Positions 1 to 13,729 of a DNA stretch of 13,729 nucleotides are shown one piece after another. Both the position numbers and the translations under genes were made by a program. Every line of letters begins with the position of its first letter. The stretch's first letter is position 1. Origin of the DNA: Myxococcota bacterium (GTDB lineage: Bacteria > Myxococcota > JACRCW01); NCBI GenBank assembly GCA_040752415.1, contig JBFMGU010000277.1:1-13729 (forward strand). The letters run 5' to 3'. The notes under the pieces were generated by a model. The model made no database searches, was not told the DNA's origin, and saw nothing but the letters and a program-made list of their open reading frames with translations.

Positions 1-1
1 G

Positions 2-325
2 GCCATCCACATCGTGGTCACCGGAGCCGCGGACGTCGACGGGGAAATCCTGGCCGACGGGGAAGGCATCACCGGGACCGGTGGCGGCGGCGCGGGTGGC
101 TCCATTTGGCTGGCGGTGGGTTCCCTCGACGGAAACGGGCTGGTGAGCGCGCGTGGCGGCGGGTCCCAGGGGCTGGCGGGTGCGGGCGGCGGCGGGCGCA
201 TCGCCATCTCCACCACCAATGGCAACACCTTCTCCGGCACGCTGAATGTCGACGGAGGCACCGTGTCCAGTCCTGCGGCCAATGCCCGGAACGGTTCGGT
301 GGGGAGCCTGGTGATCTCACCCTGA
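2..325 (+). CDS. 3' end (partial) of a glycine-rich repeat protein, probably a large surface/secreted beta-helix-type protein
   Basis: Frame is open from the window edge to TGA at 323-325. It contains the paired motifs GGGAGGSIWL and GAGGGGRIAI typical of Gly-rich repeats in large extracellular proteins, with GC3-rich codons. Confidence 0.7.
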   Translation, partial: AIHIVVTGAADVDGEILADGEGITGTGGGGAGGSIWLAVGSLDGNGLVSARGGGSQGLAGAGGGGRIAISTTNGNTFSGTLNVDGGTVSSPAANARNGSVGSLVISP

Positions 326-552
326 GGCGCCAGCGATAGACCGTTCGACGTGGGGCACCCGTGCTGCTTCGGGAGCCTTGCACGCCATCATCACGCTCTC
401 GCAGACACCAACGTGGCGCGCTCCGGAAACGCGCCAAGGACCGCTTCTCGAGCGGAGCAGTTAGTACTACGTGGTCACTTGACGTCGTCACGGCAGTGGC
501 GGACAGATGATTCCGACGCAGCCCCCGTGGAGCGCTCCGTGCGGACGCAGCG

Positions 553-1122
553 TCACCTGCCCGCCACACGCGCCATGCGCAGCGTCCGCCACGCGCGCCA
601 CGCGTAGTCCGCCGCCGCCGCCACGCCCAGCACCACCGCGGTGACGACGAGCGCCCCGGCCCACGCCGGCACCAGGACGTGCGCACTCACCGCCGCGAAC
701 TGCGCCACCGTGGTCAGCTTGCCCAGCGCCCGCGCGCGGTAGCGGAGCTCCTTCCGGCGGAAACGGGGCACTGCCAGCACCAGCAGGAACATGCTGAACA
801 CCAGCCAGTCCCGCGTGGCCAGCAGCGCCACCGTGGTCAGCGACAAGGTGCCCACGTGCAGCAGCATCAGCAGCACCGAGAGGACGAAGATCTTGTCGCA
901 GACGGGGTCCAGCCACGCACCCCGCTCCTCCGCGCGGGAGGGCTTGTGCGGCTCGTGCGCGCGCAGACGACGGGCCAACCAGCCATCCAGCAGGTCCGAG
1001 ACCGCCGCCGCGGCGAGGAAGCCCAGGAGCCAGCCAGTGTCCGTCGGACGCAGCCACACCAGCGCGGCCATCCCCACGCGGGACAGGCTCAGACCGTCGG
1101 GGATCCACTCGGAGGCGCGCAT
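553..1122 (-). CDS. CDP-alcohol phosphatidyltransferase family protein (PgsA/cardiolipin synthase-like)
   Basis: IPDGLSLSR N-terminus; signature DLLDGWLARR...GAWLDPVCDK; GKLTTVAQ motif; several hydrophobic segments. Start placed at ATG 1122 (MRASEWIP) rather than the ORF-track start at 1236. Confidence 0.9.
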   Translation of the reverse strand: MRASEWIPDGLSLSRVGMAALVWLRPTDTGWLLGFLAAAAVSDLLDGWLARRLRAHEPHKPSRAEERGAWLDPVCDKIFVLSVLLMLLHVGTLSLTTVALLATRDWLVFSMFLLVLAVPRFRRKELRYRARALGKLTTVAQFAAVSAHVLVPAWAGALVVTAVVLGVAAAADYAWRAWRTLRMARVAGR

Positions 1123-1232
1123 GAGGGCCGCATGACTGCCCCGCTGACGGATCCCTCCGCAACCCGCACTTGCCGCCTCCGCGGCCCATCTGGCTAGGAT
1201 GTTGTTCTCACTCGGGATTCCCCATGATGTGC

Positions 1233-1259
1233 GCAACTTCCATACCCATGGGCCGATAA
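1233..1259 (+). promoter_or_regulatory. Candidate sigma-28 (FliA/WhiG family) promoter
   Basis: Exact GCCGATAA at 1252-1259. GCAACTTC at 1233-1240 lies at the canonical 11-nt spacing (4/8 match to TAAAGTTT). It is about 30 nt upstream of the GTG at 1290, with the AGGAG RBS in between. Confidence 0.55.
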
Positions 1260-1289
1260 TCCCGCTCTCCTCTGTCAGGAGCGCCCACC

Positions 1290-2645
1290 GTGCCTGCCAT
1301 CTCGTCCCTGCCGCCCTCCCTCCAGTCGCTCGCCAACCGCATTGACGTCGACGCGCGTCTGGGAACCGCGGGGCGTGGCGACGGGCAGATCACCACCGCG
1401 GACATCCAGCGCGCGCGCGCTTCCGGCCTGTTCTCCTCCGACGAGCTGACCACGCTGGGCCAGTTGGAGCGCGCGCTGCAGAACGTGGTGGGCACGCCCA
1501 CGGGCGGCGCGGGGACCTCCAGCCCGTCCACCGGGACGTTCTCGCCGGTGGGCCTGCGCGCCGCGGTGACCGGCACCGACGGAGTTCCCGGGGCGCACGC
1601 GCAGAACGTTGACGTGCGCGGCGTGCGGCTGGAGCCCGGCAAGCCCTTCACGCTGCCCGGTGTCGACGTCAGCCGGCCCATTGCCTACGTCTCCGTCGAG
1701 ACGGTGCAGGGCGGGGCGGTGGAGGTGACGGTGGGGCGCGACCGCATGCGCACCCGCGCCGACGGCTCCTCGAGCAACTACGGCTTTGACCAGGCCACCC
1801 TGGGCGAGGTGACCCTCAAGGGCAGCGGTGAGCTCAAGAAGGTCACCGTGCACTACGCCGACCCCGCCACGCTGGGGAGCGCCGACTACTACTCCATCCC
1901 CGTCGGGAAGGATGGCATCAAGCACGGCGCCGCGCTCACGTTGCCCATCCCGTCGCACCGCCAGGGCATGGACATCCAGAACATCGACGTCAGCTTCCAC
2001 GCGCCGCTGCGCGAGTACGACGCCACGCGCAAGTGGGAGAACAAGCCCACCTACTGCACCTGGTACACCGACGACACGCGGCTGATGCGCAAGTTCGTGG
2101 ATCCCAACGCGGACAACGGCAACGCCGCGGAGATCGACAACGTCCACCCCTCCAATGACAACGACGCCGGCGTGCTGGCCAAGGCGGGGAAGACCATCCG
2201 CATCGTCGCGGAGAACGGCAAGATTCCCGCCGACGAGAACGCCATGACGGTGCAGTGGGTGCGCGTGACCTACAAGCCCAAGAACGCGGAGGTGAAGAGC
2301 TTCAGCTTCAAGGGCGCGCCGCTGGCCAACCGCGAGTGGGAAGGCAAGTGGGTTCCCGCCGGGCAGGCGCTGGCGATTGACGTGGATCCCACGCGCAGGA
2401 TCAGCCGCGTGGAGGTGCAGTGGTCCGACAAGCCCGACGACGTGGGCTACAACAGCCCCGGCAAGTGGGCCACCGGCAGCCTGTACCTGGACGGCAAGCC
2501 CGTCGGGAAACAACGCGAGCACGTGGGCAGCCCGGAGTGGCAGTTCTTCGACAACCTCCGCGGCGCGCAGGGCAGCAAGCTGGAGATCAAGGCGGAGAGC
2601 TGCGCCATCAAGTTCTTCGAGGTCAAGGTCTACTACGAGGGCTGA
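1290..2645 (+). CDS. Hypothetical protein (451 aa): EF-hand-like N-terminal module, Ser/Thr/Gly/Pro linker, three putative beta-sandwich repeats
   Basis: AGGAG RBS at 1277-1281 before GTG; strong GC3 bias; N-terminal RIDVDARLGTAGRGDGQITTADI; three segments ending VTVHY, VRVTY and VKVYY. No named family recognised. Confidence 0.85.
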   Translation: MPAISSLPPSLQSLANRIDVDARLGTAGRGDGQITTADIQRARASGLFSSDELTTLGQLERALQNVVGTPTGGAGTSSPSTGTFSPVGLRAAVTGTDGVPGAHAQNVDVRGVRLEPGKPFTLPGVDVSRPIAYVSVETVQGGAVEVTVGRDRMRTRADGSSSNYGFDQATLGEVTLKGSGELKKVTVHYADPATLGSADYYSIPVGKDGIKHGAALTLPIPSHRQGMDIQNIDVSFHAPLREYDATRKWENKPTYCTWYTDDTRLMRKFVDPNADNGNAAEIDNVHPSNDNDAGVLAKAGKTIRIVAENGKIPADENAMTVQWVRVTYKPKNAEVKSFSFKGAPLANREWEGKWVPAGQALAIDVDPTRRISRVEVQWSDKPDDVGYNSPGKWATGSLYLDGKPVGKQREHVGSPEWQFFDNLRGAQGSKLEIKAESCAIKFFEVKVYYEG

Positions 2646-2651
2646 GCGACC

Positions 2652-4406
2652 ATGACGATCCGGTCCGTTCCCAGCTTCTCCCCGACGCTGCGCCCGCACG
2701 CCGAGTGGATTGACCAGAACGTGGGCAACAAGGACGGCCAGCTCAGCGCGCAGGAGCTGGAGGCCTACAAGGGCAAGTTCCCCGACGCCACGATGTACGA
2801 GCCGCTCAAGGGCGAGCTGGGTACACCGGTGGCCGCGCCCGTTGCTCCGACGAGCACGGTGGGTGGCGCGGAGGGCATGCGGCTGGCGCAGATGGGCAGC
2901 GGCCTGGTGCAGCTGGGGGCCGCCGAGAAAACGCTCCCGCCCTCCAGCGTGCGTCCCAGCCTGCCGCTCCATGCGCTCACCAGGATTGGCGCGGAGCCCG
3001 CGGGTGAGGTGTTCCACCTGGACTCCTCGGGCGTGGCCACCATGGGCGTGCGTGCGCGGCAGATCGTCCATCCGCAGCATGGCCCTGGGACGGAGCTCGC
3101 GCTGCGGCTCACGTCGTTCCTGTCCCTGCAGACCACGTTGGGTCTCGCCGGTGGCCAGCTCCAGGCCACCCAGGTTCCCTTCCAGCTGGAGCGCGCGGAG
3201 TTCAAGGACGGCGCCACGGTGCTGGCCGCCGACGGAGCGTACGGTCCCACCACGCCCAACAAGCCCGGGGAGTGGGGCACCGCCAAGCCGCTGCAGGCCT
3301 GGCTCTTCGAGGAGAAGGGCAAGTACAGCCTGGAGTACATCCCGCCCAAGGAGAATCCGCAGGCCTACCGTGACCGCGTGCGCCTGCGCGTCTACGGCGC
3401 CACCGACGCGGAGCGTGCAGCCAACCTCAAGGCCGCGCTGAGCGCGCTGGGGGAGCCGGACCTCCTGGCCGACGCCGACGCGGTGCAGAGCCAGCGACTC
3501 CTGGCGTTGAGCGCGTTGCGCATGGTGGCGCCGGAGCGCGCCGAGGCGCTGGCCCAGGAGCTGGGCGACATCACGCTGGCCACGTTGCGGCAGGAGCTGG
3601 CGCAGGCGGGCATCGACGACGCGCGGCTGGCCGGCATGCGCCTGGAGGAGACGTTCCCGGGCACCATGGCGCCGGTGGACCCGGTGCTGGGCGAGAAGTA
3701 CGCGCAGCTGGGCGTCAAGACGGTGATGGTGGGCGTGCGGGAGCTGGAGTTCGCCGTCAAGATCCTCGGCAGCGACGGACTCATGAGCTCGCTGGAGCGT
3801 TACGGTCGTGGCCTGCACAAGGCCGGTGCCTCGCTCACCTCCGACGAGGCCAGCGGGGGCGCGGAGTACGCGTTCCTGCGCCTGGTGACGCCGCGGGCGG
3901 TGGAAGCGGCCACCCGCATCTCCAGCAGCTTTGGCGCGGGCAAGGTGCAGCTCATCAGCACCGGTGAGCAGATGAAGCAGATGCTCTCCCGCACCGACTG
4001 GCACGCCTATCCCAACGACTCCTTTGGCGTGACCGTCTCCCGCACCCAGGCGGAAGGGCCGGCGGCCGACGCCATTGCCAAGGCGGAGTACGACAAGCGC
4101 AAGAGCAAGTTCACCACGCGCCCCGTGCTGGAGGAGCTGGTGGCGCAGGTCAACGGCGACAAGCCCGCGCCCGGCGCGTGGAGCGGCAGCACCACCTCCT
4201 TCCAGCACAACAACGAGATCTGCTTCAAGAATGGCGTGCCGGCCGGCGCATTCACCCATGCCGTGGTTGCCGACGCCGCAACCCGGGAGCAGCTGGTGGG
4301 GGCGTTGAAGGCCGCGGGCATCACGCAGGTCCACGGCGTTCCCGTCGAGAACGCGGTGCTGGTGGCGTCCACGTGGAAGGACGTGGCCACCCAGCTGGGC
4401 TGGTGA
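2652..4406 (+). CDS. Hypothetical protein (584 aa): EF-hand-like N-terminus and putative ADP-ribosyltransferase-like C-terminal domain
   Basis: ATG 6 nt after the upstream stop; strong GC3 bias; N-terminal WIDQNVGNKDGQLSAQEL; C-terminal motifs ILGSDGLMSSLER, GASLTSDEASGGAEYAFLR, YPNDSFG and NNEICFKNGV. The CDS is secure; the function is inferred. Confidence 0.8.
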   Translation: MTIRSVPSFSPTLRPHAEWIDQNVGNKDGQLSAQELEAYKGKFPDATMYEPLKGELGTPVAAPVAPTSTVGGAEGMRLAQMGSGLVQLGAAEKTLPPSSVRPSLPLHALTRIGAEPAGEVFHLDSSGVATMGVRARQIVHPQHGPGTELALRLTSFLSLQTTLGLAGGQLQATQVPFQLERAEFKDGATVLAADGAYGPTTPNKPGEWGTAKPLQAWLFEEKGKYSLEYIPPKENPQAYRDRVRLRVYGATDAERAANLKAALSALGEPDLLADADAVQSQRLLALSALRMVAPERAEALAQELGDITLATLRQELAQAGIDDARLAGMRLEETFPGTMAPVDPVLGEKYAQLGVKTVMVGVRELEFAVKILGSDGLMSSLERYGRGLHKAGASLTSDEASGGAEYAFLRLVTPRAVEAATRISSSFGAGKVQLISTGEQMKQMLSRTDWHAYPNDSFGVTVSRTQAEGPAADAIAKAEYDKRKSKFTTRPVLEELVAQVNGDKPAPGAWSGSTTSFQHNNEICFKNGVPAGAFTHAVVADAATREQLVGALKAAGITQVHGVPVENAVLVASTWKDVATQLGW

Positions 4407-4413
4407 GCGCTGC

Positions 4414-4755
4414 ATGGCCGCCGCTCCCACGCTGGACCGCAACACCGTCTACTGGATCGAGGACCCGGCGGGCGTGCACCTCCCGCTCATTGCTGGCGAC
4501 GTGGAATACCGCGCCGACGCCCGGGAGCTGTGCTTCTACGACACGCAGCGCCCCCACGCCCTGCCCGCGCGCTTTGTCTCCGGCGACGAGCGGCGCGGCC
4601 TGACTTTCGAGGGACCGGAGCGCAAGATGGTGCTGCGCCGGTTGGACCGCGCCAGCTTTGACCGCGTGTTCCGGCCCGCCATTCCCGACGCGCCGCGCTT
4701 CACGTCCGACGACGAGCTGCAGGCCTTCTACCGGGACCTCATCCGCCAGATGTGA
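4414..4755 (+). CDS. Small hypothetical protein (113 aa), candidate immunity/chaperone partner
   Basis: ATG 7 nt after the upstream stop; GC3-rich codons; soluble, globular-looking sequence with no signal peptide or transmembrane segment. Confidence 0.75.
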   Translation: MAAAPTLDRNTVYWIEDPAGVHLPLIAGDVEYRADARELCFYDTQRPHALPARFVSGDERRGLTFEGPERKMVLRRLDRASFDRVFRPAIPDAPRFTSDDELQAFYRDLIRQM

Positions 4756-4843
4756 CGCACGTGGATTGTCCGCGCTGCAGCGCACCTGCGTGCGAGGGCG
4801 GCATCGTGTGGGCTCCGTCGATAGAACGCGACGGGAGGCCACC

Positions 4844-5560
4844 ATGCGAGCGTCCTCGGTGTCCATCAAGCTTCTCGTCGCCACCCTGCTCATTGCGCCG
4901 CTGGCGTTCGCGCAGAGCCCTGCTCCCGACACCACGTCCGCGACGCTGCGCACCCTCTCCGTGACGGGATACGGCGAGGTGATGGCCACCCCGGACCTGG
5001 CCACCGTGGCCGCGGGCGTGGAGACGCAGGCGCCCACCGCGGCGGAGGCGCTGGAGGAGAACAACCGGCGCATGGAGGCGCTGATTGCGGCGCTCACCGG
5101 CGCCGGGGTGGCGCGAGAGGACATCCAGACCGCGGGATTCTCGGTCTACCCGGTCTACGCCGAGGTGCTGCCCGGAATGCCGCCCAAGATCGACGGCTAC
5201 AACGTGAGCAACATCGTCGTGGTGAAGGTGCGCCGGTTGGATGGGCTGGGCGCGCTGCTGGATCAACTGGTGAACGCGGGCGCCAACACCATCCACGGCG
5301 TGGCTTTCGGGTTCAGCAATCCGCAGCAGATGATGGACCAGGCCCGGGAGCGCGCCATGGCGGACGCCGACCGCGTGGCGCAGCATCTCGCGCGGCTGGC
5401 CGGTGCGCAGGTGGAGATGGTGCTCAGCATCTCGGAGTCCACCATCCCGCCCATCTACGGTGGTCGGGGCTACGCCGCCGCGGACGCCGCCGCGGTGCCG
5501 GTGGAGCCCGGTCAGTCCGCCGTCTCCACGACGGTGCAGGTCACGTACACGCTGCGTTGA
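4844..5560 (+). CDS. SIMPL domain (DUF541, YggE/BP26-like) periplasmic protein
   Basis: GGGAGG RBS before ATG 4844; Sec signal peptide (LLVATLLIAPLAFA-Q); motifs TLSVTGYGEV.ATPDLA, DIQT, GYNVSN, GANTIHGVAF and ARERAMADA. Confidence 0.93.
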   Translation: MRASSVSIKLLVATLLIAPLAFAQSPAPDTTSATLRTLSVTGYGEVMATPDLATVAAGVETQAPTAAEALEENNRRMEALIAALTGAGVAREDIQTAGFSVYPVYAEVLPGMPPKIDGYNVSNIVVVKVRRLDGLGALLDQLVNAGANTIHGVAFGFSNPQQMMDQARERAMADADRVAQHLARLAGAQVEMVLSISESTIPPIYGGRGYAAADAAAVPVEPGQSAVSTTVQVTYTLR

Positions 5561-5650
5561 GCGCGCAGCGCACGGGTTTTCCGGGTGTTCCAACTCCTTG
5601 CACCGGAGCGCGGTGCGGAATTAGCAGGCGAGCGAAACCGGAGCGCTCCC

Positions 5651-6109
5651 ATGACATCTTCCCACGACGAGCAGGGTGTCCGTTCGCTGTTCTTCGAGAT
5701 CCATCGCCAGTGGAATGAACGCAACGCGCAGACCTTCGCCGACCTGTTCTCCGACGACGGCAGCATGGTGGGCTTCGACGGAAGCTCGCTGAATGGTCGT
5801 GCAGACATTGCGTCCCACCTGGCCGGGATCTTCGGCCACCACCAGACCGCGGCGTTCGTGGGCAGGGTGCGGGAGGTGCGCTTGCTGGCGCCGGACGTGG
5901 CGTTGGTGCGCGCGGTGGCGGGCATGGTTCCGCCGGGCGGCAGCGACATCAATCCCGCCGTCAATGCCATCCAGAGCGTCACCGCGGTGCGGCAGGGCGG
6001 GAGGTGGCGCGTGGCCATGTTCCAGAACACTCCGGCTGCGTTCCACGGTCGTCCCGAGGAGAGCGCGCGCCTCACCGACGAGCTGCGGGAGGTGCTGAAG
6101 TCGCGTTGA
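5651..6109 (+). CDS. SgcJ/EcaC family NTF2-like protein (DUF4440/SnoaL-like)
   Basis: GGAG before ATG 5651; motifs WNERNAQTFADLFSDDG..VGFDGS..GR, VREVRLLAPDVALVRA and WRVAMFQNTPA. Confidence 0.88.
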   Translation: MTSSHDEQGVRSLFFEIHRQWNERNAQTFADLFSDDGSMVGFDGSSLNGRADIASHLAGIFGHHQTAAFVGRVREVRLLAPDVALVRAVAGMVPPGGSDINPAVNAIQSVTAVRQGGRWRVAMFQNTPAAFHGRPEESARLTDELREVLKSR

Positions 6110-6196
6110 GGTCGTGGTGGCACGCGTCCTCCGTGGCGTGAGCACGCGTGAGTGGAGCGTTTGCTCCCGCGCGGCGGCCTTGTTAGGCACCACTCC

Positions 6197-6976
6197 GTGC
6201 GCACCGTCCAATGCACCCGCTACGTCACGCCCCTGCGCGAAGGTGGCTCGCTCCCCGCCATCGTCGAGGCGGATGACAACGGGATGTACGTGATGAAGCT
6301 GCGCGGGTCCGGTCAGGGGCCCAAGGCGCTCATTGCGGAGCTGGTGGGTGGAGAGCTGGCGCGTGCGTTGGGCCTGCGGGTCCCGGAGCTGGTGTTCATG
6401 CAGCTCGACCTGGCGCTGGCCAAGCAGGAACCCGACCCGGAAATCCAGGCGCTGCTCGAGGCCAGCGTGGGACTCAACCTGGCGCTGGACTACCTGCCCG
6501 GATCGGTGAGCTACGACCCGGCGGTCAATGTCCCGTTGTCGTCGGAGGAAGCGTCCGCGGTGGTGTGGCTGGATGCGCTCATCACCAACGTGGACCGCAC
6601 CGCGCGCAACACCAACATGCTGCTGTGGCATGAGAAGCTGTGGCTCATTGATCACGGCGCGGCGCTCTACATGCACCATCGCTGGGAGGGGTGGAGGGAG
6701 CACGCGGTGGCGTCGTTCCGGGCCATCAAGGACCACGTGTTGTTGCCCCGCGCCGACGCGTTGCTGGAGGCGGACGCCCGCCTGGCGCCGCGGGTGACCC
6801 CGGAGCTGCTGGCGCGGATCGTCGCGGACATCCCGGAGGCGTGGCTGCTGCAGGATGCCCCGTTCGCCACCGCCGCGGAACATCGTCAGGCGTACGTGGA
6901 TTACCTGTTGCTTCGTTGTTCGGTGTCGCGCACGTTCACGCAGGAGGCCAGGGATGCCCGCGCCAGCCGCGTTTAG
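6197..6976 (+). CDS. HipA-like Ser/Thr kinase (HipA_2-type)
   Basis: MRTV..TRYVTPLREGGSLP Gly loop; YVMK lysine; catalytic NVDRTARNTN; Mg-binding LIDHG. Start set at GTG 6197. Confidence 0.9.
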   Translation: MRTVQCTRYVTPLREGGSLPAIVEADDNGMYVMKLRGSGQGPKALIAELVGGELARALGLRVPELVFMQLDLALAKQEPDPEIQALLEASVGLNLALDYLPGSVSYDPAVNVPLSSEEASAVVWLDALITNVDRTARNTNMLLWHEKLWLIDHGAALYMHHRWEGWREHAVASFRAIKDHVLLPRADALLEADARLAPRVTPELLARIVADIPEAWLLQDAPFATAAEHRQAYVDYLLLRCSVSRTFTQEARDARASRV

Positions 6977-7367
6977 CTACGCCATCATCCGCGTGGTTCC
7001 GCGCGTGGAGCGCGGTGAGCTCATCAACGTGGGCGTGATCCTCTACAGCCACCCGCTGCGCTTCCTGCGTGCACGCGTGGAGCTGGATGAGGCGCGACTC
7101 AAGGCGCTGGCCCCGGACATCTCCGTCGACACCGTGCGCGCGCACCTGGACGCGTTCTGCAAGGTGTGTCACGGCGACGCCTCCGCGGGTGAGGTGGCGC
7201 GCATGCCCATCAGCCAACGCTTCCACTGGCTGGTGGCGCCGCGCAGCACCATCATCCAGACCTCTCCCACGCACGCCGGACTCTGCCAGGACGCTGAGCA
7301 GATGCTGGAGCACCTGATGGACACGCTGGTGCGGACCCCGCACGAGTCGAATGCCCGATCCATGTGA
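6954..7367 (+). CDS. DUF3037 domain protein
   Basis: AGGAGG at 6942-6947 before ATG 6954; motifs YAIIRVVPRVERGELINVGVIL and RFHWLVAPRSTIIQTSPTHAGLC; overlaps the kinase 3' end by 23 nt, the usual pairing. Confidence 0.9.
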   Translation: MPAPAAFSYAIIRVVPRVERGELINVGVILYSHPLRFLRARVELDEARLKALAPDISVDTVRAHLDAFCKVCHGDASAGEVARMPISQRFHWLVAPRSTIIQTSPTHAGLCQDAEQMLEHLMDTLVRTPHESNARSM

Positions 7368-7378
7368 TCGACGCGGGA

Positions 7379-7594
7379 TCAGGCAAGAGCGCGGCGGGCC
7401 GGTGCCGTCGGAAACCGCGCCCCCTTCACCAACAGCCACACGGCAAGCGCCAGCTCCGACATCGCCAGCATGCCGAGGAACGGCACCACCTTCGCGTGGA
7501 ACGCGGGCGCAAGGAAGAATGGCACGCCATCGATCACGTAGGCCGCGTCGCCGAGCGACACCTGCACACCGAGCACCCTGGGCACCTGCCGCGA
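7379..7594 (-). pseudogene. 5'-truncated remnant of a DUF4386-like membrane protein gene
   Basis: Translation SRQVPRVLGV...AYVIDGVPFFLAP...PFLGMLAMSELALAVWLLVKG resembles the last two helices of DUF4386 proteins. There is no room for the N-terminal part before the TetR upstream region. Confidence 0.7.
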
Positions 7595-7598
7595 CGGA

Positions 7599-7611
7599 CT
7601 TATGGTGTAAG
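7599..7611. promoter_or_regulatory. Candidate TetR operator palindrome CTTA-TGGTG-TAAG
   Basis: AT-rich inverted repeat about 57 nt upstream of the tetR-family ATG, adjacent to a minus-strand -35-like TGGACA (7614-7619). Confidence 0.55.
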
Positions 7612-7667
7612 GTTGTCCAGGCGTGGTTGTCCGGCGTGCGCGCCTGGGAGAGCCCGGAGGGAATCAG

Positions 7668-8348
7668 ATGGCTGTCAGGAGCAAAGCGGGTGGCGGGGCG
7701 CGGGCGCCATTGACCAGGGAACGGGTCTTGCGCGCCGCCATGGCTGTTGCCGACGAAGGAGGTGTGGCGTCGCTGACCATGCGCAAGCTGGCCGAGAAGC
7801 TCGGGGTCGAGGCGATGTCGCTGTACTACCACGTCGCCAACAAGGACGAGATCCTGGATGGCATGGTCGACGCCGTGTTCAGCGAGATCGATCTTCCGGT
7901 GGGCGTCGACTGGAAGACGGCCATGCGCCAGCGCGCGCTCTCGGCCCGCGCGGCGCTCAAGCGCCACCGTTGGGCGATTGGCGTGCTGGAGTCACGCGCC
8001 AACCCGGGTCCAGCAACGTTGCGGCACCACGACGCCGTCCTCGGGTGCTTGCGGAACGCCGGGTTCTCCGTCGAGCTGGCGGCCCACGCGTTCTCCGCCC
8101 TGGACAGCTACATCTATGGCTTCGCGCTGCAGGAGCTCAATCTGCCGTTCAGCAACACGGAGGAGCTGGAGAAGGTCGCGGCCAGCATCATGAAGGACAT
8201 GCCGGTCGACGCGTACCCCCACCTCAGCGAGCTGGTGGTGCAGCACGTGTTGAAGCCCGGCTACGCCTACGCGAACGAGTTCGAGTATGGGCTCAACCTG
8301 CTCCTGGACAGCTTGGAGCAACAGCGTCGCAAGGACCGCAGGAAGTGA
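7668..8348 (+). CDS. TetR/AcrR family transcriptional regulator with TetR_C-type C-terminal domain
   Basis: GGAGG RBS before ATG 7668; [56 protein letters not shown]-terminal YIYGFALQE and [11 protein letters not shown]. Confidence 0.95.
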
Positions 8349-8389
8349 GACGCCGTCGTGAACGCGGGCCGTCCACCGGCTCCCCACCG

Positions 8390-9676
8390 TCAGCGCGAAA
8401 ACAACAACACAAAGGTCTCCTCGTACGCCGCCACTTCCGACTCGGCGGAGCCCACGCCGGCCAGGGGTGAACGGAAGGAGATGCGATGGCTGTAGAGCGC
8501 CATGAAGGGGTCGTATTCGGCGGGGTGTTCCAGCATGTTGGTGATGGAGCTTGCTGGAAGGGTGATTTCCAGTACCGGCGGACGGGGAATCCCCTCCACG
8601 AGCGCCTTGGCGGCGAAATCATAGGACCACGTCTTTCGTCGCGTTTCGCCCACGACGTGGAAGCTGACCACCTGGCGACGCAACAGCGACGGGAGCCCGA
8701 GCCAGAGCCGGTGGGCAAAGTGTCGTCGGAGCAGCGCCTCGCACTCCTCGGGCTCACCGAACGAGGGCCGCTGTGTTCCCGCTCCACCCTCGGCGGCAAA
8801 CGCGCGCAGTGCAGCGAGGTATTCCTCCTCGGTGGCACCCCAATCCCGCGCGCAGGATCCGCGTACGATATCCAGGGATGCCACATCCACGACGTCACCG
8901 GGGCGCATGAGGGCGCCGCGTTGCTCGGGCAGGCGAGCCTGCACCTCCGCGAGGAACTGCGCGGGCAGCGTCCGCCCGACGGTGTTGAGCTCCAGCTGGT
9001 CCTCGTTGAGGTAGGCGATTCCGTAAGCGTACGGAACGAGCAGCTTCGGCCGGAGCGCGGCAACGCCGTCGCCGAGGAGCTGGCGTGCTTGCGCCTCCCG
9101 CACCGCGCCAAGACGCCGCAGCACCTCCCTGCCGCGCGGCAGGAGCAGCGGGTAGAGGTCCTGCACCATGGTGTGCGGCATGAACGCCACGTCGATGGGT
9201 GTTGCCGCGCGCATGCGCGCCAGTGTCTCCGATGACAACACGCAGTCATTGGCGTGCAGCACCGCCTGGCCCTCCGCCTGCGCGATGAGCGCACTGTCGA
9301 CGTCGTTGGGGTGCAGGTACGATGTCAGCGTGAAGCCGTGGAGCGTGACTGGCGCTTCGTCCTCGAGCTCCACGACGTCCTGGAAGCCGAGCTTCTTGAG
9401 CCGTGACAGGAGCGCCCGGCGCCCGGCGGGAATCACCAAGGTGCGGATGCGGTCCCTCAGCAGCGCCAGCGTGCGCGGATGCGAATGATCGCTGTGGAAG
9501 TGCGAGCAGTAGACGACGTCCAGCGGGCCGAAATCCTCGACGGTCAGCGTGCGCGGCGGAAAGAACGTGGCCAGCTGGGCCTCGAGCGGGTCGAGGAAGA
9601 AGTACGGATCGGTCAGCAGCGTCGTCCCGCCGGCCACCATCCGCAGCGACGCATGGGAGACGTACTCGACCCTCAT
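8390..9676 (-). CDS. MBL-fold metallo-hydrolase (UlaG / CMP-NeuAc hydroxylase-like) with C-terminal extension
   Basis: MRVEYVSHAS...LLTDPY N-terminus; SHFHSDH (HxHxDH) metal motif; DSAL...LHANDC; PKLLVPYA. Confidence 0.85.
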   Translation of the reverse strand: MRVEYVSHASLRMVAGGTTLLTDPYFFLDPLEAQLATFFPPRTLTVEDFGPLDVVYCSHFHSDHSHPRTLALLRDRIRTLVIPAGRRALLSRLKKLGFQDVVELEDEAPVTLHGFTLTSYLHPNDVDSALIAQAEGQAVLHANDCVLSSETLARMRAATPIDVAFMPHTMVQDLYPLLLPRGREVLRRLGAVREAQARQLLGDGVAALRPKLLVPYAYGIAYLNEDQLELNTVGRTLPAQFLAEVQARLPEQRGALMRPGDVVDVASLDIVRGSCARDWGATEEEYLAALRAFAAEGGAGTQRPSFGEPEECEALLRRHFAHRLWLGLPSLLRRQVVSFHVVGETRRKTWSYDFAAKALVEGIPRPPVLEITLPASSITNMLEHPAEYDPFMALYSHRISFRSPLAGVGSAESEVAAYEETFVLLFSR

Positions 9677-9787
9677 GCGCGGCGTGGCCAGGACGGAGGG
9701 AGCGCGTCGGTGGACATCTCCGCAGGCATACCACGTTCCCGCCGCTACCGCGCCTGGGCGGGTGGCAACGCACCAACCTGGTGAAAC

Positions 9788-10498
9788 CTACCCCGGGCGC
9801 GCAGCGTCGGAGTCGAGCGCCCGTGCCACCGCGGCTCGAGCCAGCAACCTCGTCGAGTCCAATGTCGGCAGCGGCGAATTGGTGTCGTTCATGATGAGTG
9901 GGATCTCGGTGCAGCCGAGAATGACGGCGTCGCATTCCTGGTCGCGCATGCGTGAGATGACGCGCTGATAGAAGGCCACCTGTCCGGCGGTGAAGATGCC
10001 GCGCACCAGCTCAGCCATGATGATGCGATTGCCCTCCGCGCGCTCGTCGCGGGTTGGCCGCACGAAGCTGATGTTGTGGTTCTTCAGGCGGGACGGATAG
10101 ACGTCACTTTCCACGAGCCAGCGCGTCCCGGTGAGCCCGACCTTGCGGTATCCACGCCGCACCGCCTCCGCCGCGACGACGTCTGCGATGTGCAACCACG
10201 GCAGCGGCGAGCGACCCTCCAGGAAAGGGAAGGCCTGGTGGACGGTGTTGTCGGGGCAGATCAGGAAACGCGGGCCACAGCGGGCGAGCTTCTCTGCGGA
10301 CGCGAGCATCAGCCCGGCCACGCCACGCCAGTCATTGCGCTCGATGTGATCGACGTATCGCGCGAGCGGAAGCGAATGAACGGACACCTCGGGGTGGTCG
10401 TGCGGGCCCAGTTGCTCCGCGCCGACGGCACAGATGGTGCGGTAGCAGAGCGCAGCGCCCTCGGCGGAGCAGGCAACGATTCCGATGTGGGCGGCCAT
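9788..10498 (-). CDS. Aspartate/glutamate racemase family protein
   Basis: HIGIVACSAEGAALCYR; ICPDNTVH; PWLHIA; VILGCTEIPL; PTLDSTRLLA. Confidence 0.92.
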   Translation of the reverse strand: MAAHIGIVACSAEGAALCYRTICAVGAEQLGPHDHPEVSVHSLPLARYVDHIERNDWRGVAGLMLASAEKLARCGPRFLICPDNTVHQAFPFLEGRSPLPWLHIADVVAAEAVRRGYRKVGLTGTRWLVESDVYPSRLKNHNISFVRPTRDERAEGNRIIMAELVRGIFTAGQVAFYQRVISRMRDQECDAVILGCTEIPLIMNDTNSPLPTLDSTRLLARAAVARALDSDAARPG

Positions 10499-10535
10499 GC
10501 GGCCAGTGTAGGCAGATGCGCCGACCCCAGCACAC

Positions 10536-11807
10536 TCAGAACTGGTGCGCCTCGGTGGACTCGTGCAGCGCCAGCGTGCTGGCCGTGCCGCCGCTGATCA
10601 CCTGCGCCACCTCGTCGAAGTAGCCGGTGCCCACCTCGTGCTGGTGGCGCGTGGCGGTGTAGCCATCCTTCTCGCTGGCAAACTCCGCCTGCTGCAGCTT
10701 GGTGTACGCGGCCATGCCGTGGTCACGGTAGCCGCGCGCCAGCTCGAACATGCCGTGGTTGAGCGAGTGGAAGCCCGCCAGGGTCACGAACTGGAACTTG
10801 TAGCCCATGGCGCCCAGCTCGCGCTGGAACCTGGCAATGGTGGCGTCGTCCAGGTGCTTCTTCCAGTTGAACGAGGGCGAGCAGTTGTACGCCAGCAGCT
10901 TCCCGGGGAAGCGCGCCTGGATGGCCTCCGCGAACTCCGCCGCCTCCTTGAGGTCCGGCGTGGAGGTCTCACACCAGATGAGGTCCGCGTAGGGCGCGTA
11001 GGCCAGGCCGCGCGCAATGGCCGCCTTCAGCCCACCCTTGATGCGGAAGAAGCCCTCCGGGGTCCGCTCCGGGCTGGCAATGAACTCGCGGTCGCGCTCG
11101 TCCACGTCGGAGGTGATGAGCTGCGCGCTGTTGGCGTCGGTACGCGCGATCAGCAGCGTGGGCACGCCCATGACGTCCGCGGCCAGGCGCGCCGCGGTCA
11201 GCGTGCGGATGAATTGGCTGGTGGGCACCAGCACCTTGCCGCCCAGGTGGCCGCACTTCTTCTCGCTGGCCAGCTGGTCCTCGAAGTGCACGCCGGAGGC
11301 GCCCGCCTCGATCAGCGACTTCATCAGCTCATAGGCGTTGAGTGGTCCGCCGAATCCGGCCTCCGCGTCGGCAATCAGCGGCGCGAACCAGTAGCGCTCG
11401 TTCTTGCCCTCGCTGTGGTCGATCTGGTCGGCGCGCTGCAGGGCCTGGTTGATGCGCTGCACCACGTGCGGGACGCTGTTGACGGGATAGAGGCTCTGGT
11501 CCGGGTACATGTGGCCGGAGATGTTGGCGTCGGCCGCCACCTGCCAGCCGCTGACGTAGATGGCCTTCAGGCCCGCCCGCACCATCTGCACGGCCTGGTT
11601 GCCGGTCAGCGCGCCCAGCGCCGCCACGTACGGCTCCTGGTGCAGCAGGTCCCACAACCGACGCGCGCCCAGGTCCGCCAGCGTGTGCTGGATCCGGATG
11701 CTGCCGCGCAGGCGCTCCACGTCCTTCTGTGAGTAGGGGCGCACCACGCCGTCCCAGCGGCGGGCGGGAAGCTGCGTGACGAACTCATCCTTCTTGGCGA
11801 CAACCAT
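10536..11807 (-). CDS. aceA: Isocitrate lyase
   Basis: Catalytic KKCGH; motifs [39 protein letters not shown] and [11 protein letters not shown]. Start at ATG 11807 with GGGAG upstream; 423 aa. Confidence 0.98.
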
Positions 11808-11866
11808 GACTTCTCCCGTCGTGACCAGGCGCGGGTGCAAGGGCCCCGGCGTGGTCGGTTGAAAGA

Positions 11867-13429
11867 TCAATCCTGCAGGCGCTCGTAGGCGGGCAGGGTG
11901 AGGAACTCGGTGAACTCGTCGGCGGTGCACAGCTTCACGAACAGCTCGCGCGCCTCCGTGAAGCGTCCGCGCGTCAAGTCCATGGCGCCCATCTCCTCCT
12001 GGACCACGGTGAGGAACTTCTCGCGCGTGAGCCTTCCTCCGTCGGAGAGCAGCGCGCCGTGGTGCAGCCACTGCCAGATCTGCGCGCGACAGATCTCCGC
12101 GGTGGCCGCGTCCTCCATGAGGTGGAACAAGGGCACGCAGCCCTGGCCGCGCAGCCAGGCTTCCACGTAGCGGATGCCCACGCGCACGTTGTGGCGCAAC
12201 CCCTCCATGGTCCGCGCGCCCTCCGGCACCTTGAGCAGGTCCAGCGCGGTCACCTGCACGTCGTCACGCAGGCGGTGGAGCTGGTTGGGGCCCTTCAGGT
12301 GCGCGTCAAAGATCTCACGCGCCACCGGCACCAGGCCGGGGTGGGCCACCCAGGTTCCGTCGTGACCGTCGGTGACCTCGCGCAGCTTGTCCGCCCGGAC
12401 CTTCTGCAGCGCCGCCTCGTTGGCCGCGGCGTCGTCCTTGATGGGGATCTGCGCCGCCATCCCGCCCATGGCGTGCACGCCCCGACGGTGACAGGTCTTG
12501 ATGAGCAGCTGCGTGTACGCGCGCATGAACGGCTGGGTCATGGTGACCAGCGCGCGGTCGGGCATCACCGCGTGGGGATCCTGACGGGTCTTCTTGATGA
12601 AGCTGAAGATGTAATCCCAACGGCCGCAGTTCAGGCCCGCGGAGTGCTCGCGCAGCTCGGACAGGATCTCGTCCATCTCGAAGGCCGCGGGCAGCGTCTC
12701 GATGAGCACGGTGGCCTTGATGGTCCCGCGCGGGATGCCGAGCTTCTCCTGCGCAAAGACGAAGACGTCATTCCACCAGCGCGCCTCCCGGTGGCCCTCC
12801 AGCTTGGGCAGGTAGAAGTACGGGCCGGTGCCGCGGGAGAGCTGCTCGCGGGCGTTGTGGAAGAGGAAGAGGCCGAAGTCCCACAGGGAGGCGGGCACCG
12901 CGGCGCCGTCGAGCGTGGCGTGTCGCTCGACGAGATGCAGGCCGCGCGGGCGCACCAGCAGCACCGCGGTCTGCTGCGCCAGCTCATAGACCTTGCCGGT
13001 GTCCGGCGCGACGAAGCGGATGGTGCGTCGCACCGCGTCGTGGAGGTTCACCTGGCCCAGCACCACGTTCTCGAAGGTGGGGGAGAGCGAATCCTCGAAG
13101 TCCGCCATGAAGACGTTGGCGCCGCTGTTGAGCGCGTTCACCACCATCTTGCGGTCCACCGGCCCGGTGATCTCCACGCGACGATCCAGGAGGTCCGCCG
13201 GCAGCGGCGCCACCTTCCACCCGCCTTCCCGGATGCCGCGCGTCTCGGCGAGGAAGTCGGGGCGCCAGCCGGAGTCCCACTGGGCCTGCCGGACGCGTCG
13301 CGCCGCCAGCAGCTCGCGCAGCGCCGGACCAAACCGGGTGGCCAGCTCCGCCACGAACCCCAGCGCGTCCTCACCCAGGATCCCCGCCGCGTCCGCCGGC
13401 ACCGCCCCCGTCAACTGAATCCGCGCCAT
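11867..13429 (-). CDS. aceB: Malate synthase A
   Basis: Motifs [49 protein letters not shown] and [18 protein letters not shown] before ATG 13429; 520 aa. Confidence 0.98.
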
Positions 13430-13440
13430 CCCGTGCCTCC

Positions 13441-13560
13441 AAGTCACGGTTGTCAAAAGTACACGCCGTGAATCCAGAGGCAATAGACTCAGTGATTTCA
13501 GGTGGTTAAGCGAGTGTATGGATGTCAATGACACGATGTGAATGTGTCAATCATTGTCAA
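13441..13560 (-). promoter_or_regulatory. aceBA upstream regulatory region with repeated TGTCAA/TTGACA hexamers
   Basis: AT-rich island. TGTCAA at 13451, 13523, 13545 and 13555; variant TGTGAA at 13537; palindrome TGTCA-A-TGACA at 13523-13533. Confidence 0.65.
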
Positions 13561-13729
13561 GGACGGAGCGGGACGAACTCAGTCCATCGGGATTGCAGAC
13601 GTGAGGCGCGACCCTGGAGTGCGGCGGGCCCTCGCCGCCCTGGCCAGCGCCGAGTGCGTCCTCAGTGGCCGAGCGCGGCCCGGGACCTCGCGACGACGGG
13701 GAACACGCGGCGGCCGCGCATGGGTGGAC

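Follow-up and report, generated by a model that had tools for sequence, protein, structure and literature searches.

The window (i.e. the whole 13,729-nucleotide stretch of Myxococcota DNA analyzed here) carries three closely spaced genes on the forward strand, hereafter A, B, and C. Their coordinates and parts are as follows.

1277..1281, + strand: ribosome-binding site AGGAG of gene A, 8 nt upstream of the GTG start, read from the sequence
1290..2645, + strand: gene A, 451 aa, GTG start; leader, disordered linker, and all-beta lectin/CBM-like body
1290..1493, + strand: A-type leader module, aa 1–68; helix 9–20, expanded loop, helix 36–44, helix 50–68
1344..1403, + strand: expanded EF-hand-like loop of A, D19-V-D21 ... 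D31-G-Q-I-T-T-A-D38
1494..1592, + strand: disordered linker of A, aa 69–101, rich in Pro/Thr/Ser/Gly/Ala
1593..2645, + strand: beta-sandwich body of A, aa 102–451, all-beta by DSSP in the AF2 model
2652..4406, + strand: gene B, 584 aa, ATG start 6 nt past the A stop; leader, linker, alpha/beta domain, and C-terminal DarT-like (ADP-ribosyltransferase fold) region
2652..2825, + strand: B-type leader module, aa 1–58
2712..2756, + strand: EF-hand-like loop of B, D21-Q-N-V-G-N-K-D-G-Q-L-S-A-Q-E35
3654..4385, + strand: DarT-like region of B, aa 335–578, a candidate ADP-ribosyltransferase toxin domain at lead level
4414..4755, + strand: gene C, 113 aa, starting 7 nt past the B stop (an 8-nt step from 4406 to 4414)

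Homologues of A begin at the residue equivalent to its start, and GC3 is 0.94 in the coding frame of A and 0.92 in B. Neither A nor B matches any Pfam or NCBIfam family, and C matches none in Pfam, NCBIfam, or PADLOC. A sequence-only reading had proposed that A and B, otherwise unrelated, share an EF-hand-like N-terminal leader that acts as a portable secretion, chaperone-binding, or Ca2+-dependent targeting tag; the N-termini and linkers it quoted lie in the translations where it placed them.

Beyond the leaders the two proteins do differ, with residues 104–451 of A being all-beta, whereas residues 100–584 of B are alpha/beta (AF2 models with pLDDT 84 and 70.5, respectively, and pTM 0.72 for both). 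The linker of A has a P/T/S/G/A fraction of 0.77, and pLDDT is below 50 over residues 68–101. Foldseek comparison of the A body with the PDB returns 124 matches at E≤1e-3, among them tandem CBM51, malectin-like ANX1, F-lectin, CUB, and jelly-roll capsids; TM scores are low throughout. As modeled, this body probably consists of three jelly-roll/CBM-like domains, and A appears to be a lectin-like beta-sandwich protein. B has no sequence match in Pfam or the PDB. The best Foldseek matches of its C-terminal region in the PDB are DarT (probability 0.97–0.98, E ~0.04, TM by target 0.51–0.53; 0.51–0.52 for 8baq and 7omv), with none at E≤1e-3, and among the Atlas structure rows it matches DarT clusters (TM by row 0.74). 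We treat the predicted DarT-like fold as a lead. The product of gene C is a candidate immunity or antidote protein of B.

Profile–profile comparison is the sound test of leader homology, and it bears out a shared N-terminal module of ~60 residues on A and B. Alignment by hhalign of 10 A-type with 5 B-type leaders (the latter from 4 proteins, with P0021 contributing its second copy as well) gives a probability of 89.9%, an E-value of 1.7e-6, and a score of 34.2 over 36 columns, compared with 10.6 for a reversed target and 9.2 ± 2.0 (maximum 17.2) for 60 column-shuffled targets. The claim that the pair is significant against shuffled controls depends on the method: it holds by Smith–Waterman over the first 40–50 residues, a region picked after the fact (score 40; shuffles 17.5 ± 3.5, with 0 of 2000 reaching 40), but not by whole-protein BLASTP, which yields an N-terminal alignment at E = 3 and no other similarity. 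With longer stretches, 3 of 2000 shuffles (first 70 residues) and 5 of 2000 (85 residues) reach the real Smith–Waterman score, and the pairing of N-terminus with N-terminus is the best among all 50-residue windows of A vs B in both directions.

From that BLASTP value, and a pairwise leader identity of only ~23%, one could argue that A and B each carry a short DGxI..E motif by chance or convergence, with no common module. We find this hardly credible. The hhalign score lies outside the shuffle range, the alignment covers the entering helix, loop, exiting helix, and third helix, and the module sits at residue 1 in A and B alike. A single profile also recovers both types end to end (aa 2–65 of A at 86.7 bits; aa 4–58 of B at 72.6 bits); matches to ordinary EF-hand proteins come in several stretches and are confined to profile positions ~28–43.

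Structure prediction gives the module a first helix, an expanded EF-hand-like loop, and two further helices, after which comes a disordered linker rich in Pro/Thr/Ser/Gly/Ala. In the AF2 model, the A leader forms a helix–loop–helix with pLDDT 85–93 in the DSSP helices and 70 in the loop block, and the B leader follows the same pattern at low confidence (helices 16–24, 33–42, and 44–56). The entering helix carries the motif 'LPPxLxxLAxRID' in A and 'FSPxLxPHAxWID' in B.

In canonical EF-hands the loop spans 12 residues, and positions 1, 3, 5, 7, 9, and 12 provide the ligands (PROSITE-type pattern). The sequence-only reading had described the loops as EF-hand-like with a displaced first Asp, and this description is accurate: positions 5, 6, 8, and 12 stay in place, an insertion displaces the acidic residues upstream of them, and a 7-residue gap opens within the loop when the leader profile is aligned to canonical EF-hand units. 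Relative to the canonical loop, the expansion ranges from 3 residues in the B-type to ~8 in the A-type. Positions 5 (D/N), 6 (G), 8 (I/L/V), and 12 (E/D) are conserved in 23–24 of 24 modules. By contrast, a D/N/S/T residue occupies position 1 in just 2 of the 12 A-type modules, and likewise in 2 of the 12 B-type ones, and position 3 holds a ligand in ~2 of 12 A-type vs 12 of 12 B-type modules. For example, the loop of A retains positions 5, 6, 8, 9, and 12, with 1 and 3 moved upstream, while that of B is canonical at 3, 5, 6, 8, 9, and 12 and has Val at position 1 with an Asp two residues before. B-type loops retain 5 of 6 ligand positions. Ca2+ binding by A-type modules is uncertain because positions 1 and 3 mostly lack ligands.

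Searching the PDB with leader profiles returns almost exclusively EF-hand proteins (e.g. calmodulin, polcalcin, and CaBP), at marginal E-values of 0.003–0.9. Among the nonmodule matches of the joint leader profile, 53 of 64 bear a canonical EF loop, so we regard the module as an EF-hand derivative, related at the profile level to bona fide EF-hand proteins. No leader reaches the Pfam EF-hand gathering score (EF-hand_5 matches 4 of 14 leaders, best E 0.049; the best score is 23.1 bits, in P0030, vs a cutoff of 25.9). The canonical EF-loop pattern could be located in no leader, and its one match, in P0006, may fall outside the leader. The closest EF-hand proteins are two multi-EF-hand lipoproteins of bacteria, P0032 and P0049, which resemble XopAW and lanmodulin at scores below cutoff. 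The leader profile aligns explicitly to their EF-hand units, and nearly every motif of their entering ('LPPxMQERAxxID') and exiting ('xQARASGxL') helices has its counterpart in the A leader. The module thus has the helix–loop–helix of a canonical EF-hand but differs in being a single unit—i.e. one loop and three helices, rather than paired EF-hands in one domain—and in lying at the extreme N-terminus of toxin-type proteins without a signal peptide.

To see where else the module occurs, we built a joint profile from 14 leaders (alignment A1) and ran it on 1.84 billion representative proteins at E≤1e-3. This returned 75 matches, 11 of which have a near-full-length module, beginning at residue 1–20 in 10 of the 11. 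These comprise 4 A/B representatives and 2 broken A/B genes, together with P0033 (module and a C3/XopAI-like ART; Pfam ART 28 bits, above cutoff), P0030 and P0034 (three tandem modules and an ATLF-type metalloprotease with HExxH), P0046 (a full-length A homologue, E 1e-23, extended by a SopF-type DUF3626 domain), and P0081 (module and a ROK-like protein). DUF3626 is the domain of the Salmonella ADP-ribosyltransferase SopF (PMC6682159, PMC10333799). Copy number is 1, 2 (P0021), or 3 (P0030 and P0034) in tandem.

The module is therefore portable, as had been proposed: starting at residue 1, it heads proteins in five C-terminal contexts that have no relation to one another (the A family with its toxin-fused member, the B family, the C3/XopAI-like ART, the ATLF metalloproteases, and the ROK-like protein), and the tails behind this N-terminal position include ART, ATLF, DUF3626, DarT-like, CBM-like, and ROK domains. 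Within families its presence varies. The A family has 17 members including the window's own (10 with the leader, 6 without, and 1 fragment), and the B family has 9, again including the window's own (4 with and 5 without). The module family is absent from Pfam and NCBIfam, and a literature search at the level of listings and abstracts found no description of it. We hold with high confidence that the leader is a homologous, EF-hand-derived, and portable module, and its presence at the head of unrelated toxin-type proteins as well probably makes it a reusable tag for delivery or docking.

The gene neighborhood was compared across 8 loci, i.e. the window and 7 related loci. The A-B-C operon is conserved in 4 of them (the window, L001, L003, and L007), with C homologues directly following B in L001, L003, and L007. 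Only A bears the leader in L001 and L007, and neither A nor B does in L003, yet A-B-C is kept. In L004, L005, and L006, a short A lies directly after a gene encoding annexin repeats and an ADP-ribosyltransferase; L002 has A alone, with no toxin neighbor. With the 4 A-B-C loci and L004–L006 combined, all loci but L002 (7 of 8) have A next to a toxin-like gene. We found no secretion-system gene (T6SS, T3SS, T1SS, or Tad, by Pfam) within 10 kb in the 7 related loci or the window, and no chaperone gene beside any of the 8 loci. PADLOC gave no match for the 7 proteins tested. The window also holds a HipA_2/DUF3037 pair near A-B-C.

The ART of L004–L006 is of the same XopAI-like type as that of P0033, so that one kind of toxin domain is headed by annexin repeats in some proteins and by the leader in another, both heads being Ca2+-site folds. 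This raises the possibility that the module has its role at or inside the target cell, where it would sense Ca2+ as a switch or bind a host factor or membrane, and would activate or localize the toxin domain after delivery, in functional parallel to the annexin repeats of the neighboring toxins. Bacterial annexins fused to toxin domains have been proposed to assist delivery (PMC3894181). We judge a target-cell role unlikely, given that the nontoxic A bears the module too, that such a role would not need a strict extreme N-terminal position, and that ligand positions 1 and 3 are no longer present in A-type loops.

Leader proteins also have no Sec-type hydrophobic signal. Over roughly the first 45 residues, the Kyte–Doolittle hydropathy of 10-residue stretches peaks at ≤0.72 in all 11 leader proteins tested, whereas the lipoprotein-type controls P0032 and P0049 reach 2.74 and 2.76. 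DarT belongs to toxin–antitoxin systems. With no signal peptide, a DarT-like fold in B at lead level, a small gene after it, and the HipA_2/DUF3037 pair nearby, B-C might be an intracellular DarT-type toxin–antitoxin or defense pair, with A as an accessory sensor, the leader as a cytoplasmic regulatory EF-hand, and no export at all. We think this quite improbable. PADLOC matches none of the tested proteins, and C (113 aa, without a family) is not a macrodomain-sized DarG. The partner domains found with the module (C3/XopAI-like ART, ATLF protease, and SopF-type domain) are typical of exported toxins, as are the annexin-ART neighbor, the lectin-like body, and the P/T-rich linkers.

The reading we favor, at a probability of roughly one half, is that the leader is a trafficking or delivery domain of these toxin-type proteins. 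Each of A and B opens with a ~60-residue module derived from a single EF-hand, which heads a polymorphic-toxin-like set of Myxococcaceae-type proteins lacking a Sec signal and, on this reading, would be recognized by a Sec-independent export or delivery route. The EF-loop may hold the module inert in the low-Ca2+ cytoplasm, with folding outside the cell. A-B-C would then be an adaptor–toxin–immunity operon, in which A may serve as lectin-like carrier or binding component, B as an ADP-ribosyltransferase-fold toxin, and C as the antidote of B. The association of A with toxin genes across the loci, and the fusion of an A homologue to a toxin-type domain in P0046, are consistent with delivery. Other observations argue against it: no secretion-system gene lies within the 10 kb surveyed in any locus, the leader is dispensable in orthologues of both families, and L002 holds A without a toxin neighbor. 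Likewise, the leaders contain no canonical EF-loop match and score below the EF-hand_5 cutoff, ligands are missing from positions 1 and 3 in most A-type loops, and with a Foldseek E of 0.04 the resemblance of B to DarT falls short of significance.

The tandem copies in P0021, P0030, and P0034 are also unusual for an export signal and better fit a binding module. EF-hands normally work in pairs, and a lone EF-hand needs a partner. The single EF-like loop per module could therefore point to a Ca2+-dependent docking or oligomerization module, in which leaders pair as homo- or heterodimers and assemble leader-bearing toxins (B, ART, and ATLF) on the leader-bearing carrier A. Assembly would take place in the Ca2+-rich space outside the cell, much as with dockerins. 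Copy numbers of 1, 2, and 3 suggest avidity or pairing, both window neighbors bear the module, and B-type loops keep most of their ligands. We nevertheless regard docking as unlikely, because A-B-C is kept where only A, or neither A nor B, bears the leader, P0046 bears it although carrier and toxin domain are already fused, and Dockerin_1 goes unmatched by the leaders of alignment A1.

Myxobacteria kill prey with secreted and contact-delivered proteins, but for several of their delivery systems it is poorly defined which proteins they carry. Extending the delivery reading, the leader might be the address label of a previously unrecognized Myxococcaceae effector repertoire for a contact-dependent or vesicle-based killing machine, which we consider distinctly unlikely. 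Lectin-like carriers such as A would ferry unlabeled toxins to the machine, for which the needleless T3SS*/Kil system is one candidate, and Ca2+ on the expanded loop would switch between export-competent and folded states. If so, the leader HMM would list the machine's cargo directly from genomes.

Among known systems, dockerins resemble the module in combining an EF-hand-derived Ca2+-loop and helix with P/T-rich linkers to diverse catalytic domains. They differ in having two loop–helix repeats, a usually C-terminal position, and a cohesin partner, whereas the module has a single loop and is N-terminal; no cohesin-like gene was seen. Dockerin membership was considered and rejected, on the single loop per module and on Dockerin_1 matches in 0 of 14 leaders at E≤10.

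Polymorphic toxin systems share with the present set a constant head with varied tails (ART, ATLF, DUF3626, and DarT-like), a toxin either fused to a carrier (P0046) or encoded separately (B), and a small gene downstream of B. They include bacterial annexin-toxin fusions (PMC3894181), and annexin-ART genes adjoin short A homologues in our loci. The difference is that the trafficking head proposed here would be a new EF-hand-derived family outside Pfam and NCBIfam, with C a candidate for the immunity role.

The layout also recalls RIX, which offers a precedent for the delivery reading. This Vibrio domain heads polymorphic T6SS effectors and also nontoxic adaptors, which are encoded first in adaptor/ADPRT-like effector/immunity operons (PMC10435454). 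Like RIX (and MIX/FIX), the module is a small N-terminal domain on diverse C-terminal toxin domains, and A-B-C is laid out like the three-gene RIX operon, where a nontoxic beta-domain protein is encoded ahead of an ADPRT-like effector and then a small immunity gene. RIX is arginine-rich and not EF-hand-like, and the two are compared by layout and not by sequence; moreover, no T6SS gene is linked to the loci studied here, and tandem copies of the module occur. Here a lone EF-hand with an expanded loop has been recruited as a modular head, so that Ca2+ gating of export or assembly can be put to a direct test. MIX, FIX, and RIX gave a sequence handle for T6SS effectors in vibrios, and the module would give such a handle for effectors in which it heads ADP-ribosyltransferases, lethal-factor-like proteases, and lectin-like carriers.

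We find that genes A and B share a leader that passes profile statistics. GC3 analysis and ORF listing call three genes here, all on the plus strand:

Gene A, 1290-2645, plus strand: 451 aa, GTG start, AGGAG at 1277-1281
Gene B, 2652-4406, plus strand: 584 aa, ATG start 6 nt past the A stop
Gene C, 4414-4755, plus strand: 113 aa, start 7 nt past the B stop

The sequence-only reading had quoted the N-termini and linkers of A and B correctly, and it was right that the proteins are otherwise unrelated, as whole-protein BLASTP shows no further similarity. By the same comparison their N-terminal similarity is not significant (E = 3), and profile methods are thus needed. Smith-Waterman alignment of the first 40-50 residues scores 40, against 17.5 ± 3.5 for shuffled sequences (0 of 2000 shuffles reach 40), while on longer stretches 3/2000 shuffles reach the score at 70 residues and 5/2000 at 85; the best-scoring pair of segments in both directions is N-terminus with N-terminus. 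The decisive test is the comparison of relatives. An hhalign run of the A-type profile (leaders of the A family, 10 rows) against the B-type profile (leaders of the B family, 5 rows) gives a probability of 89.9% and E = 1.7e-6 over 36 columns, with a score of 34.2 compared with 10.6 for a reversed target and 9.2 ± 2.0 (maximum 17.2) for 60 column-shuffled targets. In addition, 14 leaders align end to end in a joint MAFFT alignment (A1). These results confirm the common leader that had been proposed. Chance resemblance is excluded by the profile statistics, and recent duplication of the two leaders is ruled out by an identity of only ~23%.

The AF2 model of A (mean pLDDT 84, pTM 0.72, from 17 sequences) places helices at 9-20, 36-44 (after a long loop), and 50-68 in the leader, followed by a disordered segment (residues 68-101, pLDDT ~30) and an all-beta body (104-451). 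In the model of B (pLDDT 70.5, pTM 0.72, from 9 sequences), the same three helices appear at 16-24, 33-42, and 44-56 with low confidence, because the leader is present in just 4 of the 9 alignment rows. Pro, Thr, Ser, Gly, and Ala make up 58-77% of the linkers. A hydrophobic signal-peptide core is missing from all 11 leader proteins tested: their maximum 10-residue hydropathy is at most 0.72, whereas two lipoprotein-type controls reach 2.74 and 2.76. A Sec or lipoprotein signal is ruled out on this ground.

Among PDB sequences, the leader profile matches almost only EF-hand proteins (CaBP, calmodulins, and polcalcins), with marginal E-values of 0.003-0.9. Pfam EF-hand_5 matches four of the 14 leaders, with E = 0.049 at best, and nowhere reaches its cutoff (23.1 vs. 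25.9 bits in P0030, a metalloprotease carrying the module). We also aligned the leader profile unit by unit to P0032 and P0049, two lipoproteins with several canonical EF-hands that the representative search returned. Their entering helix (ELPPRMQERAxxID) and exiting helix (DQARASGVL) match the A leader, but the alignment requires a 7-residue gap within the loop, which bears out the insertion that had been inferred there. Loop positions are distributed as follows.

EF-loop positions in 12 A-type and 12 B-type modules
Position 1 (D/N/S/T ligand): A-type 2/12; B-type 2/12
Position 3 (ligand): A-type about 2/12; B-type 12/12 (N/D)
Position 5 (D/N): A-type 12/12; B-type 12/12 (D)
Position 6 (G): A-type 12/12; B-type 11/12
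Position 8 (I/L/V): A-type 12/12; B-type 12/12 (L)
Position 9 (S/T/D): A-type 11/12; B-type 12/12
Position 12 (E/D): A-type 11/12; B-type 12/12

B-type modules also have D-x-N immediately upstream of position 1. The canonical, PROSITE-type EF-loop pattern occurs in none of the leaders. Judged from the profile matches, the loop positions, and the 7-residue gap, the leader is derived from an EF-hand rather than being a canonical one: its loop is expanded, it comprises a single unit, and it has an extra helix. B-type loops could plausibly still bind Ca2+, and binding by A-type loops is doubtful. An Atlas search with the leader alone gives scores of at most 0.81 (lead level), mostly to EF-hand clusters and once to a NolX/PopF1 cluster (0.79), and we give weight to the EF-hand lead only.

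The A1 profile was searched against 1.84 billion sequences, one representative per 50% cluster of ~15 billion proteins, and yields 75 matches at E ≤ 1e-3. By local re-scoring, 11 of these contain a near-full-length module, defined as at least 46 of 66 profile positions plus a clearly significant domain score:

P0018, P0006, P0012, P0002: A/B family representatives
P0031, P0043: a broken B gene and a broken A gene, respectively
P0033, 267 aa: module plus ADP-ribosyltransferase (Pfam ART 28 bits, above cutoff; XopAI likeness below cutoff)
P0030, 424 aa: three tandem modules (loops at residues 29, 98, 170) plus ATLF-type HExxH metalloprotease
P0034, 488 aa: three tandem modules (loops at residues 35, 133, 207) plus ATLF-type HExxH metalloprotease
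P0046, 756 aa: full-length A homologue including the leader, extended by a DUF3626 domain
P0081, 347 aa: module plus ROK-like domain

The search thus favors the portable module that had been suggested, given its presence on ART, ATLF, DUF3626-fused A, and ROK-like proteins. The EF loop in the third module of P0034 (N-G-N-G-D-G-V-L-D-T-R-E, 12 residues) is nearly canonical, and P0046 aligns to A residues 1-450 with 26% identity (E = 1e-23). The DUF3626 domain is that of Salmonella SopF (PMC6682159), and in a review SopF is an ADP-ribosyltransferase acting on ATP6V0C (PMC10333799). The remaining 64 proteins match the profile only at its loop and exiting helix, in several stretches each; 53 have at least one canonical EF loop, and the other 11 are repeat proteins, e.g. 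a cadherin-repeat giant. Weak partial matches in the multi-EF-hand proteins P0049, P0052, and P0085 were left out of the count of 11. A word-indexed search for homologues, run with the leader alignment and directed at longer proteins, returned 10 matches, all known A/B members, and no new architecture; it was the exhaustive search of representatives that proved informative. Separately, the representative search picked up P0029 (908 aa), a protein of repeats in which the first helix of the leader is matched 16 times over short stretches ('LQTLPPSIKPLTQRV') and which also has a Pfam match of Kp4 killer-toxin-like type. P0029 probably has no relation to the module.

A, B, and C have no family in Pfam, NCBIfam, or PADLOC, and the sole family-search match is a sub-threshold AbiEi_1 in B (E = 0.084). 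The A and B family profiles have no match among PDB sequences at E ≤ 1. With Foldseek, the A body has 124 PDB matches at E ≤ 1e-3, including tandem CBM51 modules, malectin-like ectodomains, F-lectin, CUB, and viral jelly rolls. The low TM scores are no surprise with a query of several domains. From these matches, we infer a lectin-like binding body. For B, no PDB match reaches E ≤ 1e-3, and the best are DarT structures (probability 0.97-0.98, TM by target 0.51-0.53, E about 0.04). An independent Atlas model of B also leads to DarT clusters over residues 335-578 (TM by row 0.74), with the OspC family as a further lead (0.86). The predicted ADP-ribosyltransferase fold of the B C-terminus is thus a lead, not proof. 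C follows B in all four B-containing loci and is a candidate immunity protein of B.

G+C content is ~68-71% across the window. Matches to its genes come solely from Myxococcaceae-type metagenome-assembled genomes, and a scan of species-representative genomes for family A finds seven loci, all in Myxococcaceae MAGs, which with the window make eight.

Layout of the eight loci
Window: A-B-C; leader on A and on B
L001, L007: A-B-C; leader on A, none on B
L003: A-B-C; no leader on A or B
L004, L005, L006: annexin-ART gene, then short A with leader; no B
L002: A alone, with leader; no B

A, B, and C are tightly packed wherever they occur together. The short A of L004-L006 (leader plus C-terminal half) lies directly downstream of a large gene with annexin repeats and an ADP-ribosyltransferase exoenzyme domain:

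L004, 6514-9429, plus strand: annexin-ART gene
L005, 6089-9778, plus strand: annexin-ART gene
L006, 7055-9781, plus strand: annexin-ART gene

Each runs from a Pro/Ala-rich N-terminus through annexin repeats and an Ala/Gly-rich hydrophobic stretch to a C-terminal ADP-ribosyltransferase of R-S-E type (ADPrib_exo_Tox; similar to XopAI). These are bacterial annexin-toxin fusions, of a kind rare outside eukaryotes. In L002, A is flanked on one side by a divergent TPR/cNMP-binding gene and on the other by a histidine kinase. By these layouts, seven of the eight loci have a toxin-like gene next to A, and P0046 is an A homologue with a toxin-type domain fused onto it. The flanking genes differ in every locus, and those of the window are ordinary chromosomal genes:

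CDP-alcohol phosphatidyltransferase
SnoaL-like protein
TetR
Metallo-beta-lactamase-fold protein
Asp/Glu racemase
6152-6976 and 6855-7367, plus strand: overlapping HipA_2 kinase-like and DUF3037 genes
10536-12071 and 11867-13534, minus strand: adjacent isocitrate lyase and malate synthase (glyoxylate shunt)
4658-5560, plus strand: SIMPL/DUF541 ORF, listed TTG start within gene C

The HipA_2/DUF3037 genes may be a toxin-antitoxin-like pair, with no tie to A-B-C as far as seen. The two glyoxylate-shunt ORFs as listed share ~200 nt, an overlap probably due to a listed isocitrate lyase start that is too far upstream. In the SIMPL/DUF541 ORF, Pfam similarity starts at residue 100, which probably puts the true start after 4755. 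A scan of window positions 1000-5000 returned no promoters and no terminators.

Leader carriage varies within both families. Among the 17 members of family A (including the window's own protein), 10 carry it, 6 have a low-complexity Pro/Ala-rich N-terminus instead, and 1 is an N-terminal fragment; in family B it is present in 4 of 9, with unrelated N-termini in the other 5. The B orthologue P0021 has it twice in tandem (residues 5-58 and 62-112). In the leaderless proteins of family A (P0009, P0010, P0015-P0017, and P0019) and family B (P0023-P0027), low-complexity N-termini rich in Pro, Ala, Gln, and Ser have a length like that of the leader, which raises the question of whether such tails are an alternative to it.

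The closest functional precedent we found is the RIX domain of vibrios. RIX domains are small and N-terminal; they occur on polymorphic T6SS effectors and also on non-toxic adaptors that stand first in three-gene operons, ahead of an ADPRT-like effector and an immunity gene (PMC10435454). The A-B-C operon is arranged in the same way. Given this precedent and the shared operon layout, we favor a reading in which the leader would serve as a head for trafficking or delivery, and A as a carrier or adaptor. Several observations count against a delivery head. No secretion-system components are recognizable in the flanks of the window or the seven loci. Tandem copies fit a binding module better. Furthermore, many orthologues have lost the leader, and the A-type loops have degenerate Ca2+ ligands. 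Rival explanations are Ca2+-dependent docking of one leader on another, action of the leader inside the target cell, and a toxin-antitoxin or defense system that is purely cytoplasmic.

The module is absent from Pfam and NCBIfam, and the literature, judged mainly from abstracts, yielded no account of myxobacterial toxins headed by an EF-hand-like N-terminal module. Bacterial annexin-toxin fusions are treated in one paper (PMC3894181), and another reports a Salmonella T6SS effector candidate with an EF-hand that is internal, and is thus not the leader module (PMC12992299). We rate the leader as new within two known kinds, EF-hand derivatives and the N-terminal marker domains of polymorphic effectors.
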